Positions 1 through 64,000 of a stretch of 64,000 nucleotides of DNA are shown here, in pieces. Within the stretch, counting starts at the first letter, position 1, and every line of letters begins with the position of its first letter. The notes below the pieces were generated by a model, which had not been told where the DNA came from, did not search any database, and was given only the letters and a program-made list of their open reading frames with translations. The stretch lies in assembly GCF_030013595.1 (NCBI RefSeq), contig NZ_CP122768.1. One strand, written 5' to 3'. The translations under genes and the position numbers were made by a program. Source of the DNA: Escherichia coli (GTDB lineage Bacteria > Pseudomonadota > Gammaproteobacteria > Enterobacterales > Enterobacteriaceae).

Positions 1-59
1 GTCACTAGCGAAAGGGGAGTTAGGTCACCATTACCGCTTCGGCTGGCTGGAGGGGAACA

Positions 60-923
60 ATGGCAAATCGTAAACGTGACGCCGGGCGCGAGGCGCTGGA
101 GAAAAAAGGCTGGTGGCGCAGCCACCGTTGGCTGGTGTTACGTCGCCTTTGTCAGTTCTTCGTGCTGGGGATGTTTTTGAGCGGTCCGTGGTTTGGTGTG
201 TGGATCTTGCACGGCAACTACAGCAGTAGCCTGTTATTCGACACCGTTCCGCTGACCGATCCGCTGATGACGCTGCAAAGTCTTGCCAGCGGTCATCTGC
301 CTGCCACGGTGGCGTTGACCGGTGCGGTAATTATCACCGTGCTCTACGCGCTGGCAGGAAAGCGATTATTTTGCAGCTGGGTCTGCCCGCTGAACCCGAT
401 TACCGACTTAGCGAACTGGTTACGCAGGCGCTTTGACCTCAATCAGTCTGCGACGATCCCTCGCCACATTCGCTACGTGCTGTTGGTGGTCATTCTGCTG
501 GGATCGGCCTTAACCGGCACGCTCATCTGGGAATGGATCAACCCCGTTTCCCTGATGGGGCGCAGTCTGGTAATGGGATTCGGCAGCGGCGCGCTGCTTA
601 TTCTCGCGCTGTTTTTATTTGATCTACTGGTCGTTGAACACGGCTGGTGCGGGCACATTTGTCCGGTTGGCGCGCTGTATGGCGTGCTGGGTAGCAAAGG
701 TGTCATTACCGTTGCGGCCACCGATCGGCAGAAATGTAACCGCTGTATGGATTGTTTTCATGTTTGCCCGGAACCGCATGTGCTACGTGCCCCGGTGCTG
801 GATGAACAAAGCCCGGTGCAGGTCACCAGCCGCGATTGCATGACGTGCGGTCGCTGCGTGGATGTCTGTTCTGAGGATGTATTTACAATAACTACACGAT
901 GGAGTTCGGGAGCGAAATCATGA
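60..923 (+). CDS. napH: Ferredoxin-type quinol dehydrogenase subunit NapH (periplasmic nitrate reductase system)
   Basis: 287-aa ORF with C-terminal paired 4Fe-4S cysteine clusters (CxxCxxCxxxCP) and predicted TM helices; sits directly upstream of napB-napC-ccm. Bases 1-59 are probably the 3' end of napG. Confidence 0.9.
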   Translation: MANRKRDAGREALEKKGWWRSHRWLVLRRLCQFFVLGMFLSGPWFGVWILHGNYSSSLLFDTVPLTDPLMTLQSLASGHLPATVALTGAVIITVLYALAGKRLFCSWVCPLNPITDLANWLRRRFDLNQSATIPRHIRYVLLVVILLGSALTGTLIWEWINPVSLMGRSLVMGFGSGALLILALFLFDLLVVEHGWCGHICPVGALYGVLGSKGVITVAATDRQKCNRCMDCFHVCPEPHVLRAPVLDEQSPVQVTSRDCMTCGRCVDVCSEDVFTITTRWSSGAKS

Positions 924-1369
924 AAAGCCATGACCTGAAGAAAGCGCTGTGTCAATGGACGGCGATGCTGGCCCTGGTGGTGAGCGGCGCGGTTTGGGCG
1001 GCTAATGGCGTCGATTTTAGCCAGTCGCCGGAAGTATCCGGGACGCAGGAAGGGGCCATTCGGATGCCAAAAGAGCAGGATCGGATGCCGCTGAACTATG
1101 TGAATCAGCCGCCAATGATCCCGCATAGCGTTGAAGGTTATCAGGTAACGACCAATACCAACCGCTGCTTGCAGTGCCACGGTGTCGAAAGCTATCGCAC
1201 CACTGGCGCGCCGCGCATCAGTCCTACTCACTTTATGGACAGCGACGGCAAAGTGGGCGCGGAAGTGGCTCCGCGTCGTTATTTCTGTCTGCAATGTCAC
1301 GTACCGCAGGCCGATACCGCGCCAATCGTGGGGAATACCTTTACCCCGTCAAAAGGTTACGGGAAATAA
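920..1369 (+). CDS. napB: Periplasmic nitrate reductase dihaem cytochrome c subunit NapB
   Basis: Signal peptide, two CxxCH haem motifs (CLQCH, CLQCH); start trimmed to MKSHDLKK (149 aa) inside the 899..1369 ORF. Confidence 0.9.
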   Translation: MKSHDLKKALCQWTAMLALVVSGAVWAANGVDFSQSPEVSGTQEGAIRMPKEQDRMPLNYVNQPPMIPHSVEGYQVTTNTNRCLQCHGVESYRTTGAPRISPTHFMDSDGKVGAEVAPRRYFCLQCHVPQADTAPIVGNTFTPSKGYGK

Positions 1370-1378
1370 GAGGTTATT

Positions 1379-1981
1379 ATGGGAAATTCTGACCGTAAGC
1401 CTGGTCTGATTAAGCGCCTGTGGAAATGGTGGCGTACTCCCAGCCGTCTGGCGCTGGGGACGCTGCTGTTGATCGGCTTTGTTGGCGGCATCGTCTTCTG
1501 GGGCGGCTTTAACACCGGGATGGAAAAAGCCAATACCGAAGAGTTCTGCATTAGCTGCCACGAAATGCGTAACACGGTGTATCAGGAATACATGGATTCC
1601 GTGCACTACAACAACCGTAGCGGCGTTCGTGCGACCTGTCCGGATTGTCACGTTCCGCACGAGTTTGTGCCGAAGATGATACGCAAGCTCAAAGCAAGTA
1701 AAGAGCTGTATGGTAAAATTTTTGGCGTTATTGACACGCCGCAGAAATTTGAAGCTCATCGCCTGACGATGGCACAGAATGAGTGGCGGCGCATGAAGGA
1801 CAATAACTCGCAGGAGTGCCGTAACTGTCACAACTTCGAGTATATGGATACAACCGCCCAGAAATCGGTTGCCGCGAAGATGCATGACCAGGCGGTGAAA
1901 GATGGGCAAACCTGTATTGATTGCCATAAAGGGATAGCGCACAAGCTGCCCGATATGCGCGAAGTCGAGCCAGGTTTTTAA
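1379..1981 (+). CDS. napC: Tetrahaem cytochrome c quinol dehydrogenase NapC (NapC/NirT family)
   Basis: 200-aa ORF, N-terminal TM anchor, four CxxCH motifs (CISCH, CPDCH, CRNCH, CIDCH). Confidence 0.9.
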   Translation: MGNSDRKPGLIKRLWKWWRTPSRLALGTLLLIGFVGGIVFWGGFNTGMEKANTEEFCISCHEMRNTVYQEYMDSVHYNNRSGVRATCPDCHVPHEFVPKMIRKLKASKELYGKIFGVIDTPQKFEAHRLTMAQNEWRRMKDNNSQECRNCHNFEYMDTTAQKSVAAKMHDQAVKDGQTCIDCHKGIAHKLPDMREVEPGF

Positions 1982-1993
1982 CAGGGTTATTGC

Positions 1994-2617
1994 GTGGGTA
2001 TGCTTGAAGCCAGAGAGTTACTTTGCGAGCGGGATGAACGAACCTTATTTAGTGGCTTGTCATTTACGCTGAACGCAGGAGAGTGGGTACAAATCACCGG
2101 TAGCAACGGCGCGGGGAAGACAACGCTTCTCCGTTTGCTGACGGGGTTGTCTCGCCCTGATGCGGGTGACGTTCTCTGGCAAGGGCAGCCCTTGCATCAG
2201 GTACGCGACAGCTACCATCAAAACCTGTTATGGATAGGCCATCAGCCGGGGATCAAAACCCGGCTGACGGCGTTAGAAAATCTGCACTTTTATCATCGCG
2301 ATGGCGATACCGCACAATGTCTGGAAGCCCTGGCGCAGGCCGGGCTTGCCGGATTCGAAGATATTCCGGTAAATCAACTTTCTGCCGGGCAACAACGCCG
2401 CGTCGCTTTAGCGCGTCTGTGGCTAACCCGTGCCACGTTATGGATCCTCGACGAGCCTTTTACCGCGATTGACGTTAACGGCGTCGATCGTCTGACCCAG
2501 CGTATGGCGCAGCATACGGAGCAGGGGGGGATTGTGATTCTGACTACCCACCAGCCGCTCAACGTTGCTGAAAGTAAAATTCGCCGCATTTCACTGACGC
2601 AAACGAGGGCCGCATGA
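1994..2617 (+). CDS. ccmA: Haem exporter ATP-binding protein CcmA
   Basis: 207 aa, Walker [13 protein letters not shown] signature LSAGQQRR; first gene of the ccm cluster. Confidence 0.9.
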
Positions 2618-3276
2618 TGTTCTGGCGCATTTTCCGTCTTGAGCTGCGCGTAGCGTTTCGCCATAGCGCCGAAATCGCCAACCCGCTGTGGTTCTTCCTG
2701 ATTGTCATTACCCTTTTTCCGCTCAGTATCGGTCCGGAGCCGCAACTGCTGGCGCGTATTGCGCCGGGCATTATCTGGGTTGCTGCGCTGCTTTCATCCT
2801 TGCTGGCACTGGAGCGTCTGTTCCGTGACGATTTGCAGGACGGCAGTCTTGAACAATTGATGTTGTTGCCGTTACCCTTGCCCGCCGTTGTGCTGGCGAA
2901 GGTGATGGCGCACTGGATGGTAACCGGTCTGCCGTTACTTATCCTTTCGCCCCTGGTAGCAATGCTACTGGGAATGGATGTTTATGGCTGGCAAGTGATG
3001 GCGCTGACGCTACTGCTGGGAACGCCTACGCTTGGCTTTCTCGGAGCACCGGGCGTGGCGCTGACAGTGGGACTTAAGCGCGGTGGTGTGCTGCTCAGCA
3101 TTCTCGTATTACCGCTGACTATCCCATTACTCATCTTTGCCACCGCCGCGATGGACGCGGCTTCTATGCATTTGCCCGTTGATGGGTATCTGGCAATTTT
3201 AGGCGCGTTGCTGGCAGGCACCGCGACATTAAGTCCTTTTGCGACGGCGGCAGCGTTACGAATCAGCATTCAATAA
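2614..3276 (+). CDS. ccmB: Haem exporter membrane protein CcmB
   Basis: 220-aa polytopic membrane protein, start overlaps ccmA stop; cluster order. Confidence 0.9.
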
Positions 3277-3317
3277 CGCTGGATTACTGATTTTTGTTCG
3301 AGTCTGGTATCGAAACT

Positions 3318-4055
3318 ATGTGGAAAACACTGCATCAACTGGCGATCCCACCACGGCTGTATCAAATCTGTGGCTGGTTTATACCGTGGCTGGCAATTGC
3401 CAGTGTGGTCGTGCTTACCGTCGGCTGGATCTGGGGATTCGGCTTTGCTCCGGCTGATTATCAGCAGGGAAATAGCTACCGCATTATCTACCTGCATGTG
3501 CCTGCGGCGATCTGGTCGATGGGCATTTATGCATCAATGGCGGTGGCGGCTTTTATTGGCCTTGTCTGGCAGATGAAAATGGCCAACCTGGCGGTGGCGG
3601 CGATGGCCCCCATTGGTGCCGTGTTTACCTTTATTGCCCTGGTTACCGGCTCTGCATGGGGAAAACCGATGTGGGGCACCTGGTGGGTATGGGATGCACG
3701 CCTGACTTCTGAACTGGTGCTGCTGTTTCTGTATGTTGGTGTAATTGCCCTGTGGCACGCCTTCGACGACCGCCGTCTGGCGGGCCGTGCGGCAGGTATT
3801 CTGGTGCTGATTGGCGTGGTGAATCTGCCGATTATTCATTACTCCGTGGAGTGGTGGAACACCCTGCATCAGGGATCAACGCGGATGCAGCAAAGTATCG
3901 ATCCGGCGATGCGTTCGCCGCTGCGCTGGTCGATTTTTGGCTTCCTGCTGCTGTCTGCCACGCTGACGCTGATGCGGATGCGTAATTTAATTTTGCTGAT
4001 GGAAAAACGCCGTCCGTGGGTGAGTGAACTGATACTGAAAAGAGGCCGTAAATGA
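3318..4055 (+). CDS. ccmC: Haem exporter protein CcmC
   Basis: Membrane protein with WGxxWxWD tryptophan-rich motif (WGTWWVWDARL); start trimmed to MWKTLHQ. Confidence 0.9.
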   Translation: MWKTLHQLAIPPRLYQICGWFIPWLAIASVVVLTVGWIWGFGFAPADYQQGNSYRIIYLHVPAAIWSMGIYASMAVAAFIGLVWQMKMANLAVAAMAPIGAVFTFIALVTGSAWGKPMWGTWWVWDARLTSELVLLFLYVGVIALWHAFDDRRLAGRAAGILVLIGVVNLPIIHYSVEWWNTLHQGSTRMQQSIDPAMRSPLRWSIFGFLLLSATLTLMRMRNLILLMEKRRPWVSELILKRGRK

Positions 4056-4261
4056 CCCCTGCATTTGCTTCCTGGAATGAATTTTTCGCAATGGGCGGTT
4101 ACGCCTTTTTTGTCTGGCTGGCGGTGGTGATGACCGTTATTCCGCTGGTGGTTTTGGTCGTGCACTCGGTGATGCAGCATCGCACAATTCTGCGTGGTGT
4201 GGCGCAACAGCGGGCGCGTGAGGCGCGTTTACGTGCTGCGCAACAGCAGGAGGCTGCATGA
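4052..4261 (+). CDS. ccmD: Haem exporter protein CcmD
   Basis: 69-aa single-TM protein, overlapping starts and stops within the ccm operon. Confidence 0.85.
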
Positions 4262-4737
4262 ATATTCGCCGTAAAAACCGCTTGTGGATTGCCTGTGCTG
4301 TGTTGGCAGGTTTGGCGCTGACCATCGGTCTGGTGCTGTATGCGCTGCGCTCGAATATCGATCTCTTTTATACGCCGGGGGAAATTCTCTACGGCAAGCG
4401 TGAAACTCAGCAGATGCCGGAAGTCGGTCAGCGTCTGCGCGTTGGCGGGATGGTGATGCCGGGTAGCGTGCAGCGCGATCCCAATTCGCTGAAAGTGACC
4501 TTCACCATTTACGATGCTGAAGGCTCAGTGGATGTTTCTTACGAAGGCATTTTGCCGGATCTGTTCCGTGAAGGGCAGGGCGTTGTGGTGCAGGGCGAGC
4601 TGGAAAAAGGCAATCATATCCTCGCGAAAGAAGTGCTGGCGAAACATGATGAAAACTACACGCCGCCAGAAGTTGAGAAAGCGATGGAAGCTAACCACCG
4701 TCGCCCGGCGAGTGTTTATAAGGACCCAGCATCATGA
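4258..4737 (+). CDS. ccmE: Cytochrome c-type biogenesis haem chaperone CcmE
   Basis: 159 aa, N-terminal TM anchor, OB-fold haem chaperone; operon position. Confidence 0.9.
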
Positions 4738-6677
4738 TGCCAGAAATTGGTAACGGGCTGCTGTGCCTGGCGTTAGGGATTGCGCTGCTGCTGTCCGTGT
4801 ATCCGCTATGGGGCGTGGCGCGCGGAGATGCGCGCATGATGGCGTCTTCCCGCTTGTTTGCCTGGCTGCTGTTTATGTCTGTGGCTGGCGCATTTCTGGT
4901 ACTGGTCAATGCCTTCGTGGTCAACGACTTTACCGTCACCTATGTTGCCAGCAACTCCAATACCCAGCTTCCGGTGTGGTATCGCGTGGCGGCTACCTGG
5001 GGCGCGCATGAAGGCTCGCTCCTGCTGTGGGTGCTGCTGATGAGCGGCTGGACCTTTGCGGTGGCGATTTTTAGTCAGCGTATTCCGCTGGATATTGTGG
5101 CCCGTGTATTGGCGATAATGGGGATGGTCAGTGTCGGCTTTTTGCTGTTCATTCTCTTTACCTCTAACCCGTTCTCACGCACGTTGCCGAACTTCCCGAT
5201 TGAAGGTCGCGATCTTAACCCGCTGTTGCAGGATCCGGGCCTGATCTTCCATCCGCCTCTGCTCTATATGGGGTACGTCGGTTTCTCGGTGGCGTTTGCT
5301 TTCGCCATTGCTTCTTTGTTGAGTGGGCGTCTGGACAGCACCTATGCGCGTTTTACCCGCCCGTGGACGCTGGCGGCGTGGATCTTCCTGACGCTCGGCA
5401 TCGTGCTCGGTTCCGCATGGGCCTATTACGAACTCGGCTGGGGTGGCTGGTGGTTCTGGGATCCGGTAGAAAACGCCTCGTTTATGCCGTGGCTGGTGGG
5501 GACTGCGCTGATGCACTCACTGGCGGTCACTGAACAACGCGCCAGCTTCAAAGCGTGGACATTACTGCTGGCAATCAGTGCCTTCTCGTTGTGTCTGTTG
5601 GGGACTTTCCTCGTGCGTTCCGGCGTGCTGGTATCGGTACACGCGTTTGCGTCTGATCCGGCGCGCGGTATGTTTATCCTCGCCTTTATGGTGCTGGTGA
5701 TTGGTGGTTCGCTGCTGCTGTTTGCCGCGCGTGGACACAAAGTTCGCTCACGCGTAAACAATGCGCTGTGGTCGCGGGAATCTCTGCTGTTAGCGAACAA
5801 CGTTTTGCTGGTCGCCGCGATGCTGGTGGTATTACTGGGGACGCTGCTGCCGCTGGTGCACAAGCAACTGGGACTGGGCAGTATTTCGATTGGCGAACCG
5901 TTCTTCAACACCATGTTTACCTGGCTGATGGTGCCGTTTGCGCTGCTGCTTGGTGTCGGTCCTCTGGTGCGCTGGGGGCGCGATCGCCCACGTAAAATCC
6001 GCAATTTATTGATTATCGCCTTCATCTCAACGCTGGTGCTGTCGCTGCTGCTGCCGTGGCTGTTTGAAAGCAAAGTTGTGGCGATGACGGTGCTCGGCCT
6101 GGCAATGGCCTGCTGGATTGCGGTGCTGGCAATTGCGGAAGCTGCGCTGCGTATTTCACGTGGCACGAAAACCACCTTCAGTTATTGGGGAATGGTGGCG
6201 GCTCACCTGGGGCTGGCAGTGACAATTGTTGGTATTGCCTTTAGCCAGAACTATAGCGTTGAGCGTGATGTGCGCATGAAGTCCGGCGATAGTGTCGATA
6301 TTCATGAATATCGCTTCACCTTCCGTGATGTCAAAGAGGTGACTGGCCCGAACTGGCGTGGCGGTGTGGCGACTATCGGCGTAACGCGCGATGGCAAGCC
6401 GGAAACGGTGCTGTATGCGGAAAAACGTTATTACAACACTGCCGGGTCGATGATGACCGAAGCGGCGATTGACGGTGGCATCACGCGTGACCTGTACGCC
6501 GCGCTCGGTGAAGAGCTGGAAAACGGCGCGTGGGCCGTGCGTCTTTACTACAAACCATTTGTTCGCTGGATTTGGGCGGGCGGGCTGATGATGGCGTTGG
6601 GCGGACTGCTGTGTCTGTTTGATCCTCGCTATCGTAAGCGCGTGAGCCCGCAAAAAACTGCGCCGGAGGCTGTATGA
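4734..6677 (+). CDS. ccmF: Cytochrome c-type biogenesis haem lyase subunit CcmF
   Basis: 647-aa polytopic membrane protein with tryptophan-rich [12 protein letters not shown] motif. Confidence 0.9.
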
Positions 6678-7231
6678 AGCGCAAAGTATTGTTAATTCCG
6701 TTGATTATCTTCCTGGCGATTGCCGCGGCGCTGCTGTGGCAGCTGGCGCGTAATGCCGAAGGGGATGATCCGACCAATCTGGAATCGGCGCTCATTGGCA
6801 AGCCGGTGCCGAAGTTTCGCCTCGAATCACTGGACAATCCGGGGCAGTTTTATCAGGCGGATGTGCTGACTCAGGGCAAACCAGTGCTGCTTAACGTCTG
6901 GGCGACCTGGTGTCCGACCTGCCGTGCGGAACATCAATATCTGAATCAGCTTTCTGCGCAGGGCATCCGCGTGGTCGGCATGAACTATAAAGACGATCGC
7001 CAGAAGGCAATCAGCTGGCTGAAAGAGCTGGGCAATCCTTACGCGCTAAGCCTGTTTGATGGCGATGGCATGTTAGGGCTGGATCTCGGTGTCTATGGCG
7101 CGCCGGAAACGTTCCTCATCGACGGCAACGGCATCATTCGCTATCGCCATGCGGGCGATCTCAATCCTCGCGTCTGGGAAGAAGAGATCAAGCCGCTATG
7201 GGAGAAATACAGTAAGGAGGCCGCACAATGA
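6674..7231 (+). CDS. ccmG: Thiol:disulfide interchange protein CcmG/DsbE
   Basis: 185 aa, thioredoxin-fold active site WCPTC, membrane anchor. Confidence 0.9.
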   Translation: MKRKVLLIPLIIFLAIAAALLWQLARNAEGDDPTNLESALIGKPVPKFRLESLDNPGQFYQADVLTQGKPVLLNVWATWCPTCRAEHQYLNQLSAQGIRVVGMNYKDDRQKAISWLKELGNPYALSLFDGDGMLGLDLGVYGAPETFLIDGNGIIRYRHAGDLNPRVWEEEIKPLWEKYSKEAAQ

Positions 7232-8280
7232 GGTTTTTATTGGGCGTGCTGATGCTGATGATCTCCGGCTCAGCGCTGGCGACCATCGACGTGTTGCAGT
7301 TTAAGGATGAAGCGCAGGAGCAGCAGTTCCGCCAACTCACTGAAGAACTGCGCTGCCCGAAATGCCAGAACAACAGCATTGCCGATTCCAACTCGATGAT
7401 TGCCACCGACCTGCGCCAGAAAGTGTACGAACTGATGCAGGAAGGTAAAAGTAAGAAAGAGATTGTCGATTATATGGTGGCGCGTTACGGCAACTTCGTC
7501 ACTTACGATCCGCCGTTAACGCCGCTGACCGTGCTGCTGTGGGTACTTCCGGTAGTGGCTATTGGCATTGGCGGTTGGGTCATTTACGCCCGTTCGCGGC
7601 GTCGGGTACGCGTGGTGCCGGACGTGTTTCCTGAACAAAGCGTGCCGGAAGGCAAGCGTGCCGGATATGTTGTTTATCTGCCGGGTATTGTGGTGGCGTT
7701 AATTGTGGCTGGCGTCAGCTACTACCAGACGGGCAATTATCAGCAGGTGAAAATCTGGCAGCGGGCCACGGCACAGGCTCCGGCGTTACTGGACAGGGCG
7801 CTGGATCCGAAAGCCGATCCGCTCAACGAAGAAGAGATGTCGCGCCTGGCGCTGGGGATGCGTACTCAACTGCAAAAAAATCCGGGAGATATAGAAGGCT
7901 GGATTATGTTGGGCCGCGTTGGCCTGGCGCTGGGTAACGCCAGTATCGCCACCGATGCATACGCTACTGCGTATCGCCTCGATCCGAAAAACAGCGATGC
8001 TGCACTGGGATACGCTGAAGCGTTGACACGTTCATCTGATCCCAACGACAACCGCCTCGGCGGTGAACTGCTACGTCAGCTGGTGAGAACGGATCATAGT
8101 AATATCCGTGTGTTAAGCATGTATGCGTTTAATGCCTTTGAGCAGCAGCGATTTGGCGAAGCCGTTGCCGCGTGGGAGATGATGTTGAAACTCTTACCTG
8201 CCAACGATACTCGCCGTGCGGTGATTGAACGTAGTATCGCGCAGGCGATGCAACATTTGTCGCCGCAGGAGAGTAAATAA
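7228..8280 (+). CDS. ccmH: Cytochrome c-type biogenesis protein CcmH (fused CcmH/CcmI, TPR C-terminal domain)
   Basis: 350 aa, N-terminal LRCPKCQ motif, C-terminal TPR-like repeats. Confidence 0.9.
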   Translation: MRFLLGVLMLMISGSALATIDVLQFKDEAQEQQFRQLTEELRCPKCQNNSIADSNSMIATDLRQKVYELMQEGKSKKEIVDYMVARYGNFVTYDPPLTPLTVLLWVLPVVAIGIGGWVIYARSRRRVRVVPDVFPEQSVPEGKRAGYVVYLPGIVVALIVAGVSYYQTGNYQQVKIWQRATAQAPALLDRALDPKADPLNEEEMSRLALGMRTQLQKNPGDIEGWIMLGRVGLALGNASIATDAYATAYRLDPKNSDAALGYAEALTRSSDPNDNRLGGELLRQLVRTDHSNIRVLSMYAFNAFEQQRFGEAVAAWEMMLKLLPANDTRRAVIERSIAQAMQHLSPQESK

Positions 8281-8284
8281 TAAG

Positions 8285-8318
8285 AGGCCCGATGGTGATG
8301 CCATCGGGCTATTTTTAT
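8285..8318. terminator. Bidirectional rho-independent terminator between convergent ccmH and narP
   Basis: Hairpin GCCCGATGG...CCATCGGGC followed by a T-run. Confidence 0.6.
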
Positions 8319-8962
8319 TGTGCCCCGCGTTGTTGCAGGAACAGAATGGTGGCCGCCACGCGTGAGCGGACATTGAGTTTACGCAGCAGATTGCGAATGT
8401 GTACTTTTACTGTCTGCTCGGAAATATTCAACACCGAGGCAATCTGTTTATTTGACAGCCCCTGTGCCAGCTCGTGCAGAACATCCAGCTCGCGCTCCGT
8501 CAGCACGCTGAAGGGATCTTCTTCTGCTCCAAACATTTCACGTTCACGTAAGTACTGATTGACGCGTTCGCTAAAGACTTTGCTGCCTTTCGCTCCGGCA
8601 CGAATCGCTTCCAGCAACACTTCCGGGTCGCTATCTTTCAACAGATAACCGTCTGCGCCTGCGTCTATCAGCGCAAAGACATCGCTGGAGGCATCTGATA
8701 CGGTCAGGATAATAATTTGCGCGGTAACGCCATCCCTGCGCAAGGCATTGAGGGTATCCAGGCCACTCATACCTTTCATATTGAGATCCAGCAAGATCAC
8801 GTCGATATCCAGTCTATTCGCCAGATCGATCGCGCTCGCGCCGTCGCCCGCTTCGGCGACCACTTCAAAGCCAGGATCAAGCTCCAGTAACTGACGAACA
8901 CCGCGTCGCATAAGTGGATGATCATCCACAATCATCACCTGAAAAGGCGTTGCTTCAGGCAT
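8315..8962 (-). CDS. narP: Nitrate/nitrite response regulator NarP (LuxR/FixJ family)
   Basis: Receiver domain (MIVDDHPLMRRG) plus C-terminal LuxR-type HTH; start trimmed to MPEATPF (215 aa). Confidence 0.9.
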   Translation of the reverse strand: MPEATPFQVMIVDDHPLMRRGVRQLLELDPGFEVVAEAGDGASAIDLANRLDIDVILLDLNMKGMSGLDTLNALRRDGVTAQIIILTVSDASSDVFALIDAGADGYLLKDSDPEVLLEAIRAGAKGSKVFSERVNQYLREREMFGAEEDPFSVLTERELDVLHELAQGLSNKQIASVLNISEQTVKVHIRNLLRKLNVRSRVAATILFLQQRGAQ

Positions 8963-9281
8963 AGTAGTCTCCTGAGGTTTTATTAGAATCATTATGTTTG
9001 AGCGTAGCGTTGGTAACGCTACCAGGCGCGTGAATGTTACCCCATTTTATGTATGGACATGTAGCGAAAACTACAACCTTGTCGTTCGCTTTGGCATCAC
9101 TTTCATTATAAAGACGGAATTTTGCATCAGCTTCTCATCAAGAAAAACAACTAAAAAATCAATCACAATACTTGTGCATTTCTTTAAACAGTTTTTAAAA
9201 ACTGACTCCGGGTATGGAGCTATGGGTATTTTCTCTACCCAATGCTTTTAACAGCAATTAATTTCATAGGATGAAAGCTCA

Positions 9282-11873
9282 ATGCATCAATCTGGTTCTG
9301 TTTCTCTTTGTCGTTCCGCAATATCTGTTCTGGTGGCTACAGCGTTATATTCACCCATAGCATTGGCATCAACAGTTGAGTATGGTGAGACAGTTGATGG
9401 TGTTGTCCTGGAAAAAGATATCCAGCTGGTTTATGGGACCGCCAATAATACGAAAATCAATCCTGGCGGAGAACAGCATATAAAAGAATTTGGTGTAAGT
9501 AGTAATACTGAAATTAACGGAGGGTATCAGTACATTGAAATGAATGGCACCGCAGAATACTCAGTATTAAATGACGGTTATCAAATTGTTCAAATGGGTG
9601 GCGCGGCAAACCAGACTACCCTCAATAATGGTGTGCTACAGGTTTATGGCGCAGCGAATGATACTACCATTAAAGGCGGGCGCTTAATTATTGAAAAAGA
9701 TGGGATTACCGTCTTTGCCGCTATCGAAAAGGGAGGATTACTGGAGGTTAAAGAGGGGGGATTAGCATTTGCGGTAGATCAGAAAGCAGGCGGTGCGATT
9801 AAAACAACCACGCGGGCCATGGAGGTATTCGGAACAAACCGTCTCGGTCAGTTCGATATCAAGGATGGTATTGCTAATAATATGCTGTTGGAAAACGGCG
9901 GAAGTTTGCGAGTTGAAGAAAATGACTTCGCTTATAATACCACTGTGGATAGTGGCGGCTTACTGGAGGTTATGGATGGCGGGACTGCAACTGGCGTTGA
10001 TAAAAAAGCAGGCGGAAAATTAATTGTCTCAACGAATGCGCTGGAAGTGAGTGGTACAAACAGTAAAGGCCAATTTAGTATAAAAGATGGTGTGTCAAAA
10101 AATTATGAACTGGATGATGGTTCCGGGCTCATTGTTATGGAGGACACGCAGGCCATTGATACTATCCTTGATGAGCATGCCACTATGCAATCGCTGGGAA
10201 AGGATACTGGTACGAGAGTGCAGGCAAATGCGGTATATGATCTCGGTCGATCAGATCAGAATGGAAGTATCACGTATTCCTCTAAAGCCATCTCTGAAAA
10301 TATGGTTATCAACAATGGCCGCGCTAATGTCTGGGCTGGCACAATGGTTAACGTTTCAGTCAGAGGGAATGATGGCATTCTTGAGGTCATGAAGCCGCAA
10401 ATAAATTATGCACCCGCTATGTTGGTGGGTAAGGTAGTGGTTTCTGAGGGCGCTTCTTTTAGAACGCATGGTGCCGTGGATACCAGCAAAGCGGATGTTT
10501 CGCTCGAAAATAGCGCATGGACCATCATTGCCGATATCACTACGACGAACCAAAACACTCGCCTCAACTTAGCCAACCTTGCGATGTCTGGCGCAAATGT
10601 GATTATGATGGCTGAGCCAGTGACTCGTTCATCTGTGACGGCAAGTGCGGAAAATTTCACTACGTTGACCACCAATACCCTATCGGGAAACGGCAATTTT
10701 TATATGCGTACTGATATGGCTAATCATCAGAGCGATCAGCTCAACGTGACCGGTCAGGCAACAGGTGATTTCAAAATATTTGTGACGGACACAGGGGCCA
10801 GCCCGGCAGCAGGTGATAGCCTTACACTGGTAACAACGGGCGGCGGTGATGCTGCATTTACGTTGGGCAATGCCGGAGGCGTTGTTGATATCGGTACGTA
10901 TGAATATACCTTGCTGGATAATGGCAACCATAGCTGGAGTCTGGCAGAGAATCGCGCGCAAATTACCCCTTCAACCACTGATGTGCTGAATATGGCGGCA
11001 GCACAACCGCTGGTATTTGATGCAGAACTGGACACCGTGCGTGAGCGTCTTGGTAGCGTAAAAGGCGTTAGTTACGATACGGCGATGTGGAGTTCGGCAA
11101 TTAACACCCGCAACAACGTGACCACTGATGCGGGAGCTGGCTTTGAGCAAACATTGACGGGCCTGACGCTCGGTATCGATAGCCGTTTCTCCCGTGAAGA
11201 AAGCAGTACAATTCGCGGCTTGTTCTTTGGTTACTCTCATTCTGATATTGGTTTTGATCGCGGCGGCAAAGGCAATGTCGATAGCTATACCCTGGGGGCT
11301 TATGCCGGTTGGGAGCATCAGAACGGTGCCTATGTTGATGGGGTGGTGAAAGTTGACCGTTTTGCCAACACCATCCATGGCAAGATGAGTAATGGGGCAA
11401 CAGCGTTTGGCGATTACAATAGTAACGGCGCGGGTGCTCATGTCGAGAGCGGGTTCCGTTGGGTTGACGGATTGTGGAGTGTTAGACCTTATCTGGCCTT
11501 TACCGGCTTTACCACAGATGGTCAGGACTACACGTTATCAAACGGCATGCGTGCGGATGTGGGAAATACCCACATATTACGCGCTGAAGCGGGAACGGCG
11601 GTAAGCTATCACATGGACCTGCAAAACGGTACGACGCTGGAACCCTGGCTGAAAGCCGCCGTACGTCAGGAATACGCCGATTCTAACCAGGTGAAAGTTA
11701 ATGACGATGGCAAATTTAATAATGATGTGGCTGGAACCCGTGGCGTTTATCAGGCTGGGATAAGGTCATCGTTTACCCCGACGTTAAGCGGTCATTTGTC
11801 TGTCAGCTATGGCAATGGCGCAGGGGTAGAATCACCGTGGAATACTCAGGCGGGTGTGGTCTGGTCGTTCTGA
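9282..11873 (+). CDS. yejO: AIDA-I-type autotransporter adhesin YejO, intact
   Basis: 863-aa uninterrupted ORF: signal peptide, passenger domain with internal GG-L-EV repeats, C-terminal beta-barrel ending VVWSF. Confidence 0.8.
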   Translation: MHQSGSVSLCRSAISVLVATALYSPIALASTVEYGETVDGVVLEKDIQLVYGTANNTKINPGGEQHIKEFGVSSNTEINGGYQYIEMNGTAEYSVLNDGYQIVQMGGAANQTTLNNGVLQVYGAANDTTIKGGRLIIEKDGITVFAAIEKGGLLEVKEGGLAFAVDQKAGGAIKTTTRAMEVFGTNRLGQFDIKDGIANNMLLENGGSLRVEENDFAYNTTVDSGGLLEVMDGGTATGVDKKAGGKLIVSTNALEVSGTNSKGQFSIKDGVSKNYELDDGSGLIVMEDTQAIDTILDEHATMQSLGKDTGTRVQANAVYDLGRSDQNGSITYSSKAISENMVINNGRANVWAGTMVNVSVRGNDGILEVMKPQINYAPAMLVGKVVVSEGASFRTHGAVDTSKADVSLENSAWTIIADITTTNQNTRLNLANLAMSGANVIMMAEPVTRSSVTASAENFTTLTTNTLSGNGNFYMRTDMANHQSDQLNVTGQATGDFKIFVTDTGASPAAGDSLTLVTTGGGDAAFTLGNAGGVVDIGTYEYTLLDNGNHSWSLAENRAQITPSTTDVLNMAAAQPLVFDAELDTVRERLGSVKGVSYDTAMWSSAINTRNNVTTDAGAGFEQTLTGLTLGIDSRFSREESSTIRGLFFGYSHSDIGFDRGGKGNVDSYTLGAYAGWEHQNGAYVDGVVKVDRFANTIHGKMSNGATAFGDYNSNGAGAHVESGFRWVDGLWSVRPYLAFTGFTTDGQDYTLSNGMRADVGNTHILRAEAGTAVSYHMDLQNGTTLEPWLKAAVRQEYADSNQVKVNDDGKFNNDVAGTRGVYQAGIRSSFTPTLSGHLSVSYGNGAGVESPWNTQAGVVWSF

Positions 11874-11933
11874 TAACAGACAATAAACAGGCCGTGATGT
11901 GTCGCGGTCTGTTTATCGAATTAAATGCAGATA

Positions 11934-11968
11934 TAAAAAAACCAACCTTTACGGTTGGTTTTTTTGGG
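11934..11968 (+). terminator. Rho-independent terminator of yejO
   Basis: AAACCAACC-TTTA-CGGTTGGTTT hairpin followed by TTTTTTT. Confidence 0.7.
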
Positions 11969-12044
11969 ATTTTTGGTCACGAGAGTATTCAAAACACGCC
12001 AATAACCTCTTGATTCAATTGAAGTCGAAAATTTTAAGTCAAAA

Positions 12045-12085
12045 ATCGTATAGCTTAACGTGTAGCTAAAAATGTTTGCTGCAAA
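12045..12085. repeat. Island-terminal repeat CGTATAGCTTAACGTGTAGCTAAAAA, matching the int-proximal end
   Basis: Near-identical to GTATAGCTAAACGTGTAGCTAAAAAA at about 22035-22060; candidate integrase arm-type sites. Confidence 0.5.
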
Positions 12086-12622
12086 AGTATACAATTTTAA
12101 CCGTTATGACTCCCTGTTATCCGTTATCAAGCTGGTGGATGATCATGGATAACCCGTTATGGGAATCCCCATATCGGCATCAGGCCCATGCCATAACAAA
12201 AACCCCATATTCGTGGGTTTTCTGTGTTGTGGCTATTCTGCCGTTGCCGTGCTGGTGGATATTTCCGGTATGTGGCTCACCATATCGGCATCACGCCCAC
12301 CAGCGCGACGCATTTTTTTAATTTCGCGGGTGTAAAAATTTGACGGGGCGGGCGGTCCTATAAGCAATGGGGGGTAGGGATTTCGATCCCCCCTCCTGAA
12401 TGCAATTTTCCGTATGTGGCTGTGCGGCAATCATACTCGTCACATGTTTTTGACAATAAAAGGCCCGACCGTGAGACTCACAAACAAAAAAGTTACGGAG
12501 AAACAGGGGATCGGGCTCGGTTGCCGCTAAATCTATTCAATTAAAAGAAGATGTCAATAGGGAAAACGAAAAAAAACAATGCTGATATTGTCATAATTTG
12601 AACAAAACCACTATATGTAGTT

Positions 12623-12853
12623 TTAGTTCATGAGGTTAGTCGCTACCAGATGCGTCAATAGTTTTTTGCTATTAATAATCCCTCTTTTTCCATCGGGAGC
12701 TTTGCACTTGTCACTACCTGGTAACTCCTGGTGGCGTTCCTGTTGCAGCACAACGGAAACAGGCGCTGAACACCTGTTAATTTTGCTTGCAGGTTGTTTG
12801 ATTTCGGCAATGCTGCGGATCATCTCCAGCATATCGGCTTCGGTGATGGTCAT
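12623..12853 (-). CDS. Hypothetical small protein (76 aa) at the distal end of the island
   Basis: ORF with AAGGTG ribosome-binding site 6 nt upstream of the ATG; no recognisable motif. Confidence 0.3.
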   Translation of the reverse strand: MTITEADMLEMIRSIAEIKQPASKINRCSAPVSVVLQQERHQELPGSDKCKAPDGKRGIINSKKLLTHLVATNLMN

Positions 12854-12883
12854 GATTTACACCTTAGGAAATCTTAGGGGCTG

Positions 12884-13137
12884 GTTGACACTTTCCGGCT
12901 TAAGACCTTAACAAATCTTAACATCGCAGGTTGACACACTTGACACTTTTTCGCGAAAAACCTTATCAAACCTTAGCATTTCTAAGCATGGCAACTTGAC
13001 ACTTTTCGCGATTTTTTCGGCTTTTTGACGTGGTAAATCTGGCGCAAAGCCAGTAACGGCGGGGTTTACAGCGAGGTTGACACTTTTTCGCGTTCAGAGT
13101 GTAAAGTGTCAACCTGGCAAGCTGCTCAACTTGACAC
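12884..13137. repeat. Array of at least 7 copies of GGTTGACAC(TTTTTCGCG) in both orientations, interspersed with CTTA(A/G)CA short repeats
   Basis: Copies at about 12884, 12929, 12940, 12996, 13075, 13105 (inverted) and 13131; lies immediately downstream of the TerS-like gene. Confidence 0.6.
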
Positions 13138-13146
13138 TTTTTGAGG

Positions 13147-13674
13147 TCATTGATGGCCTGATTTTTCCCACTCAGCCAGGGCGTTTAGTCCGGCTTCACT
13201 CCAGTTATCCAGCTCATCGGGACAATCACCTGCAACATAGCAGAGCTCACAACGCAGCATACGAATTGCCAGCCTGGCATTTTCCCGAAAATCATACTGC
13301 TCAAAGTAATATTGCCCAGCATAATCCTCAAGGCAGATAGCACCATCATCAAGAAATTGCACTTCACAGCATAGTTCCCCGGCTGCATCCTGTACACGCT
13401 GCTGTATGTCATTGTCCGTTACTGGTGCAGGGATTTTACCGTCTCTGGCCTTAACTGCTTTCCAGAACTCGCCCCACGTCATTTCCAGCGTTCTCTCTGG
13501 CCACATTTCAGAAACGGTATCTTTTCCCTGTGCTGGTGGGCTGTTCCGCTGCTCTGTCGCTTCCACATCGATTTTTTTACCGGACATGACCACTTCGCCT
13601 TTCTCGATCCAGTCGTAAACTGTCTGGCGGCTTACGCCTTTGTGTTTGGCATATTCTGCCTTGCTCATAAACAT
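13147..13674 (-). CDS. Small terminase-like winged-HTH protein (Rpp-like packaging-redirection candidate)
   Basis: 175 aa; N-terminal MSKAEYAKHKGVSRQTVYDWIEKG resembles the Nu1/TerS-type HTH; acidic cysteine-containing C-terminus; GAGGGGA ribosome-binding site. Confidence 0.5.
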   Translation of the reverse strand: MFMSKAEYAKHKGVSRQTVYDWIEKGEVVMSGKKIDVEATEQRNSPPAQGKDTVSEMWPERTLEMTWGEFWKAVKARDGKIPAPVTDNDIQQRVQDAAGELCCEVQFLDDGAICLEDYAGQYYFEQYDFRENARLAIRMLRCELCYVAGDCPDELDNWSEAGLNALAEWEKSGHQ

Positions 13675-13844
13675 GACACTTCCCCTCAGACTGTATTAAT
13701 GCGCCGGAAAGCGCGTGTATTTAAATCATCCCAGGAACCGTTGAGCACCAATTAGTTGCGCGAAGTAATCGGCACCAGCGTTCCGAACAATTTCCAACTT
13801 AACGTTCTGATCATTGTTTCCTGCTGCAGGGACAATCCCACGAT

Positions 13845-14498
13845 TCATAGCCAGCGCCCGGATATTTCTTCCAGTTTTTCCAGAGCTGGCTTGCAGGCCG
13901 CATCAATAACTTCACGGACCATTCCGGCGAGCTGTTCTTCTTCTGTCGGCGTTGTTACTTCCACACCTGATGGTTTCCCGCCCTTATCCCATACGCCCAA
14001 CGGTACGAGCGCAACGTGATCGATAAGAAATGGCGTACCCTCAATGAAAAAATTGTCCTCGCCCATTACATCAGGAACTTCTGCCCCACCGGACGCACCA
14101 CAAAACACAACCGACGGGCTGGTGGATACCTCCCCCCGTGCTTTCTGGATGTAATCGATGATTTCCTGCCCGTAAATCCGGCATACGCCCCACACCTCGT
14201 CACCGCGAATATACGGCAACATGACGGTGCCAATAATGCGCGACCGTTCGCCCACGTCTTCAAGGGTTTTGCTTTCGGGATGGTCGATAATGACGGGTAC
14301 TCCGGCGCAACGTTCCAGGAACTGCGGATTGAGATAAGTTTGCGGTGAACGCCAGACAAATTCTTTTTCTTCGGCGCGATAGGCCATTCCGGTTCCTGTG
14401 ATACGCAGGTTAATCAGCCACATGTTGGAAAACTGATAAGGCGACGGTAGCTGACCGTCCCGAATCTGCTTTGCCGCCTCAATTTCTGTTAAAAGCAT
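13845..14498 (-). CDS. Hypothetical protein (217 aa), island cargo of unknown function
   Basis: ORF in the same transcriptional orientation as the packaging module; no motif I can assign. Confidence 0.5.
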   Translation of the reverse strand: MLLTEIEAAKQIRDGQLPSPYQFSNMWLINLRITGTGMAYRAEEKEFVWRSPQTYLNPQFLERCAGVPVIIDHPESKTLEDVGERSRIIGTVMLPYIRGDEVWGVCRIYGQEIIDYIQKARGEVSTSPSVVFCGASGGAEVPDVMGEDNFFIEGTPFLIDHVALVPLGVWDKGGKPSGVEVTTPTEEEQLAGMVREVIDAACKPALEKLEEISGRWL

Positions 14499-14562
14499 AA
14501 TGTCCCCCGGTTATAAGCAATAAGCCCCACCAAATCCGGCAGGGCTGAAATCAGCACGTTTT

Positions 14563-15156
14563 TCATGCCCCCGCGAGGCTTGCAACGTTAATTTTAACCA
14601 GGCGACGGGGAGGGATTTTGAAAGCACTAAGCCAGTTATTCGGATCCCCCTGATATTCAGTAATCCGCCGTCCGGCTTCATCCATTCTTACGGTTTTACG
14701 CAAATAGCCCGGCGTATTTTCCACAGCCCACTGAACACTGTCTTTTGCAGCCTGGTAAATCTGATCTTCCAGCACCGCCAGCGTTGCAGAATCTGAAACG
14801 GAACGAATATCCACATCACTGAATTTTTTAGCCAGCTTCTGTGCACCAATTAATGCACGCTTGCGGTAATCCATCGACTTTTCACCAGCAAACGGGGCTG
14901 GAGCGCGACGGCCCATATTGCTGTATGCGGAATCCGCTTTAGCCTGGGCTTCTGCCAGTGAGGATTCATCTTCGACTGACGCGACGATGTTTTTATTCGC
15001 GTCATCCTCGTCCGCTTTTGTGAAATCCTGTGCGGGGATCGCATTCAGAATTTCGATAATCTCCTGCGGAGTGCTGCCCTGCGACTCTGACAGAGCGTTA
15101 ACCACCTCCATCAGTTTTAATCGCAAATCTTCTTTGCTTGCTGGCATTTTTACCAC
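14563..15156 (-). CDS. Hypothetical protein (197 aa), acidic and Ala/Lys-rich, predicted largely helical
   Basis: ORF adjacent to the 217-aa ORF; composition resembles scaffold or decoration-like proteins, but this is unverified. Confidence 0.5.
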   Translation of the reverse strand: MVKMPASKEDLRLKLMEVVNALSESQGSTPQEIIEILNAIPAQDFTKADEDDANKNIVASVEDESSLAEAQAKADSAYSNMGRRAPAPFAGEKSMDYRKRALIGAQKLAKKFSDVDIRSVSDSATLAVLEDQIYQAAKDSVQWAVENTPGYLRKTVRMDEAGRRITEYQGDPNNWLSAFKIPPRRLVKINVASLAGA

Positions 15157-15186
15157 CTCTCTTTTTTCACCAAAAAATCACGACCA

Positions 15187-15366
15187 TCAGGCCGGACGTT
15201 CTACGGGATAAAGCGCCCGCTGCATTAAACGCCGGGCGACCTCATGAATGCTCGGAGCAATCCCCAGCGGAGAATTGCGGCGTTCCTCGTCCTGGATGCG
15301 CTGTAATGCTTCAATCTGATCACGAGCGAGTAAAACGGGTTTCACGCTGGCTTTTCTCATAGTCAT
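15187..15366 (-). CDS. Hypothetical small basic protein (59 aa), possible DNA-binding regulator
   Basis: AGGAG ribosome-binding site upstream of ATGACTATG; first gene after tandem terminators, so it probably heads its own transcription unit. Confidence 0.4.
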   Translation of the reverse strand: MTMRKASVKPVLLARDQIEALQRIQDEERRNSPLGIAPSIHEVARRLMQRALYPVERPA

Positions 15367-15489
15367 ATCTCCTGAACAAAACAATGATTATGATTGCACA
15401 AACTGAAATAACGATCTACATCATTGCAATTTATGAAACAATAACGCATGATGATCGCGTTCTTCCCATTGACTTCAATCACCTGAAAA

Positions 15490-15560
15490 ACAAAGCCCGC
15501 AACACTTCTGGCTGCGGGTTTTTTACTGGCACAAAAAAGCCGGGAAAAATCCCGGCCTCC
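15490..15560 (-). terminator. Tandem rho-independent terminators downstream of the PerC-like gene
   Basis: Two hairpins (GCCGGGA...TCCCGGC and CCCGCA...TGCGGG), each followed by a T-run on the minus strand. Confidence 0.55.
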
Positions 15561-15561
15561 G

Positions 15562-15849
15562 TCACTGACTGCAATTTTTCGATCCAGGGTATTTCCTGAA
15601 TGCCTTACCATTGGGCTGATGTAATCCCATCCCGGCATGTGCCCGGCTGATGGTTTCGCGCATTTCCCCGAAATTATCCTGCCTTGCTGGTGGGCGTGCT
15701 GCCTTGCGGATACATTCCGCGCGACGTTTTGCCGCCTGTTCCCGTGCCTTGTCATCATTCGCCAGCATGATGACCTCAGCCCACCGCGCCGCCGCTCTCC
15801 GGTACAGACCACGCGCTTCCAGTGCTTCCGCTTTGCTGTCGTGAATCAT
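15562..15849 (-). CDS. PerC-family transcriptional regulator-like protein
   Basis: 95 aa; N-terminus MIHDSKAEALEARGLYRRAAARW matches my memory of the PerC/Pch family; GGAGAA ribosome-binding site; 4-nt overlap with the upstream gene. Confidence 0.55.
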   Translation of the reverse strand: MIHDSKAEALEARGLYRRAAARWAEVIMLANDDKAREQAAKRRAECIRKAARPPARQDNFGEMRETISRAHAGMGLHQPNGKAFRKYPGSKNCSQ

Positions 15850-16388
15850 GCGCCTGTTTTCTCCTTTGCTGCCCGGCGCTGACGTTTGCGCTTCTCATTC
15901 AGCGCCACCAGCCGCGTTTCTGCGTCCTGTTGTTCCTGTGGTGTCACCTCGCCGCACGGCTGGCCTTTCAGGTCGTAGCGTACCCCACCAGCCATTAAGG
16001 CGCGGTAATAGCGCGGACACTGCGCATAAGATGCCAGCGTCGCACGCAATGCCCCTGGACCGAATGCCAGCCCCCTGACGGCGAGATCCTGCATCAGGTC
16101 GTCGAATATCCCCACCTTAAGCGGCTTCGGTGCTTCCCGGCTGAATAATTCAGGCCACAACTCAGTGAGGCGGTTAACGCGCCTGCGGTTTTTGCGCTGG
16201 CGTTTGGTCATATGCCGCCACGGTGTCGCCCCTGTGGGCTTCTGCTGCGCTTTCTGGTTACCGGGCATCACTTTATGCGCCGATGTGGTTTTATCCTGCT
16301 CCTGCGCCGCCTGCGTCGTTTTCTGCGGCGTGCCGTAAATGCCTTTCGGTTTTCTGTTAATGGTCAGCTTAGTCATGCTTTGCCCCAT
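15846..16388 (-). CDS. FinO/ProQ-family RNA-binding protein-like
   Basis: 180 aa; basic N-terminal region followed by LKVGIFDDL...YAQCPRYYRAL, resembling the FinO/ProQ fold. Confidence 0.5.
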   Translation of the reverse strand: MGQSMTKLTINRKPKGIYGTPQKTTQAAQEQDKTTSAHKVMPGNQKAQQKPTGATPWRHMTKRQRKNRRRVNRLTELWPELFSREAPKPLKVGIFDDLMQDLAVRGLAFGPGALRATLASYAQCPRYYRALMAGGVRYDLKGQPCGEVTPQEQQDAETRLVALNEKRKRQRRAAKEKTGA

Positions 16389-16439
16389 CGTTTTTACTGG
16401 TTGCTACGTTGCCCAACGGCACTGACACAACATTCTGTT

Positions 16440-16860
16440 TTCATTTTTAACATTCCTGATTTTTTAATTCCTCACCTGCTGCACAGTGAAAATTTATGAA
16501 GTTAATAACAATATGATTTTAAATGTATTTTTAAGTACTCACTTTTTAATCCTTATATATACGCAAAAGTGAGGTAAATAGTTAAGTTTTAGTTAATATC
16601 TTGCATGGTGTGTTTTTTAACCTACCTGTTATTTTTATTACCTCATTTCTATTAACTCACCATTCCTCACTTTTGTTCCTCACTTTTTATTATTCTTGTT
16701 CTGCTCCTCAGTCGTTTTCTTTATTGTTGTAATCTGTTGTTTTGCAATGTGTTTTTAACTCCTCACTTTTTGACCTATATACAGGTGAGAAAGTGAGGAG
16801 TGGCGTTGATTTTTTGTTAAATTACCCGCCATCCTCACTTTTGCTCCTCACTTTTTACAG
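16440..16860. repeat. Putative satellite replication origin: AT-rich region with CCTCACTTTT iterons
   Basis: At least 8 copies of CCTCACTTTT (direct and inverted) plus degenerate copies, immediately downstream of the RepA-like gene. Confidence 0.7.
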
Positions 16861-26066: not shown

Positions 26067-27827
26067 TTAACCGCGTAATTCGTGCGCCCGACGAAAACGA
26101 CCTTCGTAATCGAACACTTTTTCACGCACTTGCCAGTACTGACCTTTCATGCGGGCGACGACAAAATCCGGGTGTCGCAGTAATGCTTGCTGGGCGAGGA
26201 TATCGGCGGCGGTGATCCAGCGCAGAGGGATGCCCGGTGTGCGCGTATGCGGACGGATAAAAAGTTGTTCGAAGGCGGTACGCTGGGCGGGCGTTTGCAG
26301 ACGGAAACGCTCACTCACATCCGCGCCGTCTTCATCGTAATAGGTGATTTTCAACCATTCGCCTTTCTCGTCGTGCCCATGCTGCAAAGACATGCCGCTA
26401 CAGCGTAATACCAGCGCGTCTTTCAGTCGTAGCGCCGCTTTTAACATATCATCCGGATCAACCAGTACCGTGTCACATTCGCGGCAGCGGCGGGCGGCAA
26501 TATCGTTTTCCGCGTTACATTGCGGGCAATTTTTAAAACGGAAACGGAAGTCACATTGTTCGCGATGACCGTCGTCATCTTCAAACCATCCCTGACAGCG
26601 GCGACCAAAGTGTTCAATCAATGTCCCGTCAGCGGTCGTTTTCCCCCAAAAGGTGTTGGCAAAACCGCAGGCAGGGCAGAAAACCTGTACCGGGACGTTG
26701 TCACTTTTGCCTTTCGGTGTACCAACTTCCGGCGCGTAGAGATCGTGAGGATTACCCGCATAATCAAGAATTAAGCAATCAGTCTTGCCTGGAGCCAGAC
26801 GCAGACCGCGCCCGACAATTTGTTGGTAAAGACTCACCGATTCGGTAGGGCGCAGAATAGCAATAAGATCGACGTGTGGGGCGTCAAATCCGGTGGTCAG
26901 TACTGCGACGTTGACCAGATAGCGAAAACGCTGGGCTTTAAAATCTTCAATTAACACATCGCGCTCAGCGCCGGGTGTGTCGCCAGTAATCAGTGCTGCA
27001 TCTTCGGCAGGCAGCAGTCCCACTATCTCCTTGGCGTGTTCAACGGTGGCGGCGAAAATCATCACCCCTTTGCGCGTTGCAGCAAACTCCATAATCTGGC
27101 TGATGATGTGCGGGGTAATACGTTGTTGTTTTTTCAGCTCACGGTTGAGATCGGCTTCGCTGAACAGCCCGTTACTCTGTGCCTGCAAGCGGCTGAAATC
27201 GTATTGCACTACTGGCATATCCAGTCGTTCTGGCGGCGTCAGATAGCCGTGTTTAATCATATAACGCAGCGGCAGCTCATAAATGCAGTCACGGAAAAGG
27301 GCTTTCTCATCGCCGCGTACCATGCCGTGATAATGGAACTGGTAGATCCAGCCTTTGCCCAATCGAAAAGGCGTGGCAGTCAGCCCCAGCAGGCGTAAGT
27401 GGGGATTCACTTTTGTCAGGTGAGTGAGGATTTGCTGATACTGGCTCTCTTCATCGTCACCAATACGGTGACATTCATCGACAATCAACAGCGAAAATTC
27501 ACCCTGAAAGGCATCAAGATTACGGGCGACCGACTGCACGCTGCCAAATACCACTTTACCGTGGCTCTCTTTGCGCTTTAGCCCGGCGGCAAAAATATCG
27601 GCTTCCAGCCCCAGCGCCTGATATTTTGCATGGTTTTGCGCCACCAGTTCTTTAACGTGTGCCAGCACCAGCACGCGACCACGCGCCAGCCGCGCCAGTT
27701 CCGCTATCACCAGGCTTTTACCTGCACCGGTGGGCAGCACGATAACGGCAGGGGTTTTATGACGACGAAAATGGTTGAGCGTGGCATCCACGGCTTCTTG
27801 CTGATATGGGCGGAGTGTAAAAATCAT
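26067..27827 (-). CDS. yejH: ATP-dependent DNA helicase YejH/RadD (SF2)
   Basis: 586 aa, Walker A PTGAGKS, DECH box, C-terminal zinc-finger cysteines. Confidence 0.9.
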
Positions 27828-27976
27828 GGTCTCGCGTAGGTAGATTATTCTGCTAATAGTATGCCACGGATCTTTTTCCCTTGAGGGAAGTTATTAGACC
27901 GCTATACTGGGCAGACAACAGTTCAGATTTTCGGGTCATTACCCGACCTCCGTTTTTTACAGGCAAAATCACACAC

Positions 27977-28672
27977 ATGCGACTTGATAAATTTATCGCA
28001 CAGCAACTCGGCGTTAGCCGTGCTATTGCCGGGCGTGAAATCCGCGGCAATCGTGTCACCGTCGATGGTGAAATCGTCCGTAATGCAGCGTTCAAACTGC
28101 TCCCTGAACATGATGTCGCTTACGATGGCAACCCGCTGGTGCAGCAACACGGTCCACGTTACTTCATGCTCAATAAGCCTCAGGGCTATGTTTGCTCCAC
28201 GGACGACCCGGATCACCCAACGGTGCTTTATTTTCTTGATGAACCGGTAGCGTGGAAACTGCACGCTGCAGGGCGTCTGGATATCGATACCACCGGTCTG
28301 GTACTAATGACAGATGATGGTCAGTGGTCGCACCGCATTACTTCTCCGCGCCATCATTGTGAGAAGACCTATCTGGTGACGCTGGAATCACCCGTAGCTG
28401 ACGATACGGCAGAGCAATTTGCTAAAGGCGTGCAGCTGCATAACGAAAATGATCTCACTAAGCCGGCGGTGCTGGAAGTGATTACCCCAACGCAGGTTCG
28501 TTTGACCATCAGCGAAGGGCGTTATCATCAGGTGAAACGTATGTTCGCCGCCGTGGGTAACCATGTGGTTGAGCTGCATCGTGAACGTATTGGCGGCATT
28601 ACGCTGGATGCTGATTTAGCCCCCGGTGAATATCGTCCGTTAACTGAAGAAGAAATTGCCAGCGTCGTCTAA
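27977..28672 (+). CDS. rsuA: 16S rRNA pseudouridine(516) synthase RsuA
   Basis: 231 aa from [13 protein letters not shown]4 domain plus pseudouridine synthase core with catalytic GRLD motif. Confidence 0.9.
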
Positions 28673-28699
28673 CTTTTTAATGACTTTCAGGAGCCCGTT

Positions 28700-29890
28700 G
28701 TGACCACCCGACAGCATTCGTCGTTTGCTATTGTTTTTATCCTTGGCCTGCTGGCCATGTTGATGCCGCTGTCGATTGATATGTATCTGCCTGCGCTACC
28801 GGTAATTTCAGCGCAGTTTGGCGTACCGGCGGGCAGTACGCAGATGACCCTCAGTACTTATATTCTGGGCTTTGCGTTGGGGCAGTTAATCTACGGGCCG
28901 ATGGCAGACAGCTTCGGGCGTAAGCCGGTGGTTCTTGGCGGTACGCTGGTGTTTGCCGCCGCCGCGGTGGCGTGTGCGTTGGCACAAACTATCGAGCAGC
29001 TGATTGTGATGCGTTTCTTCCACGGACTGGCGGCTGCTGCGGCCAGCGTGGTTATCAACGCTTTAATGCGTGATATCTACCCGAAAGAAGAGTTCTCGCG
29101 GATGATGTCGTTTGTCATGCTGGTGACGACCATTGCACCGCTGATGGCACCGATAGTTGGCGGCTGGGTACTGGTGTGGCTGAGCTGGCATTACATCTTC
29201 TGGATCCTCGCCGTGGCGGCGATTCTGGCTTCGGCAATGATTTTCTTCCTGATTAAAGAAACGTTGCCGCCAGAGCGTCGTCAGCCATTTCACATTCGTA
29301 CCACTATTGGTAACTTTGCGGCGCTGTTCCGTCATAAGCGTGTCCTGAGTTATATGCTTGCCAGTGGTTTCAGCTTTGCCGGGATGTTCTCGTTCTTAAG
29401 CGCCGGACCGTTTGTCTACATTGAAATTAACCACGTCGCGCCGGAAAACTTTGGTTATTACTTTGCGCTAAACATTGTTTTCCTGTTCGTGATGACCATC
29501 TTTAACAGCCGCTTCGTCCGCCGAATTGGCGCGTTAAATATGTTCCGCTCGGGGTTGTGGATACAGTTTATTATGGCGGCGTGGATGGTCATCAGTGCGC
29601 TGCTGGGGCTGGGATTCTGGTCGCTGGTGGTTGGCGTTGCGGCGTTTGTGGGCTGCGTGTCGATGGTGTCATCTAATGCGATGGCGGTCATTCTTGATGA
29701 GTTTCCCCATATGGCGGGAACGGCATCTTCGCTGGCAGGAACCTTCCGTTTCGGCATAGGGGCAATTGTTGGCGCATTGCTTTCTCTTGCGACCTTTAAC
29801 TCTGCATGGCCGATGATTTGGTCAATTGCATTCTGCGCAACCAGCTCCATTCTCTTCTGTCTGTACGCCAGTCGGCCGAAAAAACGGTGA
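28700..29890 (+). CDS. bcr: MFS multidrug (bicyclomycin) efflux transporter Bcr
   Basis: 396 aa, 12-TM MFS topology, GTG start. Confidence 0.9.
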
Positions 29891-30222
29891 TCTATTGCAC
29901 AACGAGGAAGCTAAAAGGCTTCCTTTGTTGATGCATGTCAACCATAAATCCATCATTCCCCCGATATATGTTTATTTTATGTAAAATCAATTTATGTAAA
30001 AAGTCACATCATTGTAGTTAAAAAGGTTGAGTTAGATCGCAGAAACGGGTACATATAGCCCCGCAAACGTGACCACGCCCGCAGATATTATTTAAATCAG
30101 AGCCATAGAGGCCACGCTGGCGAGGCATCAATCTTTACGATCTGTATAAAGACGGATTGTTGATGATGTGTTAAAGTTGATGTAAACAAATTGTGAAGTA
30201 AATGTGCTTCCGGGGAAAATAA

Positions 30223-30567
30223 GTGACTTCATTACAACTCTCAATCGTCCATCGACTGCCGCAGAACTATCGCTGGTCTGCTGGTTTCGCAGGTTCGAAG
30301 GTTGAACCGATTCCGCAAAATGGACCGTGCGGTGACAACAGCCTGGTGGCGCTTAAATTGCTTAGCCCGGATGGCGATAATGCATGGTCGGTGATGTACA
30401 AACTCAGCCAGGCGTTAAGCGACATCGAAGTTCCATGCTCGGTACTGGAGTGTGAAGGTGAGCCGTGCCTGTTTGTAAATCGCCAGGACGAGTTTGCAGC
30501 AACATGCCGATTGAAAAATTTTGGTGTGGCAATTGCCGAACCCTTTTCAAACTACAATCCTTTTTAA
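30223..30567 (+). CDS. yejG: Uncharacterised protein YejG
   Basis: 114-aa ORF at the backbone position. Confidence 0.8.
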
Positions 30568-30570
30568 GCG

Positions 30571-32160
30571 TCAGCTCAACGCCAGTAGCTGACGCGTATA
30601 CTCCTGCTGCGGTGCGGCAAACACGCGCGCGCACGGTCCTTGTTCCACTACTTCCCCTTGTCGCAGTACGATAACCTGATGACATAACGCGCGGACAACG
30701 TGCAAATCGTGACTGATAAACAAATAGGCCAATTGATGCTTCTGTTGCAATGATTTCAATAGCGTCAATATTTGCGCCTGTACCGTTTTGTCGAGCGATG
30801 ATGTTGGTTCATCGAGTATGATCAGCGAGGGCTTAAGAATTAACGCCCTGGCAATCGCAATACGTTGCCGCTGACCACCAGAGAACTCCGCTGGATAACG
30901 GTGGCGTGTTTCAGGATCTAATCCCACTTCATGCATCACGGCTATCACTTGTTGTTCGCGTTGTACGGCAGAAAGCGTCGGCTGTTGAACCCGTAAGCCT
31001 TCCTCAATAATTTGCAAAACGTTGAGTCGTGGGTTGAGCGAGGAGTTTGGATCCTGAAATACCACCTGAATGCGATGACGAATAGGTAACAGCTGGCGGC
31101 GATTTAAATTTTGCAGTGGCTGACCGTCAAAGATAATGCTGCCCTGAGAATTAATCAGTCGCAGCAGCGCCAGTCCCGTCGTGCTTTTCCCGGAACCTGA
31201 CTCGCCTACTAAACCCAGTGTTTCACCCGCCCGTAGCGTAAAACTGATGTTTTTCACCACCACATTATGATCCACAATGCGCTTCAAAATCCCTTTGCGA
31301 ATGGGGAAGGCAACCTGAAGCTGTTCAACATCCAGCAACGTTGAGGCAGGTTCTGGCAATGGCACCGGGTCGCCTGACGGTTCACTGTTGAGTAGCCTTT
31401 GTGTGTAAGGATGAGTGGGTGAGGCAAATAGCGTAGCGGCGTTATTTTGCTCGACACAGCGACCGTTTTGCATTACCGCCACGCGGTGGGCTAGTTTTCT
31501 GACAATGCTGAGGTTATGAGTAATAAACAGCATGCCCATATTCAGCTCGCCTTGCAGTTCGCGCAACAGCTGTAAAATCTGCGCCTGGACAGAGACGTCC
31601 AGCGCGGTGGTCGGTTCATCGGCAATTAATAATTCCGGTCGCGTTAACAGCGCCATCGCAATCATCACCCGCTGGCGTTCGCCGCCGGAGAGCTGATGCG
31701 GATAATCTGTCAGCCGTTTTGCCGCCTGGCGGATACCGACGCGATCAAGGCAGTTAAGAATTTCGCCACGAGCCGCTTCCCGACGCATCCCGCGGTGGAG
31801 TGAAAGCACTTCATAAAGCTGTTTTTCCAGGGTATGCAATGGATTTAACGACACCATCGGTTCCTGAAAAATCATGGCAATCTTATTACCGCGTACACCG
31901 CGTAACGTTTGATCGCTGGCATGAAGCAGCGATTCGCCATGAAAACGAATATCGCCGGAGAGATATTCAACCGGCGGGGAAGGGAGCAGGCGTAAAATTG
32001 ACAGCGCGGTAACGCTCTTACCTGAACCAGACTCACCCACCAGCGCCAGCGTTTCGCCAGCCTCAATCTGAAGTGAAACATCATTGACTACTGTGCGTAC
32101 GGTTTGCTGATGGCGAAAACCCACCGACAAATTTTCAATCGCTAACAGAGTTTGCGTCAT
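30571..32160 (-). CDS. yejF: Oligopeptide/microcin C ABC transporter, fused double ATPase YejF
   Basis: 529 aa from [11 protein letters not shown], two Walker A motifs (GESGSGKS twice). Confidence 0.9.
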
Positions 32161-32161
32161 G

Positions 32162-33187
32162 CTACACCGCCTTATTAGGATCAAATGCGTCGCGGACGGC
32201 TTCACCAATAAAGATCAGCAAAGACAACAATATCGCCACCGACAAGAAGGCGGTGATCCCAAGCCACGGGGCCTGAAGGTTATTTTTCCCTTGTAACAGC
32301 AGTTCGCCGAGTGACGGTGAACCGAGCGGCAGACCGAAGCCGAGGAAATCGAGTGAGGTCAGGGTGGTTATCGAACTACATAAAATAAACGGTAAAAAGG
32401 TGAGGGTAGCGACCATGGCATTTGGCAACATATGACGCAGGATGATACTGCGATCGCTGACGCCAAGCGCCTGCGCCGCGCGGATGTAGTCGAAATTACG
32501 GGTACGTAAAAACTCCGCCCGCACCACGCCGACCAGACTCATCCAGCCAAACAAGACGGTAATTGCCAGCAGCCACCAGAAGTTAGGCTGTACGACGCTG
32601 GAAAGTAAAATAATCAAAAACAGCGTCGGCATCCCCGACCATACTTCAATAAAACGTTGCCCCCAGAGATCGACTTTACCGCCGTAATAGCCTTGTAGCG
32701 CCCCCGCCAGCACGCCCATCACGCTGGAGCAGAGGGTCAGCATCAGGCCAAACAGAACTGAGATCCGCGTGCCATAGAGAATACGTGCCAGCACATCGCC
32801 GCCATTGGCATCCGTTCCCAGCCAGTTTTGCCGGGAGGGTGGGGAGGGGAAGGGCTTGTCGGTAGAAAAGTTGATACTGGTAGCGCCAAAGCGAATCGGT
32901 GCCCACAGTACCCAGCCTTTATCTTCCAACCGCTGTTTCAGCCACGGGTCCTGATAATCAGCCTGGCTTGCCAGCGGGCCGCCAAAATCGCTTTCGCTGT
33001 AGTTTTTCAACAACGGGAAATACCAACTGCCGTCATAACGCACCAGCAACGGTTTATCGTTGGCGATCAGTTCAGAACACAAACTCAAACCAAACAAAAC
33101 GAGGAAAATCCATAACGACCAGTAGCCGCGACGGTTATGACGAAAACGCGCCCAACGGGCCTGATTGACGGGGCTGAGTCGCGACAT
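32162..33187 (-). CDS. yejE: ABC transporter permease YejE
   Basis: 341-aa polytopic permease. Confidence 0.9.
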   Translation of the reverse strand: MSRLSPVNQARWARFRHNRRGYWSLWIFLVLFGLSLCSELIANDKPLLVRYDGSWYFPLLKNYSESDFGGPLASQADYQDPWLKQRLEDKGWVLWAPIRFGATSINFSTDKPFPSPPSRQNWLGTDANGGDVLARILYGTRISVLFGLMLTLCSSVMGVLAGALQGYYGGKVDLWGQRFIEVWSGMPTLFLIILLSSVVQPNFWWLLAITVLFGWMSLVGVVRAEFLRTRNFDYIRAAQALGVSDRSIILRHMLPNAMVATLTFLPFILCSSITTLTSLDFLGFGLPLGSPSLGELLLQGKNNLQAPWLGITAFLSVAILLSLLIFIGEAVRDAFDPNKAV

Positions 33188-34281
33188 TAACGTCCCTCAA
33201 AATCTATACGCGGATCGACCAGCGTATAGCTGATATCACTGACAATATTCAGCAGCAGGCCAATCAGGGTGAAAATATACAAGGTACCAAACATTACAGG
33301 ATAATCGCGCGAGACGGTCGCTTCGTAGCCCAGTAAGCCAAGACCATTGAGTGAAAACATCACCTCAATCAGCAGCGAGCCGGTAAAAAACATGCTGATA
33401 AACGTCGCCGGAAAACCGGCAATCACCAGCAGCATGGCGTTGCGGAACACATGTTTCCAGAGAATATTTTTTTCACTTACCCCTTTCGCACGGGCGGTCA
33501 CCACGTATTGCTTGCGCACTTCATCAAGGAATGAGTTTTTTGTCAGCATGGTCAGCGCCGCAAAGCCGCCAATCACTGTCGCCAGCACCGGCAGCGTGAT
33601 ATGCCACAGATAATCGGTGATTTTCTGATACCACGGCAGCGAATCAAAGTTAGCGGAAACCAGGCCGCGTAGAGGGAACAGGTCGAAATAGCTGCCGCCT
33701 GCGAAGAAGACAATCAGCAGGATGGCAAACAAAAAGGCCGGAATGGCGTAGCCGATGATGATAAATGCGCTACTCCAGACGTCAAAGCGGCTACCATTAT
33801 AAACAGCTTTGCGAATGCCTAACGGAATCGACACCAGATAGATAATCAGCGTGCTCCACAATCCGAGGGTGATGGAAACCGGCAGACTGTCTTTAATCAG
33901 CGTCAGCACTGAGGCGCTGCGAAACAGGCTATCGCCAAAATCAAAGCGGATGTAGTCCCAGAGCATTTTGAAGTAACGTTCGTGGATCGGCTTATCGAAA
34001 CCGTAGCGATGAGTGATCTCGGCGATCACTTCTGGATCTAATCCGCGTCCGCCACGGTAATTACTGTCGCTGATATTACCGACGCCCGTTTGCGCATGGC
34101 TGGCGCGAACACCTTCACCGCCTGCGCCGGGTAATACTCCGGCATTACCAAACTCAATGGCGGCGATGGCCTGGTCGACCGGACCGCCAGGCGCAATTTG
34201 CACGATGAAAAAGTTGATAGTGATAATCGCCCATAACGTTGGGATCACCAGCAACAGACGGCGAATCAGATAAGCGCCCAT
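33187..34281 (-). CDS. yejB: ABC transporter permease YejB
   Basis: 364-aa polytopic permease. Confidence 0.9.
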
Positions 34282-36096
34282 CTACTCTCCCTGTTGTCTG
34301 GCTGACGGCAGTTTGGCCGCTTTATTAACGTCATACCACCAGGTATCGATACCCAGGCTGTAAACAGGGCGTACAGCGGGTTGGGAGAATTTATCCCACC
34401 AGGCGAGACGGTCTTCTGCCATATACCACATTGGCAGCATGTAATAATTCCACGTTAATACGCGATCCAGTGCTCGCCCCAACGGCAGTAATTTTTCTTT
34501 ATTTCCCTGCGCGGCAATAATTTGGTTGATCAGCGAGTCGATAACCGGGCTTTGCACGCCGGGGGCATTATAAGTGGAATTGATATATTCCGATGACCAG
34601 GAAATCTGTAAATCGGAACTGGGCCACGGCATCGCCCGCCATACGCGCGGCATCATGTCATAGTCGCGACTGCGCATGCGGTTGGTGATTTGCGAGTTAT
34701 CCACTTTGCGAATGTCCATGTTGATACCCAGCCGTTGCAGGCTGTGCTGGAACGGCAATACCCACTGACTATTGCTGCTCGAAGGTAGCAATAACTCAAA
34801 GCTGAGCGGCTGACCCGTTGTGGCATTTACGCGTTGCTGACCCTTCAGCACCCAGCCCGCTTCGTTGAGAAGTTTGTCGGCTTTTAACAGGTTGTCACGA
34901 TCGTAGCCATCGCCTTTGGATACCGGCGGCTGGTAGATTTGTGTGAAGACTTCTGGCGGTAGATCTTTTTTCATTGGTGCCAGAAGCAGCAGCTCCGCGG
35001 CGTCGGGGTAATTTCTGGCCGCGTATTCGGTATTCTGAAAATAACTGTTCGTGCGACTCCAGGCATTGTAAAACAACGCTTTGTTCATCCATTCAAAGTC
35101 AAAGGCGAGAGTGATCGCTTCCCGCACCCGGCGATCGCTGAATACCGGACGTTGGATATTAAACGCCAGCCAGCGCGTATCCTGGGCTGATTCGTTCTTT
35201 TGCTCATCTTTGATGATGTATTTCTTATCGAAATTTTTACCGGTATAGCGCGTGGCCCAGTTTTTGGCGTCGTTTTCCATACGCAAATCAAAGGCACCGG
35301 CTTTAAACGCTTCAAAGGCGACATTATCATCGAGGTAATAATCGTAGCGAATGGTGTCGAAATTCCAGCGTCCACGGTTTACCGGTAAGTTTGCTGCCCA
35401 GTAATCTTTCACGCGGGAATAGACAATATTTTGCCCCATTTTCCAGGACGTAATTCGGTACGGACCACTGGCAAGCGGAGGCGTGGCGAGCGGGTCGCTA
35501 AGTTTGTGATTCTTCCAGTACTTTTCTGGAAACACCGGCAGCGAAAACAGACTCAGCATATCTTCTTTGCCGGGTTTAGCTAACTCAATGCGCACGGTTA
35601 ACGGCGCAATGGCTTTGACGGTGGTGCCTTTGTAGACCAGACGAAATTGCGGCACGCCTTCGGTCATAAATTTTTGAAAAGTAAACTCTACATCGCGGGC
35701 AGTAATGGGCGAACCATCATGAAAACGGGCGAGCGGATTAATAGCGACCTCCACCCAGGAATAATCGTCAGCATAGCGTGCACTTTCAGCAATCAGCGGG
35801 TAATAACTGCCTGGTTCGTCATCGGAAGTCGTAAATAGCGTGTCGTACAGCTGCTCGGTGCGTGCGCCCGGGTTGCCGCGCAGTGCATAGCGGTTGAAAT
35901 TATCGAAGGTGCCGAGGGCTGACAACGTTATCTGCCCCCCTTTTGGCGCGGCGGGGTTCACATAATCAAAATGGTTGAAATTAAACGCGTACCGGGGTTC
36001 GCCCAGCACGGCAAAGGCATAGCTTTCCTTGATAGCCTGCGCCTGCGCACCAAAGGTGAACAGAGCGATAAACAGCAGCAGTATGCGCACAATCAT
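34282..36096 (-). CDS. yejA: ABC transporter periplasmic substrate-binding protein YejA
   Basis: 604 aa with signal peptide, family 5 solute-binding protein. Confidence 0.9.
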
Positions 36097-36177
36097 CTGC
36101 AACGGATTTCCTTTTACTCATCATTAGCCGCAATCCGGCATGCTTTCACTATGAATAATAAGGGACGTAAGCACACC

Positions 36178-37734
36178 TTACCACTGCGGCGTATACGGTT
36201 TCTTCAGCCAGCGGACAAAATCGTCCAGCGGTAACGGGCGACTAATCCAGTAGCCTTGCATGAAATTAACGCCGCGTTCGCTTAGCCATCGCGCCTGTTC
36301 CGGCGTTTCGACCCCTTCAGCAACCGTCAGCATATTGAGACGTTTCGCCAGCGTCAGCACCGCGTCAAGTACGGGTGAAGTGATCGTTTCCGTACCGATG
36401 GCGTTGATAAATCCACGGTCAATTTTCAGATAATCGAGCGTAAAACGCTCAAGGTAGATAAGCGCGCTGTGCCCGGTACCGAAGTCATCAATAGCAATTT
36501 CTACGCCGACCGAGTGTAGCCAGGCAAAGAGTTGCGTGGCTTCTTGCTCTTTCAGCATATCGCGCTCGGTAATTTCCAGCACAATCTGGAAATGGTGTGC
36601 GGGCAGGGAAGTGAGCAGTTTCTGGATATCTGCTTTAAAGCTTTCGCTGTGCAGATGGTCCGGCGCAATGTTAATGCCAAATTTGACGCCTACCGGCAGT
36701 ACTTTTTCTAATTCTGCGGTATCGCGGGCAATTAACTCAAACAGGTGCTGAGTCAGCGGCACAATCATCTTTTGCGATTCGGCAAAGTTAATGAAGGCAT
36801 CCGGGGGAATTTCTCCCGCTACAGGATGCCGCCAGCGTAGCAGTACTTCCAGGCCCGTTACCCGCAAAGCTTGTGTATCCACCACCGGTTGATACGCCAC
36901 GTAAAATTGTTCGCGCTTGATGGCGGTCATGATTTCTCTGCCGGGGCGCATACGTACGCTCATCAGGTAATAGCAAAGCAGGCCAACGACAGTTCCACTC
37001 ATGCCGCCCAGTAAAAATGCGTACCACACATCGTTCCATGTCCAGTCATCCGCATAAAGCCGAACGGTCAGAGGAATGCCCGCAATTTTAGTTTCACGGA
37101 CCGGCATGTCGGTTAATTCATTAACATTCATCAAACGTGACGAAAAGGTAGATAGCGCAGTATTGCCAATAATGAGGGCGACGCCATCGTAATCTTCCTG
37201 CCGTGAACTATAAAAGAGTGAAGGCGTCAGGTTGAGATTCAGCGCGGCAAAGACGCCGCTATTTTTCAACAACGGGTTGCGATACCAAATGACGATTGCG
37301 GGTTTGTTCGGCACCATCGGCGTGCCGGGTAAGATCGCCATATCGACGTTTTTATTAATGTCGAGCGCCGGAATCAATTCATTGAGTGGAATGTCCATCT
37401 CACCGGTCGCAGATGAACAGAATGTTTTTTTATCTTTTACCAGCACAAACGTACGGACATTCATGCTAAACGCCGCGCGGGCAGTCAGTTCGGGGTTAGC
37501 CTGCTGGCAGGTATCTAAGGTCAGCGGCTGGAGCCGGTCAGTAGTGGATTTCAGGTCGGCAAAATAGGTATCGAGATACTTTTGTACGTCGGTAATCAGT
37601 GTGTCGTATTTGACTTCGTGCTTATGCCAGGCCACTAAAAACTGAAGGCAGCTCACCAGTATCGCAATCATCACGCCTGCAACAATGCAGGTAAGCAGGA
37701 GCTTACGTCCAGAATTGGGAGCGCGTATGAACAT
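36178..37734 (-). CDS. rtn: Membrane-anchored EAL-domain c-di-GMP phosphodiesterase Rtn
   Basis: 518 aa, N-terminal TM plus periplasmic domain, C-terminal EAL domain (EVLLRW). Confidence 0.85.
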   Translation of the reverse strand: MFIRAPNSGRKLLLTCIVAGVMIAILVSCLQFLVAWHKHEVKYDTLITDVQKYLDTYFADLKSTTDRLQPLTLDTCQQANPELTARAAFSMNVRTFVLVKDKKTFCSSATGEMDIPLNELIPALDINKNVDMAILPGTPMVPNKPAIVIWYRNPLLKNSGVFAALNLNLTPSLFYSSRQEDYDGVALIIGNTALSTFSSRLMNVNELTDMPVRETKIAGIPLTVRLYADDWTWNDVWYAFLLGGMSGTVVGLLCYYLMSVRMRPGREIMTAIKREQFYVAYQPVVDTQALRVTGLEVLLRWRHPVAGEIPPDAFINFAESQKMIVPLTQHLFELIARDTAELEKVLPVGVKFGINIAPDHLHSESFKADIQKLLTSLPAHHFQIVLEITERDMLKEQEATQLFAWLHSVGVEIAIDDFGTGHSALIYLERFTLDYLKIDRGFINAIGTETITSPVLDAVLTLAKRLNMLTVAEGVETPEQARWLSERGVNFMQGYWISRPLPLDDFVRWLKKPYTPQW

Positions 37735-37914
37735 GATTCCGTTAATTTCCTGAAATTACGACAACATTTAAAAGATAACAATGACCGGACTATAGCCTGG
37801 ATCAAGACGCGGAAACATCATTTTCTCTGATGAATGAAAACAAAAAAGCACTGCCTAAGCAGTGCTTTCAGTTAACTCGTCAGGATAGCCAAGGGATTGC
37901 ATCCAAACGGTTTA

Positions 37915-38481
37915 TTAGCTGCGGCTGAGAACCCGGCGTGCTTCGTTGTAACGCTTCTTCCAGTACGGTTCATTCATGCTGGAAATAATAACACCACTGC
38001 TGGTGGAAGCATGGACAAACTGATTGTTGCCGATATAAATACCGACATGGCGTCCTGTTGAACCGGCACGGAACAGAACTAAATCACCCGTACGCAAATT
38101 ACTGCGGGAAACAGATTTACCCATTTCCTGCTGTTCGTAAGTCGAACGCGGAAGTTCTAAGCCAAATTGCTCACGGAATGTACGCTGTACGAAACCAGAA
38201 CAATCGATACCTTTTTTAGTGCTGCCGCCCAGACGATAGCGTACGCCTTTCCAGTCAGCATACTGATCCATAATTCGCGATTTTACGTCGACATTACGAA
38301 CCAGGTTTTCAAATTCATCCTGAGAAGCTTGCAGTGATGATGTTTCACTACCCACTGCACGTGTCTCAGGATGCATATTCTTTGCGGTGTTATTTGCACT
38401 ACATGCAGAAAGCAGAACCGCTACTGCAATCGCGGGGATCCCGCGCAAGATATATCTCAAAATCGGTTGAGATTTGACCAT
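37915..38481 (-). CDS. mepS: Murein DD-endopeptidase MepS (Spr), NlpC/P60 lipoprotein
   Basis: 188 aa, lipobox LSAC, catalytic Cys in GIDCSGFV. Confidence 0.9.
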
Positions 38482-38892
38482 GTTGTTTGTTTTCCCTTGA
38501 AGTCCTTAACGACAAATATCGTTATAAAAAAATGCCAAGCGACACGAGACTAATTACCTGGGCATGTTGAAACAATTCCTTAAGGCCAAATCTGTGGACT
38601 AACGCACAAAATTATATGCTGTGAGGATAATCTACCGCCGAGGCAAAACGAGTTCGAGATTACCCGATTGGTGCGGTCTTGGCGAGCGGTTTTACATGAT
38701 TTTTTATAAGAAAAAGTGATACAGAAAGTTAATAAACGGGATTGGTCAATTAAAGTACGATTGAGTGAAACGCATGCAATCCATTCATTTACTTAGAGAA
38801 TGATTTTTGCGCGCGATGGATGAAAGCACGGTGCGCATCATCAGGATTATCCTCACTATAAAAATAACCCTGATGATGTTAATTACTGTGAG

Positions 38893-39606
38893 TTATTTGT
38901 TTTGGAAATGTTTGTTTTTTCCCGGTAGTGATTTGTCAAAAAAGGTGATTAATCGATCACTTAATGGCGTCAGCAACACCCAGGGCAAACCGATCAATAT
39001 CACGGTCATCGAACCGACAATGATGTCAGTAAACCAGTGTGCGCCAATCATTACTCTGGGAAACGCAAAAACCACAAAAATAATAAGGGCGATAAGGCCT
39101 GCAACTTTGCCGAAATAACGCCACATGAATGCCGAAAAAATAAGCAGCATCATACCATGATCGCCGGGAAAGCTATCTCGTGAGGCATCTTTAGTGGGAA
39201 CAGAGAGCAGTTCGCTGACGCGGTTAATATCGGTAAAAGTCAATGTTGGGCTGGCCCGTTTTACAGGAATTAATGCCTGACCCAGCTGGTTTAATACCAC
39301 TGCAGTTAATAGCATGACCAGACCAATAATCACGATACGTCGTCTGCCTGGGGCGTTTTCTTTCAGCCAGAAACTCAGCATCAACATTCCCATCGCCAGC
39401 AGTGAACAACCGTCGAAAGCGCGATTGTTGGTCAATGCAACCAGCCACAAAAAGGCCTTACTTTCGACCAGTTTCTGATTAAAAAAATAAAAAATATCCG
39501 CATCAATCGGCAACCAGAATCCATGATTAACGGGAATATACCAGGAAAGAAACAGCGCGAGGCCGACAATATTCAACAACACTATTTGCGGCAAATTTTT
39601 AATCAT
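38893..39606 (-). CDS. lpxT: Lipid A 1-diphosphate synthase LpxT (PAP2 family)
   Basis: 237 aa from MIKNLPQIVLLN; PAP2 phosphatase motifs. Confidence 0.85.
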   Translation of the reverse strand: MIKNLPQIVLLNIVGLALFLSWYIPVNHGFWLPIDADIFYFFNQKLVESKAFLWLVALTNNRAFDGCSLLAMGMLMLSFWLKENAPGRRRIVIIGLVMLLTAVVLNQLGQALIPVKRASPTLTFTDINRVSELLSVPTKDASRDSFPGDHGMMLLIFSAFMWRYFGKVAGLIALIIFVVFAFPRVMIGAHWFTDIIVGSMTVILIGLPWVLLTPLSDRLITFFDKSLPGKNKHFQNK

Positions 39607-39644
39607 ATTTTCTCTAATTATCTTACTGAAAAACGCAGGCAACC

Positions 39645-40631
39645 TTACGCGGTAGTCGCTAAACGAAGCTTCAACAGCGCGCTCTGCAAGGCATTCCAGT
39701 CAGCTTCGCTGCTGGAAATCAGCTCAATACGACTGTCCGGTGGCGCAACGTTTTGCGTTTCAATGTGCAGGTCATCGCCCTGACGGTTGATTCGCACCAG
39801 CCCTTCGGGAATACGCATCACGCCTTTGACGCGTTCTACCGGTGCAAGTCGCGCCCATTCCAGAATGCCAATGGTGTCGAATACCGTATCAGCGTCGAAT
39901 ATCCAGCCACAGGCCTGATATCCTTGCCCGCTGTTCAGACTGCGACGCCAGCGTTGATGCTCTGGCAGGCTTAACGCTGCTAACCCTTTTTTCACGCCAT
40001 GCTGATGAGAATGCGCGGCGCTGGCGGGCAACTCGGCTAAATTGCGACGCGGCAAATCCAGAAGATGACCGTCAACTTTCCCATGCTCACTGTGAATTAA
40101 TTGCCGATCGCCACCATTTTGCTGCCACCAGCGCTGTAGAGCTTGCTCGCTTTCAGGCGTCGCACGGTCGGATTTATTGGCGACAATGATGTCTGCGGCA
40201 GCCAGCTGGTCACGGAAGTTTTCATTGCTGGCGCTTTTTTCGTCCAGCAGCAGGCGTGGATCGAGAATGCACAAGGTGGCGCGCAGATCTATCCACGGTT
40301 CATAGACTGGCGCGGTTAAGAGATCGAGGATCTGTTTCGGATGGCCCAGCCCGGTCGGCTCTATCAACAAGCGGTCTGGTTTTCCCTGACGCAGTAAGGT
40401 ATTCAACCCTACCTGCATAGGTAAACCATTAACGCAGCACATGCAGCCGCCGGGGATCTCTTTCAGCAATGCGCCGCTATCGGCGAGCAAAGCACCATCA
40501 ATTCCGACTTCCCCAAATTCATTAACCAGTACCGCCCATTTTTCGTTGGGATCTTTATGGGCTAACAGATGAAGAATCGACGTAGTTTTCCCGCTGCCGA
40601 GAAAACCGGTGATGAGGTTGGTCCTGGTCAC
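39645..40631 (-). CDS. yeiR: CobW/COG0523-family GTPase YeiR
   Basis: 328 aa, Walker A GFLGSGKTT, CxCC motif. Confidence 0.85.
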   Translation of the reverse strand: MTRTNLITGFLGSGKTTSILHLLAHKDPNEKWAVLVNEFGEVGIDGALLADSGALLKEIPGGCMCCVNGLPMQVGLNTLLRQGKPDRLLIEPTGLGHPKQILDLLTAPVYEPWIDLRATLCILDPRLLLDEKSASNENFRDQLAAADIIVANKSDRATPESEQALQRWWQQNGGDRQLIHSEHGKVDGHLLDLPRRNLAELPASAAHSHQHGVKKGLAALSLPEHQRWRRSLNSGQGYQACGWIFDADTVFDTIGILEWARLAPVERVKGVMRIPEGLVRINRQGDDLHIETQNVAPPDSRIELISSSEADWNALQSALLKLRLATTA

Positions 40632-40747
40632 AACGGCTCCGCAATACTCTTAAAAGTTAACTGAGCGTTAATCCTGGCTAAAAAAGGCAGAAAAGAGAAG
40701 GGGGAGCGGACGAAGGCGAGCTTCATCCACTTTAACCGCAGAAATCG

Positions 40748-42214
40748 TTAAATTTTGAGGGTGTTTAATAGCGCCTGATGCGCGCCGAATTGTGCGATTT
40801 GTTGCCAGGCTTGTTCGATAGCCTGCACAAAATGCGGGTTATCTGGCAGATCATCACCGAAAACTTCACGCAGGGAAAGCAGGGTGGTTACGCGTTGTTC
40901 ACTGCTACTGCCAGCAACAAGTTCGCGAATTTTATCGCTAAGCGGATCGCGAACATCAATGGCATTTCCGGCATCATCAACGCCGCTGACGTAACGCATC
41001 CAGCCTGCAACTCCTAATGCCAGCAACGACCAGTCCGTTTCGCGCGCCAGATGTATGCGAATACCTGCCAGCATACGTTGCGGTAATTTCTGGCTACCAT
41101 CCATTGCGATTTGCCAGGTCTTATGTTTCAGCGCCGAGTTAGCAAAACGTGCAATTAACTTATCCGCATATTGTGTTAAATCGACATCTTTAATTCGCAG
41201 TGTCGGCGCTTGCTCATCCAGCATTAATGTTCTGGCGGCATGGCGAAATGCGCGATCCTGCATGCAATCACTGATGTGGGCGAATCCTGAGAGGTAACCC
41301 AGATAAGCGAGAAAAGAGTGGCTGCCATTAAGCATCCGCAGTTTCATCTCTTCCCATGGCAGGACATCATTCACCATTTGTACACCTGCGACTTCCCAGG
41401 CAGGACGCCCAGCGACGAAGTTATCTTCCACCACCCACTGGATAAACGGTTCGCAGCTAATCGCGCAGGGATCATTTACCCCCAGATGCTGGCTGATTTC
41501 CGCCAGTGATTCGTCGGTTGCTGCCGGAACAATGCGGTCGACCATAGTTCCCGGAAAACTGACGTGCTCTTTTATCCACCCGGCGAGTTCTGGCGAACGT
41601 TTTTCTGCCATTCCCAGCACCGCGTTTTTCACCACATGGCCATTGTCGGGAATATTGTCGCAGGAGAGCACGGTAAACGGTGTAAGGCCGCGCTCACGGC
41701 GGCGTTTCAGTGCTTCGACGAGAATACCCGGTGCGGAGTGAGGTTCTTCAGGGGTTTGTAGATCGTGAATAATCCGCGGATTGCTGGTGTCGAGTGCACC
41801 GGTGGCCGGGTCAATACAATAGCCTTTTTCGGTAATCGTCAGGGAAACAATTGCCACCTGTGGCTCGCAAAACTTCTCAATAATTGCCGCTAAGGAATCC
41901 AGTTTTGCATTAAGGCATTCGTGAACGGCACCGACAATTATCGCCTGATTGCCGTCTGCACCTTTCTCCAGCACGGTATATAAATGGTTCTGTGCGCGGA
42001 GCTGGCTCATCAGTTGATCGCCGCTGAACAAGCTGATCTCACAGATCCCCCAGTCGCCGCCCTGGGCATTCAGCACACGATCGGTCAGTAACGCCTGATG
42101 AGCGCGGTGAAAGGCTCCAAAGCCAAAATGAACGATACGTGATTGCAACTGCTGGCGATCGTAGCGTGGAGCGTGTACATGATGCGGGAGCGTAGCGGAG
42201 GCGATTGTATTCAT
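40748..42214 (-). CDS. yeiQ: Mannitol dehydrogenase-family oxidoreductase YeiQ
   Basis: 488 aa; long-chain mannitol dehydrogenase family. Confidence 0.85.
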   Translation of the reverse strand: MNTIASATLPHHVHAPRYDRQQLQSRIVHFGFGAFHRAHQALLTDRVLNAQGGDWGICEISLFSGDQLMSQLRAQNHLYTVLEKGADGNQAIIVGAVHECLNAKLDSLAAIIEKFCEPQVAIVSLTITEKGYCIDPATGALDTSNPRIIHDLQTPEEPHSAPGILVEALKRRRERGLTPFTVLSCDNIPDNGHVVKNAVLGMAEKRSPELAGWIKEHVSFPGTMVDRIVPAATDESLAEISQHLGVNDPCAISCEPFIQWVVEDNFVAGRPAWEVAGVQMVNDVLPWEEMKLRMLNGSHSFLAYLGYLSGFAHISDCMQDRAFRHAARTLMLDEQAPTLRIKDVDLTQYADKLIARFANSALKHKTWQIAMDGSQKLPQRMLAGIRIHLARETDWSLLALGVAGWMRYVSGVDDAGNAIDVRDPLSDKIRELVAGSSSEQRVTTLLSLREVFGDDLPDNPHFVQAIEQAWQQIAQFGAHQALLNTLKI

Positions 42215-42436
42215 AGGAGTCACGTCTTAGTAACGATTGATTAACAATGACAGTGTAAAGTTATATGACAGCAATTGAAATTGGTCTGGATTGTTAATGC
42301 GATGAAGTGTGAGGGCGATCAATGAACTGGTGAATATTACGGGAGAACTATATTCAGGAAGCGCAAAATAGAAGATTGGTATAATAAATTAAAAAAGGGA
42401 CAGCCTGAGCTATCCCTTTTCTGCATGCGGCTGAAG

Positions 42437-43009
42437 TTAGTCAGCACGACCCATATAACGGCGTTCTTCGATATGGATACGAATTTTTTCGCCCGGGCTT
42501 AAGTATTCTGGTACCTGAATCACCAGACCAGTGCTCAATGTCGCCGGTTTGTTACGGGCGCTGGCAGATGCCCCTTTGATGCCTGGTGCGGTTTCAACGA
42601 TTTCCAGATCAACGGTCTGCGGCAGCTCAAGCGCCAGCAGTTGACCGTCCCAGGTCAGCACCTGCATGTCCGGCATGCCGCCCTCAGGCATAAACAGCAA
42701 CTCTTCTTCAATCTGATCTTTGGTGAAGGTATACGGGGTATAGTCTTCTTTATCCATAAAGACATATTCGTTGCCATCGACATAGGAGAAGTCAACGTAA
42801 CGGCGGGTCAGCGTCACGGTGTCAACGATATCATCTCCTTTGAAACGCTCTTCTACTTTCAGCCCGGTACGGACATCAGAAAAACGCATTTTGTACAGCG
42901 TAGCGGCACCGCGGGCAGTGGGCGACTGAATATCAATGTCCTTAACCAGCAGCAGTTTGCCGTTGTAATTCAGTACCATACCTTTTTTAATTTCGTTCGC
43001 TCTTGGCAT
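42437..43009 (-). CDS. yeiP: Elongation factor P-like protein YeiP
   Basis: 190 aa from [16 protein letters not shown] fold; start trimmed within the 275-aa ORF. Confidence 0.9.
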
Positions 43010-43163
43010 CGAAAAATTCCTGTAGTCGAAAATGTCAAAAATATCGCGACAAAGTACTCGCGACGGGCCTTTCGGGCAAGTGGTATTCGCACTTTTGCTG
43101 GTGCAAAAAAGGTGGTACTGTGCGCGCTCATCAATCCGGTGGTTAACCTTAAGAGAACAACGT

Positions 43164-43418
43164 ATGGAATGCCGTCCGGGTTGCGGGGCGTGTTGCACCG
43201 CCCCTTCAATTTCCAGCCCTATTCCCGGTATGCCAGATGGCAAGCCCGCCAATACGCCCTGCATTCAGCTTGATGAACAGCAACGCTGTAAAATTTTCAC
43301 CTCGCCACTGCGACCGAAAGTCTGTGCAGGCTTACAAGCCAGCGCTGAAATGTGCGGTAACTCGCGTCAGCAGGCAATGACCTGGCTTATCGATCTGGAA
43401 ATGCTGACCGCGCCTTAA
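43164..43418 (+). CDS. yeiW: UPF0153 cysteine-cluster protein YeiW
   Basis: 84 aa from [11 protein letters not shown]. Confidence 0.75.
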
Positions 43419-44596
43419 ACATCTTTAATCCGCAGTAAGCAAAACAGAGTGGCGATAATCATCACCATCGCAAACCAGAACACAGCGTGATAATTCCAGA
43501 TCTCGGCGACGATGCCCGCCACTGATCCTGCGATGATCCAGCCCACGCGCGACGTGTTGGTATAGAGCGTGGTGGCTGAACCTGCCTGACCGGGCATCAA
43601 ATCCTGAAAATAGAGCATCCCGATGCCACCCAGAATGCCAATAAAAATAGCATTTAGCAGCTGCAAGCCCAACAGAATGGCAGGTGAATGCGCCATCAGC
43701 ATTCCTGCGTAAAAACAGACGCCACCCACGGCAGCAACGCGCATTAAGAAGCGCTTACCCAGACGTTTGGCGAAATATCCGGCAATCAACATGGTCGGGA
43801 TTTCCAGCCCGGCGGCGGTCCCCATCATCACACCGGCCAGTTTCTCGGGAAGATGCAGTTCGTTGATAATAAATAGCGGCATGTTGATGATGTACAGGCT
43901 GTTCGAGCCCCACATCAATGTACAAATGACAAACAGCAGCAGCGTATCGCGACGGTTACGGCGCGGCGCTTCAACCGTGCCGGTCGCCAGCGGAAGTACT
44001 TTTTGCATTGACGGTAAAAACAGCCACACCATCACGCCGCAAACAATAAACGCTACCGCTGCGCTCAGATACATTACCGTAAAGCTGAAACCCATCGCTA
44101 AGGCATAAGCCAGCGGCGGGCCAATGACCCATGCCAGTGAAACCTGAGCACGTAAAAAAGAGCTGAACATCACCGCTTCACGTCCGGTTTTGTCAGCATG
44201 TTCACGGGCAAGGGCAAACATTTGCGGGTTAGCGGTCGAGCCAAAGCTGCTAAGAAAGACGCCAACGAATAGCAAAACAAAGTAGTTGCGATTCCAGGCA
44301 AAAAGGGTGCAGGCCAGCACGCCTAACAGGCAGCAAAAGACAATCAGCGATTTGCGATCGCCGCGCTTATCAGAGCGCCCGGCGAGAAACTGACTTACCA
44401 GAATCCCAATGACAGCGCTGCCGGTAAAGAAGAATCCCACCATCGCTGGACGGGCATGTACTTCATCGGTAAGAAAAATGCTGAGTGTCGGGGTTTGCAG
44501 AGCGCCCGCAATACCGGTGAGAAAAGCAACGATTAAAAACGCCGTCGAGGTCAGGTCAAACGATTTCGCGCTGGAGACTGCGGGGGAGTTATGCAT
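43415..44596 (-). CDS. setB: Sugar efflux MFS transporter SetB
   Basis: 393-aa 12-TM protein. Confidence 0.9.
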
Positions 44597-44861
44597 GCTG
44601 GTCGATCACTGGAAGAGGAAGACGCGGAGTTTACGCTGCTTGTCAGAAAATAAACAGACAGCGAAATCAAAAGCGCCACGAATAATCAAAATGCCATTTC
44701 ACTGTTGCTGATTGGCTGCTGACGCTGCTGAAATGAAATTGCTGATAACGGATTTTCCCATCAGCAATTAGGAAAAATGACAAAAAATTGTGCAGCACAT
44801 CAAACTTTTGCTCATAACTTTACGGCTTTCCTTGCGTGCTGAAACAGAAGTATTATGCTTT

Positions 44862-44949
44862 CTTGAAACGTTTCAGCGCGATCTTGTCTTTAACCCTAAG
44901 CCAGGTTGGCGCTTTTTTTCTCATAGAAGCTGAATCGTTTCAATTCAGC
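44862..44949. promoter_or_regulatory. fruBKA promoter region with two Cra (FruR) operator palindromes
   Basis: TGAAACGTTTCA at 44864-44875 and GCTGAATCGTTTCAATTCAGC at 44929-44949. Confidence 0.8.
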
Positions 44950-44963
44950 AAGAGAGGAGAACT

Positions 44964-46094
44964 ATGTTCCAGTTATCCGTACAGGACATCCATCCGGGCG
45001 AAAAGGCCGGAGACAAAGAAGAGGCGATTCGCCAGGTCGCTGCGGCGCTGGTGCAGGCCGGTAATGTAGCTGAAGGCTACGTCAATGGCATGCTGGCGCG
45101 CGAACAGCAAACCTCTACGTTCCTCGGCAATGGTATTGCTATTCCACACGGCACTACCGACACCCGCGATCAGGTGCTGAAAACCGGCGTTCAGGTATTT
45201 CAGTTCCGGGAAGGCGTCACCTGGGGTGACGGCCAGGTAGCGTACGTGGCGATCGGTATTGCTGCCAGCTCGGATGAACATCTGGGCCTGCTACGCCAGC
45301 TGACCCACGTACTGAGCGATGATTCCGTTGCTGAACAACTGAAGTCAGCAACAACAGCAGAAGAACTTCGCGCATTGCTGATGGGCGAAAAGCAGAGTGA
45401 GCAGCTGAAGCTCGACAACGAAATGCTGACGCTGGATATCGTCGCCAGCGATCTGCTGACTCTTCAGGCGCTGAACGCTGCACGTCTGAAAGAAGCGGGG
45501 GCAGTTGACGCCACTTTCGTCACCAAAGCCATCAATGAACAACCGCTGAACCTCGGACAGGGTATCTGGCTGAGCGATAGCGCCGAAGGCAATCTGCGTA
45601 GCGCGATTGCGGTAAGCCGTGCGGCAAATGCTTTTGATGTGGACGGCGAAACGGCAGCCATGCTGGTGAGTGTGGCGATGAATGACGATCAGCCCATTGC
45701 GGTTCTTAAGCGTCTCGCCGATTTGTTGCTCGATAATAAAGCTGACCGCTTGCTGAAAGCGGATGCGGCAACGTTGCTGGCGCTGCTGACCAGCGATGAT
45801 GCGCCGACCGACGATGTGTTAAGCGCGGAGTTTGTGGTGCGCAATGAACACGGCCTGCATGCTCGTCCAGGTACCATGCTGGTCAATACCATTAAACAAT
45901 TTAACAGTGATATTACCGTGACAAACCTTGATGGCACCGGCAAACCGGCAAACGGACGTAGTCTGATGAAAGTTGTGGCACTTGGCGTTAAGAAAGGTCA
46001 TCGCCTACGCTTTACCGCCCAGGGTGCAGATGCTGAACAGGCGCTGAAAGCCATTGGCGACGCTATCGCTGCTGGTCTTGGGGAGGGCGCATAA
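44964..46094 (+). CDS. fruB: Fructose PTS multiphosphoryl transfer protein FruB (EIIA-FPr)
   Basis: 376 aa, EIIA domain plus C-terminal HPr-like domain. Confidence 0.9.
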
Positions 46095-47032
46095 TGAGCA
46101 GACGTGTTGCTACTATCACCCTTAATCCGGCTTATGACCTTGTTGGTTTCTGCCCGGAAATTGAACGCGGCGAAGTGAACCTGGTGAAAACCACCGGTCT
46201 GCATGCGGCGGGTAAAGGCATCAACGTGGCCAAAGTATTAAAAGACCTGGGAATTGATGTCACCGTTGGCGGCTTCCTCGGTAAAGACAATCAGGATGGT
46301 TTTCAGCAACTGTTCAGCGAGCTGGGCATTGCCAACCGTTTCCAGGTTGTACAGGGGCGCACCCGAATTAACGTTAAGCTGACGGAAAAAGACGGCGAAG
46401 TGACCGACTTCAACTTCTCGGGTTTTGAAGTCACCCCCGCCGACTGGGAACGCTTTGTGACTGATTCTCTGAGCTGGCTCGGTCAGTTCGATATGGTCTG
46501 TGTCAGCGGAAGCTTACCGTCAGGCGTCAGCCCGGAAGCGTTCACCGACTGGATGACTCGCCTGCGTAGTCAGTGTCCTTGCATTATCTTTGATAGTAGC
46601 CGTGAAGCGTTAGTAGCAGGTTTGAAAGCGGCACCGTGGCTGGTGAAACCTAACCGCCGCGAGCTGGAAATCTGGGCAGGCCGTAAACTGCCTGAAATGA
46701 AAGATGTGATTGAAGCTGCACATGCGCTGCGTGAACAAGGTATTGCGCATGTTGTTATTTCACTGGGTGCCGAAGGCGCGCTTTGGGTTAATGCCTCCGG
46801 CGAATGGATCGCCAAACCACCGTCAGTCGATGTCGTAAGCACCGTTGGCGCAGGGGATTCTATGGTTGGCGGCCTGATTTATGGCTTGCTGATGCGTGAA
46901 TCCAGTGAACACACACTGCGTCTGGCGACAGCTGTTGCAGCCCTGGCGGTAAGTCAAAGCAATGTGGGTATTACCGATCGTCCGCAGTTGGCCGCAATGA
47001 TGGCGCGCGTCGATTTACAACCTTTTAACTGA
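46094..47032 (+). CDS. fruK: 1-phosphofructokinase FruK
   Basis: 312 aa, PfkB family (GAGDS motif). Confidence 0.9.
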   Translation: MSRRVATITLNPAYDLVGFCPEIERGEVNLVKTTGLHAAGKGINVAKVLKDLGIDVTVGGFLGKDNQDGFQQLFSELGIANRFQVVQGRTRINVKLTEKDGEVTDFNFSGFEVTPADWERFVTDSLSWLGQFDMVCVSGSLPSGVSPEAFTDWMTRLRSQCPCIIFDSSREALVAGLKAAPWLVKPNRRELEIWAGRKLPEMKDVIEAAHALREQGIAHVVISLGAEGALWVNASGEWIAKPPSVDVVSTVGAGDSMVGGLIYGLLMRESSEHTLRLATAVAALAVSQSNVGITDRPQLAAMMARVDLQPFN

Positions 47033-47048
47033 CAGCAGGAGAGGCATA

Positions 47049-48740
47049 ATGAAAACGCTGCTGATTATTGACGCTAATCTCGGTCAGGCACGCGCCTATA
47101 TGGCGAAGACCCTGCTGGGCGCGGCGGCGCGAAAAGCAAAACTGGAAATCATCGACAATCCGAACGACGCTGAAATGGCGATTGTTCTCGGTGATTCCAT
47201 CCCGAACGACAGCGCGCTGAACGGTAAAAATGTCTGGCTGGGCGATATTTCCCGGGCAGTTGCGCACCCTGAGCTGTTCCTGAGTGAAGCCAAAGGCCAT
47301 GCGAAACCTTACACTGCGCCGGTCGCTGCGACAGCACCGGTTGCCGCCAGCGGTCCGAAACGCGTAGTTGCGGTGACTGCTTGCCCGACTGGCGTAGCAC
47401 ACACCTTTATGGCGGCTGAAGCCATTGAAACCGAAGCGAAAAAACGTGGCTGGTGGGTGAAAGTTGAAACCCGTGGTTCGGTTGGCGCGGGTAATGCAAT
47501 CACCCCTGAAGAAGTAGCCGCAGCGGATCTGGTGATTGTGGCGGCAGATATTGAAGTGGATCTGGCGAAATTTGCTGGTAAACCGATGTATCGCACCTCT
47601 ACCGGTCTGGCGCTGAAGAAAACCGCGCAGGAACTGGATAAAGCGGTTGCTGAAGCAACGCCGTATGAACCGGCGGGCAAAACTCAAACAGCGACCACTG
47701 AAGGTAAGAAAGAGAGTGCAGGCGCTTACCGTCACTTGCTGACGGGCGTTTCTTACATGCTGCCGATGGTCGTTGCAGGTGGTCTGTGTATCGCGCTTTC
47801 TTTTGCTTTTGGTATCGAAGCGTTTAAAGAGCCGGGTACGTTGGCAGCGGCGCTGATGCAGATTGGTGGTGGTTCAGCCTTTGCGCTGATGGTGCCGGTA
47901 CTGGCAGGTTATATTGCCTTCTCCATTGCCGATCGTCCGGGTCTCACGCCGGGTCTGATTGGCGGTATGCTGGCGGTCAGCACTGGTTCTGGCTTCATTG
48001 GCGGTATTATTGCGGGCTTCCTGGCTGGTTACATTGCGAAGTTAATCAGTACGCAATTGAAACTACCACAGAGTATGGAGGCGCTGAAACCGATCCTGAT
48101 CATTCCGCTAATTTCCAGTCTGGTGGTCGGTCTGGCGATGATCTACCTGATCGGTAAACCGGTTGCTGGCATTCTCGAAGGGTTGACTCACTGGCTGCAG
48201 ACCATGGGGACTGCGAATGCGGTTCTGCTGGGGGCGATCCTCGGTGGCATGATGTGTACTGACATGGGCGGTCCGGTAAACAAAGCAGCGTACGCGTTCG
48301 GTGTGGGTCTGCTGAGTACTCAAACCTATGGCCCGATGGCGGCGATTATGGCGGCAGGTATGGTGCCACCGCTGGCAATGGGCCTGGCAACAATGGTGGC
48401 GCGTCGCAAATTCGACAAAGCGCAGCAGGAAGGGGGCAAAGCCGCTCTGGTACTGGGACTGTGCTTTATTTCGGAAGGTGCAATTCCGTTTGCTGCCCGT
48501 GATCCGATGCGAGTGCTGCCGTGCTGTATCGTGGGTGGGGCGCTGACTGGCGCAATCTCAATGGCGATTGGTGCGAAACTGATGGCACCGCACGGTGGTC
48601 TGTTTGTTCTGCTGATCCCTGGCGCGATTACGCCGGTATTGGGTTACCTGGTAGCCATTATTGCCGGTACGCTGGTGGCGGGTTTGGCCTATGCCTTCCT
48701 GAAACGTCCGGAAGTGGACGCAGTTGCGAAAGCAGCGTAA
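47049..48740 (+). CDS. fruA: Fructose PTS EIIB'BC component FruA
   Basis: 563 aa, EIIB domains with CPTG cysteine, membrane EIIC domain. Confidence 0.9.
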   Translation: MKTLLIIDANLGQARAYMAKTLLGAAARKAKLEIIDNPNDAEMAIVLGDSIPNDSALNGKNVWLGDISRAVAHPELFLSEAKGHAKPYTAPVAATAPVAASGPKRVVAVTACPTGVAHTFMAAEAIETEAKKRGWWVKVETRGSVGAGNAITPEEVAAADLVIVAADIEVDLAKFAGKPMYRTSTGLALKKTAQELDKAVAEATPYEPAGKTQTATTEGKKESAGAYRHLLTGVSYMLPMVVAGGLCIALSFAFGIEAFKEPGTLAAALMQIGGGSAFALMVPVLAGYIAFSIADRPGLTPGLIGGMLAVSTGSGFIGGIIAGFLAGYIAKLISTQLKLPQSMEALKPILIIPLISSLVVGLAMIYLIGKPVAGILEGLTHWLQTMGTANAVLLGAILGGMMCTDMGGPVNKAAYAFGVGLLSTQTYGPMAAIMAAGMVPPLAMGLATMVARRKFDKAQQEGGKAALVLGLCFISEGAIPFAARDPMRVLPCCIVGGALTGAISMAIGAKLMAPHGGLFVLLIPGAITPVLGYLVAIIAGTLVAGLAYAFLKRPEVDAVAKAA

Positions 48741-48896
48741 TAAAAGGTGTGTTGCAGGGCAGAAATTTTCTGCCCTGCAACATTTGATGCGCGCAAAGAG
48801 AATGACCGGTTTGTGAATGTAATTTTATGAATTTAAATGGTTTTATCTTTTAGTAGAAACCTGAAACTTTCATCAAACACTAAGGTTATTTCCTCA

Positions 48897-48926
48897 AGGG
48901 CAGATTAATTTCTGCCCTTTTTTATT
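48897..48926 (+). terminator. Rho-independent terminator downstream of fruA
   Basis: AGGGCAGATTAATTTCTGCCCT hairpin followed by TTTTTATT; an additional palindrome at 48754-48778. Confidence 0.6.
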
Positions 48927-49163
48927 GTTCCTGTTCTGTGCATCCCGTCACAAATTCCCCGTTTTTATAATTCAGGCATTTAATCGCGTTTTGTGAGCCT
49001 GCTCAAATCTGCCCATTTTGCCTCTCTGGCGGTAATTTACTTTACGTAAAACATGCATACTATGAGCACATGTTTAAATATGAACACATGTTTAAACCGT
49101 CTTTGCAGTATCTATATTCTTGTGGATTGACAGGATTGGTAATTTTTTACCAGAGGACGTGCT

Positions 49164-50105
49164 ATGCGCGAAAAGGATTATGTCGTAATTATAGGTTCGG
49201 CGAATATTGATGTCGCCGGATATTCACATGAATCATTAAATTATGCGGATTCAAATCCAGGTAAAATAAAGTTTACGCCTGGTGGAGTCGGGCGCAATAT
49301 TGCACAAAACCTGGCGTTGCTGGGGAATAAAGCCTGGCTACTGAGCGCAGTAGGCAGTGATTTTTATGGTCAATCGTTGCTAACGCAAACCAATCAATCT
49401 GGTGTTTATGTCGATAAATGCCTGATTGTGCCGGGAGAAAATACGTCGAGCTATTTATCATTACTCGATAATACCGGTGAAATGCTGGTTGCTATAAATG
49501 ACATGAATATTAGCAACGCTATTACAGCTGAATATCTCGCACAGCACCGTGAATTTATTCAGAGGGCAAAGGTCATTGTCGCAGACTGTAATATCAGTGA
49601 AGAGGCACTGGCATGGATTCTGGATAATGCCGCCAATGTACCTGTATTTGTCGATCCGGTTTCGGCATGGAAATGTGTCAAAGTGCGCGACCGTCTAAAT
49701 CAGATCCACACCCTGAAGCCAAACCGCCTTGAAGCGGAAACCCTGAGTGGGATTGCTTTGTCAGGGCGTGAAGATGTGGCAAAAGTTGCTGCCTGGTTCC
49801 ATCAACATGGCCTGAACCGACTGGTATTGAGCATGGGCGGCGACGGCGTTTATTACAGTGATATCAGCGGTGAAAGTGGTTGGTCTGCGCCGATCAAAAC
49901 CAATGTCATTAATGTTACCGGAGCGGGCGATGCCATGATGGCTGGACTTGCTTCGTGTTGGGTAGACGGAATGCCGTTTGCCGAATCTGTTCGTTTCGCA
50001 CAGGGATGTTCGTCAATGGCGCTCTCCTGTGAATACACCAATAACCCCGATTTATCGATTGCCAACGTTATATCGTTAGTGGAGAACGCAGAATGTCTGA
50101 ATTAA
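49164..50105 (+). CDS. psuK: Pseudouridine kinase PsuK (YeiC)
   Basis: 313 aa, PfkB-family kinase. Confidence 0.85.
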   Translation: MREKDYVVIIGSANIDVAGYSHESLNYADSNPGKIKFTPGGVGRNIAQNLALLGNKAWLLSAVGSDFYGQSLLTQTNQSGVYVDKCLIVPGENTSSYLSLLDNTGEMLVAINDMNISNAITAEYLAQHREFIQRAKVIVADCNISEEALAWILDNAANVPVFVDPVSAWKCVKVRDRLNQIHTLKPNRLEAETLSGIALSGREDVAKVAAWFHQHGLNRLVLSMGGDGVYYSDISGESGWSAPIKTNVINVTGAGDAMMAGLASCWVDGMPFAESVRFAQGCSSMALSCEYTNNPDLSIANVISLVENAECLN

Positions 50106-51031
50106 AAATTTCCCCTGAATTATTACAAATTTCCCCGGAAGTGCAGGACGCTTTAAAAAACAAAAAACCGGTTGTGGCGCTGGAATCGACCATTATTTCT
50201 CACGGGATGCCGTTCCCACAAAATGCCCAGACCGCAATTGAAGTTGAAGAAACTATTCGTAAACAGGGCGCTGTACCTGCCACTATCGCCATTATTGGCG
50301 GCGTGATGAAAGTGGGTTTAAGCAAAGAAGAAATTGAATTGCTGGGTCGTGAAGGGCATAACGTGACCAAAGTTAGTCGTCGCGATTTACCTTTTGTTGT
50401 TGCCGCCGGAAAAAATGGCGCAACTACCGTTGCTTCAACGATGATTATTGCGGCGCTTGCCGGAATTAAAGTATTTGCCACTGGGGGAATTGGTGGTGTG
50501 CATCGCGGGGCGGAACATACCTTCGATATTTCTGCCGATTTGCAAGAACTGGCGCACACCAATGTCACCGTCGTTTGTGCCGGGGCGAAATCTATTCTCG
50601 ATTTAGGCTTAACTACCGAATATTTAGAAACTTTCGGTGTACCGCTAATTGGCTATCAGACCAAAGCGCTGCCTGCGTTTTTCTGCCGCACCAGCCCGTT
50701 TGAAGTCAGTATTCGCCTTGATAGTGCCACGGAAATCGCTCGTGCAATGGCGGTGAAATGGCAAAGCGGGCTGAACGGTGGCCTCGTGGTAGCGAACCCG
50801 ATCCCGGAACAGTTTGCTATGCCGGAACACACTATCAATGCGGCGATCGATCAGGCGGTAGCTGAAGCTGAAGCGCAGGGTGTTATTGGTAAAGAAAGTA
50901 CGCCATTCCTGCTGGCGCGCGTTGCTGAGCTGACCGGCGGTGACAGCCTGAAATCCAACATCCAGCTGGTGTTCAACAACGCCATTCTGGCGAGCGAAAT
51001 TGCCAAAGAATATCAGCGTCTCGCGGGTTAA
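50093..51031 (+). CDS. psuG: Pseudouridine-5'-phosphate glycosidase PsuG (YeiN)
   Basis: 312-aa ORF overlapping the psuK stop. Confidence 0.85.
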   Translation: MSELKISPELLQISPEVQDALKNKKPVVALESTIISHGMPFPQNAQTAIEVEETIRKQGAVPATIAIIGGVMKVGLSKEEIELLGREGHNVTKVSRRDLPFVVAAGKNGATTVASTMIIAALAGIKVFATGGIGGVHRGAEHTFDISADLQELAHTNVTVVCAGAKSILDLGLTTEYLETFGVPLIGYQTKALPAFFCRTSPFEVSIRLDSATEIARAMAVKWQSGLNGGLVVANPIPEQFAMPEHTINAAIDQAVAEAEAQGVIGKESTPFLLARVAELTGGDSLKSNIQLVFNNAILASEIAKEYQRLAG

Positions 51032-51124
51032 TTTCTGACGGGCAGAAAGCCGTCGCCCGTACTCATCAAGCATACCAAAACCTGGCGCTGACGCCGGGTT
51101 TACTGGCATGAAGGGAAAATCATT

Positions 51125-52375
51125 ATGGATATAATGAGAAGTGTTGTGGGGATGGTGGTGTTACTGGCAATAGCATTTCTGTTGTCAGTGAATAAAAAGG
51201 GCATCAGTTTGCGCACGGTTGGAGCCGCACTGCTGCTGCAAATCGCTATTGGTGGCATCATGCTCTACTTCCCACCGGGAAAATGGGCAGTAGAACAGGC
51301 GGCATTAGGCGTTCATAAAGTGATGTCTTACAGTGATGCCGGTAGTGCCTTTATTTTTGGTTCATTGGTCGGGCCGAAAATGGATGTCCTGTTTGATGGC
51401 GCGGGCTTTATCTTCGCCTTTCGCGTACTCCCGGCGATTATCTTCGTCACTGCGCTCATCAGCCTGCTGTACTACATTGGCGTGATGGGGCTGCTAATCC
51501 GCATTCTTGGCAGTATTTTTCAGAAAGCCCTCAACATCAGCAAAATCGAATCTTTTGTTGCGGTTACCACTATTTTCCTCGGGCAAAATGAGATCCCGGC
51601 GATCGTAAAACCGTTTATCGATCGCATGAATCGCAACGAGCTATTTACGGCAATTTGTAGCGGGATGGCGTCCATTGCCGGTTCGATGATGATTGGTTAT
51701 GCCGGAATGGGCGTACCAATTGACTACCTGTTAGCGGCATCGCTGATGGCGATCCCTGGTGGTATTTTGTTTGCACGTATTCTTAGCCCGGCAACCGAGC
51801 CTTCGCAGGTGACATTTGAAAATCTGTCGTTCAGCGAAACGCCGCCAAAAGGCTTTATCGAAGCGGCGGCGAGCGGTGCGATGACCGGGCTGAAAATCGC
51901 CGCTGGTGTGGCGACGGTGGTAATGGCGTTTGTCGCAATTATTGCGCTGATCAACGGCATTATCGGCGGAATTGGCGGCTGGTTTGGTTTCGCCAATGCC
52001 TCTCTGGAAAGTATTTTTGGCTATGTGCTGGCACCGCTGGCGTGGATTATGGGCGTGGACTGGAGTGATGCCAACCTTGCGGGTAGCCTGATTGGGCAGA
52101 AACTGGCGATTAACGAATTCGTCGCTTACCTGAGTTTCTCCCCATACCTGCAAACGGGCGGCACGCTGGAAGTGAAAACCATTGCGATTATCTCCTTTGC
52201 GCTTTGTGGTTTTGCTAACTTTGGTTCTATCGGTGTTGTCGTTGGCGCATTTTCGGCTATTTCGCCAAAACGCGCGCCGGAAATCGCCCAGCTTGGTTTA
52301 CGGGCGCTGGCAGCAGCAACGCTTTCCAACCTGATGAGCGCGACCATTGCCGGGTTCTTTATTGGTTTAGCTTGA
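51125..52375 (+). CDS. psuT: NupC-family nucleoside transporter PsuT (YeiM)
   Basis: 416-aa polytopic membrane protein, paralogous to the nupX product in this window. Confidence 0.85.
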   Translation: MDIMRSVVGMVVLLAIAFLLSVNKKGISLRTVGAALLLQIAIGGIMLYFPPGKWAVEQAALGVHKVMSYSDAGSAFIFGSLVGPKMDVLFDGAGFIFAFRVLPAIIFVTALISLLYYIGVMGLLIRILGSIFQKALNISKIESFVAVTTIFLGQNEIPAIVKPFIDRMNRNELFTAICSGMASIAGSMMIGYAGMGVPIDYLLAASLMAIPGGILFARILSPATEPSQVTFENLSFSETPPKGFIEAAASGAMTGLKIAAGVATVVMAFVAIIALINGIIGGIGGWFGFANASLESIFGYVLAPLAWIMGVDWSDANLAGSLIGQKLAINEFVAYLSFSPYLQTGGTLEVKTIAIISFALCGFANFGSIGVVVGAFSAISPKRAPEIAQLGLRALAAATLSNLMSATIAGFFIGLA

Positions 52376-52442
52376 GTTTCATTGCCGGATGTACGCCTTA
52401 TTAAGCGTTGCATCCGGCAATCGCGCTATTGCAGATTATTTT

Positions 52443-53102
52443 TTACTGCATCATCCCGGAGAATTTATTCTCCGGGTCCATCTCCAGCGCCAGTCCTGAC
52501 AACTGCTTTCTGTTTTTAATTAAATACCCTTTCTTACTTTTAATTAATAAACCGTCGTGAATGAGTTGAGCGATCACATATAGCAAGTGACGATAAGTAA
52601 CACCTAAATACTCTGCTGCCTGGGTATGTTTTTCGTGATAAAGATCACCTTCTTGTGAGAGTAATATAAAAGCTGCCAGGCGATTCACTAACGGAAATGA
52701 TTGATTCTGAGTTAAAGAAACAATATTGCGATAATTTTTATGGCTTAAACTAACGCAGAGTTTTCGTAAAAATAGTGTGTCGTTTAATAACAGCGGACGG
52801 TAATGTTTCATAGGGAGCGCAAGGCACCAACACTCTTCAATAGCCTGCACCGCACGCGGTTCATGGTCTTTATCTATTAACTCAATCTCACCAATAAAAC
52901 AGGGGGCGGCAAAGAAATCGATCAGCGACACGCGACCATTAGCAAGCGTGGCGTAAAGCCTGGCGCGGCCTCGCGTCAGGTAAAACAGCCAGGACGGCTG
53001 TTGCCCTTCCTGCACAATGTAGTCACGCGCTAAAAAATGAAACAGCCGCGTATCGGCTGAAACATCCGTTGAAAAGCAATCCTTAAACGCGGATTCACTC
53101 AT
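52443..53102 (-). CDS. yeiL: CRP/FNR-family transcriptional regulator YeiL
   Basis: 219 aa from [10 protein letters not shown]; cNMP-binding-like domain plus C-terminal HTH. Confidence 0.8.
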
Positions 53103-53270
53103 CAATTGCTGCTTAAGATCATTATTGTGGATTTCTTTCACGATGTTTATCCGCTATGAGATTTCTCATATTTAGCATACTTACGCTGTTGTTAAGATTC
53201 AATCATCGGCCCGGTCGAATTTTCTTTGCTGTAGAAAAAATAACGCAACTGGAAACAGAGGAAATAAACA

Positions 53271-54212
53271 ATGGAAAAGAGAAGAATTATTCTGGATTGT
53301 GATCCGGGTCATGATGATGCTATTGCAATGATGATGGCAGCGAAACATCCGGCAATAGATTTATTAGGCATCACCATTGTGGCGGGTAATCAAACCCTCG
53401 ATAAAACATTAATTAATGGCCTGAATGTTTGCCAGAAACTGGAGATTAATGTTCCGGTTTATGCGGGTATGCCACAGCCCATTATGCGTCAACAAATTGT
53501 TGCCGATAATATTCACGGTGAAACCGGACTGGATGGCCCGGTATTCGAGCCGCTAACCCGCCAGGCAGAAAACACTCATGCGGTGAAATATATCATCGAT
53601 ACCCTGATGGCAAGCGATGGCGATATCACTCTGGTGCCGGTTGGTCCGTTGTCAAACATCGCGGTGGCAATGCGCATGCAACCCGCAATCCTGCCCAAAA
53701 TCCGTGAAATTGTACTGATGGGCGGCGCTTATGGTACTGGCAACTTCACGCCATCTGCCGAGTTCAACATCTTTGCGGACCCGGAAGCGGCGCGAGTGGT
53801 GTTCACCTCCGGCGTTCCATTAGTGATGATGGGCCTCGATCTCACCAACCAGACCGTTTGCACCCCGGACGTGATTGCACGGATGGAAAGGGCAGGCGGC
53901 CCCGCCGGAGAGCTGTTCAGCGACATCATGAACTTCACTCTCAAAACGCAGTTCGAAAACTACGGCCTTGCTGGCGGCCCGGTGCATGACGCCACCTGCA
54001 TCGGTTATCTGATTAACCCTGATGGCATTAAAACCCAGGAGATGTACGTCGACGTGGACGTTAACAGTGGCCCTTGCTATGGGCGTACCGTCTGCGACGA
54101 GCTGGGCGTTCTTGGCAAGCCCGCCAATACCAAAGTCGGCATCACTATTGATACTGACTGGTTCTGGGGATTAGTCGAAGAGTGCGTGCGCGGCTACATC
54201 AAAACCCATTAA
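53271..54212 (+). CDS. rihB: Pyrimidine-specific ribonucleoside hydrolase RihB
   Basis: 313 aa, N-terminal DCDPGHDDA nucleoside hydrolase motif. Confidence 0.9.
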
Positions 54213-54311
54213 GTGTTGATAACAAGCCGGGTCAGTATCGCAAGATGCAGGCCCGGCTATTTCTGATGGGCAGAAAGCCGTCGCCCAAAATGACATGAAG
54301 AGATAATAACT

Positions 54312-55562
54312 ATGGATGTCATGAGAAGTGTTCTGGGAATGGTGGTATTGCTGGCAATTGCGTTTTTGCTGTCAGTAAACAAGAAGAAGATCAGCCTGCG
54401 TACCGTTGGCGCGGCGTTAGTGTTACAGGTCGTGATTGGCGGCATTATGCTTTGGTTACCGCCAGGGCGTTGGGTCGCTGAAAAAGTCGCTTTTGGCGTG
54501 CATAAAGTGATGGCGTACAGCGACGCGGGTAGCGCATTTATCTTTGGTTCTCTGGTCGGACCGAAAATGGACACCTTATTTGATGGCGCAGGATTTATCT
54601 TTGGTTTCAGGGTATTACCGGCAATTATCTTCGTTACAGCACTGGTGAGTATTCTCTACTACATCGGTGTGATGGGGATCTTAATTCGCATTCTCGGCGG
54701 TATATTCCAGAAAGCATTGAATATCAGCAAGATTGAGTCATTCGTCGCTGTCACTACCATTTTCCTCGGGCAAAACGAAATTCCGGCAATCGTCAAACCC
54801 TTTATCGATCGTCTGAATCGCAATGAATTATTTACGGCTATTTGTAGTGGCATGGCCTCGATTGCTGGTTCGACAATGATTGGTTACGCCGCACTGGGCG
54901 TGCCTGTGGAATATCTGCTAGCGGCATCGTTAATGGCGATCCCCGGCGGGATCTTGTTTGCCCGCCTGTTAAGCCCGGCTACCGAATCTTCGCAGGTTTC
55001 CTTTAATAACCTCTCTTTCACCGAAACACCGCCAAAAAGCATTATTGAAGCCGCCGCTACAGGGGCAATGACCGGGCTGAAAATCGCCGCAGGTGTAGCG
55101 ACAGTAGTGATGGCATTTGTCGCCATCATTGCGTTAATTAACGGTATTATCGGCGGCGTTGGCGGCTGGTTTGGTTTTGAACATGCCTCGCTGGAGTCCA
55201 TTTTAGGTTACCTGCTGGCCCCGCTGGCGTGGGTGATGGGGGTTGACTGGAGTGATGCGAATCTTGCCGGGAGTTTGATTGGACAGAAACTGGCGATTAA
55301 TGAATTTGTCGCTTACCTCAATTTCTCACCTTATCTGCAAACAGCTGGCACTCTGGATGCTAAAACCGTGGCGATTATTTCCTTCGCGTTGTGCGGTTTC
55401 GCTAACTTTGGTTCTATCGGGGTGGTGGTGGGGGCGTTTTCTGCGGTTGCGCCACACCGTGCGCCGGAAATCGCCCAGCTTGGTTTACGCGCGCTGGCGG
55501 CGGCGACACTTTCTAACCTGATGAGTGCCACCATTGCAGGATTCTTTATTGGCTTAGCGTAG
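54312..55562 (+). CDS. nupX: NupC-family nucleoside transporter NupX (YeiJ)
   Basis: 416-aa polytopic membrane protein. Confidence 0.85.
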   Translation: MDVMRSVLGMVVLLAIAFLLSVNKKKISLRTVGAALVLQVVIGGIMLWLPPGRWVAEKVAFGVHKVMAYSDAGSAFIFGSLVGPKMDTLFDGAGFIFGFRVLPAIIFVTALVSILYYIGVMGILIRILGGIFQKALNISKIESFVAVTTIFLGQNEIPAIVKPFIDRLNRNELFTAICSGMASIAGSTMIGYAALGVPVEYLLAASLMAIPGGILFARLLSPATESSQVSFNNLSFTETPPKSIIEAAATGAMTGLKIAAGVATVVMAFVAIIALINGIIGGVGGWFGFEHASLESILGYLLAPLAWVMGVDWSDANLAGSLIGQKLAINEFVAYLNFSPYLQTAGTLDAKTVAIISFALCGFANFGSIGVVVGAFSAVAPHRAPEIAQLGLRALAAATLSNLMSATIAGFFIGLA

Positions 55563-55617
55563 TGCGCGATTTATGAGCCGGATAAGACGCGGTCAAGCGT
55601 CGAATCCGGCAACATTG

Positions 55618-56706
55618 TTACACCATCGGCACTAATGAAAGCGCGTTATCGGCAGACAGGGTAGGGTTGTTTAAGCTGCCGCTGGCGCGTGAAATTGCCG
55701 CGCAGGCCATCGCAAAACGGGCGCTGTCACGGAAATTGTTTCCCTCCAGAAAGCTATATACCAGGCCCGCCATAAAACCATCGTCAGCACCAAAACTGTC
55801 TACTGTCGTATGCGCTGGCGCTGTCAGCAAAAATTGCTCTCCATTCTTTTCGCTGCAATAAACTGACTCATCGGGCAAATAAACAAACAGTTGCTGAACG
55901 CCTTGCTGATGCAACGCATTCACTGCGGCATTACGGTCAGCATCGCTGGTGATCGCCTGTCCCCATAAAATTTCCAGCTCCGGTAAAGTGGGTTTCAGGG
56001 TGTGAATATGCGCCAGCCAGTGTTTGATTTTGCCCGCTTTGAATTCTGAAACGGTATCGACAAACACCGGGATTTCATCAGCGAGGGTAAAGACCCACTC
56101 CAGCGCCTCGGCTGTCAGGTTGCAATCAGCAAGTACCACGCCCGCATGACGAAGTAAATCGCGCGACCCGTTCAGTAGTTGCGGTGTCAACTGATCCAGC
56201 AGATGGGTATCGTTAATCGCCAGCACGGTTTGATCATCTCGATTGGCAATTGCCAGATACGTCGATGTGCTTTGACCATGTAAACGAACGCAGCCGGAGA
56301 CATTCACGCCGGCGCGGCGCGTTTCTTCCAGGAGCATTTCGCCATAAAAGTCATCGCCAATCACTGAAAGCAAATGGACGTCGCGGCCTAACAGCGCCAG
56401 ATTGTGGGCGATATTGCGTCCCACGCCGCCCGCCGAGCAATGAATTGTACCGGGATGAGAAGCCGCTTGTGGGTAACGGATATCCGCCATCCCGCGAATA
56501 TCCATATTGATTGTCCCAACCACTACGCAGTATTCCTGCTCGGTGAGAATGTAACCTTTGCCTTTAATCCGGCCTTTGCGCATTAAATCCATAATATGCG
56601 CCGCAACGCGCGAACGGCTGATTTGCAGCATGTCCGCAATTTCGTTCTGCTGAATCAGCGGGTTACGCCGTAAAATTGCAAGGATCTCCTTTTCCCGGTT
56701 ATTCAT
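55618..56706 (-). CDS. yeiI: HTH-containing PfkB-family sugar kinase YeiI
   Basis: 362 aa, N-terminal HTH plus PfkB kinase domain. Confidence 0.85.
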   Translation of the reverse strand: MNNREKEILAILRRNPLIQQNEIADMLQISRSRVAAHIMDLMRKGRIKGKGYILTEQEYCVVVGTINMDIRGMADIRYPQAASHPGTIHCSAGGVGRNIAHNLALLGRDVHLLSVIGDDFYGEMLLEETRRAGVNVSGCVRLHGQSTSTYLAIANRDDQTVLAINDTHLLDQLTPQLLNGSRDLLRHAGVVLADCNLTAEALEWVFTLADEIPVFVDTVSEFKAGKIKHWLAHIHTLKPTLPELEILWGQAITSDADRNAAVNALHQQGVQQLFVYLPDESVYCSEKNGEQFLLTAPAHTTVDSFGADDGFMAGLVYSFLEGNNFRDSARFAMACAAISRASGSLNNPTLSADNALSLVPMV

Positions 56707-56708
56707 CT

Positions 56709-57566
56709 TCAGGCTACCGCTTTTTCAGTTTGTTGCGCTTTCAGCCAGGCGATCTCTTCTGCCCAGATATCCGGGTTGATGGTTTCAAGGATCAGCGGAA
56801 TGCCGTCGAAGCGGTCGTCCTGCATGATCCAGCGGAACGCATCATGACCGATATTGCCTTCACCGAGGCTATGATGGCGGTCAACGCGGCTGCCAAAGGT
56901 GCTTTTCGCATCGTTAAGGTGCATCCCGCGCAGATACTTAAAGCCGACAATACGGGCAAAATCCGCGAACGTTTTCTCGCATTCGGCTGGAGTACGCAAA
57001 TCATACCCGGCAGCGAAAGCATGGCAGGTATCAATGCAGACGCCGACGCGGGATTTATCTTCCACGCCGTCGATAATCGCCGCGAGATGTTCGAATTTAA
57101 ACCCTAAGTTACTGCCCTGACCGGCGGTGTTTTCAATCACCGCGGTTACACCTTGAGTTTTATCCAGCGCAATGTTGATGGATTCGGCAATACGCGCAAG
57201 GCAATCCTCTTCTGAAATCTGCATCAGATGGCTGCCAGGGTGGAAGTTGAGCAAAGAAAGCCCCAGCTGTTCGCAACGCTGCATTTCATCTATAAACGCA
57301 TCGCGCGATTTTTCCAGAGCTTCAGCGACCGGATGTCCGAGGTTAATCAGATAACTGTCGTGGGGAAGAATTTGCGCCGATGTGTAGTGATATTTTTCAC
57401 AGGCGGCTTTGAATTCATCGATGGTTTGCGTCGTGAGCGGTGCGGCACGCCACTGACGTTGGTTTTTGGTGAACAAGGCAAACGCGGTTGCGTCGATTTC
57501 GGCGGCGCGAATTGCGGCATTTGCCAGACCGCCAGCAGCACTAACGTGCGCTCCAATGTATTTCAT
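56709..57566 (-). CDS. nfo: Endonuclease IV
   Basis: 285 aa, AP endonuclease family 2 (xylose-isomerase-like TIM barrel). Confidence 0.9.
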
Positions 57567-57639
57567 GCGAGGACTCCTGTTAAACCCGCTGGAGGAAAAC
57601 GGTAATGATAGCGGGTTAACAGGAGCAAGATGTAGTGGT

Positions 57640-58689
57640 TTATGCGATGACGCTTTGAATCACATAGTTAATCGCACCACCACCAACAATCAGCCAGGCA
57701 AACAGTACCAGTGCCATCAGCAGAGGTTTCGCCCCGGCTTTTTTCAGCGCGCTGACGTGAGTGGTCAGACCCAGCGCCGCCATCGCCATTGCCAGCAGGA
57801 AGGTATCCAGCGTTACCAGCATGTTCACCACGCTCTGCGGTAACAGGTGGAACGAGTTAAAGATGGCAACTACGATGAACAAGATGGCAAACCACGGAAT
57901 AGTGATTTTGCTTTTCTCGCCGCTGTTCGCCCCAGACAGCTGTTTAACACGCGCCGCCAGCAGGATGAGGAACGGAGCCAGCATCATCACGCGCAGCATT
58001 TTGGAAATAACTGCTGCGTTTTCCGCATCCGGGCTGATGGCATGACCTGCCGCCACCACCTGCGCCACTTCGTGCACAGTAGAACCAATGTAGATACCGA
58101 AAGTTTCTGGACTAAACCATTGAGACATCAGCGGATATATCGCCGGGTAGAGGAAAATCGCCACGGTCCCGAAGATAACAACGGTTGCAACAGCCACGGT
58201 TACTTTACTGGCTTCCGCTTTCACTACCGGCTCAGTCGCCAGTACCGCGGCAGCACCACAGATACTGCTACCGGCACCGATCAACCAGCTGGTGTGCTTA
58301 TCCAGACCAAACACTTTCTGCCCCAGGAAGCAAGCCAGCAGGAAGGTACTGGACAGCGTCAGCACGTCAATGATGATCCCACTGATACCGACATCGGCAA
58401 TTTGCGAGAACGTCAGACGGAAGCCATAAAGAATGATACCCAGACGTAATAAATATTGCTTGGCAAACAGCACACCACCGTCACAGCTTTTCCAGATGTG
58501 CGGATAGATGGTGTTGCCTAAAACCATCCCCAACAAGATTGCGAGGGTGAGGGCACTAAACCCGGCACCCGCAACCGCGGGAATGGAACCACCCCACAGG
58601 GCGACCCCGGTGATAACTGCACTCAGGGCTAACCCCGGAATAAAATGCCACAGTGTACGATGTTGTTTCTGTAAGGTGATATTCGTCAT
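57640..58689 (-). CDS. yeiH: PSE-family inner membrane protein YeiH
   Basis: 349-aa polytopic membrane protein divergent from yeiE. Confidence 0.85.
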
Positions 58690-58787
58690 AACCCTCTCCT
58701 TTAACCGGGCATAAGGTTACGACTAACTGGTTTAAAAATAAAATTGATTATATATTTATAATTAATCTTTATAAGTGGTAAGCGACT

Positions 58788-59669
58788 ATGCACATCACCC
58801 TCCGGCAGTTGGAAGTTTTTGCAGAAGTATTGAAAAGTGGATCAACCACCCAGGCGTCGGTGATGCTGGCGTTGTCGCAATCAGCAGTGAGCGCAGCCTT
58901 GACCGACCTGGAAGGGCAGCTTGGCGTGCAACTGTTTGATCGCGTGGGGAAAAGACTGGTTGTTAATGAACACGGGCGGCTGCTCTATCCGCGCGCGTTG
59001 GCACTGCTTGAACAGGCGGTTGAAATCGAACAACTGTTTCGCGAAGACAACGGCGCGATTCGTATCTATGCCAGTAGTACCATCGGTAACTACATTCTGC
59101 CTGCAGTTATCGCCCGTTATCGCCATGATTATCCGCAGTTGCCGATTGAACTTAGCGTTGGGAACAGCCAGGACGTGATGCAAGCGGTGCTGGATTTCCG
59201 CGTTGATATTGGCTTTATTGAAGGACCGTGCCACAGCACTGAAATCATCTCTGAACCGTGGCTGGAAGACGAGCTGGTGGTTTTCGCCGCGCCGACTTCG
59301 CCGTTGGCTCGTGGTCCGGTCACCTTAGAACAGCTGGCCGCTGCGCCGTGGATCCTGCGTGAACGCGGCTCCGGCACGCGGGAGATTGTCGATTATCTGT
59401 TGCTGTCACATTTACCGAAGTTTGAGATGGCGATGGAATTAGGTAACTCCGAGGCAATCAAACATGCGGTGCGTCATGGGTTGGGAATTAGTTGCCTGTC
59501 GCGGCGGGTGATTGAAGATCAATTGCAGGCAGGCACATTAAGTGAAGTTGCGGTCCCTCTGCCGCGCCTGATGCGTACGTTGTGGCGTATACATCATCGG
59601 CAAAAACACCTTTCCAACGCGCTACGGCGCTTTCTGGACTATTGCGATCCCGCGAATGTACCGCGTTAA
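58788..59669 (+). CDS. yeiE: LysR-family transcriptional regulator YeiE
   Basis: 293 aa, N-terminal LysR HTH, C-terminal substrate-binding domain. Confidence 0.85.
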
Positions 59670-59873
59670 GTTGCTGTACAAGAACATGCTGGTGCTGTGT
59701 CGATTTCGTGACGCAGCGCCCTCAGCATGCATTCGCCAGAAAAGAGATTGGCTGCTTTACTTATAATCCCTGGGCGATCATGAAGGTGTCTTATAACCGT
59801 GTATTTCTGCCGGAAGGATTGCCAATCGTCTGCTACAATCGCGCCTCATTTTTAAGATGGATAGCATTTTTGT

Positions 59874-61343
59874 ATGGGTTCCGAAACTAAAACTACAGAA
59901 GCGCCGGGCTTACGCCGTGAATTAAAGGCGCGTCACCTGACGATGATTGCCATTGGCGGTTCCATCGGTACAGGTCTTTTTGTTGCCTCTGGCGCAACGA
60001 TTTCTCAGGCAGGTCCGGGCGGGGCATTGCTCTCGTATATGTTGATTGGCCTGATGGTTTACTTCCTGATGACCAGTCTCGGTGAACTGGCTGCATATAT
60101 GCCGGTTTCCGGTTCGTTTGCCACTTACGGTCAGAACTATGTTGAAGAAGGCTTTGGCTTCGCGCTGGGCTGGAACTACTGGTACAACTGGGCGGTGACT
60201 ATCGCCGTTGACCTGGTTGCAGCTCAGCTGGTCATGAGCTGGTGGTTCCCGGATACACCGGGCTGGATCTGGAGTGCGCTGTTCCTCGGCGTTATCTTCC
60301 TGCTGAACTACATCTCAGTTCGTGGCTTTGGTGAAGCGGAATACTGGTTCTCACTGATCAAAGTCACGACAGTTATTGTCTTTATCATCGTTGGCGTGCT
60401 GATGATTATCGGTATCTTCAAAGGCGCGCAGCCTGCGGGCTGGAGCAACTGGACAATCGGCGAAGCGCCGTTTGCTGGTGGTTTTGCGGCGATGATCGGC
60501 GTAGCTATGATTGTCGGCTTCTCTTTCCAGGGAACCGAGCTGATCGGTATTGCTGCAGGCGAGTCCGAAGATCCGGCGAAAAACATTCCACGCGCGGTAC
60601 ATCAGGTGTTCTGGCGAATCCTGTTGTTCTATGTGTTCGCGATCCTGATTATCAGCCTGATTATTCCGTACACCGATCCGAGCCTGCTGCGTAACGATGT
60701 TAAAGACATCAGCGTCAGTCCGTTCACCCTGGTATTCCAGCACGCGGGTCTGCTCTCTGCGGCGGCGGTGATGAACGCAGTTATTCTGACGGCGGTGCTG
60801 TCAGCGGGTAACTCCGGTATGTATGCGTCTACTCGTATGCTGTACACCCTGGCGTGTGACGGTAAAGCGCCGCGCATTTTCGCTAAACTGTCGCGTGGTG
60901 GCGTGCCGCGTAATGCGCTGTATGCGACGACGGTGATTGCCGGTCTGTGCTTCCTGACCTCCATGTTTGGCAACCAGACGGTATACCTGTGGCTGCTGAA
61001 CACCTCCGGGATGACCGGTTTTATCGCCTGGCTGGGGATTGCCATTAGCCACTATCGCTTCCGTCGCGGTTACGTATTGCAGGGACACGACATTAACGAT
61101 CTGCCGTACCGTTCAGGTTTCTTCCCATTGGGGCCGATCTTCGCATTCATTCTGTGTCTGATTATCACTTTGGGCCAGAACTACGAAGCGTTCCTGAAAG
61201 ATACCATTGACTGGGGCGGCGTAGCGGCAACGTATATTGGTATCCCGCTGTTCCTGATTATTTGGTTCGGCTACAAGCTGATTAAAGGAACTCACTTTGT
61301 ACGCTACAGCGAAATGAAGTTCCCGCAGAACGATAAGAAATAA
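59874..61343 (+). CDS. lysP: Lysine-specific permease LysP (APC family)
   Basis: 489-aa 12-TM amino-acid permease. Confidence 0.9.
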   Translation: MGSETKTTEAPGLRRELKARHLTMIAIGGSIGTGLFVASGATISQAGPGGALLSYMLIGLMVYFLMTSLGELAAYMPVSGSFATYGQNYVEEGFGFALGWNYWYNWAVTIAVDLVAAQLVMSWWFPDTPGWIWSALFLGVIFLLNYISVRGFGEAEYWFSLIKVTTVIVFIIVGVLMIIGIFKGAQPAGWSNWTIGEAPFAGGFAAMIGVAMIVGFSFQGTELIGIAAGESEDPAKNIPRAVHQVFWRILLFYVFAILIISLIIPYTDPSLLRNDVKDISVSPFTLVFQHAGLLSAAAVMNAVILTAVLSAGNSGMYASTRMLYTLACDGKAPRIFAKLSRGGVPRNALYATTVIAGLCFLTSMFGNQTVYLWLLNTSGMTGFIAWLGIAISHYRFRRGYVLQGHDINDLPYRSGFFPLGPIFAFILCLIITLGQNYEAFLKDTIDWGGVAATYIGIPLFLIIWFGYKLIKGTHFVRYSEMKFPQNDKK

Positions 61344-61365
61344 GTTTCCTCCCTTCCTTGCTAAG

Positions 61366-61390
61366 TCCTCTCAACCGAGAGGGCTTTTTC
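61366..61390 (+). terminator. Rho-independent terminator of lysP
   Basis: CCTCTCAACCGAGAGGG hairpin followed by CTTTTTC. Confidence 0.6.
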
Positions 61391-61419
61391 AATTCTATTT
61401 CCCTGACAAATCATGCGGA

Positions 61420-61467
61420 TATAAAATTTATCATTTGGATTGATAATTGTTATCGTTTGCATTATCG
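61420..61467. promoter_or_regulatory. Fur box(es) in the cirA promoter
   Basis: GATAATTGTTATCGTTTGCATTATC and an upstream AT-rich ATAAAATTTATCATTT element, both resembling the Fur consensus GATAATGATAATCATTATC. Confidence 0.7.
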
Positions 61468-61636
61468 TTACGCCGCAATCAAAAAAAGGCTGACAAATCA
61501 GAGGCTGTTCCGGCTTTCTGGGATGATCACCTGCATACAAATAAGTCCACCGCGATGCTGCCGTACGCAAGGGGACGTGAAGAAGATGTGAGCGATAACC
61601 CATTTTATTTTCGTAGTTACCTCATGGAGATATGGA

Positions 61637-63628
61637 ATGTTTAGGTTGAACCCTTTCGTACGGGTCGGGCTGTGTTTGTCCGCTATTTCTTGTGCATGGC
61701 CTGTGTTAGCGGTCGATGATGATGGCGAAACGATGGTTGTCACTGCATCTTCCGTTGAACAAAACCTTAAAGATGCACCCGCCAGTATCAGCGTCATTAC
61801 CCAGGAAGACCTGCAGCGAAAACCGGTACAGAATCTGAAGGATGTCCTCAAAGAAGTGCCTGGCGTACAACTGACGAACGAAGGGGATAACCGTAAGGGC
61901 GTTAGTATTCGTGGTCTGGACAGCAGCTACACCCTGATTCTCGTCGACGGTAAACGCGTTAACTCCCGCAATGCCGTCTTCCGCCACAATGATTTCGATC
62001 TGAACTGGATCCCGGTCGATTCCATCGAACGTATTGAAGTGGTCCGTGGCCCGATGTCGTCGCTGTACGGTTCCGATGCGCTCGGCGGTGTAGTGAATAT
62101 CATCACCAAAAAAATCGGTCAGAAATGGTCGGGTACCGTTACCGTCGATACCACCATTCAGGAACATCGCGATCGCGGTGATACCTATAACGGTCAGTTC
62201 TTTACCAGCGGACCATTAATTGATGGTGTGCTGGGAATGAAAGCTTACGGCAGCCTGGCAAAACGTGAAAAGGATGACCCGCAAAACTCAACGACCACCG
62301 ATACCGGAGAAACGCCGCGTATTGAAGGATTCTCCAGCCGCGACGGCAATGTGGAATTTGCCTGGACACCGAATCAAAATCACGATTTTACTGCCGGATA
62401 CGGTTTCGACCGTCAGGATCGTGATTCCGACTCGCTGGACAAAAACCGCCTGGAACGCCAGAACTACTCCGTCAGCCATAATGGTCGTTGGGATTACGGC
62501 ACCAGCGAACTGAAATACTACGGTGAGAAAGTCGAGAACAAAAACCCTGGCAACAGCAGCCCGATAACTTCCGAAAGCAATACGGTCGACGGCAAATACA
62601 CGTTGCCGCTGACGGCGATTAATCAGTTTCTCACGGTTGGCGGTGAATGGCGTCACGACAAACTTAGCGATGCGGTGAACCTGACCGGGGGAACCAGCTC
62701 CAAAACATCTGCCAGCCAGTACGCGCTATTTGTTGAAGATGAATGGCGGATCTTCGAGCCGCTGGCGCTGACGACCGGCGTGCGTATGGACGATCACGAA
62801 ACCTACGGTGAACACTGGAGTCCGCGTGCCTACCTGGTTTATAACGCCACCGACACCGTAACGGTGAAAGGGGGCTGGGCGACGGCATTTAAAGCACCTT
62901 CTCTGTTGCAACTTAGCCCTGACTGGACGAGCAATTCCTGCCGTGGCGCATGTAAGATTGTGGGTAGCCCGGATCTGAAACCAGAAACCAGCGAAAGTTG
63001 GGAACTGGGGCTTTACTACATGGGCGAAGACGGCTGGCTGGAAGGGGTGGAGTCCAGCGTTACCGTTTTCCGTAACGATGTGAAAGATCGCATCAGCATC
63101 AGCCGTACGTCTGACGTCAATGCTGCACCGGGCTACCAAAACTTTGTCGGTTTTGAGACGGGCGCTAACGGACGGCGCATACCGGTATTCAGCTACTACA
63201 ACGTTAACAAAGCTCGTATTCAGGGCGTGGAAACCGAACTGAAAATTCCGTTCAACGATGAATGGAAACTGTCGATCAACTACACCTACAACGATGGTCG
63301 TGATGTCAGCAACGGCGAAAACAAACCGCTATCCGATCTGCCGTTCCATACTGCTAACGGTACGCTGGACTGGAAACCGCTGGCACTGGAAGACTGGTCA
63401 TTCTATGTTTCCGGACACTATACCGGGCAGAAACGCGCCGACAGCGCGACGGCTAAAACACCGGGCGGTTATACCATCTGGAATACCGGTGCGGCCTGGC
63501 AGGTGACTAAAGACGTCAAACTGCGCGCAGGCGTGCTGAACCTTGGCGACAAGGATCTCAGTCGTGACGACTACAGCTATAACGAAGACGGACGTCGTTA
63601 CTTTATGGCAGTGGATTATCGCTTCTGA
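61637..63628 (+). CDS. cirA: TonB-dependent catecholate siderophore / colicin I receptor CirA
   Basis: 663 aa, signal peptide, TonB box (ETMVVTAS), C-terminal beta-barrel ending in F. Confidence 0.9.
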
Positions 63629-63659
63629 TGAGAAGATGCCCGGCGAACCGGGCGGACTT

Positions 63660-64000
<341 letters not shown>

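Follow-up and report, generated by a model that had tools for sequence, protein, structure and literature searches.

Among the modified nucleosides that RNA turnover sets free, pseudouridine is the most abundant, and a single nucleotide change between psuK and fruA of Escherichia coli ranks among the most reproducible adaptive mutations of mouse-gut colonisation and long-term stationary phase. The studies reporting this change describe neither its molecular meaning nor the regulation of psuKGT. How, then, is the start of the psu operon organised, and what is the role of an 18-bp tandem repeat that lies shortly before psuK? The locus was analysed within a 64-kb stretch of E. coli DNA (the window), in which fruB-fruK-fruA are followed by a 423-bp spacer, by psuK (49164-50105), psuG (50093-51031) and psuT (51125-52375) on the plus strand and then by yeiL on the minus strand, as on E. 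coli chromosomes. The three psu genes were delimited as open reading frames and by the RefSeq annotation of near-identical E. coli loci, with a PfkB Pfam domain in psuK, and together form the proposed regulated operon for pseudouridine uptake and catabolism, psuKGT (49164-52375, plus strand).

The repeat spans 49062-49097 on the plus strand, with ATGAGCACATGTTTAAAT at 49062-49079 and ATGAACACATGTTTAAAC directly after it at 49080-49097. The two copies agree at 17 of 18 positions, the last base of the sequence-only reading (T against C) being left out of register, and Tandem Repeats Finder together with a repeat search returns the units as 49061-49078 and 49079-49096 (period 18, 2.0 copies, 94% identity). 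No other 18-bp tandem of the 64-kb window comes within one mismatch. Simulation with a first-order Markov model produced no such tandem in 200 runs, and calculation predicts 5e-5 per 64 kb; the repeat is therefore confirmed and is not a product of chance. Its distance from the psuK start, put at about 70 bp in the sequence-only reading, measures 66 nt from the end of the repeat to the ATG at 49164. Of the 4213 E. coli genomes with a match, 2781 have the exact 78-mer that takes in the repeat. A divergent spacer allele, 74% identical, is carried by about 1200 of 5426 complete E. coli genomes, those of the B2/ST131 type, and in this allele the cores alone are kept of the repeat.

Where the promoter lies relative to the repeat is suggested by the adaptive mutation. 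The intergenic psuK/fruA SNP 2257444 A>C recurs in the mouse-gut evolution of E. coli K-12 (PMC7518454; PMC9509342; PMC10340439; PMC6731689), and one of these studies found it in five of seven mice, placed it in the psuK promoter region and noted that it alters growth in vitro (PMC9509342). A single psuKp A>C allele, possibly the same change, was found in three of four long-term stationary-phase populations (PMC7858067). The offset from the old to the current K-12 coordinates was calibrated with four srlR coding mutations from the same tables, and only +1978 accounts for all four amino-acid changes, which sets the SNP at NC_000913.3 position 2259422 and at 49038 in the window. On the psuK sense strand it is a T>G change 126 nt before the ATG that turns TTTACT into TTGACT, which points to a psuK promoter with its -35 hexamer at 49036-49041. 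The TTGACT allele is also fixed in the laboratory strains S17-1, ST18, ER1821R and ER2683 and occurs in one pigeon isolate.

The psuK promoter would thus be a weak sigma-70 promoter on the plus strand, made up of TTTACT (49036-49041), a 16-nt spacer and TACTAT (49058-49063), with hexamers at a spacing within 16-18 nt and a selected mutation toward consensus. From the geometry of the hexamers and the adaptive -35 SNP, transcription is predicted to start near 49070. In this setting the adaptive SNP is explained as a -35 up-mutation of the psuK promoter. With the promoter set by the recurrent -35 mutation, the repeat, which lies 24 bases downstream of the mutated position, would fall on the -10/+1/+20 region and not upstream of the promoter, and would span about -8 to +28 of the predicted start; the sequence-only reading is refined in this respect. 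Further upstream, a putative CRP site TGTGAGCCTGCTCAAA occupies 48992-49007 on the plus strand, centred at 48999.5 or -70.5 from the predicted start, a class I position. The stretch TGTGAgcctgcTCAAA at this position is conserved and matches TGTGA-N6-TCACA at nine of ten positions, and in Citrobacter and Buttiauxella the box reads TGTGAttctgtTCATA.

A different promoter, with TTTAAA at 49091-49096 as -35 and TATATT at 49113-49118 as -10, has also to be weighed, since the repeat would then lie upstream of it and overlap it and would serve as an activator site or UP-like element. A consensus scan gives this candidate nine of twelve matches, and its -35 is supplied by the second copy of the repeat. 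Promoter-like matches in the region are, however, no more frequent than the shuffle expectation, and the alleles of B2, E. albertii, Citrobacter, Buttiauxella and Raoultella keep neither of the two hexamers, though they do keep the palindromic sites described below. The adaptive SNP, moreover, improves the other -35, 53 bp further upstream. An arrangement of this kind is very unlikely.

What evolution has kept in this region can be read from an alignment of 13 orthologous upstream sequences from five genera, for which loci of Escherichia clades, E. albertii, four Citrobacter, two Buttiauxella and a Raoultella MAG were added to those of E. coli, with the caveat that sequences from enterics lack phylogenetic independence. 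The invariant columns cluster in separate blocks, namely the CRP-like box, the -35, the -10, two palindromic sites, and a hairpin with the Shine-Dalgarno sequence shortly ahead of the ATG. Mean identity is 0.97 in the -35 (TTTAC invariant in all 13 sequences), 0.95 in the -10 (TA..AT columns invariant), 0.88 in the CRP-like box (TTGTGA and TCA.ATCT invariant) and 0.87 in each of the two sites. Spacers and the remaining leader show 0.65-0.78, with 0.69 in the spacer that follows the CRP-like box, and 0.65-0.72 in the segments adjoining the two sites. Promoter, CRP-like box and both sites are thus kept across Escherichia, Citrobacter, Buttiauxella and Raoultella, and the spacers diverge.

Within the repeat, conservation centres on a palindrome of 10-12 bp, (A)AACA-YR-TGTT(T), that occurs twice with centres 18 bp apart. 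The first predicted operator site, GAGCA-CA-TGTTT at 49064-49075 (core 49065-49074), is centred at 49069.5, about -0.5 from the predicted start; A.CA..TGTT is invariant in the 13 sequences, and the site differs from AACANNTGTT by one mismatch in the K-12-type allele and matches it exactly in B2, Citrobacter and Buttiauxella. The second, GAACA-CA-TGTTT at 49082-49093 (core 49083-49092), is centred at 49087.5, about +17.5; here GAACA..TG.T is invariant, the match is exact in the window, and other taxa read TGCT. Both show the dyad symmetry AACA-NN-TGTT, the central dinucleotide varies among CA, TG and CG and is thus free as YR, and the spacing is 18 bp, or 19 bp in three genera. Variable spacing and a free YR centre fit two independent dimer sites better than one long palindrome. 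The sequence-only reading had noted an ACATGT core in each copy, and the hexamer is indeed found in both, but the unit that appears to matter is the palindrome AACA-YR-TGTT and not the hexamer or the 18-mer. Its proposal of an operator pair for a regulator of the pseudouridine operon finds phylogenetic and statistical support: the repeat marks a conserved pair of small palindromic, putative protein-binding sites at the predicted start of the psu operon, in a position that would suit a repressor.

Outside the palindromes the remainder of the 18-mer is alike in non-B2 Escherichia only, and CTCTAAT follows the second site in Citrobacter, Buttiauxella, Raoultella, E. albertii and B2 E. coli. This limited likeness argues that an older two-site element came first and was homogenised later, which gave the near-perfect 18-bp duplication. 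The same restriction to non-B2 Escherichia could be taken as the mark of a recent duplication without function or, given an ATG-started frame of 22 codons from 49062 (MSTCLNMNTCLN...), of a part of a small ORF. Such a reading is extremely improbable, since the cores do not vary over five genera and turn up again in seven others. The small ORF itself (MSTCLNMNTCLNRLCSIYILVD up to its stop) was rejected as a candidate: it lacks the ATG in Buttiauxella, and neither its length nor its residues are conserved.

Which protein might read these sites? A scan of 185-300 nt upstream of 12 psu operons that have a protein with a winged helix-turn-helix (wHTH) and a PfkB domain, fused or linked, found exact AACANNTGTT in 11 of the 12 regions (shuffle P about 0.01 each) and a pair of this type 18-19 bp apart in eight of them (shuffle P <= 0.0005 each). 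In the 253 kb of DNA examined there are 15 such pairs, every one of them at a psu promoter. The spacing is 18 bp in the enteric group and Pasteurella and 19 bp in Shewanella, Aliivibrio and Ferrimonas; a single extended palindrome of the type AACCAAACA-NN-TGTTTGGTT stands 250-285 nt before the ATG in Yersinia, Serratia and Xenorhabdus. These seven distant genera are those in which the fused wHTH-PfkB gene, without exception (7/7), leads a psuG(-psuT) operon, usually with psuT as well as psuG, and a separate psuK is absent nearby. Homologs with both domains are widespread.

As controls, psuK-psuG-psuT operons were taken whose kinase has no winged helix and which have no yeiI within 6 kb on either side. 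In Aeromonas jandaei, a Pasteurellaceae MAG and Bartonella sp. HY038, neither the exact motif nor the pair is present in the 400 nt upstream. The motif thus occurs in 11 of 12 regions with a wHTH-PfkB protein against none of three without it, in a small sample whose controls were inspected over +/-6 kb, and the control genomes without the HTH could carry a YeiI-like protein elsewhere. The most telling control is the contrast between two Pasteurellaceae, of which the one with the fused protein carries the pair and the one without the HTH does not.

It is conceivable that the element acts as RNA, the two self-complementary copies forming a 5' stem-loop in the psuK mRNA that affects stability or translation with no protein involved. 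The leader from 49070 does fold, with an 11-bp hairpin between 49072-82 and 49087-97 (-28.5 kcal/mol, z = -3.55), pairing between the two sites is possible in most other taxa if G-U pairs are included, and several distant genera have their sites within 60 nt of the start codon. A palindrome present twice can, however, always form a hairpin. Alleles differ in their pairing register, with the CA/CA centres of the K-12-type allele unpaired, the Pasteurella pair would have three central mismatches, and Yersinia, Serratia and Xenorhabdus are single-site. An Rfam scan of 48650-49250 yielded two sub-threshold chance matches only, and an RNA element would leave unexplained why operons lacking the winged helix also lack the motif. 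On balance, an RNA element is distinctly unlikely.

In the window, the protein with this domain combination is YeiI, encoded at 55618-56706 on the minus strand, with 362 residues that comprise a winged helix (residues 1-48; HTH_24, 1.2e-10) and a domain like that of pseudouridine kinase (PfkB, 7.6e-68) which is 40% identical to PsuK. YeiI has been called uncharacterised (PMC9061257) and is listed as a hypothetical transcription factor (PMC6055005); a search of the literature on a pseudouridine regulator, YeiI or a RegPrecise entry found no paper on such a regulator. Escherichia, Citrobacter, Buttiauxella and Salmonella all have an enzyme-only PsuK together with the paralog YeiI. The yeiI ortholog adjoins psuT in three genera: in Citrobacter and Buttiauxella it lies directly after psuT in convergent orientation (362-364 aa, 80% identical to YeiI of the window), and in Salmonella psuK-psuG-psuT/yeiI form a four-gene module in an unrelated neighbourhood. 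In Escherichia, the block yeiL-rihB-nupX is inserted between psuT and yeiI, and yeiI lies 3.2 kb downstream of psuT.

The winged helix of YeiI is under constraint. Sixteen of its positions are invariant among 31 non-redundant N-terminal domains, and much of what is invariant in 57 homologs falls within it, namely R4, P16, Q20, R31, S32, A35, I38, K44, G45 and G49-Y52. In the crystallised E. coli pseudouridine kinase (EcPUKI), Asn14 and Asp16 contact the ribose, Ser30, Asn143 and Lys170 the base, and Asp256 is the catalytic base (PMC9061257); YeiI and the fused proteins retain all six (N14, D16, S30, N143, K170 and D256). The predicted ligand pocket of YeiI would accordingly suit pseudouridine, as far as sequence and model can tell. 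The AlphaFold (AF2) model of YeiI has a pLDDT of 90.9 and its body superposes on solved EcPUKI with a TM of 0.95; for the winged helix the pLDDT is 88-91, and among solved structures none with a YeiI-type winged helix was found. Orthologs of YeiI differ from all fused forms and from the PsuKs at a few fixed positions, among them G255D (next to the catalytic Asp, where GAGD becomes GADD), N250D and M114T. The fused proteins are nearer to PsuK (58-60%) than to YeiI (about 50%), and YeiI is therefore the faster-evolving copy.

The sequence-only reading had named YeiL, YeiE and YeiI as neighbouring regulators to be compared, and the evidence points to YeiI, with YeiL and YeiE unsupported as the binder. 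A real operator read by another protein is nonetheless to be considered, either YeiL on the inner repeat TGTTT-N6-GAACA or an unlinked regulator of nucleoside catabolism such as DeoR or CytR. The gene yeiL is near, 68 bp past psuT in E. coli, and TGTTTAAATATGAACA has the 5-N6-5 geometry of a CRP-like site. Yet the element is fully kept at the psu loci of Citrobacter, Buttiauxella and Salmonella, which lack the yeiL-rihB-nupX block, and the 19-bp spacing of Shewanella, Aliivibrio and Ferrimonas makes the inner repeat N7, out of keeping with a CRP/FNR-type site. For these two reasons, an undamaged element at loci lacking yeiL and a variable inner spacing, YeiL is an unlikely binder. Moreover, the motif tracks the presence of the wHTH-PfkB protein. 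No motif copy was seen upstream of yeiI, yeiL, rihB or nupX or elsewhere in the yeiL-nfo region, and this lack speaks against YeiL in the case of yeiL, rihB and nupX and against YeiI in the case of yeiI.

For DeoR there is a partial likeness. The DeoR operator of nucleoside catabolism genes is TGTTAGAA.TTCTAACA, and the 16-bp TGTTTAAATATGAACA shares with it the outer TGTT...AACA ends and the context of nucleoside catabolism. Unlike a DeoR operator, it matches at only 11 of 16 positions, the six inner bases of the inverted repeat are not conserved, the inner eight positions vary among orthologous psuK promoters, and the spacing shifts to N9 in other genera. Taken together, binding by YeiL, DeoR or CytR is unlikely, if less so than the other rival readings. 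When motifs of YeiL, DeoR, Cra and PurR-like proteins were tried, partial end matches only were obtained, with a misfit in spacing or inner bases. LexA/SOS control, a candidate because PsuG and PsuK have been reported in a proteomic study to drop in recA mutants under ciprofloxacin (PMC11039860), was also rejected: the sites read TGT-N10-ACA and not CTGT-N8-ACAG, and no LexA box was seen.

The reading that we favour, and hold to be probable, is that the repeat is a two-site operator of the psuKGT promoter for a YeiI repressor that senses pseudouridine. That YeiI keeps every pseudouridine-recognition residue of PsuK suggests a YeiI dimer on the palindromes that would be released by pseudouridine. 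One dimer would sit on each palindrome, and protein bound at -0.5 and +17.5 would block the binding or the escape of RNA polymerase. Pseudouridine, or its 5'-phosphate, would bind the kinase-like domain and cause YeiI to leave the DNA. In crystals, pseudouridine closes the beta-clasp dimer of EcPUKI via Ser30 (PMC9061257); a ligand-induced closure as in PsuK could reposition the two winged helices and so bring about DNA release. Where the wHTH and the kinase are fused, as in the first operon gene of seven genera, the protein may autoregulate the psu operon. Protein binding, the direction of regulation and the effector at the psuK sites are what we infer from sequence comparison. Overall, the system is proposed, on a comparative basis, to join an enzyme-derived ligand-sensing repressor to a two-site operator and a CRP-assisted promoter.

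Some observations sit less easily with a YeiI repressor. Besides the missing motif at yeiI, a distance of only about 6-7 bp separates the half-sites, less than many wHTH dimers span, and Yersinia, Serratia and Xenorhabdus have a single site. The main caveat comes from the evolution experiments. In the gut, repressors such as frlR, dgoR and srlR were hit repeatedly by loss-of-function mutations and psuK by the single -35 SNP only, and the evolution studies examined report no yeiI mutations. Loss of yeiI may thus be insufficient or not beneficial, perhaps because the promoter is intrinsically weak, because in the gut pseudouridine induces it anyway, or because YeiI does something else as well. 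At a weak, putatively CRP-dependent promoter, derepression alone may not be enough.

The proposed arrangement has parallels in known systems. NagC and Mlc are ROK repressors with a winged helix on a sugar-kinase sensor fold that act through paired operators at CRP-dependent promoters of catabolism and uptake genes; their operators are 23-bp AT-rich palindromes, far apart and joined by DNA looping, and they have the enzyme-only paralogs NagK and Glk. YeiI resembles them in having an N-terminal winged helix and a sugar-kinase-type sensor alongside an enzyme-only paralog, but their sensor fold is ROK/ASKHA and that of YeiI is PfkB/ribokinase, and NagC and Mlc are not known to have any relation to pseudouridine. 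In BirA, NadR and the archaeal RbkR (riboflavin kinase and wHTH), an enzyme with an N-terminal (w)HTH controls genes of the pathway to which it belongs. In Yersinia, Pasteurella, Shewanella and others, the fused wHTH-PsuK likewise leads the operon that it would regulate, although enzyme fold, ligand and motif differ and the two roles appear to be split between paralogs in E. coli. The promoter is lac-like in its weak -35, its CRP-like box about 70 bp upstream and a putative operator over the predicted start. Unlike the lac type, it would have two adjacent short operators and not one long operator with distant auxiliaries, and the regulator would belong to another family.

Modelled alone, the winged helix comes nearest to the Lrp/AsnC and MarR DNA-binding domains. 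The closest structural neighbours are the Lrp/AsnC domains ST1022, LrpA, AsnC and PH1519 (the FL11-DNA complex 2e1c), with a TM of about 0.78, 1.2 A and up to 35-37% identity, at Foldseek E-values that are weak for this 58-residue domain (0.06-0.4). Dimers of Lrp/AsnC (FFRP) proteins read short palindromes of about 13 bp, and AAACA-YR-TGTTT is similar in size. In place of the RAM domain of Lrp/AsnC, the effector domain of YeiI is a PfkB kinase fold, and no octamer or DNA wrapping is implied by the likeness.

More tentatively, and with odds that we put somewhat below even, YeiI and its fused relatives may form an undescribed family of nucleoside-sensing transcription factors with the fold of pseudouridine kinase, descended from a bifunctional kinase and autorepressor of the psu operon that was later split. 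A duplication in the lineage of Escherichia, Citrobacter and Salmonella would have given rise to the enzyme-only PsuK and to the faster-evolving YeiI (GADD), which would act mainly as a sensor and read two AACA-YR-TGTT operators. This could be a new architecture among enzyme-derived transcription factors, an Lrp/AsnC-type winged helix on a PfkB kinase that is fused or split in relatives. The layout of the psuK promoter, with its CRP-like box, weak core promoter and two-site putative operator, offers a testable function for a y-gene, YeiI being a candidate pseudouridine-responsive regulator. If YeiI is indeed the sensor, the gut-adaptive -35 mutation would override both repression and CRP dependence. 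The findings are also relevant to strains engineered for pseudouridine, as in mRNA manufacture, in which psuK, psuG and psuT are routinely manipulated.

Finally, the leader has a feature of its own downstream of the operator sites, a 5'UTR hairpin TGGTAA-TTTT-TTACCA at 49137-49152 on the plus strand that is directly followed by the Shine-Dalgarno sequence GAGGA at 49153-49157. By explicit pair count, 98% of its cells in the alignment are paired, with compensatory changes in two of the six pairs and G-U intermediates, against 20-76% pairing in slid controls.

The inferred promoter of psuK consists of a -35 TTTACT at 49036-49041 and a -10 TACTAT at 49058-49063. The psuK/fruA SNP described as a gut-adaptive mutation in the papers of the Gordo laboratory maps to window position 49038 (NC_000913.3 2259422), where it changes TTTACT to TTGACT, and is a -35 up-mutation of the psuK promoter. 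The same TTGACT allele is already fixed in the laboratory strains S17-1, ST18, ER1821R and ER2683, and is also present in the pigeon isolate fEC.1. When clinical E. coli with recA mutations are exposed to ciprofloxacin, PsuG and PsuK are among the most reduced proteins, with a log2 fold change for PsuG as low as -6 (PMC11039860). Inspection of the psuK promoter revealed no LexA box that would explain this link to the SOS response.

The spacer between fruA and psuK is divergent in B2/ST131 E. coli, whose allele (1178-1632 in loci L005 and L006) includes REP-like sequences and shares only about 74% identity with the K-12 type. Given that the B2/ST131 allele is nearly identical to that of E. albertii, while the K-12 type is found in E. 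whittamii and a cryptic-clade strain, the distribution suggests either exchange between species at this locus or an old polymorphism. The K-12-type duplication also gives rise to a promoter-like sequence that the other alleles do not have, TTTAAA and TATATT separated by 16 nt (49091-49118), and this could be a lineage-specific second promoter. In one strain (L011), 14 bp are deleted between the second repeat of the tandem pair and TATATT.

The spacer is, moreover, a target of mobile elements, as seen in two cases. An IS200/IS605 element is inserted in NZ_CM149870.1 (H1), a strain that is elsewhere 100% identical to the window, and in strain EC291 (NZ_AP027445.1) an IS1 stands in place of the putative operator, all of psuK and the 5' portion of psuG, the replacement beginning just past window position ~49056.

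Further upstream in the spacer, at 48750-48782 and 48896-48919, are two related hairpins that resemble terminators, both based on GGGCAGA...TCTGCCC. The second has a T-run and lies ~110 nt past the fruA terminator, and its GGGCAGA/TCTGCCC core is retained even in the divergent B2 allele; one RefSeq genome has a 48-aa hypothetical protein annotated on the opposite strand in this region. A further hairpin, TGGTAA-TTTT-TTACCA, is conserved and sits directly 5' of the psuK Shine-Dalgarno sequence (49137-49157, both included). At its pair 4, K-12-type alleles have U-A, E. albertii has U.G and other taxa have C-G; pair 6 is A-U, replaced by U-A in Salmonella and by G.U in Buttiauxella. Overall, the positions are paired in 98% of cells, against 20-76% for slid controls, and the hairpin looks like an RNA stem of the psuK leader.

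AACANNTGTT recurs without mismatch at three further positions of the window, 12769, 33446 and 59029, each time as an unpaired copy; a few such single copies per 64 kb is about the chance level. In Yersinia, Serratia and Xenorhabdus, a common block, CTTACGATC(A/G)nnTTC(T/C)C(C/A)A, lies in the long leader ~60-75 nt upstream of the ATG of the fused wHTH-psuK gene, far downstream of the single palindrome.

Finally, psuT and yeiI of Citrobacter, Buttiauxella and Salmonella are not separated by the yeiL-rihB-nupX block (52443-55562 in the window), which therefore looks like an insertion into the psuKGT/yeiI module in Escherichia.

Follow-up and report, generated by a model that had tools for sequence, protein, structure and literature searches.

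A conserved RNA hairpin in the leaders of the paralogous transporter genes psuT and nupX of Enterobacteriaceae

The locus and its two related leaders

Here, we analysed the leaders of two paralogous transporter genes of Escherichia coli, psuT and nupX, which lie in a 64,000-nt stretch of contig NZ_CP122768.1 (hereafter, the window). The gene order at the locus is fruBKA-psuK-psuG-psuT-yeiL(-)-rihB-nupX-yeiI(-), the names being confirmed against annotated E. coli genomes, and the open reading frames that concern us are psuK (49164-50105), psuG (50093-51031), psuT (51125-52375), yeiL (52443-53141, minus strand), rihB (53271-54212) and nupX (54312-55562). PsuT and NupX are 88% identical as proteins and 78.7% as DNA; their third codon positions are 52% identical and their four-fold sites 45%, so that, judged by silent sites, the split between the two genes is old. 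PsuT and NupX are little-characterised transporters of the CNT family: weak transport of uridine and cytidine has been described for NupX, and uptake of uridine, cytidine, xanthosine or gemcitabine by PsuT was not detected (PMC11241209). Adaptation in the mouse gut has, furthermore, repeatedly targeted the psuK region (PMC9509342).

The two transporter genes close two poorly understood, largely silent nucleoside-salvage operons, psuK-psuG-psuT and rihB-nupX, both of which carry the hairpin described below, denoted HP1. CRP-like sites with 1 mismatch are found at 48937 and 48992, upstream of psuK, and the palindrome TATGAGATTTCTCATA between yeiL and rihB is a good CRP-like site; the presence of CRP-type sites at the operon promoters fits a location of HP1 inside the transcript, where it would be co-transcribed with the genes on either side. 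A peak of RpoS-RNA polymerase in a SELEX experiment lies inside psuG (PMC5493296), about 315 nt 5′ of the psuT start by our conversion of coordinates. The published Term-seq and Rho tables for strain MG1655 hold no 3′ ends and no Rho regions in either the psuG-psuT or the rihB-nupX gap, the operons being silent in LB and in M63 glucose, and the only nearby Rho region in these tables is just 3′ of psuT, antisense to yeiL (PMC7815308).

The two leaders share the 28-mer ATTTCTGAYGGGCAGAAAGCCGTCGCCC; the window contains exactly two copies of it, both on the + strand, one at 51031-51058 and the other at 54259-54286 (expected count 0 in 100 shuffles), and these are identical at 27 of the 28 positions, with C51039 versus T54267 as the sole difference. 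The first copy, in the psuG-psuT gap, begins at the last base of the psuG stop codon and ends 66 nt before the psuT ATG (51125); the second, in the rihB-nupX gap, is preceded by a strong hairpin after rihB and ends 25 nt before the nupX ATG (54312). The genes upstream of the two leaders, psuG and rihB, are unrelated to each other. An earlier note on this DNA had recognised a motif 5′ of both NupC-family paralogs, and our search recovers both copies in the window. The positions that it gave, 51034-51060 and 54262-54288, correspond to real sites, with starts placed 3 nt and ends 2 nt too high, and its description of the motif as immediately upstream of the genes does not stand, given the 66 and 25 nt that intervene. 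In a pairwise alignment, homology between the leaders starts at ATTTCTGA; 3′ of the motif, nupX lacks 41 nt that are present in psuT, and homology resumes at CATGAAGRGA...ATGGAT. The start regions are indeed alike (CATGAAGRGAWAAT..ATGGATRTMATGAGAAGTGTT), as the same note held, but this likeness consists mostly of the Shine-Dalgarno sequence and of the codons for M-D-I/V-M-R-S-V.

In the psuT leader, the first element on the + strand is an AU-rich 5′ flank, ATTTCTG (51031-51037), which is predicted to be single-stranded, in which A51031 is the last base of the psuG TAA, and within which the homology to the nupX leader begins. It is followed by HP1 (51038-51060, +; A-CGGGC-AGAAAGCCGTC-GCCCG-T), a predicted 6-pair stem of 51038-51043 with 51055-51060 that closes an 11-nt loop, folding as A-CGGGC-A-GA[AAGCCG]UC-GCCCG-U. 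Then come a C/A-rich, G-poor linker, ACTCATCAAGCATACC (51061-51076, +), and a second hairpin, HP2 (51077-51101, +; AAAACCTGGCG-CTGA-CGCCGGGTTT; -15.6 kcal/mol), which resembles a weak terminator in having an A-tract on the 5′ side, a GC stem and a short UUU(U) on the 3′ side, and which includes a U·G pair that on the opposite strand would be a C·A mismatch. The translation start region (51110-51136, +) comprises the Shine-Dalgarno sequence GAAGGGA (51110-51116) and a weak hairpin (51121-51136; CATTAT-GGAT-ATAATG, -3.9 kcal/mol) that pairs the ATG with the fourth-codon ATG and makes use of the rare Ile codon ATA; this hairpin is conserved, without covariation.

The nupX leader opens with a strong hairpin right after rihB, HP0 (54224-54258, +; AAGCCGGGTCAGTATCGCAAGATGCAGGCCCGGCT; -25.1 kcal/mol), which has a terminator-like look: its U-rich tail is the ATTTCT of the motif, with UAUUUCU following the stem. 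Downstream lie the 5′ flank of this copy (54259-54266, +; ATTTCTGA) and its HP1 (54267-54287, +; TGGGC-AGAAAGCCGTC-GCCCA), in which U-A takes the place of the C-G pair that is outermost in the psuT copy. The linker and HP2 region is deleted here, and the nupX start region (54290-54322, +) follows directly, with ATGACAT (54290-54296) able to pair with ATGTCAT (54316-54322) in a fold of -6.9 kcal/mol that encloses the Shine-Dalgarno sequence and the ATG at 54312. Compared with that of another E. coli, the nupX leader in the window is 12 nt shorter, by an indel just 3′ of HP1.

Folded as single sequences, the two copies of HP1 have minimum free energies of -10.4 to -11.1 kcal/mol (psuT) and -8.3 kcal/mol (nupX), with unremarkable z-scores of -2.0 and -1.3, respectively. 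A covariance model built from HP1 finds only these two copies in the window (psuT, 44 bits, E ~1e-11; nupX, 41.2 bits, E ~9e-11). A BLAST search with 37 nt had hits in 5,424 of 5,426 E. coli genomes, at a median of 2 and a maximum of 3 places in each, so that HP1 is specific to its locus rather than a dispersed repeat.

Conservation of the hairpin across genera

To follow HP1 beyond E. coli, psuT and nupX loci were gathered by a protein-anchored scan, with one genome per species, complemented by contigs encoding named homologues, and gene content was determined by tblastn. HP1 is present in psuT and/or nupX leaders of Escherichia, Citrobacter, Kluyvera, Klebsiella, Leclercia, Buttiauxella, Salmonella, Superficieibacter, Dryocola and Entomohabitans. 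Thus, the claim of the earlier note that a non-coding element is conserved in both paralogous leaders is borne out in at least nine enterobacterial genera, and lack of conservation outside this strain, which that note had named as one outcome that would speak against its proposal, is not what is observed, since HP1 is kept in other genera. Of 24 leaders, 23 have a 21-nt core, YRGGY-N11-GCCYR, placed 45-88 nt 5′ of the start codon. Some genomes have the psuKGT-yeiI module only (Citrobacter, E. albertii), others have yeiL-rihB-nupX only (Leclercia, Buttiauxella, Salmonella, K. spallanzanii, Dryocola, Superficieibacter), and both modules are found, as in E. coli, in Kluyvera, Entomohabitans and a Leclercia-like genome; as the single-module genomes show, the psuT and nupX modules occur independently of each other.

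The core has diverged far less than its surroundings. Among the 224 lineage pairs with a four-fold identity below 0.6, the mean identity is 0.74 for the 21-nt core, 0.46 for four-fold sites and 0.35 for the 18 flanking bases; between psuT and nupX of E. coli the corresponding values are 0.90 (core), 0.45 (four-fold) and 0.56 (flanks), and the psuT cores of E. coli and Citrobacter are 0.90-0.95 identical. This excess of core identity over both four-fold sites and flanks points to purifying selection on the core of HP1. However, the 27/28 identity within E. coli overstates the depth of sequence conservation, given that Kluyvera and the Leclercia-like genome, in which psuT and nupX occur together, have many loop differences between their two hairpins. 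In the aligned leaders, loop positions A6, G7, G11, C12, G14, U15 and Y16 are 73-100% conserved, and positions 8-10 and 13 vary freely.

Comparative alignment also defines the conserved fold, A-YGGGC-[11-nt loop AG..GCNGUY]-GCCCR-U. The helix was scored on an ungapped alignment of 22 distinct leaders (columns 10-15 with 27-32), in which 94.7% of the cells of the six-pair helix are paired, a percentage inflated by the Y/R that the core-finding pattern imposes at the outer stem; none of 500 shuffles reaches the observed percentage or the covariation score, slid registers reach at most 52%, and RNAalifold recovers the same five inner pairs. Both-sided changes are seen at three of the six pairs, namely, pair 0 (A-U 12, G-C 3, G·U 1), pair 1 (C-G 14, U-A 5, U·G 2) and pair 2 (G-C 20, A-U 2), and wobbles occur at pairs 0, 1 and 5, the last of which is C-G in 20 leaders and U·G in 2. 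The covariation amounts to few independent events, and several of the U-A cases may trace to a single event in the nupX lineage. Nevertheless, HP1 combines the two features of a generic conserved cis-acting RNA structure, i.e., a helix kept with compensatory changes and purifying selection.

As to the strand, the allele GGUGGGC..GCCCGU, found in E. coli B2 strains (EC958) and in E. albertii, has two wobbles that in the opposite strand would become A·C mismatches, and a plasmid-borne psuKGT copy carries the intermediate allele GGCGGGC; conversely, one C·A and one A·C cell in the alignment are would-be wobbles of the opposite strand. The wobble alleles are suggestive, but only suggestive, of a fold in the sense RNA, with approximately 5-8 wobble cells against 2 A·C cells. 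The earlier note had proposed an RNA structure as well as a covariation analysis across enterobacterial orthologs, and the pair counts uphold the structure on a different helix from the one it had drawn. Its hairpin, GACGG/CCGTC, can form in both copies of E. coli, that of nupX using a G·U, and shares only some bases with the conserved helix YGGGC/GCCCR; among 22 leaders, however, 15 cannot form its central pair, and 437 of 500 shuffles score as well. Another helix, TTTCTG/CAGAAA, competes with HP1 in E. coli, but only 57.6% of its cells are paired overall and it is good only in Escherichia.

The surroundings of HP1 are considerably more labile. The AU-rich 5′ flank, although partly conserved in other genera (GGTTAAYNTCTGA / YCTSA), is poorly conserved outside Escherichia and Citrobacter. 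The linker is conserved as ATCARRCATACCRAAA in psuT and some nupX leaders and is deleted in E. coli nupX. HP2 is kept in psuT leaders, with almost no covariation, and has been lost between CTGGC direct repeats in most nupX leaders, that of K. spallanzanii being one that retains it, as well as in the psuT leader of a Salmonella Macclesfield plasmid. The sequence of HP0 differs in every genus, some hairpin always being present at that position. HP1 is thus retained in nearly all leaders while HP0 diverges in sequence and HP2 is deleted, and with its distance to the ATG varying over 25-66 nt and its neighbours being dispensable or free to vary, a mechanism that needs exact spacing to the start codon is disfavoured. 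HP1 itself has, in a few lineages, been remodelled: the Leclercia nupX leader has an 11-bp perfect stem (-16 to -17 kcal/mol) that has arisen from the loop; that of Entomohabitans psuT carries an unrelated 13-bp hairpin instead of HP1; and at this position the leaders of the more distant psuT-like genes of Serratia and Hafnia (protein identity of 73%) have long hairpins of -27 to -34 kcal/mol. A hairpin at the position of HP1 hence persists even where the sequence has been replaced.

A cmscan of positions 48000-57000 against Rfam 15 (E ≤10) returned no family; the sole overlap with HP1, isrJ (18.9 bits against a gathering threshold of 37; E = 8.5), is at chance level, and weak matches to naRNA4, a REP-derived family, lie away from HP1, at 52383-52450 and 55576-55624. 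Upstream of 74 more distant NupC-family loci, the HP1 covariance model found nothing, and our search of the literature found no description of the element. Membership in the REP/BIME elements was rejected, since E. coli genomes have a median of two such places and HP1 itself shows no Rfam match of the REP type. Likewise, an intrinsic terminator was rejected: HP1 is followed by GUACUCAU in psuT and by AAAUGACA in nupX, with no U-tract, and a consensus scan gave no terminator-like site at HP1, HP2 or HP0. The scan also gave no promoter-like site on the + strand near either copy, and a promoter just 5′ of HP1 was dismissed, the GTTAAT of psuT being weak and not conserved. The idea, raised in the earlier note, that CRP or CytR acts at the leaders found no backing, in that no CRP site (TGTGA-N6-TCACA, ≤3 mismatches) exists in 51000-51125 or 54212-54312.

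A coding role was considered because the variable loop positions show a 3-nt periodicity, positions 10, 13 and 16 being third positions of an antisense frame. A small ORF in the sense frame is interrupted by an in-frame TAA in Buttiauxella, K. spallanzanii and Leclercia; in 10 of 23 leaders, the antisense frame (R/W-A-T-A-x-C-P) meets a stop 1-4 codons upstream, in approximately 7 more it does so at a greater distance, and no conserved start codon is apparent across the 23. Two hairpins after fruA (48757, 48898) share the half-site GGGCAGAAA with HP1, a likeness that we treat as chance because the window has 19 occurrences of GGCAGAAA, most of them in coding regions. The matches in metagenomes to the non-E. 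coli form of the motif, GGGCAGNNNGCGGTCGCCC (at least 120 stretches, on GC-rich contigs), are also ascribed to chance; among the matches listed, most have a G+C content of 0.54-0.77 and one of 0.49, and none has a psuT homologue. Finally, the HP1 loop could form kissing or pseudoknot pairings of only 3-4 bp with the start region, the linker or HP2, and none of these pairings covaries when inspected by eye.

Possible roles of the hairpin

Taken together, the comparative evidence identifies HP1 as a real, conserved and previously undescribed RNA hairpin, for which we infer a function, both its action as RNA and the processing or stability mechanism being read from sequence. HP1 was, most likely, inherited together with the transporter gene from before the split of psuT and nupX, and it marks the 5′ edge of the transporter cassette, given that the homology of the two leaders begins only a few bases upstream. 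We tentatively lean towards the reading, plausible though short of probable, that HP1 is a sense-RNA stem-loop placed before the transporter cistron as a cis-acting post-transcriptional punctuation, for processing or stability, of the polycistronic mRNA. An endonuclease would cut in the AU-rich single-stranded stretch 5′ of HP1, that is, after the upstream stop codon or HP0, such that a protective hairpin would head the transporter mRNA, structure would close the 3′ end of the upstream enzyme mRNA, and the level of the membrane transporter could be set apart from that of the enzyme. Several observations weaken this reading. With only 5-6 bp and -8 to -12 kcal/mol, the stem would be a weak barrier to exonucleases; in nupX, a plain barrier would be redundant because the stronger HP0 already lies upstream; a purely structural role does not need the conserved loop bases; and the 5′ flank, where the cut would fall, is poorly conserved beyond two genera. 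The conserved 3′ half of the loop, GCNGUY, suggests that a ribonuclease or an RNA-binding regulator may read HP1, rather than HP1 acting as a bare structure.

This specific reading of HP1, to which the conserved loop bases and the redundancy with HP0 both point, makes a trans-acting RNA-binding factor the main rival of mRNA punctuation. HP1 would then be the docking site for an RNA-binding protein or an sRNA encoded elsewhere, to which it would present the loop bases AG...GCNGUY and which would, on some signal, regulate translation or decay of both transporter mRNAs. The interleaved pattern of loop conservation (6, 7, 11, 12, 14, 15 and 16 kept, 8-10 and 13 free), its asymmetry, which suits recognition of RNA or by a monomer, and the retention of HP1 while its generic neighbours HP0 and HP2 vary or vanish are all compatible with docking; moreover, no regulator specific to one module can be the factor, since psuT-only genomes lack yeiL and nupX-only genomes lack yeiI, and HP1 occurs in both. 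Yet there is no known candidate, the loop has no GGA motif as for CsrA and matches neither boxB nor RAT, in Leclercia nupX it is wholly different (AAUCCCGGAUU) although a hairpin remains, and Entomohabitans psuT has replaced HP1 altogether. We therefore regard docking as possible but doubtful. The more elaborate proposal that HP1 is the recognition hairpin of a regulator, be it an RNA-binding protein, an sRNA or a tiny ligand-responsive fold, that couples expression of PsuT and NupX to nucleoside availability seems to us rather unlikely. It is very improbable that the leader is a riboswitch that senses pseudouridine, uridine or another pyrimidine nucleoside: no known aptamer is as small as HP1 alone (21-23 nt), E. 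coli nupX does without the linker and HP2, we found no pseudoknot partner that is conserved, and the lineages just mentioned have replaced the loop or the entire hairpin. What speaks for it is the position upstream of nucleoside transporters, the conserved loop bases, the terminator-like HP2 and the start-codon hairpin, and its absence from Rfam would make it new.

HP1 could also act during transcription, as a pause hairpin for RNA polymerase or as part of an attenuator with HP2 (psuT) or HP0 (nupX) that tunes read-through. HP2, with its A-tract, GC stem and UUU(U) tail, and HP0, with the UAUUUCU after it, look the part; HP1 in psuT starts 7-12 nt after the psuG stop, where a terminating ribosome would touch it; and UUUCUG/CAGAAA competes with HP1 in E. 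coli. However, this competing helix is only 57.6% paired across genera, no alternative pairing of HP1 with HP2 or HP0 is conserved (4 bp at most, with no covariation), HP2 has been deleted from most nupX leaders, where HP1 stays, and the consensus scan was negative at all three hairpins, which leaves co-transcriptional action unlikely. Quite unlikely, in our estimate, is the possibility that CGGGC-N11-GCCCG is recognised as double-stranded DNA, the operator of a dimeric transcription factor at an internal promoter of the transporter gene. The 21-bp dyad would suit such a factor, and the SELEX peak in psuG hints at an internal promoter (PMC5493296). Still, conservation is asymmetric, with the 3′ half GCNGTY having no mirrored partner, the wobble-type changes preserve pairing only in the sense RNA, and the compensatory difference between the copies at the outer half-site (C-G vs T-A) would bring no gain to a dimeric factor; nor is there a promoter-like or CRP-like site nearby or a regulator gene that co-occurs with both leaders. 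Lastly, HP1 might have no function, being a relic of the duplication that short gene conversion keeps alike between copies 3.2 kb apart. In accord with this, the loop AGAAAGCCGTC and the flank ATTTCTGA shared by the E. coli copies are not exact in other genera, and psuT of E. albertii and of E. coli B2 strains carries the T at pair 1 that is typical of nupX. This notion is nonetheless highly improbable and is largely refuted by the conservation of HP1 far above silent sites and flanks. Because the core is kept in genomes with one of the two genes (Citrobacter, Leclercia, Salmonella, Buttiauxella), gene conversion cannot be its sole cause; in addition, the E. coli psuT and nupX cores (0.90) are no closer to each other than those of E. 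coli and Citrobacter psuT (0.90-0.95), and the first 100 nt of the two coding sequences are only 79% identical.

Whichever of these roles applies, an RNA element at the head of both transporter cistrons offers a handle on the difference in expression between transporter and enzyme, and the natural variants of HP1 (C-G vs U-A, and the B2 wobble alleles) provide a clean pair for mutational tests. Binding of a factor to HP1 would mean an additional small post-transcriptional regulon; if HP1 proves to be a recognition hairpin, it would represent a new element of such a regulon in the pyrimidine and pseudouridine salvage of Enterobacteriaceae; and if it is merely a boundary of decay, it would be one more case of a familiar device.

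Comparison with known systems

Among short leader hairpins that are recognised by proteins, boxB of the N system and the RAT targets of BglG and SacY resemble HP1 in their conserved loop bases and in the closeness of terminator-like hairpins. In particular, a sub-hairpin of E. coli HP1, GGC-AGAAA-GCC, is reminiscent of the pentaloop of lambda boxB, but it is specific to E. coli because position 13 is G in most other genera; in contrast to RAT, HP1 has no overlap with a terminator and no linked gene for a cognate protein. The preQ1-I riboswitch shares with HP1 a hairpin of approximately 5 bp, conserved loop bases and a place upstream of a transporter gene, from which HP1 differs in having no Rfam match, no conserved A-rich tail or pseudoknot and a loop that is not invariant. 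The loop and 3′ arm of HP1, GCGGTCGCCCG, match the ops element of RfaH, GGCGGTAGnnTG, at 7-8 of 12 positions, including G5, T6 and G8. However, the E. coli copies have GCCGTC, with G4 lost and A7 and T11 unmatched, and the operons are not of the RfaH type, so that this resemblance is very likely due to chance.

The 5′ stabilising hairpins of the ompA type are also small and stable, lie where the leader of an mRNA for a membrane protein begins, with an AU-rich single strand on their 5′ side, and tolerate, as HP1 appears to do, variation in the distance to the start codon; unlike them, HP1 would come to lie at a 5′ end only after processing, there being no promoter-like site upstream. Intercistronic stem-loops, such as the REP hairpins of malE-malF and the processing site of papB-papA, set differential mRNA stability within operons. 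Like these, HP1 is GC-rich, has no U-tract, would act on the sense strand and occupies the untranslated gap of an operon between a gene for a soluble protein and one for a membrane transporter, where a hairpin persists even though its sequence may be replaced. Compared with the REP hairpins, HP1 stands out by its two copies per genome, its stem of only 5-6 bp and the conservation of specific bases in its loop.

Two independently distributed modules

In related genomes (loci L082-L093 and L003-L006), the yeiL-rihB-nupX and psuKGT-yeiI modules are present or absent independently of each other. The neighbourhoods of the nupX module vary among these genomes (fruA/nfo, efp, mipA or a melibiase gene), and the module behaves as a movable three-gene cassette. 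Copies of psuK-psuG-psuT are also carried on large conjugative plasmids, namely, E. coli pCP53-mcr (locus L220), where the copy adjoins an ISVsa5 transposase, and a 416-kb plasmid of Salmonella Macclesfield (locus L221), in which the leader retains the conserved hairpin HP1 and the second, terminator-like hairpin HP2 is gone. In some E. coli lineages (strains represented by loci L001, L215 and L216), nupX has decayed. The strain nearest to that of the window has a frameshifted nupX, and its yeiL is likewise interrupted by an internal stop. EC958 (B2) and one O170:H18 strain have lost nupX by deletion and retain only its leader and approximately the first 66 nt.

Candidate regulators and operators

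The yeiI gene (55618-56706, minus strand), which always accompanies psuKGT, encodes a PfkB kinase, ~40% identical to PsuK, fused to a winged-helix DNA-binding domain. YeiI is a candidate pseudouridine-responsive regulator of the psuKGT operon. The gap between the divergent yeiL and rihB contains the palindrome TATGAGATTTCTCATA (53155-53170), which resembles a CRP/FNR-family site and is a candidate YeiL operator.

The fruA-psuK intergenic region, previously reported as an adaptive target hit repeatedly in the mouse gut (PMC9509342), includes two near-consensus CRP-type sites upstream of psuK, TGTGCATCCCGTCACA at 48937 and TGTGAGCCTGCTCAAA at 48992. Just upstream of psuK lies a tandem direct repeat, GAGCACATGTTTAAA-TAT-GAACACATGTTTAAA (49064-49096), which does not occur a second time within the window and is likely an operator. 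Two hairpins follow fruA: a perfect 16-bp palindrome, TGTTGCAGGGCAGAAA/TTTCTGCCCTGCAACA (48750-48782), and, 140 nt beyond it, a classical terminator with a T-run (48896-48926). Both share GGGCAGAAA with HP1, a match that is probably due to chance.

A possible internal promoter of psuT, and the translation starts of psuT and nupX

Published SELEX-chip data for RpoS-RNA polymerase show a peak within psuG, at window position ~50810, ~315 nt upstream of psuT (PMC5493296). The peak is a hint that psuT has an internal promoter used in stationary phase; a consensus scan found no promoter-like site at this position. The translation start regions of both transporter genes can be folded, that of psuT (51110-51136) as CAUUAU-GGAU-AUAAUG, including a rare AUA codon, and that of nupX (54290-54322) as AUGACAU/AUGUCAU. 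Both start regions carry GGA motifs, one at the Shine-Dalgarno sequence and another at AUGGAU. These motifs are reminiscent of CsrA sites, for which they are candidates.
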